Shown here one piece after another: positions 1 to 64,000 of a stretch of DNA of 64,000 bases; the first letter of the stretch is position 1, and every line of letters begins with the position of its first letter. A model generated the notes under the pieces. The model searched no databases. It had not been told where the DNA came from and worked only from the letters and a program-made list of their open reading frames with translations. The position numbers and the translations under genes were made by a program. This DNA comes from Trichodelitschia bisporula. Lineage: Eukaryota. The stretch lies in NCBI GenBank assembly GCA_010356995.1, contig ML996704.1, positions 620,001 through 684,000 on the forward strand, written 5' to 3'.

Positions 1-30
1 TCTTGTCTTTTGCTATACTGACAGTTCTAG

Positions 31-3000
31 ATCCCACCAGTGTGCTATCCCGTTCCAGAAAGACCATCAAGCTCAAAATCGGGGTCATCTGTGCCCCAAA
101 GTCCCCCGCCTGACCCAGCACTTGCCTCCAGGCCACATACCGATCTCCTCCGAGAATTGCGGAATCTCCTCCCCGACATGATAAATATGATCATCAGCAT
201 CTACGCGCGTTCCGGCAACTTCTCGGGCGAACCTGTTCCTCAGCTTGTGTTCTCCGAGTTCGTCATCCGCTCCGCCAAAATTCTGACTGCAATCAATCTT
301 GCAGGGGGTGTTCTGAGCAAAGATGTTCTCCAGCATGTTGTTAGGGATACCCCTTTAGAGGCATACGTACCCGACCTCTCCATCACTAGGGCAAGCATCC
401 ACCCATCAAGATCATCGATAGCCGACCTTCTTCTTCGGGCTATTCCGGAATCGTCTGAGCAATCGGGAATAACGCCACTGGACCAAGTCCTTGTTCTGGC
501 TGGCATAGCATCTGCGTTTTCCACACTCGGATTCCAGCGCAAGAAGGCAATGCTGATGAAGGAATACCTTTCAGCGCTAACACAGGCGCTAGTACAGGCG
601 AAAAAGCAGAGCGCCGCGGAAGCTGGAATCCACCCCTCTGCTAATCTGACAGCTGCTGCTACCGCACTAGCTGGAGAAGCCGAAAGTGGCATCGAGGAAG
701 TCCTCAATCTATTATGCCAGGTCTATGGTATCCCGGAGTCGAAATGGTCCCGCTCCATCGGCTCAGATGCCTTGCTGCAAGATCCATCCGAACCTTCCGG
801 TAGGCAAGAAGCTACAATCCATAAGCCCGCCCCGCTACCGGAGCAGCTTGTCGGCAACTTCGTCCTACGCTTCTTCGGCAGCATAAATGTGAAGACCGAT
901 GTGTTGAAGACATGCATTGAGCTTTGTGAGGCCCTACCCGATTTTCACGGCATCTTGCACTACACGTCGGCACTGCTGCGCACTGCCGGACCGGGGATTG
1001 CGCCGAGCACGGATACGAGTGACGTTCTCGTCACACTATCTAAGGAGGAACAGATTCTGCTCGCGAACAGAATCACAAAGACCGTTGCCGATGGCAGAGC
1101 TCTGGGTTTGCGCGTCGAAGCTGAATACTGGGACGAGTTCCTTGTCCGAGGAATCTACCTTGTCAGGCCGGAACAACCGCTCGTCTTGCATCCTCACCGG
1201 AGATCAGACGCCGAGATCCAGAAGAAGGCCGAGAAGCGTGGTCCCTTCATCCACAACCCCTTTCTGGAGAAGAGAGAAGCCAAGGCTGAAAATCTGCTGG
1301 TCGCTGGGGATACAAGCGAGTTCGTAGTCTTGCTCCAAAACCCTTACGATTTCGACGTCGACATAGAGCACATCAAGCTCATCGCCGAAGATGAGTGTTT
1401 TGCATCCGCTCAGAACCTAGCTTTGAAGCCGTACCGCACGCAGAGCTTCTCGGTATCGGGTATCGTATCGAAGACAGGAGAGTTATTCATCGATAGCTGT
1501 ACCGTCAAGGTTAAGGGATGCCGTGAGCGGAGCTTTCCCATCTTCAGCGAACCGTGGGCACCGCAGAGCGATATTAAGCTGAAAAGCGTCGGCCTCCTCA
1601 AAGCCCAGCATCCTCCCGCTTCTCGCCCAACCTCTGACGCATCCATTTTTGGGCGTCAGACTCCTGCACGCTCATTCCCAATCCCCTCTACTGTCTCGCT
1701 GGCCGTCATACCAGCGCAGCCCTCCGTCACCGTCTCTAAGATTTCGCTTCCCCAATCAGCTCTTATGCTGCTCGAAGGCGAACAACAAACATTCGCCGTC
1801 TCATTCCAAAATACATCGACGACCCCTGCCGACTTCATATACATCTCATTCCGCGATTCGGTCTCAACCGCAATCCAAGAAGCGCTCACGAACAAAACCC
1901 TGTCACCCGCCGAACTCTACGAGCTCGAATACCAACTCACAAAGAACCCAGCCATCCGCCTCCGCGATAACGCACCCGAATCTATCGCACCGGGCGCGAC
2001 AGAGACGTTTACCTTTGAAGTCGTAGGCAAGCCGGGCCTCATCACAGCAGAAATCCAGCTCGATTACGCGCACCTAAGCACGCCTCACACGAAAAACCGA
2101 GGCAATTTCTTCTCGCGAAGCGTCTCTGTCCCAATCGCCATAACCGTCAACGCAGCCATCCAACTCCACCGGCTCGAAATCGTGCCCGTCGCCAGCGAAT
2201 TCTCCTGGAAGGGGCTGGAGGGGATACACCCCTTTTACCGCTCACCGGTGGAAGAAAGCTGCCTCCTCCTCGTCGATCTGCGCAATTCCTGGCCGGAGCC
2301 CCTGGATGTGTGTCTCCACATCCGCTCTGGCGTCGCCGTCGATAACGAGCGCTCCTCCAGTGCAGAAATCATTGCACCAGGCCACACGGTGCGCTTCGCT
2401 CTGCAGCTTCCCAAAATCCACCTCGCCAATCCCTACGCGCGGATCAATTCGCTCAACGAGCGGCAATTCGTCGTCAGCAGCACTGGCCTCAGCCTCACAG
2501 CGGAGCGCTCCCACCGGGAGGTCTTCTGGTTCCGCGAAGAGCTGCTGCGGATGCTAAGCGGGGACTACATGGTTGAAGGGGAAGCAGGCGCGCCCATCCG
2601 GTCCGGAGAAATCGACTTCCGCAGCGTAGTAAGGCTCAATCCGCGCATGGTGGATGTGCTCCGCCTGCCGGATGTCGCGGTGAAAATGAGCGTGTCTGGC
2701 GATGGAGTCAGGGAGAAGGGCGGCGCGTGGAGCGTCCCGGTCGATGGGTTCGTAACCCTGAGAGTTGAGCTGCGGAATCGGGCAAATGAGGCGATTCATC
2801 CGCTGCTGAGGCTGAGGCCTGCCGTTGCGCATCAGCCGCCTGAGGTGGCGCTGGAGCTGGGGAAGAGGTTTGCTTGGAGTGGGGTTTTGCAAAGTGTTTT
2901 GCCGCCTGTGGAGCCTGGGGGGGTGGAGGTGGTTGAGCTGGGGATTTGTGCGCTTGCTGCTGGGGAGTATGAGATCGGCGCTGTGGTGGAGGAGGTTGTG

Positions 3001-3108
3001 GCTAGGGCGGTGGAGCAGGGTGATGATGTGGATCCTGTTGCCCTGTCGGCGGGGAGGGGGAAGTGGGTTTTCGGGAGGGCGTGCCGAATCGTTGCGATAG
3101 AGGGCTAG
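31..3108 (+). CDS. TRS120: TRAPP-II complex subunit Trs120 (HypA/TRAPPC9 family), 5'-truncated; last large exon
   Basis: The exon starts after a branch/acceptor (ctgac...ttctag, 18-30). The 1022-aa ORF contains GFQRKKA, EYWDEFLVRG, PFIHNPF, LQNPYDFDV and DLRNSWP, which are typical of fungal Trs120. Confidence 0.9.
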   Translation: MPPVCYPVPERPSSSKSGSSVPQSPPPDPALASRPHTDLLRELRNLLPDMINMIISIYARSGNFSGEPVPQLVFSEFVIRSAKILTAINLAGGVLSKDVLQHVVRDTPLEAYVPDLSITRASIHPSRSSIADLLLRAIPESSEQSGITPLDQVLVLAGIASAFSTLGFQRKKAMLMKEYLSALTQALVQAKKQSAAEAGIHPSANLTAAATALAGEAESGIEEVLNLLCQVYGIPESKWSRSIGSDALLQDPSEPSGRQEATIHKPAPLPEQLVGNFVLRFFGSINVKTDVLKTCIELCEALPDFHGILHYTSALLRTAGPGIAPSTDTSDVLVTLSKEEQILLANRITKTVADGRALGLRVEAEYWDEFLVRGIYLVRPEQPLVLHPHRRSDAEIQKKAEKRGPFIHNPFLEKREAKAENLLVAGDTSEFVVLLQNPYDFDVDIEHIKLIAEDECFASAQNLALKPYRTQSFSVSGIVSKTGELFIDSCTVKVKGCRERSFPIFSEPWAPQSDIKLKSVGLLKAQHPPASRPTSDASIFGRQTPARSFPIPSTVSLAVIPAQPSVTVSKISLPQSALMLLEGEQQTFAVSFQNTSTTPADFIYISFRDSVSTAIQEALTNKTLSPAELYELEYQLTKNPAIRLRDNAPESIAPGATETFTFEVVGKPGLITAEIQLDYAHLSTPHTKNRGNFFSRSVSVPIAITVNAAIQLHRLEIVPVASEFSWKGLEGIHPFYRSPVEESCLLLVDLRNSWPEPLDVCLHIRSGVAVDNERSSSAEIIAPGHTVRFALQLPKIHLANPYARINSLNERQFVVSSTGLSLTAERSHREVFWFREELLRMLSGDYMVEGEAGAPIRSGEIDFRSVVRLNPRMVDVLRLPDVAVKMSVSGDGVREKGGAWSVPVDGFVTLRVELRNRANEAIHPLLRLRPAVAHQPPEVALELGKRFAWSGVLQSVLPPVEPGGVEVVELGICALAAGEYEIGAVVEEVVARAVEQGDDVDPVALSAGRGKWVFGRACRIVAIEG

Positions 3109-3514
3109 GGGTGTTTCCTCGGGTTGGATGGGGGTAAACTTCATGATGCAGGGTATTCCAGAGACTTTGCGGACAGCAAATTCGTGTCCATATGTACATC
3201 GGCTACTGGCTGTTAGCTTGTTGCGAGCGCTGATAGCCAGCTTGACGCATTGCGGGAGCCTCTATGGGCTCGAATCATGTAAAGCAACGAGATTCAACGA
3301 TCTGCTACAGTCCAAAGAAGTAAACCAGTTCCGTAGAGTTCCAAAATCCAAATCCAATGAGTATCTCTCGTTCCAGAAATAATCCCGTCACCACGATCCA
3401 TATGTGGCGCACCCCCATCGCACCGCCACACCAAATCTCCGCGCCACATCCGCGCCAAACCTCACCTCCAACTTATCACCACCATCACAACCTCCCCCCT
3501 CAATACCCATCACA

Positions 3515-4303
3515 ATGCGTCTATCCACCCTCCTCCTCGCCCCCGCGGCCCTCGCCGCCCACCTAACCATCCAACCCACCCCGCTCCCCGCCACCGTCCC
3601 CCCCTCCACGCACGCCACCCTCCTCGGGCCTTCGTCCTACACCGCGCCGCTCACGCGCACCGGATTCTTCGTTTTCGCCAACGTGTCCTCCGGCTCATAT
3701 CTGCTCACGCTGCACTCGCGCGCCTTCACCGCCGAAACAATCCGCATCGACGTCGGTCCGCCGAGCGCAGATGCGCGCGGCCTGCAACGCGTGGAGGCGT
3801 GGGCTGTGGGCCTGGGCAGGGAGTGGGAGGCTAAGGGGGCGGGACGGGGGGCGGGTGACGGGTATGCGCGGGTGGAAGTCAAGACGGGTGGGCCGAGGGT
3901 GGTGTTTGCTGAGAGGCAGAGCTGTGAGTTGATTGTTGTGGGGTTGGGGAAGGGAGGCTAATGAGAGGGCAGTTTCGGTGTTGAGTCTGTTTAAGAATCC
4001 GATGATTATTATGGCGGTTGTGAGTTTGGGACTTGTGGTGGGGACGCCGTATTTGCTTGAGAATAGTGAGTAGCTTGGGTTGGGGGTACAATGGCTACTG
4101 ATGGTGTTATAGTGGACCCTGAGTCTCGCGCTGAGTTCGAGGAGATGCAGCGGAAGAGTCCGCTTGCTGCGGCGACGAATCCCTCCGCGTTACAGAACTT
4201 TGATCTTGCCTCTTGGATGGCGGGGAAGACGGATGAGCCCGCGGCTGCGGCTCCGGCGCCGAAGCAGATTGGGGGAGGGAAGCAAGGGAAGAAGAGGGCT
4301 TGA
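3515..4303 (+). CDS. EMC7: ER membrane protein complex subunit 7 (DUF2012), 3 exons
   Basis: Signal peptide MRLSTLLLAPAALAA. Motifs GFFVFANVSSGSYLL, SLFKNPMIIMAVV (TM), DPESRAEFEEMQ and FDLASWMAG. Introns ~3924-3972 and ~4066-4112. Confidence 0.88.
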
Positions 4304-4523
4304 GGTTAGATTCATTGGGGGCAGGATGAGTTCATGTGTGAGTATGTTGACTGGCGCGTTTACGTAGAAGAATAGTGAATAGTACAAATCTCCGCGCCTG
4401 CTTGCCTGCGCATCATGTCTATCTTGCCCCCCGTGGCCCCCGTGGCCTGTTGCCATCAACTCGTGCTGCGTCCCATACGCCGTGAACGCCGCCTAAAAGA
4501 CCAGACGCCTTGTGGTGTGCTTC

Positions 4524-6414
4524 TTACTCCAGCTTTCGCCCAATCTCATACGCCAGCCAACCCCCATCCGAATACTCCATAATAACCCGCCATCTCCTCG
4601 GACTCCTTCCATCCCACTCTTCCTGCAAGCTCCCCTGCAATGGCCCAACCGCCATACCAACCATCCACGCCTCGGGCCTCTGCCCGGCCTCTTCCTGGGA
4701 CTTGAGCGGGAGAATCCAGTCCAGCCGCTTGAAGAAAGTGCCATCTTCCGCCTTCCCCAGCGCCCACAGACCGACGCGCCCACTCGGGTTGCCCACGAGG
4801 AGAATACCGAGCTCAGAGATGCAGGCTTGGAAAGGCAGACGCTGCATGTGCGCGTTTAGCGTGGGTTCGCCATCCGGGTAGTCGTCATCGGGAGGCAGAT
4901 ACTCGACCTGCGCCAGGGGGTTGTGGTATTGGACAATCGGTGAGGTATTTGCCCGGAGTTGCGACGGAGATTGGAGGAGGAACGTATCGCCGTCACTGGA
5001 TACGAAAATGGGCACGCGCGGCGGCTGGGTTGGGTGGCTCCCTATGGGCCTGACGCAACCTACGTGCAGTTTTTTATGACTAGGGCAAGTCAGCGCAGAC
5101 CATGCGCAGTCATGCCGTAGTTAGAATGAGAAGGATTAGGTCAGCGTTACACGTACGTCACGAACTCCCTACTATGCTCCCAGAGGTGCGACGCGCTGAA
5201 CGTGAACGGATTCCGGCTTGACCCGCGCCATTCGGAGTACTCCTTCACTTGGTCCGGGTTCAACGAGTAGCGGTTGGTTCCTGGGTAGAGCCCGTGAGAC
5301 GACTTTGTGATCTTATGAGAGGTTGAAGAGTCGGGCACGAAATGCCGAAAGACCGATGCGTTCCAGTCAACACCGCGCGGCGGATGAAAACCCGGCGTGG
5401 GGATGAAGGCTCTAGGGTCGAGAAACGCAATGCTCCAGACTGAATGCGACAAAACTGGACAGTCGCAGACCTGATCGGGGCAGAACCATACGTATTTGTG
5501 ATCAACTGGTGTCCCAGAACCCGAATGCAAGTCCCACATGAAGAAGCGTCCCAGGATGTCACCTGCCATCAGGTATTGCCCATATGGGTCGTCAGGGGTG
5601 TTGCAGAAGGCGATTGCGGGTATGTTGTCGCCGACGCGGCCGAGCCGAACGATTTCATCCCGAGGACGGTCCACCAATAGGAGCTTGAAGTCTGAGGGCG
5701 AATGTTCTTTTAAGGAGAGGCCGAGGGAGAAAACTGTCACATGGGTAGTGTTTGAGCTGACGGCAATTTTCCGCGCTCGGGTATGAACTGCAATCCCCCA
5801 CGCGCTCATGCCGACGTTACGACAGAAGAACGGCTTGAGCCAGGCCGACCTGTTACGGCGCGACATATCCCGGACCATTTCATGCTGGATGCAATGAGTG
5901 TATAAGGCCATGACGTCGCCATTGTCACAAGTGACAATGAGAACCTCTATGTTGCCCAGGAAGGTCACGACCAAGTGGTTGATGAAGTCGCGACCGTCAT
6001 CGTACTGCAAAAGCCAATCCGGGGATTTTGGCAGAAGGATACGCAGCAGCGGAACCTTGGGAAGTGTCTGCTCCGGATAGTTGGGTTGGTAAACGAGTAT
6101 CAAGTGACCTTCTGCTAGAAAGTAAAGGTTGTAGACATGGGACAGGGCAGTCTGGTAGACGTTAGCGGCACAATCCGCGCATAGGGAGACACGACGTTCG
6201 AGATTCAACCGCCAAGGTTTATATAACGGCTTAAATGAGCGATCTCCGGCTTTTAGAGGACGAGGAAACTGAATGGTATCAGCTGCTGATGCGAATACCA
6301 GGCCTCTTTGATACTCACCCGCTCAGAGCCCTTTTGCGCACCCACGGGCTTCACCCACACCTCCTTGCAGCGTAAAGCCTCCTGGTCCAAATTCCGGGGA
6401 GTTGCCTTTGGCAT
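4524..6414 (-). CDS. CRT10: CRT10-family WD-like protein, multi-exon
   Basis: ATG at 6414. Motifs WRLNL..TALS..YNLYF, INHLVVTFLGNIEVLIVTCDNGDV and SAWGIAVH..RKIAVSSN. The C-terminal exon (ORF 4524-5015) contains ELGILLVG and RRWRVIMEYSDG. Confidence 0.8.
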
Positions 6415-6767
6415 GTCGAATTCTACGCCCTTAAAGTCATTAAAAGAATTGCTGAGTAGATACGTTGTAGGAAGAAAGATGAGCGCCCGGTGGGCTTGAG
6501 ATGTTAGTGGTCACTGTCACGTGATACCTATGCTCCCTCCCACGATGGTTGATGAACTTGGGTTGAGGTTTGGCAAGAAACGGGAAAGGCAAGGGAGAAG
6601 GCAGTTTTGATGAGGAAAGCTTCATTGCACCAGCGGTAATGACCTAATTAAGAGGTGGACCATAATTGCCCACTTTCCCCATGTTCCACAGCGCATGGAG
6701 CACAAAAAAAAAAAGACCTGTCGCATTCAAACGTATACGAGCGACAAACTCCTGACTAACCAAGGGG

Positions 6768-9205
6768 CTACTTCATCAAATCCTTCATCGTCGCATACAT
6801 CAGGTCTCGTATGCCTCCCGCTCCATGCTCAGCCAACCAGTCCAGCATCATCACTCGATACTCCCGCCAACCCACTTTGATCCCCTCCCTCTCTAGTCCC
6901 ACCAGCGCCCTCCTAGTTACCGGCCCAGTCAACTTTCCCCTTTCAATGTCTCGGAAAGCACGAGCGCAGAGGCCCGCAAGCACGGGATTAGATCCAAAGC
7001 TCCACGTCGTCGGCACGCTATACTCAGTATCTAGCCGCACGAGATAGGCCTGTAGCGCTGCTACCACAGCGGGATGAACAAGACACCCCATGGCGTTTGC
7101 ATCCGTTGTGACTAGTGCACGCGACCGCCAGAGCAGGTTGCACGCATCCATGAGGTACCCGTTAAAGGTGCCTGTGTCGACTGGGCTGCGCACGCGGGAA
7201 TCGCGCAGTTGCGCTTCGAAGCCAGCTTTGCATCTTGCAAGGATGGCTGAAGTTCGTGAGAGAGCGGCTAGAGAAGACGAAAGGAGAAGGAGGTAGGCGG
7301 TTGGCGGAGGTGGGATGATGATCGGGAAGAGGTGAGGGTTAGCGGGTAGGGCAGCGGCGAGAATGGCAGTGGTACGGTCGTAGAAGGTGAGAACGGCAGA
7401 GGCGGATGACGGGACTTGGAGGAGGGCAGAGAGTGCGAGAGTGGAGATATGGTTTAGAAGGGCGGTTAGGCATGATGCGGTTTGGGTCGGGGAGGTCGGT
7501 GTGATGGCGCCATACCAGCGGGTCACGAGGGCAGCATAGAAGTCGAAGAGCGTCTGAAAGGGAGAATGGGCACCGCTAAGGATGGCGCGTTCGAGAGGTG
7601 AAAGGAGCTTCAAGTAGATTTCTGGTATGTGAGCGGGGCATTGATGTAGGATAGAACTGGGACGTACGTGAGAAGTCTTGCGGCGGGACGTAGCTCAGGA
7701 GATCAAGAATCGAGCCCAAGTTCGATGATCCATCCCAATGAGGGATATATTGGATCAAAAAAGCTTGCACGAGCGGACAGAGAATCTAGGCGCGTGAGTG
7801 TAGCTCGAAAACCGACGTCAAGCCATACCTTTGTAGCTTCAGTATAGCTAATAAGTCCGGAAAGCAAGCTGGGAAGGGATGTTGAAAGACCGAAGCCCTC
7901 TTTAATACTCTGCAACTCCTCATCGAAGTATTGAAGTAGCCAAAACCGTAACCTGTCCGGGACGTCCGAAGACAAACCTAACATCAAGTACTTTTGGAGC
8001 AGTGGATCTGTGAGTCCGGCGACGATCTGAGACGGCGGATCTATTCGCTCGAGGTTCTCGACGAAGTGCTCCGCGCTATCGATCTCCTCGAGAGTGACAG
8101 ATGTCTAGCTGGTTAGCCTCCGGGAAATCTGAGCCGCCAAATGTGCATATATACCTCATTTGCGTGAAACGTGTGGACTTCAGGAATGACAGAGTTTTTA
8201 CTCCTCTTTGTCAAGTCCCTAGCGACACGGAACCCACCTCGCGGTCCACTTCCGAGCTGACCCCAAGATGTGGCATCCTGAATCGCAATAAGCCTCCTCC
8301 GCCACTCTGGATCCGGTTGCTGTTCAAGTCAACTTTGTCAAAAAATATCAAGAGAGCACGAACCGAAAGCGCCGACGCCCGTCCGCTGACGGTGCTTCCG
8401 ACGATGATCTCGGGGTAGTAGTTCTGGTAGACACGCAACAGGCCGATCAACGCAGGCTCATTACCGACCCACCGACAGAGTTCGAGACTGGTTTGTGAGT
8501 GACGTCAAAGATGGCAAGGAGTGACTTACAGGCGATGGATGCGAAATGGTCGGACATGTTTCCGCCTAGCGATGAGTGAGAGTAAATGGCACAACGGCGT
8601 CCTAAGTCATCAGTGATGCCCGATTCTCAAGGAGCGTGCCACTTACCGCAGCGTGAACATGTCGAGCAGGTTGAAGAGCACGCCATACAACCTGCCCAAG
8701 CAGGCTTCATCCTCAAACACATCGTGCGTAGCAATCAGCCACTTCACGAGCGCAGTTTGGGTGGTAGGCGAAGGATTGCGCTTCCCGTTGCCAAGGGCAC
8801 CTACAACGGAGTAGACGATGTCGGACGGAACCTTTTCGGAGGGGAAGAGGTTCTTGATCAAGGCAGTGATGCTCGCCTGATCGAGTTCATTCCGTACGCT
8901 AACAGCAGCGATGACCCGGGCCAGCTCATCTTTCTTTAAGCCCTGCACATTGGCGTGATCGATGATTTCGTTGACGGTCACACCGAGCTTGGTGTCGCGG
9001 AGCTTTGAAGGTGTTTTCGCGGCTATCAATATTAGAAAGAACTGGAGATAGAGTGTCTCGAAGCATAGAAAAGCTACTGACCCGTTTCCAAGGTGCTGAG
9101 GGCGTCTGCCAGCTCGTCCTGCATGGCATCTGCCCGCATTAGCGTTACGCGTATCTTTGGAAGATCTCATGTTTGCATGGTACCGTCATCGAGGTCGTAC
9201 GCCAT
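6768..9205 (-). CDS. mis6: Inner kinetochore protein Mis6/CENP-I (Ctf3), many exons
   Basis: Exon ORFs carry LDQASITALIKNLFP, ALVKWLI, LYGVLFNLLDM, HLLSLIARRKHVRPFR, GLLRVYQNYYPEII and FNGYLMDACNLLWR. The first micro-exon has its ATG at 9205. Confidence 0.88.
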
Positions 9206-11238
9206 TTCCTCGTACAAGCGGCGACGCGCTGTAGTTGGCGAGAATGCTCCGAACGGCTCTTTTCCGCGTGGTGTGGCGTGGTTGTGGTGATGATCACTTT
9301 TCTTGGCCGTCAATAACCACCGTTCTCCGACTTCCTGTTTGCTCCCGCGATATCTTCACGTTCGAATCGCAACCTTGTGCATTGAAGATTTTATTTCCCC
9401 TTTCGTAAGTCTTCCGGGTAGCGTGTTGTATCACAAGGCTCACAAGCAACTGCAGATGCAATGCTTCAGCGCGTCGTAAACAACCCCCCTTCAAATCCGA
9501 CGCGTCATTGGCCCCTCCCCCAGGAAGAGCTGATCACGAAACACGTTTCTTGCACCTCATTTCATTGATCAACGACCTACAGCTCCGGACTATTCCATGC
9601 ACCATGTGTCAATTGAAGAAGAAAAATAAACGGCGACGTCGCACAGCTTGAGCCATAAGCATAGGCAAGTCAGCACTGTTCTGGCCAACACTGGACATCA
9701 ACCAGGCAGTCTATCGCAGCACGCCTCCTCATCATCGACCGGTATTGTCAGCCCTCATGGCCGCCTTATGGAAAATTACGAGCCAATTCATGCAGCTCAT
9801 GCTAATACAGAGGACGAGTCTTGGTGGACACGAACTGTCTTACTCTGTTACGAGTAATTCCACGCCATCTACTACATGAACTCATCGTCGACTGCGAGAT
9901 ACCCGGCCCATGGCTTCACCTCCTCCCCTCGAGGCATTTCAATCAGCCCACTCGTGCGACGAACACCATGCTCACTCACCATGCCTCCGCTGATCCTCGC
10001 AAGCATCAGCACCCTCGACCTGGCGGTCCCCGTACCCGTGCATCCGGGGAGCCAGGCTCCAATCCCATTCCCTACCGGCCTCATGCAGACAGCCACTCGC
10101 GAACCACGGCTCGAGAACCACCTCTCGCAACCCCTACCAACCTCGCGAGGATCCCATGCGCCGAGAAAACACCAAACTCCATCAGTAGTACGCCCTCCAA
10201 TACTGCTTAGCCCGCCACGACTCTTCAGCATGCCTTCACCTTCACCTGCATATATATCTCTCCCCTCCGCGCCGCGGCACCCGCTCGTGTAACGCTAACC
10301 GCCACGACGATGCACCATGCCGGTCTTCGGCAGCAGCAAATGCACCAGCACCACCAGCCTTGCGGACGCCCTCTCCGCATATCGGCTCTTGGCGTCGAAC
10401 ATCGCATATTGGCGCGCACAAGACGCACCCTCTGGGCACTCGCTCGCGATGAATATCCATCCACTAGCAGTAGAAGCGGATTTGATTCCGCCCTTTCCAC
10501 CTATAAGTTGTTTCAGATCGCGCGCCTTGTTGATGTTACGCACGACATTGCGTATCTTCAACTTATTTGCATCTCGGATGCTCAACCGCACGCGCGTCTC
10601 ATGCTTCCCGTCCCTTCTTTGTCCCCCTAGCGTACCTAACCGGCCAAAGCAGTTTTCACTTTGCCCGACGCTATTGGGCCGCATCTGGTTCTTGTTTTTC
10701 GCCCTGTCCCGGATCCATTCTTTCCCCTGATCAAACTATCATAGCGCCCAAATTTCAGGAAGGATTCCCGCTGCAAAACGTCCTTACGCAGCATTATAAT
10801 TGGCCCCTCTCCACCGAATTTCCTCACCACGCGACCAAATCGGTAAGGCTGCTTGGCTCACTCGCTAGGCATGCCTGCCGCATACATCGCAGCGCCACAA
10901 TACGCTATTTAGCCAACTCTCTCTGCCCACGCGAGCGGCGCGGTCCTAAGCTTCCCGCCGTAGTATGAAGCCCCCCACACAAAGTCCTTGCCGCCCTCCG
11001 GCGCTAACATAGTACAGCTCAAAATCTACTCTAAGTATACAGGAAACCCATGCCAGGCATGGCGCGGCCACGCCGGTTGTCGGCGCGCCACCTCGCTCTC
11101 AAACCCATAACCAGTGACCCGCCCACGGCCGCGCTCTGCAGGAGACCACGTCTTTCCCCGCCGACACCCACGTTACACAACAGCAGCTCTACCAGCACAC
11201 CGGCAACGACGACTCTGCCACCCGTCCTCCTGTACACC

Positions 11239-11676
11239 ATGCCCAGCGCCTTCGACGCCCTCCCCGCAAACAGCTACATCCTCCTCCTCACCCCCGTGCT
11301 GCCCCCCTCAACGCACGCGGCCTCCCAAGTCGACCCCTACGAACCCTTCGGCGTCTCGCTGAACACGCGGCGCCGAAACCTGCGCCACGCGCCGTATGTG
11401 CCCACGCGTGGGCTCACGCAACTGCACACTACGTTCCTCGCGGACCCGTTGTGCGGCGGCGTGGTCGCTGTGCTGGCATGTACGGGCATGCAAGGCGAGC
11501 AGGAAAGGGCTTTGCTTGAGGTTGGGCGCTGGCTGAATGGAAGACCCGGGTGTTTGGTTGTCGTGACGGAGGAGAGTGGGGGTGTTGGCGAGGGATTGGG
11601 TTGGAGGGTTGTCAAAACTAGGGGCCTTGGGGGGTTGGAGGTGGGGGCAGTGGTGAGAGGTGTTTTTGGGGATTAA
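11239..11676 (+). CDS. Small conserved fungal protein resembling the C-terminal domain of fungal GH3 beta-N-acetylglucosaminidases
   Basis: CACCATG start; the ORF can extend upstream to 11050. Motifs ILLLTPV, DPYEPFG and RHAPY recall that domain. Confidence 0.55.
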   Translation: MPSAFDALPANSYILLLTPVLPPSTHAASQVDPYEPFGVSLNTRRRNLRHAPYVPTRGLTQLHTTFLADPLCGGVVAVLACTGMQGEQERALLEVGRWLNGRPGCLVVVTEESGGVGEGLGWRVVKTRGLGGLEVGAVVRGVFGD

Positions 11677-12564
11677 AAAAATGGCTCGGAGTCTGGTTGG
11701 TGGAACATTCGGCGAATGAGCTGCTGAATGGTGATGCTGCGGCCGGGACAGAGGATGGAGCGACCAGGGTGAGGGATCAACCGGCTAGCTTGAAGGATTC
11801 ACAGGCGCCCGGAATAGGGGCCAGAGGGGCGGGTAGGGCGAAGAGGAAGGTGCATAGAGGCCAAGGCTGTATACTAGCGGAGATAGAAATCAGATTTGCG
11901 AGATAGTTAGACGTATCTGCGTGCACATTCGCATGCCTTGATGTGGGAGCTTTGGAACTTGCTTCTTCGCAGTAGTCCAGATGTCGTTGTATATGCACTG
12001 AGTGCGACTGCGCCTCACTTTGTTGTACGTAAATCTCGCAACCGATGTCGGCCGGACCACACGTACAGCTTCAGTCCTGATTGAGCGATGCTCTACGCGG
12101 GGTATGCGTGGGGTCGTAGGTGCCAAGATTCTGTACTATGTGCACAAGGAAGAGGAAAAGGAACGCGACAGGAGAGCAGGTACATCTCCTGCAGCTCCTG
12201 ACCACAGATCTCCACTTGTTGTCCAGCATGTATGCAGCGATAACCTCGAGATGGCCGAAAACCCATGCCAAGGCGCAGTGAGATGACGATGTTGACAGGC
12301 ACAGATCACACCATTTCACCCGGAATTCGAGCCCGGCAAGACGCTACGCACCGAGAGATCTCGGAGTCACCGCTCCGCAAACTTGCAATTGGAACGCGCT
12401 CAGGTGATCCGATCTGCTTCGTCAATCAAGTGCGTCAGGCCGCACACTGGGTCGCAATGCATCTGCGGGCGGGGTACTAGCGTAGCGGTTACGTGCCTTA
12501 TAAGAAGGCGCATGAAACAGGGTATATGAGCAACATACTGCTGAGGAAGTTATATGTACCCTGC

Positions 12565-13207
12565 TCACTCTACGCCCGGTCCCGTGGGAGCGGCGGCGGC
12601 GGGGCGAACCGCGTTGTCGGCAGATGCGGGATGGAGTACGTGGTCATTGTGCTCCGCAGCAGCCGGCGGATCCACTTCCCCGGTGCCAGCCTCATCACCG
12701 CCATCAAGTTTGGCGGCATCGAGGGCACGATACTTCCGACGGGACTTCTTTGCGCGGCTGGCCTTCTTCCGGGCTTTTGTTGCGGCTTTGATAGCCGAAC
12801 GGGACTCCGGGCCGCGCTCAATGTCTTCTAATTTCTCGGCCAGGACACGACGGGCTGTCTTACGGTTCTGATCCCGCGATCGCGTGGCTTGGCATTTGAT
12901 CACTATGCCTGTGGGGAGGTGCTTGAGTTGGACGGCTGAGTTTGTTTTGTTCTGCGGAGGTCAGACGGGAGACGAGATTGGAGGAAATGCGACGGGGGCG
13001 TACTATTTTCTGACCTCCAGGGCCGCTACCCTTGAGAAAGTTCTCCTCCAGGTCTGACTCCGGGATCACAATGCGCGGTGGGAGGTGCTTCTCACCCTGG
13101 GCGGCAGAGAGGGCAAAGGAACGGATGAACGAGAGGGGAAACGCGGGAGAGTACGGGAGGCACCATGGGCGCGCGGTGAGGCGGTGCAGGGCCAGACTGA
13201 AGGCCAT
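12565..13207 (-). CDS. Mitochondrial RF-1 domain peptidyl-tRNA hydrolase / rescue factor (C12orf65/MTRFR-like)
   Basis: [46 protein letters not shown] contains the GGQ motif. It has an Arg-rich presequence, a basic C-terminal helix and one intron at ~12952-13003. Confidence 0.88.
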
Positions 13208-13616
13208 TGCATGGGAAAATCTGATTGGGGCTGCGGCAGTCGTCGTGGGAGAAAAGCTAACGTCGCCGGGAAGATATGCGAGAGATATGTGCGAGTCTTG
13301 GGAGAGGTCGGAAGATTGAGTAGACCTGCACCTGATGTGAATCCTTCGAGGCAACAAGGCTGCCATGCTTCTAACCCTTGTCCTGATCTGCAAAGTAGTG
13401 CCGGAAAACCGCCGGCTTGGCTTTATGTGCTATTTCGGCTCGTGTTTGATCCGATCCGATCCTCGCCGCGGCGCCCCTTTGAGACACGACCGTCACGACA
13501 AACATCAACTCCTCGGTGTGCATTCTGTACATAATCACGACTGCTGATCCCCTGACTTGATTTGATATCGTCAACCTTCTACGAAACTCCCTATAGTCCC
13601 ATCCTCGTCCTCAGAC

Positions 13617-13990
13617 ATGTCCAACACGGTCGTCTCCGTCGCGCTGACGGGTCTTGCGCTCCTCGGCGCACTCACTCTCTTCGTCTACTTCTCTCCCTCA
13701 AGCGATCTCCTCCGATGGCTGCAGCGCAAGCGCTACCAGTACGAGGTCACCTTTTCGCTGTACATGTTGACACCGACGGAGAAGTTCATCTTCAGTACGT
13801 TTTGACTAATTCCGCTTCATCCGAAGTTCGCTACTAACTATTGGTAGACTCGTTCGTCTTTCTCTTCAGTTCTATGATCGTCATTGCCGCCTCGCTTTAT
13901 CTTCCTGAACACCTATCAATTGTTCTCAACCGAGCGTTTTACTACATAGCCGGGGAAGAAAGCGGCAGGGCGCGACCCCTTGCCATGTAA
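13617..13990 (+). CDS. Serine palmitoyltransferase small-subunit-like protein (DUF3317)
   Basis: RYQYEVTFSLYMLTPTEKFIF|NSFVFL...SLYLPEH, with an intron at ~13795-13847. Confidence 0.8.
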
Positions 13991-14748
13991 GAGATAAGGA
14001 AGTCAGCACGACGTTTGTTCACATAGAGCTGTCTTTGCGGTCATGGGATGGCATAATTGTACTACTAGAGCAGTTGTTTATGGCGTTGGGCGCATGTGTC
14101 CTGAAGGTGCCGGTTGTATCTGCGACAAGTTCCGGGCACGCATTTGGAGACATGCGGGCTCGGGCGTTGGGCAACTGACATCGCTGACTCGAATGCGCCG
14201 GAGGATGATCATATTTCGGCAGACGGCAATGAATGAAACTAGAGTTCGGCGTACGGAAAGGGGAATCGGTGGAGCGGGGTTTACCTATGGCATTTGCGGC
14301 ACATCCCTGAGATCTTAAGTCATGTTAATGTTTAAGTTGTTACTGAAACTGACTTTCTTTTTCAAGAAGCTAATGCCAATCGTCGGAGCTCGAAGTTCAG
14401 AAAAGTCCCCTATTTCGCGCTTCACCAATAGGGGCTGAATCATCCTGTTTGCCGCCGAATACGACGGAGACAAAGAGTGGCGGAGGCAGAGCGAATGCGT
14501 TGAGCCTGCATGCGCGAAGTGCCGACCTCTCCAGTTAAGCGCCCACGTCTGCCTTGTGGCCTTGTCCTCCGCACGCAGCGCTCACCAAACCCGCGTCATA
14601 TGTCCAGAATGCATGAGAATGCTTTGGTAGATGGTTGCCATGCGCTATCGTTAGTCAGGTCATGGTTGCAGGTTATCCAGCGTTGGCCACTGACATTCTC
14701 ATTATATTCCCCGTTGCTCGTCATAGTTATAATGAGGGCGAACCCTGG

Positions 14749-14922
14749 GCCAACGTGGTCCAGTGGGACAAACTACAAACTTGGTCACTAGGCAATCCCA
14801 CAGGGCCACACAAACTGGACAGGTCCCGGGTTCGACCCTCGATATACACAATAGAAAACCCCTATCCTTCAGCTGGCCCCTGAAGAAAGGGGGTTTCGTA
14901 GCCCATAATGGGTAAGCTTTTT
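14749..14922 (+). ncRNA. Candidate Pol III unit / tRNA-derived relic (not a canonical tRNA)
   Basis: A-box TGGTCCAGTGG (14756-14766), B-box GGTTCGACCC (14829-14838), downstream hairpins and a T5 run at 14918-14922. The acceptor stem does not pair. Confidence 0.35.
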
Positions 14923-16454
14923 GCTTCCTTATGACCTTTTTTGATGGATGTAACTTGGTTCATTTGGTTATGTCCCAACTTGCTGTGGTGCTTGACGAAG
15001 AAGTCGTTGTTATCTCATCTTTTTGATGTGGCGGTTGGGACAAACACCGCCGCCAATGCTACGCAGGCCTTGCTCCACTGCACACAACTGAACTTCATAC
15101 ATGAAGCATACGCAGGTCTTGCTATTCTGCTTTCCTACATTACCGGGTCTGTTCTCCTATCCTGAGCTGTGTGCTGGTTTTTGGCCATGATGGCTCCCCT
15201 GACGGCTCCCGAAAAGGGGTTAGTCACTTCGATGGCGATGTTTCGCTGCCGCCTAACACCTTTGGTTTAACATCGTCCCAAGATCAAGTTCGCCGTGGAC
15301 GTGATTCTTTTCCAGGCTTCCCTACCCTTTTGTCAGGAGCAACCTATCTAGCGAAGCCTCAATGAAGCGAGGGATTGATTTTACCCGTTGAGCGCAATCA
15401 CCCCGAGCAGGACCTGCAAAGCGATTTCATCTACGATGGTTGCCGACTATACATGTGGGCAAACTGTGGAATCGGAATTTCCACGCCGATCCTCCTCGCC
15501 GGATTACCGCGAGGACAGGCCTCGCTCCATTACCACGTTTGGAGGCCTCCCGAGCCGGACTCCATGTAATATATGTGCCTTATGCCTGATGCTTTTCTCG
15601 ATTTGGTGCACTCAAAAGAATATCTCAGATTTAAGCGATATCTAACTTTGGACTTTATACATGTTCCCAGTATGACCATGAAGGAGGGGAACGAAAGCAT
15701 CTTAACTCGCTTGGGTCAATCCCTTTTTCTTTTGCATTGATCGCAACTTCCCATCTGTCAGTACTTGCCTACTGTCCATGGATGACGCAACGCAGATGTG
15801 GGCAGACGATGTGGGGGACCACAAAATTCTTTTCATCTCGCTCTGTTAATCAAGCATCGCTTTTCTTTTGAGTCTTTCATCATAGTTACTCGGTCAAGTT
15901 ACGAAGACATATTCGTGAAAATGCATTTGTGGTAGCATCGTAGGAGTGTTCGGCCAAAAAGGAACTAGGCTAGCCGTAGCAACCATTATTGGCCAGGCTA
16001 TAATGGAGCATACGGTACTTTAAACTGATCCTTGCATTTAACGCCTGTTAGAGCACCTACCAAATGCCACAATGATGTGAGGGAAGGTCCAGCTAAATGA
16101 GCTCCGAATGTTATCCACCGCACGATGTCAATGCCTCTGTATCCGAGAGAGTCCTGGAGTTAAGGACACCAGTTGCTCCACCATACGGGTAAAGGCACGC
16201 GTTGGCGGGTAAGCCTTCAACCCCCAAACCCCAAACGCGGATAAGGATTTCAACGAGGAAGCGTAAGATATTCAAAGATACAACCAGAAAGAATGGGTAC
16301 CGGATGGATTAGAAAAGCAATTACAGTAAGCATCATGTATTAGCAGTCGCGCGCCTTCACGCAGGTTCCCAGCAAAGTCGTTGGTATCAGAAATAGTTAT
16401 ACATAGTCCGAGACGCCGCAGAATCGTGCCCATGCTGCTTAAACGGTGGAAAAG

Positions 16455-17288
16455 CTAGAAAAAACGCCACCAGATGAAGACAATCATGATGAACGCCAGT
16501 CCAGCTACCGGGCCGTACTATAAAACGTCAGCGCCATTCCTACAGATTTGTACATCCACGAACCTGTTTCAGCAGCAGTTCCCAGTTGATCCGTACAGCT
16601 GCTTTTCTGTACTTGCGGCTGTCCTCTCGCAGCCGACCGCTCATCTCGCCCATACGCTCTAGACTGTCGCCACGATACAGTAAATCTTCGATGTTCTTGG
16701 TCATAACCTTCGTCACGTCCTTGAGCTCATCGTTGATCTTGTCCAGATTCTGCGTCGCCCGGCTGTCCTGATACGTCTTCTTGGTCTTCTGGATGAAGCT
16801 GTCGAACTCGACGAAGGCGTACGGCCGACATGACGCCGCGAGATACTGCTGCGAGGGGTAGATGCTGGTAAACTCCTGGGCCAGGTCCGACAGGTAGGTG
16901 AAGGCGAGTTTGCGCGGGTATGAGTAGTCGCAGATGCACAAGAAAACCACTGAGTCTTGGATCAGGTAGCTGCGCTTGTAAGCGGAGTTCGCTGGCACGC
17001 CAGCCTCAACTCACTGGATGTTGGACTGTCCACTCTCGATGCTGGCTTGCGGCTCTGAGTTGCGGTTGATGCGTCGCATAAGCTGCTTGACCTGGATCTT
17101 GATCTCTGCGAGCTCGGAATCGGCCTGCGCGGGTCAAAAGGGGGCATTCAAAAGTGGGAGACGATAATACCGGATCGTCGTCAACCGTCGCTGCGAGAAT
17201 CAAGCCTGAGACTGTCAGTGCACGCCCCTGGGGCAGAATACGGGGAAGACGCGCCATCTAAGCGGGCGATCTGAGTCCACTTAATCAT
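16455..17288 (-). CDS. SEC22: Longin R-SNARE Sec22, 5 exons
   Basis: MIKWTQIARLDGLILAATVDD, YPRKLAFTYL, RPYAFVEFD and VMTKNIEDLLYRGDSLE, followed by a C-terminal TM. Confidence 0.95.
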
Positions 17289-18020
17289 GACGAGGTTGTG
17301 TGCGAGATGTTGAGGGATGTGGGGGTTGCAAGCATATCAAACTATACTGCGCCCGTGGTGAAGGCCTTTGGAGAGCTACGTGTCTCAATGGCGGGTAAAA
17401 ACAAGGTAGGCGGCGGAAGAGAGTTGAGGTCGGAGATGCGCATGTGGCTTTCTTGGGAAACGACAAGGGGAGTTGGGCTGTGGCTTTGCTGGCCGGCGGA
17501 GTGCACGGTGCAAGGCGTTGCCTTTGCCTGTGGCGCAAGTGTGTGGGGCGGGCGGGCCGGGGTTTGGACGTCACCTCTCGGCGGAAGTGTGAATAGCTTC
17601 ATCTTCTCGTCTCAAGTCCCCTCCGCCTCCCCACCCTGCTTTCCATCTCAGCCCACCGCCATCCACTTTCAGGTCTGTTTGCTCAGACAAGATGGAGGAT
17701 ACCTACGCACAGGACAATTCCCCTATATCGGGCTAAACATTTTCCATAACCACCCGGAAAATCTGTTTGCTCTTTGCCTTGCGCTGCGGCCAAGACCGCA
17801 TGGCAGAGCTTCCAGTGCATAGGCCTTGCTCCCTAGCTCTATTTACTCCGCTTCTTCTTCCTCCTCCACCAACTCTTTACAACACCGTTCCAGCTGCTTG
17901 AGTTTTCCCCACAGTGATTTTCATTTTTCATGACACGAAATCTCCAGAACCCAATAACTTCCTCGCTCTCCGAACCCCCCCATCTCCCCTTTTTCACTCT
18001 CTTCTCCTGTTCGTTTTGAA

Positions 18021-20197
18021 ATGGCTCCTAAACGCCCCGTTTCGAGTGACACTGCGGTCGCGCCCGTGAAAAGGCGCAAGAACAACGCGGGAGAGCCTGT
18101 CGCCCCGACCCGGATCATGCCTGCTCGAGCTGCGAAGACAGCGGCCGCTGCGAAGACTGTGCTGAAAGCTGTTGTCAAAAAGGTCACTGGCAAGAGCAAG
18201 AAGAAGCCGGCGATGCCTGCCGCACAAGAGGGTATGTTTGCTATTCTGACTCAGATTCGACAGCTAATTTCAATAAGCTCGTGAAGAGACCACGGGCGAG
18301 GCCGAAGCCCCCGTTGCTCCAGAGACCCTTGCCACTGTTCCAGTCGAAGCTGCTGCAGTCCCGACAAATACGAACAGTGTGTCCTCTTATTCCAACTCTG
18401 ATGCATGCGCTAATCCAACAAGCTGCCAAAGAGGCCGAGTGTGCGCCTGAGCAGAAATCCTCGCCATCGACGGATGTCCCCGATGCCGCTCAGGTCCAGT
18501 CGCAGGAGCGTGCTACTGTCGGCGGAATTTGCGGAAAGCGTGGCCTCGGTGCCGACGCCGAGGAAACGGTTGCGAAGCGCCCTTGTCTGGAGGCTGCCGA
18601 GAACGCTCCACCTTCGAATGCCGAATCCATCAAAAAGCCGGATGCGTATGTGCCATCCGCGCTGCCTGATCCGCAACCAATGTCTCGCCCGAGTGCGTTC
18701 TTTACACCTAAACGCCCGAGTCTGCTCCGGCAGGCCGTTGTTAACACGGGAGGAGCGAGCCCGGCCGTATTTACACCCACGCGTACCTACACGGAGTCAG
18801 GGATCGATGAGGCTAGCACCGTCAGCTCGTTCGTTGGCACTCCGGTGCAGTCCGAGCCGGTCCTGGCAGGGGACGCCCCGGTTCTGCAGGAAGAGCTTAT
18901 ACTGAAGGATGACATCATCCTTCCCTCGTCCTTGAAGATTCCAGCGGTGATGCTCCTGCCAATGCGATCGGTGCTTTTGAAAAATATGATCCTAAAGGCT
19001 GGCACCGTTATCCCGAAGGGGACGGTCATGGGTGAATTTGCGGTCTACACTCCAGGCCTGGTCCAGTATTCTCAAGTGAATACGGATAAGGTGTTCACGC
19101 CCGCTGCGGGGATGCCTACGGATAATGCGGTGTTCGCCATTTACGGCACATCCGTGTTTCACTTCAAGGCTGGCGATTTTGCGGGCGGGGCGTCCACTCC
19201 TTATGCAGAAACGACGGGCACAGCTGACGGAGCCGACTTTGGTACCCCGGTCCCAGACGGCTCAGGCGCGGCCTTCCCTTCTTTCGAAGCAACACCAGGA
19301 ACGGCTTACGGTCAAAATCTTGCCACGCCAACCTCCAACGGAGCTGTTAAGCCCGATGATGGCGATGAGACGAACGACTTTGAGGGGTCAATGCTTGGGA
19401 GCGCCGACTCCTCCATAATCAGCAGCATCAATATGTCGACTCCAGCATTCATTGCTCGAGACGAAGAGTCTCACATGTTCGCGTTCTCGCCCATCGACCG
19501 CCAAACACCTTCGAAGGCGCCGGGCCGTCGCGAGTCGCGCCCACTTGCCTCTCGCAACTACCACACAGCAATGCGCCCTGACAACAGTGAGACCGCCGAG
19601 GGCAACTCCGTTGATGAAACTGATACCAACGCGAATCACACCTTTGAAGAGAATCGTCAAGCCGACGCCGCTGGGACCAACGAGCCCGCCGAGCGTGTCG
19701 ACGCGCACAAACCTACCAAGTCCGGGGACTCTCCGTCTCCAAAAGTTTCCACTGCCCATCCCAAGCTTCGCACTCGCCCGATCCCAAAATCCTTTCTCCC
19801 AGAAGCGGTCGTGAGCAATTCCCGCTCTGCCCTCACCAAGGTCGACCTCAATGTAAGTTCCCAGCATCTTTTTGTAGTGTTGACGCTAACATTTTAGGCT
19901 TTATTGAGTGATCCTATTGCCTGGGGTGCTCTTACCAAAGAGCAAAAGGAAACGACCCTGTCCAACCTTCCCAAGCATATGCTGGAGTCGTTGCTCAGCG
20001 ACACTCCGGACGAGCTCCCTCACCCGATGACAACCGATTTGCGCTATTCTACGGCATTTCGATCAGACTTGCGCGAGTTCCAAGAGCACTTGCGTGGTGG
20101 ATATTTGGAGCGCGAATACATGGAGGAGGCTATGGAAGCTTCGGAGCTGAGGAAGGAGGGCGGGAAGCCGTTCGATGATGTGGACATGGAAGCCTAA
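18021..20197 (+). CDS. Asx-homology (ASXH/DEUBAD) domain protein with long low-complexity N-terminus
   Basis: The C-terminal SNSRSALTKVDLN|ALLSDPIAWGALTKEQKETTLSNLP...LRYSTAFRSDLREFQEHLRGG fits ASXH. Three introns (~18232-18277, ~18377-18422, ~19853-19897) and an N-terminal NLS-like PVKRRK. Confidence 0.72.
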
Positions 20198-20711
20198 GCT
20201 TCCCTCCATGGCCGCATCCACTTCTGCCACTCGGCGGAAGAAAATTATTTGGGAGACGTGGTATAAGACCTCTTATGCCACCGAATGTCTAATGTATGGT
20301 ACAGTTGTGTCTTTTTCAAGCCGGGAGCGGGGAGTTGTAACGGGTATGGGGCGGGGGGGCACCAACCTCTGATCTGGTCCTTTGGGACAACCCTTGTTTT
20401 TTTCGGCAGTGTGGAACTAGGAAACGGAAGTTTGAGTACGCTCTGACATTAGATTTGTGTACCATAGTAGTGGTGGGAGCGAGCTGCCCAGCCAAGTTCA
20501 TGTGTAATGTGATAATGTGATAAGATGTAGTGCCAAGACCTGGTGATGTTCATGACTGGCCCTGGCCAAACGGCCCAAACTTTTGCTCCAACAGCACTCC
20601 CATTACCTACCTTCAACGCGATCAAGTCATCAAGCCATTCACTTACGTCGGAAGTAGATTATACCAGCGGACTTGCATACTGCGTGAATATCAAAGCATA
20701 CAGTGGCCGAA

Positions 20712-21792
20712 ATGGCGGCGTCGCAAATGCAACACCGCCGTACACACAACTTACTCCTCATCTCCAAGATTCTGAGCTGTCGTGATAATGCCTCACCGTT
20801 TACGCTGGTAATCGACTCGCTGGAGCAGTCGGCTAGGCCACTAGTTCATGAAATGATCAAGCGGGCGCACGTATGTTAAGCGTTTTAATCCTGAGTCCAC
20901 CTAACTCACCTGCAGGCATCAAAAGTGGGCATCATTTTTGTGTCCTTCGAGACAGTGGTAAAGCCAAAGGACGTTGATCATTTTATCGACGCTTCAGCAA
21001 TACCCCCGCAGCATCTCAGCTACCAGATCAAAGTCGAGATCGAGACTTATCTCAAGGACACACCAAGTACGTTGCACGTTCAGATCGAACTCCAAGCTAA
21101 CCAATAGAGGATCGCTGATAATTTTTGATTCCTTCAATCCTATCTACAACGACAGCCGTGGGTCTATTGCGCAAATCCTCTCCGGACTCATCACGCCGCC
21201 GGCCTCCCTCCTCGCCGTCTACCACTCCGACGTCCCACCCCTAACCATCGCACCCTACCAACCAGCTCCACTTACTCTCCTCAAGTACTTGGTCACAGCA
21301 ATACTCGAGCTCTCCTCCATTGCACACGTGCTTGCACGTAAATCCGCCCGCGACCGCAGTCTCGCCGAGCCCGTCTTTGGTCTAGCTGAGGAGACGGAAG
21401 GCGTGCTCGTCGGCCTCGGCAGCAACGAACCTTCCGGGCTAGTGATCGAGATGGAGTACCGGCGCAAGACGGGGCGGAGTATCAAGGAGAGCTTCTTTTA
21501 TTCACGGGTGGCAGCGGCGTCGGGGAAGGGCGGCCAGAAGGCGATTAAGGCGGACGGAATTATTCTGCTTGAAGATCATCCGAGTTTTGCGCCTCCTGTG
21601 AAGGCGGTGGATGAGCAGGAGATGGTGGATACGACGTTTAATTTGGGCTTGACGGAGAGGCAGCGGAGGGAGAGGGATGGGGTTGTTTTGCCGTACTTTG
21701 ATGCGCAGAGGGAGGGTGGAGGGGAGGGAGGGCGTATATTGTATGATATGGGCGAGGAGGATGATTTTGACGAGGAAGAGGATGAAATATAG
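20712..21792 (+). CDS. ELP5: Elongator complex subunit Elp5 (Iki1)
   Basis: HRRTHNLLLISK, SPFTLVIDSLEQ, TTFNLGLTERQR, VVLPYFDAQ and GGRILYDMGEEDDFDEEEDEI. Two introns. Confidence 0.92.
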
Positions 21793-22094
21793 CTCCATCT
21801 CGAAGTATGAGAGTTCTGAATCTCGAACTTGATATTGATGCCTCATGCACACCCGATAAAACAGGCATCAAAAACGCGCTCTGCCACCAAACCTTGGCAC
21901 TTCCGAAGCCAAATCCGCAACCCAGCTCCCTTCACTAACACGTCCATCACGCTCATCCACCTCCCCATCTCCCAACCCGCTCATTACGAACCATACGTCA
22001 CACCGGAGACTACTACCTTCTCTTATTGCTCGACGCCCCAACTCGTCCTGCCTCGCCTCCCCCAGGCCCCAACTCTCTCAAATTATCTCCAACC

Positions 22095-22858
22095 ATGGCT
22101 GAACCCCCGCCCAAACGTCCCCGCCGCACCGACAGCGCAGCAATGTGGGACCAACCCCGGGACTCGCGTCCAGACCGACGAGACCGCGACCGCGGCGATA
22201 CGCGCGACCGGCTCTATCGCGAGCGGCCACGATCGAGGGAGCACGACCGCGAGCCGCGCGACGGCCGGGATACACGCGACACGAAGGATGGACGCGAGAG
22301 GCGACGGAGTCGGAGTCGGGAGCGGGGAGGACGGAGAGCGAGAGGAGGTATGTACTCGTCAGAGTGTTGTGTTGGACGGTGCTAATGGGGACAGGACGGG
22401 AGAGGTCGCGCTCGCCTGGGGACAGGAGGACGCCTGTGCGCCAGCGGTCGCCGATGAGGACGCGGAGCCCGGGGAAGGGACGCTCGCCTGTTAGGCAGAG
22501 GAGTCCTGGCCGGGCGAGATCGCCTGCTAGAGCGAGGTCGCCGCCGCGGGGGCCGCGGCCGGATAGAGGAGGGAAGGATAAACCTGCGCCGAAGGTTGTG
22601 CCGCTGAAGGGGAAGGCGGGTGGGGAGCTTAAGAAGGAGGAGGATAAGATGGAGGTGGATCTGCCCGAGGGACTGGAGTTGACGCCTGAAGAGCTGACGA
22701 TGATGAAGACGATGGGGTTCTTGAACTTCAAGACGACGAAGAATACGAAGGTTCCTGGGAATGATCGGAACTATGGCGTTAGGAAGGAGAAGAAGGCGGA
22801 ATACAGGCAGTACATGAACCGGACGGGTGGTTTCAACAGACCGCTTAGTCCAGGTTAA
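22095..22858 (+). CDS. SNRNP27: U4/U6.U5 tri-snRNP 27 kDa protein (DUF1777)
   Basis: RS/RD-rich N-terminus and C-terminal MMKTMGFLNFKTTKNTKVPGN...YRQYMNRTGGFNRPLSP. One intron at ~22348-22395. Confidence 0.92.
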
Positions 22859-23247
22859 CGGTTTTCGAGATCTGCGCGGCTGTACATTAGTTCTAGAATG
22901 GCGTGGTGGGCAAGGCTGTTGGACTGCAAATCGGGCATTTCTGGTGTATTAGATAGCGCGGTGCAAAATACGGCGATTGATATGCTCGTGTCTAACTATA
23001 AGCTTTCTACGCGACTAATATTCACTGCAAATAACGCTGAAGCTATTCTTTCGTTGCTTGTGCTGGCCCCCAACGCCGGAGGGGAGCTCTGTGAGCTCCA
23101 ACGCCAACGTGTCTCGAACTCCGCATCCCAGCTCCGCACCAACCTCGACCCTCCGCGCCGCACCCACCGCGCCGCCCACGAACAATTCCACCGCCCAATG
23201 CGGCCCCTCATACACATATCATGATAACTCGAAAGTGCAAAGGCACA

Positions 23248-25914
23248 ATGCTGTCCCTCCTTCTCGCGGCGCTTCTGCCCACGCTATCCACCGCCGCAAC
23301 CACAGACTCCGCTCTCACTGAAATCGAGCGCGCTTCCAACCAGTCCCTCCTCTGGGGGCCCTACCGCCCGAATCTATACTTTGGCGTGCGTCCGCGTATA
23401 CCAGATAGCTTGTCAATGGGCTTGTTATGGGCGCGCGTCGAGGACTACCAGAGTGTGCAGCACAGTAGGTGGATCGCGCGCGGCGAAGGGTAGACGCTGA
23501 TGAGGGCAGATTTCAGGCACACTTGCGAGCAACATGAGGGTATGGCTGGGTATGGCTGGGACAGATACGACCCGCGGCACGGCGGGACGCAGACGATTCA
23601 CGATGCGGGCAATCAGCTCGACCTCACGACGGAGTTTGTCAAGGTTCCGGGCGAGAACGGGGGGAAGTGGGGCGTGAGGATTAAGGGCACGCCCAGGGAC
23701 GGTGTCAACGACTTGAAGACGACGGTGGTGTTTTATGTTGCGAAGGAGAAGGCGAGCTTGGGTCCGCTTGCGGTGGTGGGTGGGGAGGAGGAGTTGAAGG
23801 GCGGGTTTGAGGGCGATGTCAAGATTGAGGGGGATGCGCTCGGGTTGGGTAGCTTTGGGGTTACGATTAAGAGGGGGAAGGGGACGCACCCTACGCATGG
23901 GCACCCGAGTGGCCTGGATAGGTCGCTGGATAAGACCTTCGTGCACAGTTTGCAGCTGCCTGAGACAGCCTTGTGGCAGACAAAGGGTGAGTCCTGCTCT
24001 CAGTGGAGGTGTATGGTGCTGACTTTACTAGCTGTGCTCTTCTCCCTCTTGAAGGAGTCGATCGATGAGTACATCAAGGAGTTTACGGAGGAAAATGTTC
24101 CGCCGCCATTCCAACTTTACACCGTCAAGCCGCAGGCCGGACCGGGGAATATGCAGATTGTGCAGAAGGTCTTTGAGGGGAAGTTTGAGGTACGATCCTC
24201 CCAATTGCAGGGGCAAGCTGATGATGCAGTTTGACATCTTGTTTTCGCCCAAGACGGAGGATGGGCAGGAGATGTTATGTACGTTTGTCTCAACTTTCAT
24301 GACTCTGCTGACTATCCTAGCGGCTGAACTCACCAACGGTATTGAGCGAGCAACGGAGCTCTTCGACAAGCGCTATGACCAGGTCCTCAAGCCCCAAGCT
24401 CCGTTCATGGCGCCCAAGTACCTCGAGTTCTCAAAGTCTCTCTTCTCCAACCTGCTCGGCGGTATCGGCTACTTCCACGGTGACTGGAAGGTCGACCGCT
24501 CCTACGCCTCCGAATATGAGGAGGAAAACGAAGGGTTCTGGACCGAAGCGGCTGAGGCTCGCGCCCGAGCTGAAGTCAAGCTCGAGGGCCCCTCTGAGCT
24601 CTTCACCAGCATCCCATCTCGGCCCTTCTTTCCACGCGGCTTCTTGTGGGATGAGGGCTTCCATCTGTTGCCCGTGATCAACTGGGACTTGGATCTCACG
24701 TAAGTTCCCTTTGTCCTCATGAATCGTCCGCTAAATCGGTAGTCTCCAAATCATCAAAAGCTGGTTCAACCTCATCGACGCCGACGGCTGGATTGCCCGC
24801 GAACAAATCCTCGGCGCCGAAGCACGCAGCAAAGTCCCCGACGAATTCCAAGTCCAATACCCGCACTACGCGAACCCGCCCACCCTCTTCCTAATCATCG
24901 AAAACTTTATGAAGACACTTAGCACTCCGCCTGAGAATCCAGATCCCATCTATGCGCCCCAACTCCGCAACATCGCTGCCGGCAAAAAATACCTCCAGGA
25001 CCTGTACCCACTGCTCAAGCGCCACTACGCCTGGTTTCGCCGAACTCAGGCTGGTGATGTGGCTGGCTATGACCGGAACGCTTTCTCGGCCCGCGAGGCG
25101 TACCGCTGGCGTGGCCGGACGCCGACGCACTGCCTCCCTTCTGGGCTTGATGATTACCCGCGCCCGCAGCCTCCGCATCCGGGCGAGCTGCACGTCGATG
25201 CTCTGAGCTGGGTCGGGCTGATGGCGAAGTCACTCCAGTCCATCGCCGAGTTTCTAGACGAGGCAGACGATGCCGCTACGTTCGGGAAGCAGGTTCAGGC
25301 CATCAAGCGCAATGCCGTAGACTTGCATTGGGATGAGGCCAAGGGTGTATTCTGCGATGCGGGTGTCGACGAGTTTGAGGAAAGTGTGCGCGCGTGCCAT
25401 GTCGGTTATATCTCGCTGTTTCCGTTCTTGCTCGGGTTGGTCGAGAATGATGATTCCAAGGTCGGGCGGCTGCTTGATGTTATTGCCGACCCGGAGGAGT
25501 TGTGGAGCAATCATGGTATTCGCAGCTTGAGCAAGGCGGATGAGAACTTTGGCACGGCGGAGAATTACTGGCGGGGGCCGGTGTGGATTAATATTAACTA
25601 CTTGGTTGTGGCACGGTTACTCGTTTGTCCCCCCTCTTCGGCACACTTAGGTTACAGACAGCTAACTCGACCAGGACGTCGCGCAATCAAAGGGCCCGCA
25701 CCAAGCTCGCGCAGCGGAGCTGTACACGAAGTTGAGGAATAATCTTGTGGACACGGTGTTTGAGAGTTGGAAGGAGACGGGCTTCGCGTGGGAGCAGTAT
25801 GATCCTGAGACGGGGGCTGGACGGCGCACACAGCACTTTACGGGGTGGACTAGTCTTGTGGTTCAGATTATGGGGATGCCGGATTTGGGGGGGAGGGTGA
25901 GGGATGAGTTGTAG
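23248..25914 (+). CDS. CWH41: Mannosyl-oligosaccharide glucosidase I (GH63), multi-exon
   Basis: SLLWGPYRPNLYFG, FRHTCEQ, PSRPFFPRGFLWDEGFH, SGLDDYPR, YWRGPVWININY and HFTGWTSL. N-terminal signal peptide and C-terminal RDEL. Confidence 0.95.
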
Positions 25915-26866
25915 AGTTTGGTGGGTGAGTGTTCAATATTGGGTGCAGTTGGGACTGTGGTAGGTATCTTGCCGCAGGTCTTTCGGCCTACACCTGTTTC
26001 CCTCCGTCATCACCATGTAAATCGCCGTCAAAAGGCGCATAATTCCATTCTCAGACTTGGAGGAGCCTTTGGAATGGGATCTTGTCCGAAAACAAATTCT
26101 GCCTCAGGCATCAACGCACGGACCAGTTCGGGCCGAATCCGTCAACCTCACTCTGTGCTGGAATTCATGATGGGCTTTCCGCTTTCGCGCTATCACTGGA
26201 GAAGGGGCATTATTTGCCTCGAGCTTTTTCAATGGACAATATGACGTTTTACAGATGAGGGGACTGGATTATCGGCGTTGTCGGGAGAAGTCGGGCGTTA
26301 AATTAGGCTGGTAAACAGGCCTACCAACGATGAAAACAAGCACCTCACAACCTCACATACACTTCATCGGACTCTCGAGGAAGTACATCAACTTCGTTGC
26401 GAATGCTGAACAACGGAATGCACGTCGAAAGACTCGTTCCCATCCCATCCCCTTCCGGTTTTGGACAAGGCTGACATGCCAAGCATCTCCAGCCGAAAAC
26501 GGACCTCATCAAAACATCGCCCATCAATATGAATCGTCCTGTCAAAGAATGCCGCCGTCCACAACTCTAACCACCGCAAGCGGTTCTTCCACGTAGCAGC
26601 GGTAGAATGGGTCCACAGCTTTGCCGTCTCGTTGCGTGTATCTCAGCAATGGACCCAGATCCAGCGCAACGAGCCCCGGATGCGGCCGAACAAAGGCCAG
26701 TGCGAAAGGGACCGTTATATGTAGCGCATCCACCGTCCATCGCCCTTCAACAATCCCAAAGTCCTTCAACCGTACCGCGCACATCGCCATCTCATTCGAA
26801 TCGCACATATCGCCATCATCACGTCACATCACCCATCCATCAACAACCGTCATCACCACCGCAACA

Positions 26867-28862
26867 ATGCCGCCCAAAAGGTCTCCCTCCCCCCGCCTCA
26901 AGCACCCTCCATTGCCCCACCTCAGAGACCACACCCCGTTCTCTTCAGTCTCCTTGCCCCGCTCCCCCCCCCACTCCTCCCCCAGCCCCAGCCGCCCCGG
27001 AATCCCCATCGAATTCAGCAGCTCCCCCCCCCGCACCGCCCCACCACCCTCCCGTTACGGCCCCCTCCCCCCCCGCCTCCCCACCATGGTCTCCATCCCA
27101 GACTGCTCCCCAGACCGCGCCCCAAAGCGCCCCTACACCGGCACGGACCCGCCGCCCAAGCGCGCCAGAGGCGAGTCAGGCCGCCCAGTTCGCCCCCCAG
27201 AGCGCCTCTTCCCCAAAGCCGGCAAATTTGGGCCCAAGCTGCCGCCGGTCCCGACACAGCCGCTCACGTTTGGGCCGAGTTTGGATCTAAGGTGCAGGCC
27301 TACGGCGCTGATACCGGAGGGGTGGGGGGCTGAGATGGCGCATGGGCGGACGCCTGGGCACCCCGTGCGGGTTAGGGGGTCGAGGGTTGCGCGGCGGGGA
27401 CGTGCGTGGGGGAGTAGGACTGATCCGTTTGTGCCGGATTGGGAGAATATACCGCAGCCGGGGGATGCGGCGGCGTTGGCGGCGTGGAGGCCGTATGCGG
27501 ATGATGTTGCGAAGGGGGAGAGGGTGTTGAGGATTCTGCCGCATGGGGATGATGCGGATAAGTTCTGGTGGCGGCCGGTGAGGTTTCTTGGGACGTCGGA
27601 TGGGACGGGAGTTTTGTGGGTTTGGGTTAAGTATCTTGCTGGGAGGCATGATTGGATTCAGGATGTGAGTTTTGGGGTGCGAGTTTTGTGGTGGGATGGG
27701 TACTGACGGATGCTAGCGCATGGCGGTTAAGGATTCAAGACCGCAACCTTGGAACGACCCGACGGCGTGGATGACGAATACTATGGACGTCCCCATGGAA
27801 GCCAGTATCTTGAAATCGCTCAACCTTTCCGGGCCTTGTGGCAAGTACTTCCCGCAGCTGCGCGGGTTCCGCATCATGCGACACGCGCGATGTGTCCGGA
27901 CGAGCATGGAGTACGCGGCGTACGGGAACCTCCACAACTTCAGAAGATACTTCGTGAACGGGATAGTGCGGGATTACCGATACATGTCTCCCGCGCCGCC
28001 GGATGGCGGCGATTTGTTCCCGACACAGTTCGTATTCCACTTTTTCATGGAACTGAGCCGCGCGTGCATCGCCATGAATAATCTCGGCATCATCCATCGC
28101 GACATCAACCCGTTCAACGTGTACCTCATGGAGGATGCGGAATCGAAGTACGGGTTCCGGGCGGTGCTTGGGGACTTTGGTGCGGCGGTCATCGAGGATG
28201 ACCCTCGTTTCGCCAATCCCCAGCACTTTGTGGGTGTGTATGCCGTCGGATTCCATGCCCCAGAGCAAGCTACCACCGTTCCGCCCCGCGCACCTTGGCG
28301 GTTAACGGACCGGACAAATGTGTGGGGCATAGCGATAACGGTTTACGACATGATCTCTTGCGATACCCGAACCCCACCTCAGGGGCACTGGGGTGGATTG
28401 CCCGAAGGACATCTCGCCCACCAGGTCACTTGTGAAAGAGTACTTGAGCCAGCCGGCCTGTGGTCCAACAGTGCCCAGGCACATCATTACCGACACGTTG
28501 CCATCGCTCTCGTTACGTGCTTGAACGAGTACCCAGGGAACCGGCCCACAAGTACAAAACTTCACCAGGTCCTCCATGACTGGGTGTTGAATCCCAGGAC
28601 CAATGAGCCGGACGACATGGAGACAGAGGGCACCGCTATCAAGCTCCTCAGGTACCACGAACTGTGGCGGATGGGAGAAAGTCTTCAATTGGAGGAGACC
28701 CGGGCAAAAGAGATGGAGCTCTACCGCAGAAGGGTTATACTCTACGTTCAGGAACAGAGGATGAGAGCGGACCACGGGGAACCCCCGTTGGACGAGCCGC
28801 TTCCAGAACCGCCCGCCTCCACTCACAGTGATAATAGTCCGAGGTCATCTCAGGGGTCGTAG
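26867..28862 (+). CDS. Divergent Ser/Thr protein kinase-like protein with Pro-rich N-terminus
   Basis: An intron at 27665-27716 joins ORF 26621-27706 to ORF 27720-28862. Motifs MAVKD, MEYAAYGNL, IHRDINPFN, LGDFG, APEQ and TNVWG. Confidence 0.75.
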
Positions 28863-29219
28863 TCCTCTGGGGACGGGGAGCCCAGTCCATATCCCTCTTG
28901 ATAGGCAGGATATCTGGTCGCTCTCACGGTCCTTTCGTGTCTTGTCCGTCCGCTTGGCCACACGAGTTCTCTGATGGGATGCCGCTTCTTCTCGCCTCTC
29001 TCCCGCACTGAACCTCCGGGAGATCTTCTGCTGTCGCTCTCATTGGAACCAATGGGATGTAGGGAGCAATCTCCCACAATTTCAAGTTGTTTGGTCCTGT
29101 ACTCTCGGTGGACTTAGGCGTGGCTTGTTTGGAGTATCTTGCTTTGGCGTTTTGGCGTTTTGGCGTAGGCCGTGTAGTTGCAATCAATGGAATAGACATT
29201 CGGGCACGAAATCTTTGGA

Positions 29220-31330
29220 TGCAGTTGACGGTTCTTGGTGTAAGAGGAATGGGTGGTTCCATAAATGCCGTTATGCTGACCGCAGGCCAAAGGTCTGGCA
29301 GAGGTGTGTCCCATGGCGCACTGGAAGGAGGCTGTCAGTCGCATTTGTCTTGACATAAGCGCTCTATGACAATGATAGGATGGCGGGTACCACTCCGAAA
29401 AGCTATGGATGCTAGGAGGCCTAGCAGGAAAGTTCGAGTCTCAGAGGCAGAAGGCGACTCGAGGATGGGCAAATGCGGCTGACAGTGGTATCTCTGACCA
29501 GCTGTAGCCTGGGATTCATCTCCCCCCTCCCGCGGCCGGGGAGGGTTTTTTTTGCTTTTTGGCTTCACTCTTTTGAGGGTGATATATGCGGACGATGTGA
29601 AGAGTCGGGTGGGTTGTGGTGGCTCGTAGTTTCTCACTGTGGTGGATGTCAGCCTGCGCGCTTTCCTTGCCTAGCAGCTTCGTCGTTGAATGCAGTTGAA
29701 ATTATTGATATAGCACTGATAGTGATTCCAGAAGTACCTTTATGTTGACCGCTGGACTGAAATCTGGCAGAGATGTGTCCCATGGCGCACTAGGAGGAGG
29801 CTGTCAGTCGCATTTAACCTTGACAAAGGCGCACTATGTCAATGATAGGAGGGAACAAGCCCGTCCGAAATACAAGAATGCTAGATGACATGCCTAGAGA
29901 GAAGTTCGAGTCTCAGAAGCAGAAGGCGACTCGAGGACGGGCAAATGCGGCTGACAGTAGCTCAGGCCGACTGCGACATGGGATTCATCTCTCCCCTCCT
30001 GAGGGAAGGGATTTTTTTGCTCTCTGGCTTCACTCTTTTTGGGATGACATATGCGGACAAGATGAGGAGAGTGAGATGTGTGGTGGTGTATTGCGGCTTC
30101 CTGATGTGTTGGGTCGCGGCTTTCAACTGTGGTAGGTGGCGCCCTGTATGCCGTCCCAACCAGGCAGTCCCGTTGTTGAACTTAGTTGACGTTATCTGGT
30201 GTAAAGAAAGGGTGACTGAATAAATGCCCTTATGTTGAATGTTGGCCAAAAGTCTGGTAGAGATGTGTCTTATGGTGCACTGGGAGGCGGCTGTCAGTCG
30301 CATTTGACCAAGACAAAAGCATACTATGACAATGAACAGGATGGTCAGGCCAATCCGATGAGAATGCTACCATGCTAGCAAACAAAGTTCGAGTCTCAGA
30401 AGCAGAACTGTGACTCGAGGAGCGGCGAATGCGGCTGGCGGTCTCTGACCGGCTGCATCGTGGGATTCATCTCTCCCCTCCTTCGGGAGGGGGCTTTTTT
30501 GCTTTTACTTCACTTTTTGGTGGACGACGTCGCGGGCGAGATGAGGGGACGCTGGTGGGTGGGTGGTGGGTCGCGACTTCCTGCCGTGGTGGTGGTGGGG
30601 GGTGGTACTCTGCGTGCCTGCCTTGTCTAACAGCCTCGCACAAGGGTCAAACGAAAAAGTTATGTCCCCCCATGCCAGCAAAAGCTTGGGAGAGGGGTAA
30701 CATCACTTTTTTAATCGACCCTTGGTCGTTGAATGCAGTTGAAGTGATCTGGTGCAACAGCATAGGCCATTCCATAAGTGCTGTTATGTTGACCCCTGGC
30801 CAAAATGTCCGGCAGAGCTGTCTTCCGTAGCGCACTGGGAGGAGGCTGTCAGTTGGATTTGACCCTGTCAAATCTGACTCGGACTCAAATGGATGGATGG
30901 CGCGGTCAGTGCCAGGTTGTCATCAGACAACCCGCCCATCGAGGCGAGGATACCAAGTTTTCATCAGACAACCGCCCAGCGCGGCGAGGATACAAAGTTG
31001 TCTTCAGACAAACCGCCCAGCTAGGTGAGGATACAGAGTTGTCATCAGACAACCAACCCAGCGAGGCGAGGATACCAAGTTCAAACCGCCGAATGAAAGG
31101 CGCAAGAAACTTACGCAGATAAGGCGGGCAGTGCTCTGACCGGTTGCACCTTGGGATCCATCTCCCCCCTCTTCGGAGGGGGGCTTTTTTGTTCTTTGCT
31201 TCACTCTTTTTTGGAGGATACTTCGCGGGTATGGGGACCGGGGTGGACGTGTGGTGGATCGCGGCTTCCTGCGGCCGTTGGTGTGACGTTGCGTGGCAGT
31301 CTTGTCGGGTGCGGTTTTCCGCACCTGCAC
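29220..31330 (+). repeat. Tandem array of four degenerate ~470-600 bp non-coding units with conserved inverted repeats
   Basis: Shared blocks recur: (T)GCAGTTGA at ~29220/29691/30181/30734, CTGTCAGT at 29332/29801/30291/30846, and GGGATTCATCTC+hairpin+T-run at ~29511/29980/30462/31153. Confidence 0.9.
30916..31078. repeat. ~41-bp minisatellite x4 with internal palindrome GTTGTC-ATCA-GACAAC
   Basis: Units start at 30916, 30957, 30997 and 31038. Consensus GTTGTCATCAGACAACCGCCCAGCGAGGCGAGGATACCAA. Confidence 0.9.
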
Positions 31331-31661
31331 CCTTGCACTGGGCTCGAGCCTCAGCGGTGGCAATGGTTTCCGTGAATTGTGAAACGTAGTCGCGTTGCCA
31401 CAGATAGTCTCTTTTTACATGCTTCGTGGTGCGGAGATCATGAGCTTGAGCGGGAATTGATAATGGCGGTGTTGATACGAATCTGGGGCGGGAGATGAAT
31501 TCGCGCTGAGGTGACAGTGCGGTGTGATATCATGCGGCGAAGCTCAACCGCGAACCACGCTCAGAGAGCGCAAGCAAATGCAAGAGAAACTCACTATACT
31601 CCTATCCAAATAGTGTAACCCAAAATTGGCCGGTTCAACATTTCCCTCTGCGCCACATCCG

Positions 31662-33405
31662 CTACGAACTCCGCGACCCATACGGCTCAAACGGAAACAC
31701 AGCCGCCACAATCGCCATGACAATGTACAGCGCAGCGCAGATATAAATCGGCACTGGCGTCGAAGTCTGCACGCGTTAGCTCGCTCCGAGAGCCGGGGAT
31801 GACATACGTTAGCATAAGTCGCAATGACAGCGCTCATAATCCCCATGACGCGATTTAACCCAATCGCAATACCATTCCCCGTCCCCCGATGCGCCGACGG
31901 CAGGACCTCAGGCGTATACGCATACAGCGTGGCGTAGTAAATATTCTGTCCCGATCAGCCTCGTCCCCACCTCAGATGCAGCAGCAACTCACCAGGCAAA
32001 AGCTAATCGCGCACGTAAACCCCAAATTCTGCGCCGCAGTCCGCACCTGCGTATAACAGAAAAAGAACACCATGGTAATCAACGCACCAATCACCATCGT
32101 CCCCCTTCTCCCCCAGAAGTATTTGGAAGCACACATGTACCCCGCAAGCACGGGCCCGAAGATACCGCACGCGTTGACGATGGCGTAGTTGCGCCACGTC
32201 GTGAATTGGCTTCCGTCGCCGAAGTCCGTCCCGCGGGTTTTGAGGTACGTGGGGAGGAAGACGTTGTACAAAGGGTAGGCGAGCCCGATCAGCAGCCATG
32301 AGAACCAGATTAGGGATGTGGAGATTCCGACTCTTCGTGTTTCAAAGAGGCCTTTGAGGTGGATTAGGATTTCGGCGAAGGAGATCCGCGTGCGTGCGTG
32401 GACGTTGTGGACGCGCCCTGTTGCTTCGCCCGTAACGCCGCAGGCGGTCAGGCGCGCGAGGGTCAGGCTACATGGCCGGTTGTATTTCGTGGCGATGCCG
32501 GTGAGGACGTCGACGACGGCTTCGTCCCGCCCCTCGGTTACTAGGAACTTGGGCGTTTCTTTGAGACGCACGACGGTGACGCGCAGGATGCTCATTACGA
32601 AGACGAGGGCGCCGTTTGCGTACCACACGTACCGCCAGCCTTGGTTGTTGGCGCGGGTGCAGGGCCCGGCCTCGGGACAGCTGAAGTTCGGCAGGAAGGC
32701 CCAGGCGAAGAGGCCGGCGATGAGTTGGCCGAGACCTGGTGGGTTAGATATTGGGGGATTTGGGGAGGGGAGGGGGACGCACCCCACCACATGGCCATGA
32801 GCGTGAGGAGCCATTGCTTCTTGCTCGGCAGGTACTCGAGGAAGACGGCTGTGTCGAGGACGAGGTTGCCGCCTGAGCCGAAGGCGCTGAGGCAGACGAA
32901 TAGGCCGAGGACGACCCAGTTTGGTGACGCGCCGGCTACGATGGCGAAGATGGAACTGATGAGCAGCGAGTAATTAAACGCCGTGCGGCGCCCGATTATA
33001 TCGGCTGTTGTGCCCCAGAACAGCGCGCCGACGAGCATGCCCACGTACGCGGCGATGGTGAGGCCATTGTGGAAGCTGGGCTTGAATTCCAGGGCCGCTT
33101 GGCTGGCGATGATGGACTGGACGAGGAGGAGGAGGGAGTCGGTTGCGTAGCTGGCTTGTTAGCTGGGTTCGATACATGCAAGGGACGCACCCGAAGCCGT
33201 TGAGGCAGAAGAGCTTCGCGTGATAGGGCGTGAAGCCGATTTCATCGATTGCGTCGTTGATCAGGTGGATCTTGGCGTTGAGGACTGGGTCGAGTGATTC
33301 GCGAGAGAGGAGGTCGGCGCCGGAGCTGACGCTGGTCAGCTCGGCGCGGTGCTCTTCTGCGTCTTTCTCGTCTTCGCGTTGGGAGTCGGCGGGGAAGTCT
33401 GCCAT
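31662..33405 (-). CDS. MFS transporter (sugar/SV2-like family), 5 exons
   Basis: LNAKIHLINDAIDEIGFTPYH, LFWGTTADIIGRR, GGNLVLD, ETPKFL and YAYTPEVLPSAHRGTG, with multiple TM segments. Confidence 0.9.
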
Positions 33406-34728
33406 TGTCGTGATTGCGGGAGGGGTTAGTATGGCGGGCAAGCTTCGTATGGAACCTGGATTTAGGTGATGGTCCAGCCCCGGGTAAGGATACCCCGAGT
33501 TAAGGCTGAGGTTACAATCTCTTATCTGTTGACCAGCAAGAGGAAAAGTACGAGGTTTCTTCTCAGAACCAGGAAAAAGAGGGCGTCCGCACATGGCACT
33601 CCCCCACCTCCGTACATGCCAGGATGGCTTGCGCAATCGCTGCAGTGATATCCTCGAACATGTTACTGGTACGCGGAGCTGTGACCGACATGGGATAGAC
33701 GGGGAAAATACGAGCGGACCAGAAAAGTAATACCTCTTTCTTACATGGTGACAGAGACTGGTAGGACGCAGCAACTTCCTGTGCCTTCTGCCGATCAGCG
33801 TGGGATGAATCCACCGTTGCGGGACGGACGCGGGATGCGGGGAGTTGCGAGATGGCCGGTGGGGTAATATCTTAGTGAAAAGCTTGTTCGTCTACCTCGC
33901 ACGGGACAGCTATTGGCTTATTATTCCATATAATAGCTAAAGTGGCTTTGTCTGCAGCCGTGAATGTACGGCCTTGCCGCCGCTGGTGAAGTGCTGCGAG
34001 AGGCGCGGGGTTGGATGCTGCAGTATGACAGCAGAGGCGTGGGCATTGCTGCGATGCGCGGGGCTAAACTCCTCCGGGGTTGCCCTGCCGCAACAACGGC
34101 GTTCGGTCAGCTTGCTCGGATCGACACTTCATGGCTACGAGGCGTAGATTTGTTCCGCTGCTTGTCTACCGTAATTGTTCTACCGTAGGAGCCTTTTCAA
34201 CCAGCAGATCCAAGTGAGTGTACCGTATTGAGCCCTAATCCCACCTATCCTTTTCCGCTTGGAAAGGGACGATATCGATCGCTTTAAGAATTTCGCAGGT
34301 ATGAGATGACAGTCCGAAAAGCGTAGTCCATTGTGTGTGCCTCATATCAAGCCCGTTTCACATGAGAAATGTATGAGGGGATCGATGTGCTAGTGTTAAA
34401 TCGACTCGAAGTGTGCGGTGGAGCTTCCCATCCTGGCAGCCCCGCCATGCTAAAAATCCCTCGTCCGTACTCCATACTCGTGGCTGCTTTAGGGCGAGCA
34501 TGCAAATTGAAGCACTGAGCACAGCTTCTGATCATGGAAAAACAATGAACACGCCAAACGTAAGAATTGAGAGGAGATGTCGTCGCAACTTTCCGACGCC
34601 AACGATCCGTCCCGTCTTGGCTCGTACCTGATGCCTGAGGCCGCAGCTTGAATAGCCAACATCACCACAAGCTCAACATCTACGAAATTGCGACTTTTCG
34701 AGCCGTACACCAGCTGCAGCCCCTCAAA

Positions 34729-37492
34729 ATGGCCACCGAAGTCCCCGACCCTCACTCCCTCGAGTCCTGGGAGGACGCCTTCCAATACCCTATCCCCGTT
34801 GTGCGCAAATTGGGCCAACAGCTGCGCAGCCATGTTGAGGAGAACCGGCAGAAGCTCCGCAACTCGGTCGGGTGCGTTAGTTGTAATTGATGTGGGGATT
34901 GCAGCTAATGGGAGCAGTGTCAGCTACCGCGACTTGCTGGGGACCGCGGAGCGCATCGTCGAGATGGACGAGCAGATGGAGCAGGTCGAAGCTATACTCG
35001 GGAAGGCGGGGCAGAAGTGCAACTCCGGCGCCGTGCAACGTATCTTCAACAATTATTCACGGTTTCAGACGGAGCTTTATGCTAGAGGTGCGGTGCAAAG
35101 AGTTTATATGGTCACTGGCTGATGGGTAGACTCGGAACAAAATGCGCTCGCGTCGCATCTCGCCATCCTGCAGAGCTGTCCGACGATCATATCGCGCCTT
35201 CTGAAGGGAGGGAACTCGTCGCTACTGGCGGCCAAAATCCTCGTCTTCTCTCGCTTGACGCACAAAACACTGGCTCAGACCCCGGATCCGCCGCCTTTGC
35301 TCGATGCCTCGCGCCAGCGGCTTGCTTCCTTGCGGCGGAAGTTGTTGAGATCCATTGACCGGAGTCTTCAGAGCGTGGACAAGGAGACGGACGACTTGGT
35401 GGAAGACATGTGCGCATTCTCCCTAGCGACAAGCTCAACGCCGACGGATGTACTGCGCCACTTCCACCATGTGAGGCTCGAGGCAATCGGCTGGCATTTC
35501 GAGCAAGAAGACGACGGCAACGCTCATGTGCTCGCCGCTATGCGGCTCCTCATCCAGACGCTGCAGGACTCGCAACAGATCTTCCCCAAACGGCTGGCAG
35601 CCGCTCTAGCGAAGCTCAAAGAACACCCGCTACTTCAGCAAAAGGACGTCCGCTCTGTATCGCAGCTCAGCCTCGACATCCACGGGAGGTGGATCGCAGA
35701 TGAGCTGCGGAATTACACACCGTGGCCGCGCCATGACGAGCTGCAAAAGGCCGAGGCCGACAAGCAGCTGAAGGCCTGGTCCAAACAGGCGCTGGCCCGT
35801 TTCCTCGCAGGCCTGAAGTCTGTACTGGTCAAGAATCGCGAGTTCCGAGACGTCATGCGGCTGCGCAAGGACGTGTTGGAGGCGTGGCCATGGTCAACCC
35901 GTCGCCTTCCCGGCATCGAGCCGTCGGACGTGCTTGAAGAACTGCGCGAGCTGTTCAATGGACGGCTTGGGGCGATTATCCGGGATCGTGCACGCGAGGT
36001 GGAGCAGATCCCAAAGGCGATTTTGCAGGAACTGGACTCGCCCCAGACTCCACAAACTTCATACTTGTGGGACCAAGATGTGATCGCCATGGACTACAGC
36101 AACGGGGCCACCGCCTTCAAGCAAGCAGTCCTCGACAAGTATCAGGGTACCAACCCCTCAATTGCGCATATCGCAGCTCTCTACGATGCCTGGCTCGGCA
36201 ACATCACCTCGACACAAGCTCTACTCAAGGAAATGCGGGACACGCACTGGGATGACGAGCTGGACGACTCAGACTCGGACCTTGAATTCGACTCGCTACA
36301 AATTCAGCTAAGCCAGGACGATCCGCGCCTGCTCGATCAAGCCCTAGCTACCACCCTCGAAGCCGCCTCGACATCCCTTCACTCCAGTCTAAGCAACCTA
36401 ATTACCCCTCTCACAGCCGCGCCGCCAAACCCCAACACCGCAGCTTTCTTACTCCGTGTCCTACGCGCCCTATCCCAGCGCGCCCCTCCAGATCCCAAAG
36501 CCAGCCCCAGCGCCCCCCTCTCCACCCTCGCCACACCATTGCACCACGCCCTCGCCACAGCCGTCACCACCCCCGCCCTCAACGCATTCAGCACCTCCCT
36601 CCACCGCATGCTCACCGCCCGCACCTTCCCCGCCGTCGTCCTCTGGGAAGGTAACCCGCCCCTCCCAACCCAGCCCTCGCGGCCCACAATCCTCTTCCTC
36701 AAAACCCTAACCCAGGCCATGAGCGCCAGCGGCCCGGACCTTTGGGCCGCCGGCGCGCTCACCGCTCTCCGCACTATATGCCTCGAGTGGATAGCAGAAG
36801 AGCTAGATCCTAGGGCCAGTCGAGCCCCGGCGTTGACATCGGCGACGGAAGACGCTCCCAGTAGCCCCGCACTATGTATTGAGAACTCTCGTGCAGGCGC
36901 GGTGGCACCCAACGGGCGTCTGGGTGGGGAGGGGGGGGGATGTCCACCAGGGCGCGGAGAGCTAGAGCGGTTTGCTGGGAGTCCGTCTCGTGGCCCGGGA
37001 GGTGGCGGAGGGCGGGGTGGATTAGGGAGTCTAGGTGGGTTGGGGGGGAGGGGTGAGGGGGGTGCGGAGGGGGAGGAGCGTCTGAGTGGGGAAGGTCCTG
37101 CGGGGGATAGTGCGGGCGAGAAGGGGAGCGAGGAGGGACAGGAGGTGATTCCGGATCAACGTCCGAGTGATGAGAGACGGGGGGTGATTGAGGATCAACG
37201 TCCGAGTGATGAGGGACGGGGGGTGATTGAGGATCAACGTCCGAGTGATGAGGGACGGGAGGCGAATCGGGATGCACAGGCGGTGAATCTGGATGCTCAG
37301 GTGCAGCTTCTATTTGACGCTGCGTTTCTGCGGTATGTGATGCACGGGAGCCCAGGTCCAGCGGCGGAAGCGACGGGACTGCCGCTAGAAGCGGGGCAGT
37401 GGGAGAGGATGGCCCGGATGGCGGGGGAGTACTGGCGGCGGACGGGGCTGTTGTATGGGTTGTTGGGCGGGTTTGAGGAGGGCCGGATTTAG
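34729..37492 (+). CDS. COG1: Conserved oligomeric Golgi complex subunit 1 (Vps51/Vps67 N-terminal domain)
   Basis: N-terminal LRNSVG|.SYRDLLGTAERIVEM, internal LWEGNPPLPTQPS, C-terminal QLLFD...EYWRRTGLLYGLL. Two 5' introns. Confidence 0.82.
37144..37260 (+). repeat. 39-bp coding tandem repeat x3 (VIEDQRPSDEGRG) within COG1
   Basis: GGTGATTGAGGATCAACGTCCGAGTGATGAGGGACGGGG occurs three times with few mismatches. Confidence 0.9.
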
Positions 37493-37592
37493 CTTTGGTG
37501 AGGGTGCGGCGGGGGCGCTTGGAGTCGCGTGGGGTTTTGCGGAGGAGGAGGGTGAGGAGGGAGGTTAGGGTTTTGAAGGTGCCCATTGTGAG

Positions 37593-37647
37593 NNNNNNNN
37601 NNNNNNNNNNNNNNNNNNNNNNNNNNNNNNNNNNNNNNNNNNNNNNN
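37593..37647. other. Assembly gap (55 N)
   Basis: Run of n characters. Confidence 1.
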
Positions 37648-39937
37648 GAGGAGTGGACTGAGCTGTTGTGGTACTGCTGGGGATTTATACGTAGTCAGTT
37701 CGCAGCGTACAATGAGATTCGCGGCCGGTGGTAGGGCTGTAGGGCTGATCGGGGTACGGTCTCTGGCCTTCGGCCTATCGTGACGGACTGTAGAGATATG
37801 GGCCTACGACATCTTGCTTGGGGACTAGAACTAGAACCAGCCAGCTCGGCCGCCGTTGACCGAATTGCACGTGTATGTCAAGCAGATGTACTTAAAGCGA
37901 TTACAGTGAAGCTCTATCGAAGTTTACAATTGCTTCCCCGTCTCCGGGTGTCCCGTGACGTGATATCCGTCGTCATTCTTCTGATATTGAGACTGGATTG
38001 TCGCGATGCCATTGTGGCATGAGGGATGGGACTTCATCGCGCGGACACTATCACAAGCTGAAGTTTTATCTTTGGTACCTGGCAGCGGTAAACCGTGTTA
38101 ATACGTAGTCGAGTCTTCGTCTCAGACCGCATCGAGTGGCAATCCTGCCTGAGGCCGCGATGCTGACGAACTCATAAAGGCATGGTAAATCCAAGATCTG
38201 GGTTTTGGGTTCCAGACCCTACAGAGACTGCCCACTTATTTAGGCTACAGTCTTCCATCCTCATAAGTAAAAGCCGGCCCGACCTCAGGACGTCAAAGTA
38301 CGGTGGACGTGTATACGGCAGCTATCAGACGTCTCGTGGCGTCCCTCCCAGCAGAAAAATCACCGCCGCACGCCGCACCAAATCCCGCCCACCAGCGAGC
38401 AACGACTTCCACCAAAACCGGAGGCTAGGTAAACCATCCACACCGCCAATCGCCCGCCAGCGCGGCCCGCACCAAAGACGACAGGTGACGTGCCACCGTC
38501 GCCCACGCGGCGCCCACGCCGTGATACTACGTACGCAGTGCGACGAACACTAGAACTAGAACTAGCGGAGCCCTTCTTCCTGTTCCCAAACATCTAAGAA
38601 AAGCCCGCGTCGTGCTTCCTCATCGGAAGCTAGCCCAGCCGTGCACTGAAACCCGCCTCGAGATCACGCCGACGCGCGCCATTATTCAGGCAGCCAGACC
38701 GGCTCAGCGATGCGCGCTGTGAAACAATGCACAAGTCACGGTATGAATGACACGGAATTACTGCGGTCAAGGCCTGTGGTCAAGGACGGCGGTCAAGGAA
38801 CTGAAGTCAAGGGCTAGGAAACACTGGGCGGATCTGACGCAAGCAGGCGGCCGGACGGGCGGACGGGCGCTTGGAGATAACGTTAAAGAGTTTCTTTGTC
38901 GGCTTTCCTGTTCACCGGCAAGGATAGGTCGGTGTCGGGATGCCCTTTTCTTTGAGAGGCCGAGTGTGCCGCTGGAATGTCGTGGCCGAGTGCGTGTGAC
39001 GATATTATGGTTCCTTTGAGAGGTGCGCAGTCAGCCAGTCGCGCGGCTGTGCAGAAGGTGCAGCGGCCCCTTGCAGATGAGGAGCGGCAGAGGAAGGCGC
39101 CGCCGTCACCAGTAGTGGGGAAGTTGCCAGTTAGGACGCGGACGGAGCGCCCCAAACAAGCCAAACGGTGGGCCGTTCGACCAGGTACCAACTGCTCGCC
39201 ATTGGTTGGAGGGAGATGGCACGGCGGTGCGGCGTCGGTTCTGTCGTGTCATTCGACAATAGTAGGGCCAAGACCGCTATGGACCGGGGTGCGCTCCCCA
39301 GCGTCTGGCTAGCACGGATTGGCTGGTGCGCCCGTTGCCGAGATTGATTGCGTGCATGCGCGTGCTGATTGGTTGGTGAGGGCGTCTTTGAGGATCCAAC
39401 TCCTTTCTGTTGGTTGTCTCTTTGCCCGGGCCTTCTCCTCCTCATTCTCTTCATTCTTCCTCTCTTCCGCCTCTCCCTAACAACACCTCCTCTATCTCTC
39501 CTATCTACTAACCTTCAACTACATCTTCCTCTGTACATAGGAAACTACCGCCGATGTAAAAAGCGTGCGCCTTCAGTCATTCCTTCGGTTCGCACCTTCC
39601 GCTCTCTCTAGCAGTCTCGTACTGCCTTCCGCTCTTTAGCACCTCGCCAGTCACTCCCTCTCGCACGCTTTCTCCCTTCTCCGGATCAACACTCGTTACC
39701 ACGAACCCATCAACCAATTCTCGCACTCTTTAGCTGCCACGGTGCTGCTGCATACTTTCAACACTGCTACGTGCATTTACACCATCTGTTAGTCGAACAG
39801 TACCCACGCAGCGCCAGGACGCGTCGCCCTCGATTCTAGCAGCACAGCAACACCAGAAACACTACACTGAGCAAGTCTCAGTTCTCTTCAGCAGCACTTT
39901 TTACCGAAATCACTTTGCACCAGTAACATCCGGAACA

Positions 39938-40429
39938 ATGCCAGCCATTCAGCTCCACCGCCGCGACGACGCCTCGTCCTCCCTCACACCCACGGTGTTC
40001 AACCTCCTCATCGCCCTCGTGGTGCTCTTCGCCGTTGCCGCCTGCAGCGTAGCCGGCCTGTTCACCCTCCGCTTAATGCGTAAAAAGCGCGCCATGGCCG
40101 CCGAGCAACTCCCGGTCTACTCGGAAAAGCCCTCGAACCCCCGCGGCCTCAGCATCCAAACGCCCTCGTACGCAAACGCTGAGAAACAGGCCCTCATGGA
40201 CGAAGGCAGCCCGCCCACCTCCCCCGTCCCAGAGATCCGCATCACCTTCCCCGAGGAAATCGACGCGAGCGGCAAGCGCCAATCGGGCCGCGTGGTCGTC
40301 GTGCGCGTCGGCGAACACTCCGTCGGCCTTGAGCCCGTGAACGACGGTCTCCCGCCGTATGCGAAGGAGGATGGTCGGTTTCAGAGCTTGGATTTGGATC
40401 GCATGGGCGGGTTGAAGGAAAGGCAGTAG
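39938..40429 (+). CDS. Small single-pass membrane protein, conserved fungal hypothetical
   Basis: 163-aa intronless ORF with an ACAATG context, one TM segment, and the motifs SPVPEIRITFPEE, RVVVVRVGE and LPPY. Confidence 0.8.
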   Translation: MPAIQLHRRDDASSSLTPTVFNLLIALVVLFAVAACSVAGLFTLRLMRKKRAMAAEQLPVYSEKPSNPRGLSIQTPSYANAEKQALMDEGSPPTSPVPEIRITFPEEIDASGKRQSGRVVVVRVGEHSVGLEPVNDGLPPYAKEDGRFQSLDLDRMGGLKERQ

Positions 40430-42616
40430 GCTGGCTGTTCTGGGGATCACCGCGTGCTTGGCCGACACTTTTCCGACCTGGACGCTATGCGTTCGTCTCT
40501 TACACTCGCTTTTGTCGGCACCGCGGCTTCATGTGAGGACTGAGAGCCTGATGGGCGCTAGTCCGCTACGAACTTTTGTGTTACACCTTTTGCTATTTTT
40601 CGCGCAAGGCCGGGCCCGTGCTGCGTGCAGGCCTTTTGGCGAACGGGAGGGGGAGGGGTGCGATACTACCTTTGCAAATGGGGAGAGGAGGGAGATGGTG
40701 GGGCGCGATACCCGGGGTTACTACTTCTGGCGCCTGCTGTTTCTTGTTTCTGAATTGAATTGCTGGGGGAAGGGGGAAGGGGGAAGATGCGAAGGGCTTC
40801 TATTAAAAGACATGGGATCGGAGGTCTTGTTATCCCCTGTGGGCTCTTAGCTGGGGGGTTTTCGTTTAGCCGATGGGAGTGGGATTGGTATCCATGGCTA
40901 CTACTGTAGAGATAAAACCGTGCGGTTGGGTGGGCAGACTGGGTACCGTAGTTGGTAATGTATGATAGAGGCTTCTGAGGCTGTGGTGGTGAATTGCACG
41001 CTCTTCTGTGCGCTGGTTTCTGACTTGGATGCTGGACTTGAGGTGAGATGTCTTGACGTGTGGCTGTGGCAGATGCAGACGGGTAAGTGACTGCTGCATA
41101 TTGTGGGGATATTAAGGTTGGTGTGTGGCGCGGCGTTGCCATGTTTCATGCCCTGCGTGATGGGGGGGGATGCGAGGACGGGAGGCGGGCTTGGCGAAGT
41201 GGCTGGCTGGAGTTTTTACAGTTCGATGACGACCACGGGCTTTGACAAGAGGGCGGAGAGGATCCTGGTCAAAGAGAGATGAAGAGAGACAACAAGAATG
41301 AACACACGAGGCAGAGGCAGAGCCGGAAGCAGAAGTGAGGGCGAAATCGGAGCCGCTGAGCTTCGGAGCTTGGATATGCAGCTGTGCGGAGGGGAGTGGC
41401 CCGGGCGCCGACGAGGTATACACGGTTGGCTCCGGGATGGATTGGGAAGGTGTGGACCGAGGGGGATCGACGGATGGGGAGGACGGAGAATTTAGTCAGG
41501 CTGCGGACGGGATATGGAGACTAGTCAGTTGGCAGTTCGAGGCTTTTGGTCTGGGGATGGGTTGCTTTCTGGTGATGGGACTCAGGGCTGGGAGTAGGAC
41601 TTGGAGGTTCGGAGAATTTAGTCAGGTGCTGTGACTGGGGTGGGATAGCCGGGTGGGCTGGAGGGTGTTTCCTTCGGATGGGGAGGGGTAGAGGGGGAAG
41701 TGCTTGGTGGAGTGTCGGTGTTGTTGAGAGGAGGTAGTTCTAGAATGTGGATGGAGATTGAGAGGGGAGATGGCTGCCGGTTGATATAAGATTGGCGTTG
41801 GAAGGTCTACAGCATTGCGCGGCCTCGACGAGCGTACACTCTGCTTCCATTTCTCGAAGCTCTTCGAAGGTCGAGTACTCGGCCAACGGCTATAGCACCC
41901 CCCGGCCCGAACACCGGCCGGCATCGACCCCGCTGCAGCTTCCAACCTTCGTCCGCAGCTTGTAGACCTGGTTCAGCTAGTCAGTGGCCGGACATTGGGC
42001 TGGGATGGATGGGTGGTCCAGGTCGTTCTGGGGTGCAGACGGTCCGCGGTGCTCGAGTTGGGAGGTGTGAGCAGATTGCGAGATGGAGAGATAGATTGAC
42101 GACGTGGAGAGGGAGCATAGTTGGGTTGAGATTGAGATTGATCGGTTACCACCGGCGATTGATTGATATCGCTTGGCGATGGCGGGGACGAGGGCGATAT
42201 ATACACCATCTCCAACGCACCAGCGGTACGTACGTCCAAAGTCCAATGTCCAACTCTTCGTCCATCAGACTCGGCTAACACTGCCAGCCCGCACGCCCCC
42301 CGGCTTCAACATGCATGTCGCTCGTCAACCTTACCCCTCCACCCTCCTCCCTCATCGACCAAGCTACACCGTCGTTCAAGCCCTACTTCGCTCCGGTACC
42401 GCTCCCGTCAGCCACCGCTCCTGTCAGCTCAAGCGTCTTCAATGCAGAGCGGCTCGGTCCGCGGCGCCATTGGCGTGGCTCGTTTCGCCGTTGGCGCTGC
42501 CATGTCCGTATCCGGCGTGTCGTGGCCATGGAGTCGAGCGCCCGTTCCGCCCCCGAATGCGCCCGCGTTTTGATCGGCCCCAGGGTTCAAGAGGAGATTT
42601 TGGCGTTCGTGTGTTT

Positions 42617-42834
42617 TTAGGGTTCCCGGCTGTGCTGCGGCTGGACGAGTGCACCTGGATCGGGGGCGGAATGCGGAGGCTACAGAGGATATGCTGGAGG
42701 CGATCAGGCCAGCAACTGCGGGAAGAAGTTTTCTCTCTTAGGGTTCTCGGCTGAACGTTGGGTCTGCGGCTGCACTAACACATACGGGAAGGGGCGGAAT
42801 GTGGAGGCTACAGAGGGTATGCTGGAGGTGATCA
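42617..42834. repeat. Local direct duplication (~125-bp period) upstream of the tyrosinase gene
   Basis: TTAGGGTTCYCGGCTG at 42617 and 42738. A 44-bp core GGGGCGGAATGYGGAGGCTACAGAGGRTATGCTGGAGGYGATCA at 42663 and 42791. Confidence 0.85.
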
Positions 42835-43069
42835 CGCCGGTGGATGCGGGGTGGAACCGGTTCTGGCTTCGCGATGCAGTACGGATCGGCAGGAAAAGAC
42901 GGCGAGGCTGCGCGATGTATTGAGGCCCGCAGCGGAGGGAGCCGTACCGTTCCTCGTGAGCGCGGGACGGACGGGATCATGGTCACAGCATGGACATAAT
43001 CATGGATACGGAGTGGACGGGATATAAGACGGCGAACGGCACGGCATCGTCTTCACATCGCCAGCAACA

Positions 43070-44342
43070 ATGCATATCCTCCCCCTCCTCACCCTAACCT
43101 CCCTCGCCGCCAGCGCCGCCCTCCCGCAGACGGATGGCGGCGCGGGATATCCGCCTGCGTGCGCCAACCCGCGCGTGCGCAAGTCCTGGTGTGTGATGAG
43201 CCCCGTTCATCCGTTCCGACTGACTGACCGGCTAGGCACAACCTGACCAACCCCGAGCGGACAGAGTACCTCCGCGCAGTGAAGTGTCTCTTCGCGCTGC
43301 CAGCACAGGGCACGGCATACTTCCCCGCGGCGAAGAACCGGCATGATGATTTTGCGACGCTGCATATCAATCAGACGAGTGCGCCGGATCCGACGCGGAA
43401 TCCAGCTAGTGCGTCCGAACTCCCCCTGTCCCGACCTCGGCTAACGGGTGTAGATCGCGGTGTGGTCGGCCCGGGGATTCACTTCAACGGCGTATTTCTC
43501 CCCTGGCACCGCTATGCGGTGTGGAACTACGAGACAGCGTTGATAAACGAGTGTGGTTATACGGGCGCGCAGCCGTACTGGGACTGGACGATGGATACGC
43601 CGGAGCATGGAGCGCGGTTTAATGAATCGCCCGTCTTCGACCCCGTGTTCGGATTCGGCGGGAACGGGAATAATCCCTCTGTTCTCCCCACCGTCCCGCC
43701 GGTTAACGGCTCGGCGCCGAATGCGAGCGCCCCGTTGGTGGGCGGGTGTGTGACGGACGGCCCGTTTGCGGATCAGACATTTAGCCTAGGCCCTGGGTAT
43801 CAGTTTGGAGGGCAGGAGGGGGAGCATTGTTTGGTAAGGAATATACAGTCTGCGTTGGCGGAGAATACGTTGCAGTGGGGGGCGGATGTGCTCCCGCTGG
43901 TTAGGTTGACGGAGTATTGGAATGTGAGTCTCGGGATGAGTGTTGCGCCGACGGGGAAGGTGAGGGGGATTCATGGGGGGGGGCATTCGGGGGTTAATGG
44001 GGAGGTGAGTTTGCTGAATCCTGTTGTGTATGGGGGGGTGCTAATGGGCGGCAGATGCAAAATGTGTGGAGTTCGATCAACGATCCGCTGTTCTTTATGC
44101 ACCACGCTATGATCGACTACGTCTGGTGGTATTGGCAGCATCTGGCGCCGCAGAATTTGTGGGCGATTGGGGGGCCCGTGTGGCCGAATGGGACGGGGTT
44201 GACGACGCTTGATAGCCCGGTTTATATGACACCGTTTGTGGCGCCGGATGTGCCGATTCGGAGTGTGATGGACGTCTTGAATGAGGATGGGAGTGGGGTG
44301 CTTTGTTATACTTATGAGGATGCGGGGCATCCGGCCCCGTGA
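43070..44342 (+). CDS. Secreted short tyrosinase / catechol-oxidase-type di-copper protein
   Basis: Signal peptide, C.NPRVRKSW, DDFATLH, CuA IHFNGVFLPWHR, QPYWDW, and CuB HGGGH...DPLFFMHHAMID. Introns ~43189-43235, 43409-43453 and ~44005-44054. Confidence 0.9.
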
Positions 44343-44760
44343 GGATGGGAGGCAAAAGTTGAAGTAATAATTGAACTGCTTTCTCTCTTTCAACTTCAAT
44401 CATCGCCAGAAATGTCCATCATGACCATAAATCTCGAACTTGCTAATCCGAGACCTACCACCCTATGCCATTTCCAACTCGCAACCCTTAATCCTCTCTC
44501 CCAGCTTCAATCGTTGCAAAAATGCTCATCACGACCATTTATATCGCCCTTCCCAATTGGGCAGCCACATATCATATTCCACGCCATTCCCAAAGCAGCC
44601 CAGACCTGCCAAGCCAACCAGGGGGACCCAGAGCATCTCAACTCCGCTCACCTCCGAGCTTCGCACCAAACATTTCGCTCACACCAACACTCACGCATTC
44701 ACGCGTTCGTTCGTTTCCTTATCACCCTCCTTATCATGCCCGTGCCGTAGTATAGCAGCC

Positions 44761-47700
44761 ATGAAGCCGACCAAGCCCACCGCGGGCCCCTCCCCTCCTT
44801 CCCTCACCGCGAACCCCGTCCCCGACTCCGAGTACCAGCGCATAGCTGCCGAATACGCCGCTGCGAAAGCTGCGTACGACCGTGGAGCCGATGTGCGCCA
44901 GCGAGCGAAGGATATTGTATATAAGAGGCACGTGGGGAGGTTCAATCGCGCGCAGAGCTGGTTGTTGGGCGTGTTTGGGCTGGTGATGTGAGTCTGCTCC
45001 GTGCTGCGCGGTGCCCCTGGGACACAGAGCTAATGGACAGATTGCTGCATGCCGCCGGGCTATACCTTTTCACAAGCGGGTTTCTATTGACGCGGTTGGT
45101 GCTTGAAGAAAAGTCGAATTGTACAACTCCGCCGGGGGTAGTGCGGTTCGAGAGCGGGGAAGGGACACCTGGGACCGTGGAGGGGGGCTGCTGGTATCCG
45201 CGCAAATTCAACCGGGCGGTGGTGCTCGTTGTGGATGCGCTGCGGTACGATTTCACCGTGCCTTTCCGGGAAATGAACGGCGAAAAGACACCGAGCCAAT
45301 TCCACGATGCGCTCACCTTCCTCTACGAGGCTGCGGCGGAGAAGCCGCAGAACGCCCTCCTGCTCCCGTTCATTGCTGATCCGCCGACGACAACGCTCCA
45401 GCGCCTCAAGGCGTTGATGACGGGCACGCTGCCAACGTTTGTGGACGCTGGGTCCAACTTCGCGGGCACGGCGATCGAGGAGGATAATCTGATTGCGCAG
45501 TTGCGTGACGCGGGGAAGCGTGTTGTTCAGCTGGGGGATGATACATGGCACGCGCTCTTCCCGGGCGCTTTTGATCCGGTCCTCAGTCGGCCGTACGACT
45601 CGTTCAATGTTTGGGATCTACACACTGTCGACACCGGCGTCGCGACGCATCTCCTCCCGCTCTTGCATCCGGACAACGGCACGCAGTGGGACGTGCTAAT
45701 CGGGCACTTCCTGGGCGTCGACCACGCGGGCCACCGCTTCGGGCCAAACCACCCGGCCATGAAATCTAAACTGAAGCAAATGGACACCCTGTTCCGCGAC
45801 GTTGTCCGCAGCATTGATGACGACACCCTACTCATTGTCCTTGGTGATCACGGCATGGACGCCAAGGGCGACCACGGCGGCGAATCAGACGACGAGGTAC
45901 AGGCTGCGCTGTGGATGTATGCATCCCAGCCGCTCTTCGGTCGCCGTCCGGGGCAGGCGCTGCTTCCCCCGCCGGATGCGAAGCAAGGCGGCGTCGCGCA
46001 GATCGATCTTGTGCCTACGCTGGCTCTCCTGCTTGGTCTGCCTGTTCCGTTTAATAACCTCGGGAAGCCGATCGCTGAGGCGTTTGTCGGGCCCGATGGA
46101 CTAGGGACGGAGGCTCTCGCGCGCGCGGCGCGCATTACGGCGGCGCAGGTACGGCGCTACGTCGGCGCGTACGAGAAGATGCAGAAACTGGAAGGTCAAA
46201 TGGCGGGCGAGTTGGACCGGCTCTGGGAAGGTGCGGCTGGAGCGTGGAACGCCAGCTTTGGCCCACAGGGGAAGGGGGGTGTGCGGCTTGGGGAAGCGAA
46301 TTGGAAGGCGCTGTTTGATGCATTCGATGCGTATCAGACGGAGACGGTGGACGTGTGCCGCGCACTTTGGGCACGATTCGATGTCGGACGGATGGTGAGC
46401 GGGATTTCGGTGCTCGTTGCGTCGATTGGCCTGCTTGCGGTTTATGCGCGGGGAGTTACGGATCATCGGATTGGGCTGTCGCCGTTGATTGTCAAGAGGG
46501 GGGCGGCGGGGCTGGGTGCCGGTGTGGCGGCGGGCGCGGCTCTCGCGGCTATACTGCCCATCTCGCTCACGCACATCGCGCCGCTCCTCGGGTCCGCGGG
46601 CATAATCGCTGGCTTCACATCCGCCCTATACACTGCGCGCAGCATCCTCGCGCTGCCCCTCCCGCGCTCACTTACCGGCCTGGCCTCGCTCCTCCTCCCC
46701 CTCCTCCTCGCTCTCAGCCTAGCGTCGAACTCCTACACCGTGTGGGAAGACCGCACCACGCTCTTCCTCTCCTCCACCACAGGCGCGCTGCTCCTCATCT
46801 CCGGTCTCCGGTCCGCAACACCCCTGTCCCGCGCCCGTGGCGTCGCGAATGCGATCCTATTCACCGCCCTGGGCCGGCTGTCCAGCCTCTCCCGCCTCTG
46901 CAGAGAGGAACAACTCCCCCTCTGCCGCTCAACATATTACTCAGCTGGGTCCTCCGCCCCCGCAGCCTGGCACCTCGCCCTCCCCCTCCTCACCGCCATC
47001 CTCCTCCCCAGCGCCCTCTCCGCAGCCCTCAGGCGCACAGATTCCCTCCACCACGCTGCGCGCTGGTATTTCGCCATCGCCCTCCGCACCGCCCTCCTCC
47101 TCTCCGCCTTCGCAACCTACCTCGAAGCCCTCGACGGCGCGCTAGCAAGCGACTCCCCCCTCGCATCCCGCTTCGCCCCCCACGCCGATGCGATCAAAGC
47201 CTTGCGCGTTACGGCCGCGCAGCTAGCGCTCGGTATTGCGCTGTGCGTCGGCGGTGCGGTGTCTGCGTTTAGCGCACCGTTTATGGATAGGGGCAGCGAG
47301 CGCGTGGATCTGCCGGATGCGAAGGGGAAGATGGCGGGGTATATGAAAGCGATCGTGAGAGGGGAGGGGAATAGTCTCGGGGCACGGTATTTGCCGCTTG
47401 TGAGTGCTGTTGGGGTCGCGGTGGGGGTGACGCAGAAGCCGCTTGGGGTGGCGGCGGTGGGGGTGTTGATGGTGCAGATTTTGGCGTTGGGGGAGGGGCT
47501 TGATGCGGGTGGGCTGAGGAATAGTGCGGTTGGGCCGGTGGGGTTGGGTCTTCTGGGGGGAGTGTACTTTTTTGCGACGGGGCATCAGAATGCGCTTGCG
47601 GCCGTGCAGTGGGATGCGGCGTTTGTGGCGCTACGGGGGGTGAGGCAGCCGTGGAGTGGGTTGTTGCTTGTTGGGAATACGTGGGGGGGGGGTGTGGTTG

Positions 47701-48077
47701 CGGCACTCGCTGTGCCCCTCGTCGCGTTATGGGGTGCGGGGGGGAAGAGTGTGGATGCGGACGAAGGTGCGGGTAAGGGGGGGGTCGGGAAGCGCCTCGC
47801 GAAGTTCCCGCAGTTGGCGGGCGTGGCTCAAGCGGTGGCTACGTTTATGCTAAGCCAGTCGGTTGTGGTTACGGGCGCGGCGGCGTGGGCGGGCTGGCTG
47901 AGGAGACATCTTATGGTGTATCGGGTTTTTGGACCGAGGTTTATGTTTGGGGCTGCTGGGATGCTGGTTATGGATATTGTGGCCTTGCTGGCGCTACTGG
48001 TGGTTAGGTGGGCGTTTTTGAGTGTGGGGGAGGTTTATAGGAGTGTGGCGACGCAGGTGAGGGGGTGTAGGGAGTAA
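44761..48077 (+). CDS. GPI13: GPI ethanolamine phosphate transferase 3 (PIG-O)
   Basis: LFTSGFLLTR, DALRYDF, ADPPTTTLQRLK, GHFLGVDHAGHRFGP, GDHGM, FFATGHQ and LRRHLMVYRVFGPRF. One intron at ~44988-45040. Confidence 0.95.
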
Positions 48078-48157
48078 GCACATATCATGATGGAAAGTCA
48101 TTATCAGACTAAGTAAAAACGCTAGAACTAACACCGGCCGTCGCTAAAACATAATGC

Positions 48158-49190
48158 TCAACCCAGCAACCCACCGCCGCCCCCGAGCAACCCACCACCA
48201 CCACCGCCCCTCCGCTGCTGCTGCTGCTGCCCTCCCCCGAGTATACCCCCAAGCAGTCCGCCAACGCCCTGCGTCACACCGCCCACGGTGCTGCCCACAC
48301 CACCGATCACATCACCACGGCCCAGACGCTCCACTCCATCCCCGAGACCGCCCGTAACACCACCGACCAAATCCCCGGCGCCTTGCCCTACCCCGCCGAC
48401 GACGCCGCCGACCGGGCCGGGGAGCGTGGAGCCTACGCCGCCGAGGGTGCCGCTGAGGGTGTCGCCCTGGTGTCATCAGCATCAATGTCGTAGATCTCTT
48501 CGTACGGAAGACTTACAACTCCGCGCCCGGCTCCGCCAACCGTGCTGCCGAGCCCACCGGTGGTGCCGGCGAGCACGCCCTGGATATCGCCCCGCGCGAT
48601 GGCAGCGTTGGTCTCGTTAGCCGTCCGGCGCAGACCCTGCGTCGTGCCCTGCACCGTGCTATCGAGGCCGCGCGTTGCGCCGGCGGTGGTCCGCTCGACG
48701 CCGCGGGTTACGTGCTGAACTGGCCTGCCGGCCCCTGGTCACAACCATTAACCTCGATCCCACCTTACTCCAGGAATAAGGGCCACATACCTCCAGGCAA
48801 CCGTTCCGCAGTATTGCCAATCCCCCTCGTAACCCCACTCGCCGTATATTGGACTGCACCCGTCGCAGCCCCAGCCCCCCCATCCACAGTATCAAAGACC
48901 GCGTCAGGAGCCGTGCGTGTCTTGCGCGCAGGCTTGACGGCCTTCTTTTTGACTGGTTGTTGGACGACGAGGACTTCGGGTTCTTCCTCGGAGTCGTAGT
49001 CCTCGGACTCGCTTTCGGAGTATTCTTCGACGACGGGTTGGCGGACGATTTTGCGGGGTTTCTTTGCGGGGGCGGCGGCGGCTGGCGCGGCGGCTGGCGC
49101 AGCCTTGGAGCGGGATTCGAGCTTTGCCGGCTTGCGGCGGGGCACCTCGGTCGGGGCGGCTTGGGAGCGGGTTACGCGGTCGGATGGCAT
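48158..49190 (-). CDS. Gly/Thr-rich low-complexity (LEA-like) hypothetical protein, 3 exons
   Basis: ACAATG start. A basic/acidic N-terminus is followed by repeated GGVTQGVG/GSTVGG units. GT-AG introns at ~48730-48790 and ~48470-48517. Confidence 0.65.
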
Positions 49191-52100
49191 TGTTTGAAGG
49201 TAGTAGTAGCTGAAAAGCGTAGTGTAAGTGGTAAGAGTTGCTCGACAGTGGTAAAAGATGCTGTTGATAGATGCTGATGCTGAAGTGCTGAACCGGAGGC
49301 TGCCCCGTCGCTCTTTAATATACCCGCGCGGAGCAGGTTTCCAGCCCCGGCGATCATAGGGCATCGAGGGTCGTCATCTCAGCCTTACCGACGTCATCGG
49401 GCCTGGGTGCCTGAGGCTGCATATTTTAGATTTGGTTGGCTAACGGGGATCCGGGGGTGAGACCGGGCGAAGGGTGCGAGGGCATGTATTCGAGGGGTCG
49501 AAGCTTGGAAACAACCGCTGTTCAGGGAAAAGCTGAATGAGAGTTGATTCGAGATGATGTCAATTGAGATGATGTCGTTGCCCCGCATATTTGGCTTTCG
49601 GGTAAATGCTCCGCGCAAACTTGGCAGCCTTGCTAGCGGCGAGCTGGCGCAACTTTGGGTTAACGTCACGGCGATGAAGGTGCGGAGATAACTCCTTTTC
49701 GCCGCAGTCCAATCATCCCATGGGCCCAGTTCATTGTTACGGGGCGTGAAGGTTTATCCAAAGCGCTTTCGACTTCTCCACCTTCAGATGTGGACACGAT
49801 GTGATGGGAGCAATACTCATTACACAGGCAACGGCAACTGTGTGAATTGGAGATTGAAGGTAGAAGACGAAGAGAGGAATGGAGTCGGAGGCTCTCAGGA
49901 CTTAAATACATGATGCCAAGTATCCTCCTTTGCTCCTTCCTTCTATCATGCACTCATTGCACCATGACCCTTAGAACTAGTATGTACCGTACCTTCCTGA
50001 TATAGTAATTCTCCTTCTATGGTCACATCACCATGGAGATACGGCATCAGGGCAAACATGACTGCAACAGCAGACTTAATATTGGGAGGAGCAGATCACT
50101 CTTGGGAAGAGCCGAGGGTAATGATGGGAAGGAGTACACTGATGAGCTCATTGTCAATGGGAAGGAGCCGAGGAGGATATCGCCACAATCATGTTCTTAG
50201 TTCGGAGAGGCTCTTGATTACGGGTATCTTTCTAACTTCATCTTTATCAAACTCTTCACTTTACGTTGTTGCAGTGACGCGTAAGGCCTTGCTTCTATTA
50301 TCTTCTCGTCACCATTCAATCCTTCTTCCGTCACAAAGTGGCTGTCCGAGTCGATATCTTCAGTCTCAGGTTTCTGAGGGACGGACTTCGCATGCGTACC
50401 CTCCGGCCTCTCCACACAACCGAGCCTCCCGACCGATCCATCCTGCCGAAGCCGACTCTTCCGGCCCGACAACGACGGCAACCGATCTGCCGCGATCGGC
50501 GTCCAGCCCATCGCAGCCTTACGACGCTCCACCAACCCCGACCCCGGACCCAACACCCCCCCCCCGCCCCGTCCGCCTCGAGGCGCGCCGCTGAGGTTGT
50601 GGACCAACACTTCAGCCGCACACAGCGCGGATATTTCCTGATCTGAGAATTTGAAATTCCGCTTCCAGGTGGCTTGTAGACCCTCAAAGCCACGATCGAG
50701 GCACGCGGTTAGAAGCCCGTGGCTGACTAGGTGAGGTGAGTCGCCCACACGTGTACTCGATAATAGGTCTTGCGGAAGGCTGCATGGGGCGCTTCGAGGC
50801 GGTTCGATATCTCAAACTTCCACAGTTCGAACTCCCACCATCGCCAATACTAGCCGCGTCGGCGCCACCGGCACGTCAAGAGCACGCCGTCATCCAGCCA
50901 TCATCCAGCCCTCATCCAGCCTTCATTCAGCCCTCATCCGGCCCTCATCCAGCCCCATATCCACAGCAGACTCCAGCCCTCACACACGCAACTCCACCCG
51001 CACGCCCAAAGAACCCGTGCAAATCCTTCCATCAACGCTCTGACCCCTTCGGCCACCCCGAGTCTCTGCCTCTTTGCTCTTACATTCCAGAGCCAGCGTG
51101 CGTCTGGCAGTCGCGAGCCTTGCGGCCTTCTCGAACCACTCGCACTCACTGTTGTTCCATCGCCCGGCTTTCTGTGATGCCGACGCCTTACGCAGAGCTG
51201 TAGCACGCGGGTGCTTAACCCTCCGTCCCTCCTAGTGCGATTGCCGGTAGATAGCCAGCCCTATCCCTAAGATGGTGTACTCTCCAAGTCCAACCTCCAG
51301 CGCGCTACAAGCGGCCCAAGCACCACGGTCAGCCTCGTCAACTCTCATCCTCAACCAAACCTAAACGTAACACGCCGCTCCTCCCGCCACCCATATCCGC
51401 CAACCCCGATCCTCCCGTGTAACCGCTCGTCTAATCTCGCCTAACCGCGTCCAGCAAGGCAGGGTACGCGATTTGCAACGGGCGCACGCCAGCGCCAGCC
51501 GCAGCCTCTTGCGCGAGGGCGGCTTCGAACGCTCAATATTCGCCATTCCATGCCATACTCTTTGCAGCATCTCGTCAATCGGCCCAGGCACGGCCGCGCC
51601 GAAGGAGTGCGCCATCATCCATCACTGCGTCGAAGGAAGGGCGCGGCGCAAGTATCAGGCCAGGCTCACAGGGCCAGCCCATTTCTCCCCGCCCCGCACC
51701 GTTTTTGGCGCGGGGTACGTATCGCCACGCTCATCGTTGCGGCACGCCTCCCGATCCCGCTGCGGCCAAAAACCCGTCGCACGCGCATCACCACGGCTAC
51801 CAGTCACGATGGCCAGTAGCTAAACCGTTTATTACCTAGTACGCGATGGCCTTTGGCCGTGTGCACCAATGCACACGGCTGTGCTGTGTGGTGCTTCGCA
51901 CCAGGGGCCTGTGCGCAAGGGCCGTGGCGCCCCGCAAGCCCCGCGAATCGACATCGATCGGATCTATGTCTTTGCGCACGCGCCCAGGTCTTGTGGGCGG
52001 GGTTAGTGGTCGGAGGGTGTGGTTGTCGTGATACTGTGTCAGACCGGGTGGGTCGAGGGAGAGTGGGGGAAGGATGCGCGCGCGACTGGTGAGCGCGCGC

Positions 52101-53424
52101 AAGGCAAGTAAAGCACGCAATGCACGTCAGGCACAAGATGCAAGATGCAGTGCAGTGGAAGAATGGCGGAGTCGACGAGTGAATTGCGGGCTGCAGGCGC
52201 GGCTGCTGGGTGCTTGGGCGAGGCGCACGGGCAAAGATCTGGATCTGCGGTAGGGAGGGTGTGGGAGGACGCTTGCTTGCTTGCTTGCCTGCCCTACTGC
52301 TGCTGTGCGCAAGTGGTCCGAGATGGCTGGTCCACCAACGAGGGGGGCAAATATAGAAGGGCTGGCGGTAAGGAAGGGTGCAATGTTGGGTTGTGTGCGT
52401 GGGCTGGAGATGGTGTGCGGGGCTGAGTGGTGGGTGGATGGACACGACATGCCAGGGGGAGGTTTTTTTGGAGGGGGTGTGGGAATGGAGGATTTCCCAT
52501 GGTTACACTGGCTTCGTGCATTGTGCATTGCGAGAGGGGAGATGGTGGTGAGGGAGTGGTTGTACGATGTTCGAATGTGAAGGAGATGAGACGAGGAAAC
52601 AAGGGAAAAAGAAGAAAGGGTTGAAGTGACGTGGGATGAGAGATTAGGATAGCATTCGGGGAGATACCAGAGAATGGGTAAGCGAGTCCGGCGACGCATA
52701 CTCCGAGAGTAAAGATCCCGATAGCAATGAAGCCGAGCAGGACCCTGAGATGACCAGGTGCGCATGGGATCAAAGGCAGGGCAAGTTCAGCGAAGGAGCA
52801 AATGCCGCATCGGGCGCGGTTATGCCGCCAATTACACCCCCAGCCGCGCGGAACAAGACGCTGGGACAGCCGCAGCATGATGGCGCTAGAGCTGAACAGG
52901 GTTTAGTGCTGATAGCATTTTCCCAAAATGGAACGAAGAAGGAGCAAACCATCCCTGCAAATCACTGCTCTCCAGAACAGCGGGATTCGCTCTCTCTCCT
53001 CGCTCGGCCTTCAAGTCTCGTCCTCTTTGCTCAAACTCACCTCTTGTTCCTTTCTGGTCTCCTCGCTCCTCTCTTCTCAACCTCTCACTTCCGAAAGCTC
53101 AATGCCCTAAGAGTGACGAAGCCAACACCTTTCCTATCATCCCTTCCAATACATCTTGCGCCTGCTTCACTCCCCGTTCCCCCACACCCCTCCCCCCATA
53201 CCGCCCCCCCTCCACCCCCAAAATCCCGCCGTTGGAGCTTATTTAGCCTCGCGCCCTCCCCATCCTACCCCAGAGCCACGCTACCATTCGTGAAGTTTGG
53301 CTTCCTTCCCTTCTGGATCACTCGCCTCTCATCCTCAAAAAGTGGGGCTCCCCGCCTGGACTCCTAACCCACCGTCCCGTCCCTATACCGCCTGTCGTCT
53401 TGGACTCAATCGCGATCTGCCAAC

Positions 53425-55423
53425 ATGCAGCAGCTCGAATTCGTCAACATATCCGGGCCAGAGCCATGGAAGAACAAGGACGCGAAGAAGTTTGTTCGGT
53501 CCCATGCCATGCGCGACTTCCGCCGCCGTCAGCGCGAGGGTGTGACCAAAGTGAAGAAGCCGCGTACGTCTGGTTCACTTCTCCCCGTATATGTATTGAA
53601 GACAGCGGGGCTAATTCCCCAGAAGGCGGTGTCCTGCAAGCTGGTAGTAGCTCCTCCGCTACTCCTCACGCCGGCAATGCTGTCGTTCCTCGTGCCAAGG
53701 CGCGGGCCATCGAAGCCCAGCTCGAAGAGGATGCGAAGAATGCGGCACTCCAGGTCGCTATCAGCACAACCGCATCGCACGAGGACATGGTGCGCAATCC
53801 GAGCCCCATCCTGGCCGAGCCTCACATTGCCGAGTGGGCGACAAGCTGGTCCTCGTTCGACACAAAGCGTGCCCCGTCCCTCAGTCCCTCGCTATCAAGC
53901 GGCAGTGATGGGCTCGATGGCTCAATTTGGAGCATACCCGCAAACGACAGCCTCCGCTCCGGCAGTCTGACACCACCTTCACTGCAAAGCTCAGGCTCGC
54001 GCTCGAGCATCGGCTCGCTACAGGCCCGGACACCACCGTCACTACAGGCTGACCTCGATGTGCATATCTCAACTGTCGTATACTCTGTTCTCGACTCGCT
54101 CCGGGGCAAGCTCGACGTTATTGTGGACACCTACTTTCGCACAACCCACACCTGGCTCTCCATCATGCACAAGCCGACTTTCTACCGGCGACTTCAGAGC
54201 AAGACTAGGTCAGATGCGAGCTTCAGCGTGTTGCTGCTCTGCATGCATCTTGTGGCCGAGCCGCTCACTCACATCGGCAAGGACACGGAGTCAACCACCA
54301 ACCTCTACCATTCCGCCAAGAGTCTGCACTCCGTTGTCCTAACCAGCAAGGGTCCGTCGCTGGATCTCGTGCAGGCCGGCATCCTGATTGCTCTGTGCGA
54401 ACACTACCAAGCTGTTGCCAACGCCCCACGTGACACCCTCGAGAACTGCAAGCAGATCGCCTCGCATATTGGTTTGGACGCCACAGTGTTGCTGGGGGAT
54501 CTTACAAATAATGAGTCGTCGACATCGGAGGAGTGGAAGCGGACCTATTGGGGACTGGTTGCGATGGATCGGTATGTTAGGCCACCCAATGCTTTCGCTG
54601 TCAACTAACATTTTCTTAGCATCGTCGCCATGAAGGACGAGAACCGCAAGCTGCCGTTGCTGTTGCCTAGGCCGCCTGTCGATGCTGTGCTCCCATCGTC
54701 TTACGATGCTGTCTGGCTATCCTCGGCCGACGGTAACCCTGCCCCCGGCTGGTCGCAACCCGTGGCCAGCACCCTGCCCGTTGACGCCAGCAGCTTTGCG
54801 CGTCAGGCACAGGTCTTGTGTGTCTTTGGGGACATCATCAAGCTAACTGCCTGCGACTTCGGCTCTAATCCCGACTTGTATCTGCAAGAGGTGCTGCGAC
54901 TCGACTGCGAGATTCAAAAGCTCCTCACGAAGTTGTTGACAGACTGCAAGGGAAGCTACACACAGTACTGCTGTCCCATCTCCATGTCAATGTGCGGCAT
55001 CTTCTTCCTGCACTGCTTCCAACTCGATGCAACAGCGGCTGGCAACGGCAAACCCTTCCAGGACGCCGCTGCACGCTCAAGGCTCGCCATCGACAAGATG
55101 GTGCAAATCACCGTCGACATCCTGCATGTCTTCCCATTCGAGTTTATTCCGGAGCTGTCGCCGCCGGCCTTCCACTGCACATACCTGGCACTGGTGATGT
55201 TCCTCAAGCTCGAGCAGCTCTACCCCGGCGAGCCGAGTTCGATTTCGCAGCGTGACTTTGATATGGTGCTCAAAGCAATGACGGAGTTTTCAACGGCATG
55301 GGGAGTCGCAGGTCAGTTTTCCGTTAACCGTTTTGCTTATGCGACCCTGACACAGCAGTAGGCCAGTACGTCGACACCATCAAGCAGACGCAAGAGAGCC
55401 AGCACCGCCCCGCTGCTCAGTAG
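53425..55423 (+). CDS. Fungal-specific transcription factor (Fungal_trans/MHR domain), no Zn2Cys6 cluster seen
   Basis: N-terminal FVNIS...FVRSHAMRDFRRRQR. MHR-like YFRTTHTWLSIMHKPTF, LVQAGILIALCE and EEWKRTYWGLVAMDR. Introns ~53564-53622, ~54572-54619 and ~55312-55361. Confidence 0.8.
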
Positions 55424-56675
55424 CCGGCCAGGTCCTATTGGCCAATAGCTCCGGCTCGGCGCGGCACACAATGTTGCGCGTTCAACATAAGTTGCCAACT
55501 GCTGTGCAATTGCCCAGCGGTGGTAACCTAACTTTATTTTTGGATGGATTGATACGTGAAGCAAATGAATTTTTGATTCAATGGCGAACAAGGACGGGAA
55601 AGGCAATGGGAAGGGAAAGGTAACATGAGCGTTAATTGTGGCATTGAGTGCAGGCTAGCGGGGTTGTTCATCGCGAGCCGGTGTGATTGGCGGCTCCTGG
55701 GACCCCGCGGAGTCGAGACAGGCGTTTTTTTTTTCCTTTTGACTTTGGAGATGTTCTCTGAAGCTATCACGACGACGACATCGGACATCTGCTTCCCTGT
55801 AGATCTTTTTTGGGCCATTTTCGGTCTGGTCCCCTCTTTCTTGTATTGAGAATATCTCGGATAGGTCCGTTTGCGCAAAAAAGCAGTGAGCATTATACGC
55901 ATTCGTCCAGGTGGCTTTCGTGCTTGCAAGCTGGTCCTGCTGCGGGCTTTGGGGCTTGCATTGAGAGGCAGGCGGCACAGCCGGCGCGGGGTAAAGGCGA
56001 TTCACGCGCATCATAGTCTATTCCCCCTCCATTCCGCTCTCCCCACCCTCGAATTGCGCCTTTTCCTCCCTTGGCACCTTCCCCTCCATCAACACCCCCC
56101 CCATCTTCCCTCAAACCCCCACCCCCAACCTTCTTCCCAGCTTGCCAGCTTCCCTCTCAAGTCTCACACAAACTCTCCAACCTTGTTCCTCTGCCACTGT
56201 AGCTCCTTCCCATGCAGGGGTCGTGATACATGAGTCTACATCATTCAACCCGACCCGTGCCGTCTTAGCGCGAGAATGAGGGGCAGGAGGGGATGGTGAT
56301 AGGCTGATGGGTTGATTGCCCTGGCCGATTGTGCGTCAAGAGGTGTTGAGACGGGTTGCCCCTCACTTTCTGCGCGCTGACGCTTTCCGGTGGAGTAGTT
56401 GGAGGAGCGGGGGCAGGTTTGGGTGGCTCTTTCTTTCCACCCCCCCTCACACAGCCCCTCCCTTCCAGGCACCAAGGCCGCAGAAACAAGGCCGAAAAAG
56501 CCCCTCCTTTTCCTTGCCCCGCCATCCTCTTGAGCTCAGCTTTTGTTCTCCCCCTCCTTCTTCTCCCCCCCTTCCACTTTTCACCTTCACCTTCACCTTC
56601 ACCTTCGCCCTCACTCTCACAACCCCCAACCATCTGTCTTTCAATCTTCACCCGCCACTAGCAAACTTGATCAAG

Positions 56676-57436
56676 ATGTCGTCACAGGTTTACTTCGACG
56701 TCTCCTGGGAGGGCCCTGAGCTCGTGAACGGGGAGCCCAAGGGGCCGGTCAAGCGTACGTCAGGACACGTTTTTGCTCACACGTTACCCTTCGGCAATTG
56801 CTAACGTTGGAAACAGAGCAGCAGGGCCGGATTGAGTTCAACCTCTACGACAACGTTGTCCCCAAGACGACGAGGAACTTCCGCGAGTTGTGCACTGGCA
56901 AGAATGGGTTCGGGTACAAGGGCTCCAAGTTCCATCGTATCATCCCGGAATTCATGCTCCAGGGTGGTGATTTCGACCGTGGCAATGTAAGCTGTTTTTT
57001 GCTTGTTTGGTTTGGATAGCTGCTAATATACTAAGGGCACTGGCGGCAAGTCTATCTACGGCCACAAGTTCGAGGATGAGAACTTCAAGGAGCGCCACAC
57101 CAAGCCTGGTCTCCTGTCCATGGCGAACGCTGGCCCCAACACGTAAGTTCTTCTGGCAAGAACCTGGGAACGGGTAGAGGCTAATGGGAATTGCAGCAAC
57201 GGCTCGCAGTTCTTCATCACCACGGTTAAGACATCGTGGTTGGACGGCAAGCACGTCGTGTTCGGCGAGGTCGCTAACGAGGAGTCCATGGTACGTCACT
57301 TCCCCACTTGTTATCAAATCAATCATGACTAACACACCCGCAGAACATCGTTCGCGCTCTCGAAGTCACTGGCAGCAGCTCCGGCAAGATCAAGTACGGG
57401 AAGCCGGCTACTATTGACAACTGCGGTGAGTGTTAA
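56676..57436 (+). CDS. CPR1: Cyclophilin A-type peptidyl-prolyl isomerase, 5 exons
   Basis: [62 protein letters not shown] and [10 protein letters not shown]. Confidence 0.95.
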
Positions 57437-58339
57437 GCGGGTTTTATGGCCTCGACGGCGGGCTGCATGGATCGGATGGGGGGGGGCGACATGCTTTCTT
57501 GTGTTCTGAAGTGTAGCTAGCTGCTGGAGTGCCTGTTTCGTATGCTGGTTATTGGCTCTCATTGGTCTGGCTTTGCGTGGACTGGTGGAGTTGATGCTGG
57601 CTTGCGATGCGGGGAATTCAATAAAAGTCGTGCGTTGAAGCTCGAAATTATGTGGTTCTCGTACTCTGACTGTGTGATGCGTTGCATGCTCTGATTGCTC
57701 TACGGTCTGGCCAATGCTCATCCGCTATGCACATAGGGGTTCAGATTGATCTTGAGACGTGTATTTTGCCCACCATCGAACTTCCTCACCGCCCGAAGGG
57801 GGGGGCAGTATAGGCATGGCCGAAGGATGTATTGACTCGCGCCGAATGCGGAATCGATACTGTCCACGATTGCGCATGGAAGGCGCGGGCTCTACATAGT
57901 CTAAGGCAGTGGAACATAGGATTGCGAATTGCATCTTGATTCTAGAATAACAGCTCAATTCTAGAACGGAAGTTTTATGTGCGCTTTCTCTGTGCAGTGC
58001 GCGTCATGTCATGCGGGGAATATTTTTGGGAGGATTGAGTTGGGGGATGTGGGTTCTCTTGCTCTGCTTCGAGAATGACTGAGGGCATTATTTTGCAGAT
58101 GCGAGATAGTGTGGGCTTTGGGAGCATTGTGCGGATTGGGATGGAAGTTCTGGAGGGAGGGGGGGCGGGAAGAGGGTGAGGCTGTGCGGGGTTTTGGTGG
58201 GGTGAGATGGGTGGGATGAGATGGTGGGGGGGGTATGTGCCAAGCTTGCAGGGCTATTTTTGGAGCGGGGCTGGTTTGCTGGTTGTGACGACGTTTGTGC
58301 ATTGTTAGGTGGAGATGCAGTGAGGGATTGATTGTTTAT

Positions 58340-58363
58340 GGGTTGTGGGTTGTGGGTTGTGGG
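58340..58363 (+). repeat. (GGGTTGT)n heptamer run, G-quadruplex-compatible
   Basis: GGGTTGTGGGTTGTGGGTTGTGGG. Confidence 0.7.
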
Positions 58364-58730
58364 TGTTTGGTGTATTGGTGCAATCCGTAATGATGTTGGG
58401 CGCAGAGGGTGAGATATTCTGTTTGAGGATGGGTTTGGATGGTTGTGATGGTGGCGGGTGGGGAGGTCAAGGACAACCGGTTTGCGTCATCCCTTGAGCA
58501 ACTTTCAATGATGCTAATGGCGACAGGAAGGCTCTTGAGCAGAGCGAGAACCGGAAGACACGAATCTGGTCGAAAAAGTGGCCCCGGGATACGGCTTTCT
58601 CATCTCCCAGCCCGGCTCGGACAGGCCCTTCGGCATCGCCCACCGGGCCGAGGACGAATAAGGCCCGACATCACCAACGCATATCAACAATACCAACCTC
58701 CATTACAACCACTTGCCAGGCCCCCCAATA

Positions 58731-60502
58731 TCAACACACATACCGAAACCTCGGATTCTCCCGATCCGTCAAATCCTCAAACGCACTCCCATCCTCATCC
58801 TCATCCTCCAACTCTTCTTTCTCGCTCCTCCGCGCCCCCGTCCCCGGCGGCAAGCCCTGCGCGGCATCCTTGCGCTCGTTTTCCCGATTCAGGTACCAGC
58901 GCAGGAAGGCGATGTCGAGCAGGAGGAGCGCGTAGCATCCCATGTGCGTGGCGAAGGCGATGAAGTACCGCGGTTTGTCCCGATCGAGGAAGACCTGGGG
59001 GCCTGGATACCAACCGTTAGCATCATACGTCGCCCCTCCTTCCTCCCCCGCGCCGCCATCGACCAGTATGAGGAATGGTCAAGACCTACCAATAGCATTC
59101 CCCACCGCCCACCAAACAAAATTCATCGCAACCGCCACACTCCTCTTCGTCACACCCCCCACATTCCTGCCAACCATACTCATCCCCAGCGTCTGCGCGG
59201 CCCAGAAACTAAGCACGGCATAGTACGCCACCAACAAGCCTGCCTTCGTCCCCAGGCCTGTATTCCGCACACTCATCAATACCACCGTCCCCGCGATGCT
59301 GGGCGTCACGTATGCGGCCATGACCAGCAACGTCTGGTTGGTTTTCCGTGCCAGTGCCGTGGCGCTGAGCAGCACGCCAATGATCACGGCGCCGAGAACC
59401 ATGGCCAGGAGCTGCGTTTGCAGGGTCGTGAAGTGCAGGCTCGAGATTATGATGTTGGCGAAGGCCCCGAGGCCGGATGTTGGCAGCGTGGTGCAGAGTT
59501 GGATGAGCCCGTAGGCCCAGGTTTGCGGGTCGCGGAGCGCTTCGAGGGCTTGCTCTTTCTTCCACACGCGGTTCTGGACACCGGTGCGGTTGCCACGGAC
59601 ACGCGCGAGTAGCGCCGCCTTGTCCGCTTCGCTGAAACACCGCGCGCGCATCGGACTGTCCGGCAACCACGCCAGGACGAACACACCCCAAAGCACGCTG
59701 AACCCGCCGTAGGTTATGAACATCGCCTGCCAGCTCCTCAGCGGCGCAGTCCGGGGCGTCAGCGCAAACGAATACGCAAGCAACCCGCCCACGATTTGTT
59801 GCATGCCGTTCATCATGTACCAGTACGTCACCGCGCTCGCCTGCTCGCTCCGCTTGTACCACATGCTGCTGAGAAGGAGGAAGGCGGGTTGACAGACGGC
59901 TTCGAAGGTGCCGAGGAGGGTGCGGAGTGTGAGGAGCACGGCGAAGGAACGCGCGGAGGCGTGCAGGGCGAGGACGGTGCCCCAGAGGATTATGCTGATG
60001 CCGAGGTACTTGGCGATGGGCAGTTTGGTGAGCGCGTAGTTGGTGGGGTATTCGACGACTAGCACGGCGAGGTAGATGCAGGTTGTGAGCCAGGGGTACT
60101 GCAGGCGGCGCGGTCAGCCTTGTGCGGCAAGGGGGGGGTGGGGGTGGGGAGGCAACGGACGCGTTGGTCGTGGTTTAGGTCTAGGTCGTTGCGGATCTCG
60201 AGCGAGGCGAAGCTCATGCTGCCCTTGTCGAGCGCTTGCAGGAAGTAGGTGAATACCATGACGCTGAGGACGCGCTTGTCGACCATGCGCTTCAGTCTGG
60301 CGTTTTCCGCCGGACCGATGGGCGTGTGGGCTGCGGTGGCATATTTCGCAACCTCAGGGTCGAGACGGTCGCTGGGGGAAGGTTTGGAGAATGTGGGTAT
60401 TGGGGTGAGGAGGTTGATGGACGGAGCTGTCGCTACAGCTGTGGTGCTGGGAGGTGGCCCGTCGTGGGTGAGGCGTGAGGCGAGATCTGGAGGGGCTGCC
60501 AT
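58731..60502 (-). CDS. MFS transporter, allantoate permease (Dal5/ACS) family, 3 exons
   Basis: YFLQALDKG, VEYPTN, RTLLGTFEA, MWYKRSEQ, WLPDSP..AR.F, NVGGVTKR and FEDLTDRENPRFRY. Confidence 0.9.
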
Positions 60503-61172
60503 TTCTCACGCAACGACCCTCGATCTCACTCCGCACTCTCGGTCTCGCGATGCGAAGCGGCATCGTGGTCTCTAGTGTCTGCGAGAAGTCTGCGCGCACG
60601 GAGCACATCCATAGAGCGGCGCAATATGGCACTTGAGCAGGCAAGATTCGCCGCCACTCGCGGCCTGCGGTCCCTCCCGCGATGTGCGCCGGACGCGGTG
60701 GAGATCCAGCTTGGCCCAATGTATATGCGCCGGATGATTGGTGCGTATGGTCGTGTGTCGGATTGAGGCTGATGGAAACAGGGCTTTGACACGTGCGGTG
60801 GCATCAGTGTAAAGTGAAGAGTTGAGATTGAAGATGGAGATGAAGATGGAGATGAAGATGAAGAAAGAAAGAGAGTCAAGAGGCTCTTAAGACTAAATAC
60901 AACATGTGGCGATATCATCCTCAGCTCTCTCTCTTCTTCAGTGGGCACGCCACCGCGCTCTTTCCCATCCTCAATGAGCATGTCACCATGTTCCTTCCCA
61001 TCACTGGCAGCGTATCGCCATTGTTACTTCCCAAGAGCTGATGTAGTTATGGAAGTGTATTGATATGTCAGGAAGGCGCATACTAAGGGTCATGATGCAA
61101 TTAGCGCATGATAGAAGGAAGGAGCAAAGGTAGATACTTGGCGTCGTGTATTTAAGTCTTGAGAGTCTCTGG

Positions 61173-61231
61173 CTCTCCGACTCTCCGACTCTCCGACTCT
61201 CTGACTCTCTGACTCTCTGACTCTCTGACTC
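61173..61231. repeat. Octamer microsatellite (CTCTCCGA)3(CTCTCTGA)4 in divergent promoter
   Basis: Read directly from the sequence. Confidence 0.9.
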
Positions 61232-61412
61232 CTTTTGTGTTCTACTTCAATCTTCGATTTATCACCGCCAAGCGGGAGCGCGAGGCTGGGGGTAGCGTGG
61301 ATGGGTGACAGGTATATTAGGGCGGAGCTCATACCTCGTGCGGGGTGGAGGCCTCCGCCCTTGACGTCTGATACGTGGTAGACTTCACAGCGACCACGAG
61401 TACGACACAGCA

Positions 61413-62669
61413 ATGACCGAACCCGCCCCCGATCTCCTCACCAGTACAATCGACCGGTTGATCACAAACCTAATCACCATAACAGACGACACGGGACACT
61501 TCCTCCTCCATCTCTCGGACGGCCGCGTCATCGACACCAAGGGCTGGAACGGGTGGGAATGGACGCACGGCATTGGGCTCTGGGGCCTCTACGCTTACCA
61601 TGAACTCCGGCCCGATGCCGCTGTACAACCACTATCCATCATTGAAGCGTGGTTCAAGAAGCAACTCCCCCAGGGCACGACAAAGAACATCAACACCATG
61701 TCCCCGTTCCTGACGCTCGCATCGCTGCCGCTGACACCGGAGTCCATGGCCACACTGGGCGAGTGGGCGGAGTGGGCCATGAATACCTGTCCCCGTACGC
61801 CCGCTGGAGGCTGGCAGCATGTCACGTACCTGTCCGAGCATGTGGGGCAGCTGTGGGCCGACACGCTGGTCATGACCGCTCTGCCGCTCGCAAAGATCGG
61901 GAAAGTCCTCGACCAGCCGGAGTACGTCGCTGAAGCGGCGCGGCAGTTTTTGGTGCATGTTGCGTTTTTGAGGGATAGTGAGACGGGGCTGTTTTTTCAT
62001 GGGTGGCAGTTCAATGAGGAGGGTGTCGGTGGGCACAATTTTGCGCGGGCGAGGTGGGCGAGGGGGAATGCTTGGGTGTGTATGGCTGTGCCGGAGATGC
62101 TGCGGATTGCAGGGTGGGAGGAGGGGGATGCGGTGCGGGAGTGGTTGGTGAGCGTGTACCGCATGCAGTGTGCGGCGCTCCGCGGGTGCCAGGCGAAGAG
62201 CGGGATGTGGCGTACGATATTGGATCGTCCGGAGGAGGAGGGGAGTTATGAAGAGTCGAGCGCGACGGCGGGGATTGCGTATGGGATATTGAAAGGGGTG
62301 GATATGGGGCTTTTGGATCGAACGTTTCTTCCGGTGGTTGGTCGGGCGGTTAAGGGGGTTATGGACAAGATTAATGAGGGGGGCGAGTTGGAGGGGACGA
62401 GTTTTGGGACGGGTATGGGGGATAGTCTTGAGCATTACTATGCGATTGAGAGAACTAGTATGCCGTATGGGCAGGCGTTGGCCATCATGTTGCTCGCGGA
62501 GGTTCTGAAGGCGGTGGAGGAAGGGTGGTGGGGTGGGGAGGATGGGGGTGGTTTGGGAATGTACCAGCAGGCCTTGATGGATTTAGATAGGAGGTGTAGG
62601 GCGCATGGTGAGCGTGAAAGGGCGCGAGAACGGGCAGGACGACAAGTGACGAGTGGAGTTCGTTTCTGA
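61413..62669 (+). CDS. GH105 (GH88-like) unsaturated rhamnogalacturonyl/glucuronyl hydrolase
   Basis: IDTKGWNGWEWTHGIGL, KNINTM, QLWADTL, TGLFFHGW, WARGNAW, YEESSATAG and MPYGQ. No signal peptide. Confidence 0.9.
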   Translation: MTEPAPDLLTSTIDRLITNLITITDDTGHFLLHLSDGRVIDTKGWNGWEWTHGIGLWGLYAYHELRPDAAVQPLSIIEAWFKKQLPQGTTKNINTMSPFLTLASLPLTPESMATLGEWAEWAMNTCPRTPAGGWQHVTYLSEHVGQLWADTLVMTALPLAKIGKVLDQPEYVAEAARQFLVHVAFLRDSETGLFFHGWQFNEEGVGGHNFARARWARGNAWVCMAVPEMLRIAGWEEGDAVREWLVSVYRMQCAALRGCQAKSGMWRTILDRPEEEGSYEESSATAGIAYGILKGVDMGLLDRTFLPVVGRAVKGVMDKINEGGELEGTSFGTGMGDSLEHYYAIERTSMPYGQALAIMLLAEVLKAVEEGWWGGEDGGGLGMYQQALMDLDRRCRAHGERERARERAGRQVTSGVRF

Positions 62670-63586
62670 ATACGCTTACGCTTGGACTTCGTGGAGCAGT
62701 GCGGCCTCGGATGAATTGAGGTCCGCTTAGGTTGTGGAGATCGTACATCTGCGGCCGAGGAGGTGGCTGGGGGACTGAGATGCAATGCATGTGCACATAG
62801 TCCGGAGCAAATTCCCTTCAAGCCCGGTTTTTTGGTTTGCAGCACCGAAATGCAATATGAAAGTCTAAACGTCGGATGGTGCTGTAGTTCTTCCTCTGGC
62901 TTCGAACTCCTGCGTGATATCGGAAGGCAATGGGAGCGAAGATGGAATACGAAGGCTCGTCTGTGGAAATTAAGTCTGAAGCTTGGAAGAGTGAGATTTT
63001 CTCAAGGGCCTGCCAATGCTTTTTAAGCCGTCAGCAAAGGGGAATCCATACCGCAAAATTCAATGGCGAGATGGCGCAGTGAGCCCTAGAAGAGATGAAG
63101 CCGAAATGGACATCACCAACCCACGTGATGCGACAACTCCCCCAAAGATACCCTCTCCAGACTTGAGTACTACTCACGTACTACTATAGCTTCCAGAAGT
63201 ACTCACTATCGACGCAGCATATCGTATCACAACGTCCACCGTCACTCTCCATCACCACAATGCAAATACCCCCTCACGAGACTTGCACAGCCTCCTTCGA
63301 ACCCCACAAGGCTGAAATCGCACGAATCCGCCTCGTCTCGGGTACCACCCGATACGAGCTCTCCGCAAACGAGATTGGCGGCCATCTTTCCAGAAGCCCA
63401 TACCACAGCCCCGGGCCCCACGCGTCCCCATCTCGGCTCAAACTCGTTGACAAATCAGCGCGTCGGCGAGGCGAGGCAGTGATACGATGACGAGGGGTAT
63501 ATATGCAGCCTTTTGCAGGATCGTCACGCATCCCTAGACACACATCACGCATCACACCTCACGCATTACCCATCGCAGCAGCATAA

Positions 63587-64000
63587 ATGGCCACCATCCT
63601 CCTCCTCCCCCTCGCCTTCGCGCTCAACCACCTCGACAACAAACGCACAACCAAGCGCTCCGCCGCCATCGAAGCTTCATATCAATCCACCACCATGGCC
63701 ACCGCACGGCAGCCCGCTCCTCCCTACACTTCCCTCCCCACATCCAACCCTACCGACACCGCCGCCGAACCAACCGACTCGCCGCTCAACGTCGACGTCA
63801 ATGCCCTGACGCTGGACGAAAAGGCCGAACTGCAAAGCCTGCGCTCTAGTATCTCCGCCCCGCCGGCCTATGCGCCTTCGCCTTTCACGCCTACCTCGAC
63901 GCTGCATATCGCGTGCCGCGGGCAGCCGCTCTTGCGCCTTCCCCTTGCGCCGACGGAGCTTGAGATCCCCATCCACGCCGCCGACGGGACGAGGGTATAC
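63587..64000 (+). CDS. Conserved fungal hypothetical protein, 3'-truncated
   Basis: Open frame from ATG 63587 (or 63694) to the window end, with PPAY, LHIACRGQPLLRLPLAP and IPI. TATA-like TATATAT at ~63498. Confidence 0.6.
   Translation, partial: MATILLLPLAFALNHLDNKRTTKRSAAIEASYQSTTMATARQPAPPYTSLPTSNPTDTAAEPTDSPLNVDVNALTLDEKAELQSLRSSISAPPAYAPSPFTPTSTLHIACRGQPLLRLPLAPTELEIPIHAADGTRVY

Follow-up and report, generated by a model that had tools for sequence, protein, structure and literature searches.

What kind of element is repeated four times in the gap between two genes of the fungus Trichodelitschia bisporula, and does selection act on its fold? The window, i.e., the whole stretch of 64,000 nucleotides that was analysed, carries such an array between a kinase-domain gene and an MFS gene. 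The initial annotation took it for a candidate structured RNA or element of an undescribed kind, with covariation between copies. As detailed below, the element is strongly folded, locally constrained and without match to known families. The explanation preferred here, to which a probability of about 40% is given, is that the array represents a species-restricted tandem family of structured non-coding RNA genes of ~225-260 nt on the + strand, probably of the RNA polymerase III (Pol III) type.

Locus and layout of the array

The window is eukaryotic and fungal, a context missed in the initial annotation, with ORFs matching Trs120/TRAPPC9, glycosyl hydrolase 63 (GH63) and GPI ethanolamine-phosphate transferase. 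The 1022-aa Trs120 ORF shares 100% identity with a Trichodelitschia bisporula protein but only 52-55% with its next relatives (Tothia, Venturia), and the neighbouring genes contain GT..AG introns of 40-52 nt that are skipped in contigs from two runs. A bacterial sRNA or a horizontal transfer has been discarded, since fungal genes with introns lie on both sides. The array occupies the intergenic gap between the kinase-domain gene on the + strand (last exon 27717-28862, stop at 28862), whose 3' end faces it, and the MFS gene on the - strand, whose 3' end faces it from the other side, the two genes being convergent.

The four diverged tandem units described at the outset have been confirmed as direct repeats by a repeat search, MAFFT and blastn (Table 1). 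They measure 470-620 bp and are 72-78% identical in their locally aligned parts (blastn) or 63-74% identical in a global alignment, with gaps that are not multiples of three. An inverted repeat lies inside each tandemly duplicated unit. The substitutions among units are of the ordinary type (ts:tv ~1.4), and RIP has been rejected as the cause of the divergence (TpA/ApT 0.59, (CpA+TpG)/(ApC+GpT) 1.36, besides the ts:tv value). Without a RIP signature and with this ratio, the units are old ordinary duplicates. The spacer of U3 includes an additional stretch of ~70 nt (30640-30720), which has its own T6.

Table 1. Coordinates of the array, its units and their predicted elements within the window.
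Feature	Position	Strand	Evidence or remark
Whole array, four tandem units	29205..31340	+	Repeat search, MAFFT, blastn, covariance model
Unit 1 (U1)	29205..29677	+	Predicted RNA ~29300-29553; 265 bits, covariance model
U1 long helix, 5' arm	29300..29347	+	Contains A-box-like TGGCGCACTGG (29314-29324) and 21-nt block GGAGGCTGTCAGTCGCATTTG
21-nt block GGAGGCTGTCAGTCGCATTTG	29327-29347	+	0-2 mismatches across four units
U1 inner hairpin B	29378..29396	+	U-A to G-C swap in U2
U1 inner hairpin C (GCUAG/CUAGC)	29411..29425	+	Loop length varies between units
U1 hairpin D	29431..29464	+	Most conserved block, 4/37 columns vary; 5' side is B-box-like AGTTCGAGTCT (29431-29441)
U1 long helix, 3' arm	29467..29521	+	Folding, arm alignment
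U1 GC hairpin + T8	29525-29545 + 29546-29553	+	Hairpin followed by the T-run
Unit 2 (U2)	29678..30167	+	Predicted RNA ~29769-30018; 290 bits, covariance model
U2 arms + T7	29769-29816, 29939-29990; T7 30012-30018	+	
Unit 3 (U3)	30168..30720	+	Predicted RNA ~30259-30500; 268 bits, covariance model
U3 arms	30259-30306, 30423-30472	+	
U3 UUCG hairpin + T6	30474-30493 + 30495-30500	+	
Unit 4 (U4)	30721..31340	+	Rebuilt or decayed copy; 66 bits, covariance model
U4 arm remnants	30814-30861, 31115-31164	+	
U4 four copies of 40-41-nt tandem repeat	30916..31095	+	Repeat search; interior of U4 replaced
U4 UUCG hairpin + T6	31164-31183 + 31185-31190	+	Hairpin perfect
Intron of minus-strand transcript within U4	30835..31114	-	GTAAGT ... 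CTGAC ... CAG; skipped in one RNA-run contig

Fold of the units and its constraint

A stem of 15-16 bp had been described in U1-U3, and its two arms are indeed present: the 5' arm CTGTCAGTCGCATTT starts at 29332, 29801 and 30291, and the 3' arm at 29470, 29942/3 and 30426, the U3 version being CGAATGCGGCTGGCGG. This stem is, however, merely the inner portion of an imperfect helix of 45-50 bp, delimited in U1 by folding, which encloses ~120 nt carrying hairpins B, C and D. Both stems that had been singled out as conserved, GCTAG/CTAGC and TCGAGTC/GACTCGA, are retained, and the swap in the inner hairpin was found as described (GGA-TGG/CCA-c-TCC in U1 at 29378-29396, GGA-GGG/CCC-g-TCC in U2). In addition, every unit ends on the + strand with a GC hairpin and a run of T6-T8, a feature absent from the initial annotation; both parts are kept in the four units, though the loops differ and the stem is shifted in U4.

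The structure of the units exceeds chance. Minimum free energies (MFE, kcal/mol) on the + and - strands are -112.5/-94.9 for U1, -102.4/-100.2 for U2, -112.3/-77.4 for U3 and -147.1/-153.8 for U4, and the z-scores against dinucleotide shuffles are -2.9, -5.1, -6.7 and -2.7, respectively. The arms alone of U1-U3 reach -55 to -61 kcal/mol, and shuffling the 3' arm weakens this to -28 to -32. In U1 and U3 folding favours the + strand, and the consensus fold, which comprises 72 pairs, amounts to -86.0 kcal/mol on the + strand versus -67.3 on the - strand.

Selection on an RNA fold of the + strand, as had been proposed, is supported by several observations, including this strand difference. Among U1-U3, 20 of the 98 columns of the long helix are variable versus 101 of 212 in the flanks, so that the helix is 2.4 times less variable (Fisher p 3e-6); the whole interior varies at 44 of 114 columns, and within it hairpin D is almost uniform. 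When the mismatches between arms are read on the + strand, G-U exceeds A-C in each unit (6:2 in U1, 3:1 in U2 and 12:0 in U3), as counted for transitions only after one arm had been aligned, simply as DNA, with the reverse complement of the other, where the counts are non-independent and some are shared by descent. The substitutions themselves were also simulated, by placing the observed number of each unit at random on majority-rule arms in 1000 trials. In U3, whose helix keeps -64.2 kcal/mol after ten substitutions versus a simulated -45.3 +/- 6.2, just one of the 1000 placements was as stable as the observed one. U1 (176/1000) and U2 (108/1000) are each non-significant alone in the same simulation. 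There is thus moderate evidence, mostly from U3, that the fold is constrained on the + strand; the ancestor used was itself derived from U1-U3, and gene conversion within the array could produce some of the same conservation. The covariation between copies claimed earlier, on the other hand, is thin and not significant: 2 of the 72 pairs are changed on both sides, a number equalled in 225 of 500 shuffles, and three sequences give such a test no power.

Promoter-like features, transcripts and the fourth unit

Each unit displays elements reminiscent of internal Pol III promoters, which the initial annotation did not mention. The A box, with the consensus TRGCNNAGY followed by GG, is located near the 5' end of such genes (PMC5758916). 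In U1 an A-box-like sequence, TGGCGCACTGG, lies 14 nt inside the helix base and has a counterpart in every unit, with one mismatch in U1, U2 and U4 and two in U3, in a window whose + strand contains 66 A-box-like sites, such sites being common. The B box consensus, GGTTCGANTCC, includes a critical internal C (PMC3395662). The B-box-like AGTTCGAGTCT of U1-U3 deviates from it at two positions, both terminal, and AAGTTC, with that C, shows no variation among the four units. The spacing between both boxes (117-120 nt) is longer than in tRNA genes. All four units also have an oligo-T run of the terminator type at the 3' end, in each case after the GC hairpin, and the helix base is preceded, at a distance of ~25 nt, by an invariant TTATG-TGA block that may be a TATA-like element. 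Judged from these motifs, the layout of the unit is probably that of a Pol III type-2 gene. The combination of A box, B box and T5 is expected 0.35 times per shuffled window and occurs in three other places of the real one; therefore, this motif test is leaky and suggestive only.

One of these places is a second intergenic element at 14738-14926 (+), with an A-box-like TGGTCCAGTGG (14756), a B-box-like GGTTCGACCCT (14829), two hairpins and two T-runs, T5 and then T6 (fold z -3.1). This element has no Rfam match even at E 10 and is not called as a tRNA by ARAGORN; candidates for its identity are a relic derived from a tRNA and a further small gene of the Pol III type. The two other coincidences of A box, B box and T-run are at 7995-8200 (+) and ~700-840 (-).

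Transcripts were examined in contigs from two runs, which were taken as RNA because introns are skipped and whose contigs carry no strand, ends or levels. In one of these contigs the kinase exon is continuous with U1, T8 included, as far as 29648, and another joins 30834 to 31115, with the CT..AC ends of a minus-strand intron in U4. Polymerase II-type transcripts thus cross parts of the array on both strands. The longest ATG ORF of the spliced minus-strand contig has at most 56 aa. As for a small RNA of the + strand, these contigs neither show nor exclude it; structured RNAs of 40-300 nt are generally missed by standard libraries (PMC8287541).

On the minus strand, CTGAC, a pyrimidine tract and YAG are found in the four units (29305-29345 and homologous places), a look-alike of the fungal branch point and 3' splice site whose use was seen in U4 only. 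The intron of U4, of ~280 nt, is long compared with the 40-52 nt of other introns at the locus. On the + strand, a G/T-rich tract follows the T-run of each unit (29590-29650, 30060-30140, 30540-30610 and 31230-31290), an example from U3 being GGTGGGTGGGTGGTGGG.

U4 differs from the other units in its interior, now made of the short tandem repeats. The upstream block is still there, as are remnants of both arms, the AAGTTC box and the UUCG hairpin with T6; the long helix barely beats shuffles (-36 vs -30.5 +/- 3.3). U4 looks like a decayed or rebuilt copy, while U1-U3 look intact. Read on the minus strand, the 41-nt repeats consist of a terminal stem, UGAUGA ... CUGA and a stem, all inside the intron, with weak similarity to SNORD38 (23.8 and 20.7 bits, for a gathering score of 44). 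In a run of a different organism, whose match to the GH63 gene is only ~80%, a contig of 162 nt and very low depth is identical to 31102-31263 of U4; this may be carry-over between libraries.

Known families and alternative explanations

No known RNA family had been recognised at this locus by eye, and covariance searches with Rfam 15 likewise gave no match at the gathering score in the whole window; between 28800 and 31800, matches at E up to 10 were all sub-threshold and at chance level. Therefore, recognisable SRP, RNase P/MRP, snRNA, snoRNA, Y, vault and tRNA genes and self-cleaving ribozymes are excluded. A tRNA or SINE head was also rejected, as ARAGORN found no tRNA gene. A covariance model built from the units finds the four of them but no further convincing locus in the window, the one extra match being at 38177 (7.9 bits, E 0.11). 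At the protein level, no transposase or other Pfam domain was found below E 0.1 in the 10 ORFs of the array, nor a homologue of a 100-aa minus-strand ORF, so that both searches are empty of any sign of decayed coding or transposon sequence. Exact-pattern matches, numbering 7 in metagenome contigs, 1 in viral contigs and 46 in prokaryote genomes, were dismissed as chance, because whole-unit blast shows only the 18-20-nt pattern itself to be shared. No homologue of the array was found outside the locus in the window or in the metagenome, viral and prokaryote collections searched, and a literature search found no description of such an array.

Two of the identities offered in the initial annotation, a retrozyme-like ribozyme element and a non-autonomous mobile element, are not supported by these results. 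The array is similar to retrozymes and hammerhead tandem elements in its non-coding tandem units and highly paired RNA, but neither a hammerhead nor another self-cleaving motif appeared in the Rfam searches at any threshold. Moreover, about half of each unit is structured, which means that, unlike in retrozymes, the unit is not a rolling-circle monomer. The likeness to MITEs is closer, as each unit includes ~220 bp bounded by long terminal inverted repeats (arms of ~48-55 nt with 32-38 matched positions). However, the flanks of the helix are unlike (GGC | helix | CCC), so there is no target-site duplication at its ends, and no second copy exists in the window. Among 120004 contigs from one genome run, only a source-like one aligns to the array at 80% likeness or more, in a comparison whose filter leaves out some records and which copies below 80% would escape. 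The inverted repeat of the array also lies within a larger tandem unit, and its mismatches are strand-biased, in contrast with MITEs.

Structured RNA genes must nevertheless be weighed against a functionless relic, in which an intergenic segment with a long inverted repeat, e.g., from a single MITE-like insertion, underwent tandem duplication and has since been eroding slowly, its fold being just a legacy of that repeat. The transposon-like appearance of a ~50 bp inverted repeat, the loss of the long helix in U4 and its gain of simple 41-nt repeats, the non-significant covariation and the empty homologue searches all agree with such an origin. It is made unlikely by the reduced variability of the helix relative to its flanks, by the bias of arm mismatches to G-U on the + strand and by the U3 changes that keep the helix (1/1000), as well as by the lack of a target-site duplication at the helix, of another copy in the window or among genome-run contigs at 80% or more, and of a transposase or Pfam match in the 10 ORFs. 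A close variant of the preferred explanation is that the units are hairpin precursors of small RNAs (milRNA- or siRNA-like), whose 45-50-bp duplex would be diced with the 21-nt block GGAGGCUGUCAGUCGCAUUUG of the 5' arm as guide; Pol III transcription may apply here too, as for the major Neurospora milRNAs. The duplex is long and imperfect and exceeds the ~21 bp of a diceable stem, one arm has 0-2 mismatches in the four units while the opposite one drifts via G-U, and fungal hairpin RNAs made by Pol III have a precedent (PMC3547838). Nevertheless, conservation peaks in the apical hairpin D, a part dispensable in a dicing substrate, and no complementary target was found within the window, which leaves this variant a rather small chance.

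Two further explanations appeal to the transcripts that cross the array. The units might be cis-acting 3'-end modules, in which the hairpin, the T-run and the G/T-rich tracts pause, cleave or terminate polymerase II and so separate kinase and MFS transcription, U1 being part of a long kinase 3' UTR. In fact, the array exactly spans the gap between the convergent 3' ends, the contig that links the kinase exon to U1 stops at 29648, and a G/T-rich tract comes after each T-run. We consider this role very unlikely, since it leaves the conserved apical hairpins and the G-U-preserving helix changes unexplained, termination needs no four diverged copies, and a minus-strand transcript traverses U4. Alternatively, the minus strand may be the functional one, giving a spliced non-coding RNA downstream of the MFS gene with C/D-box-like modules in the U4 intron. 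Hardly any weight can be given to this idea: the GTAAGT..CTGAC..CAG intron is skipped in an RNA-run contig, the SNORD38-like matches fall inside it (E 0.15 and 1) and CTGAC with the pyrimidine tract and YAG recurs in the four units, but the Rfam scores are far under the gathering score, the modules have just 53 nt, U1-U3 do not preserve the 5' splice site, and folds and mismatch bias point to the + strand.

If the array is indeed a family of structured RNA genes, each unit would be a separate transcription unit, with transcription starting around the helix base (A29300 in U1) from the A-box-like and B-box-like elements inside the RNA and the conserved upstream TTATG-TGA block, and terminating at the T6-T8 directly 3' of the GC hairpin. 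The RNA would adopt a panhandle shape, in which the 5' end and the 3' region form the 45-50-bp imperfect helix, topped by a multiloop that bears three or four hairpins, among them the nearly invariant hairpin D, and it would finish in a hairpin with a U tail. By analogy with known systems, such an RNA may serve as a stable scaffold or decoy of the small-RNP type, with protein binding predicted for hairpin D and the long duplex.

These analogies come from several small RNAs. In vault, Y and adenovirus VA RNAs, the 5' and 3' parts pair around a variable interior and the molecule ends in a U-run. The predicted array RNA would share this closed shape and terminal U-run, but it is about twice as long, with a helix of 45-50 bp and boxes 117-120 nt apart, it has no sequence or Rfam match to them, and its transcription by Pol III is a prediction. 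Fungi are generally not known to have vault particles. The vault RNA genes of the vtRNA1-1/1-2/1-3 cluster resemble the array as small clustered paralogues with A and B boxes downstream of the start (PMC8287541). In Neurospora crassa, milR-1 and milR-4 are intergenic hairpin RNAs made by Pol III from TATA-like elements or a tRNA-type promoter, milR-1 having neither an A nor a B box (PMC3547838). Both are single loci, whereas the array is formed by tandem paralogues in which the apical hairpin is best conserved. A bolder and doubtful, though conceivable, proposal is that the units define a new class of fungal small RNP RNAs, tandem Pol III-made panhandles of ~250 nt that would be the counterpart of vault-, Y- and VA-type RNAs, whose duplex and apical hairpin would bind or sequester proteins, and U4 would be a paralogue rebuilt as a series of four double-hairpin binding modules.

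Beyond the housekeeping set, the small structured RNAs of filamentous fungi have hardly been explored, and they escape standard poly(A) RNA-seq. The candidate family described here combines promoter-like boxes, a constrained helix of 45-50 bp and terminators. If the preferred explanation is true, it would open the way to Pol III or hairpin RNAs that are specific to lineages of Dothideomycetes; if not, the array would show that old inverted-repeat duplications are able to mimic RNA genes.
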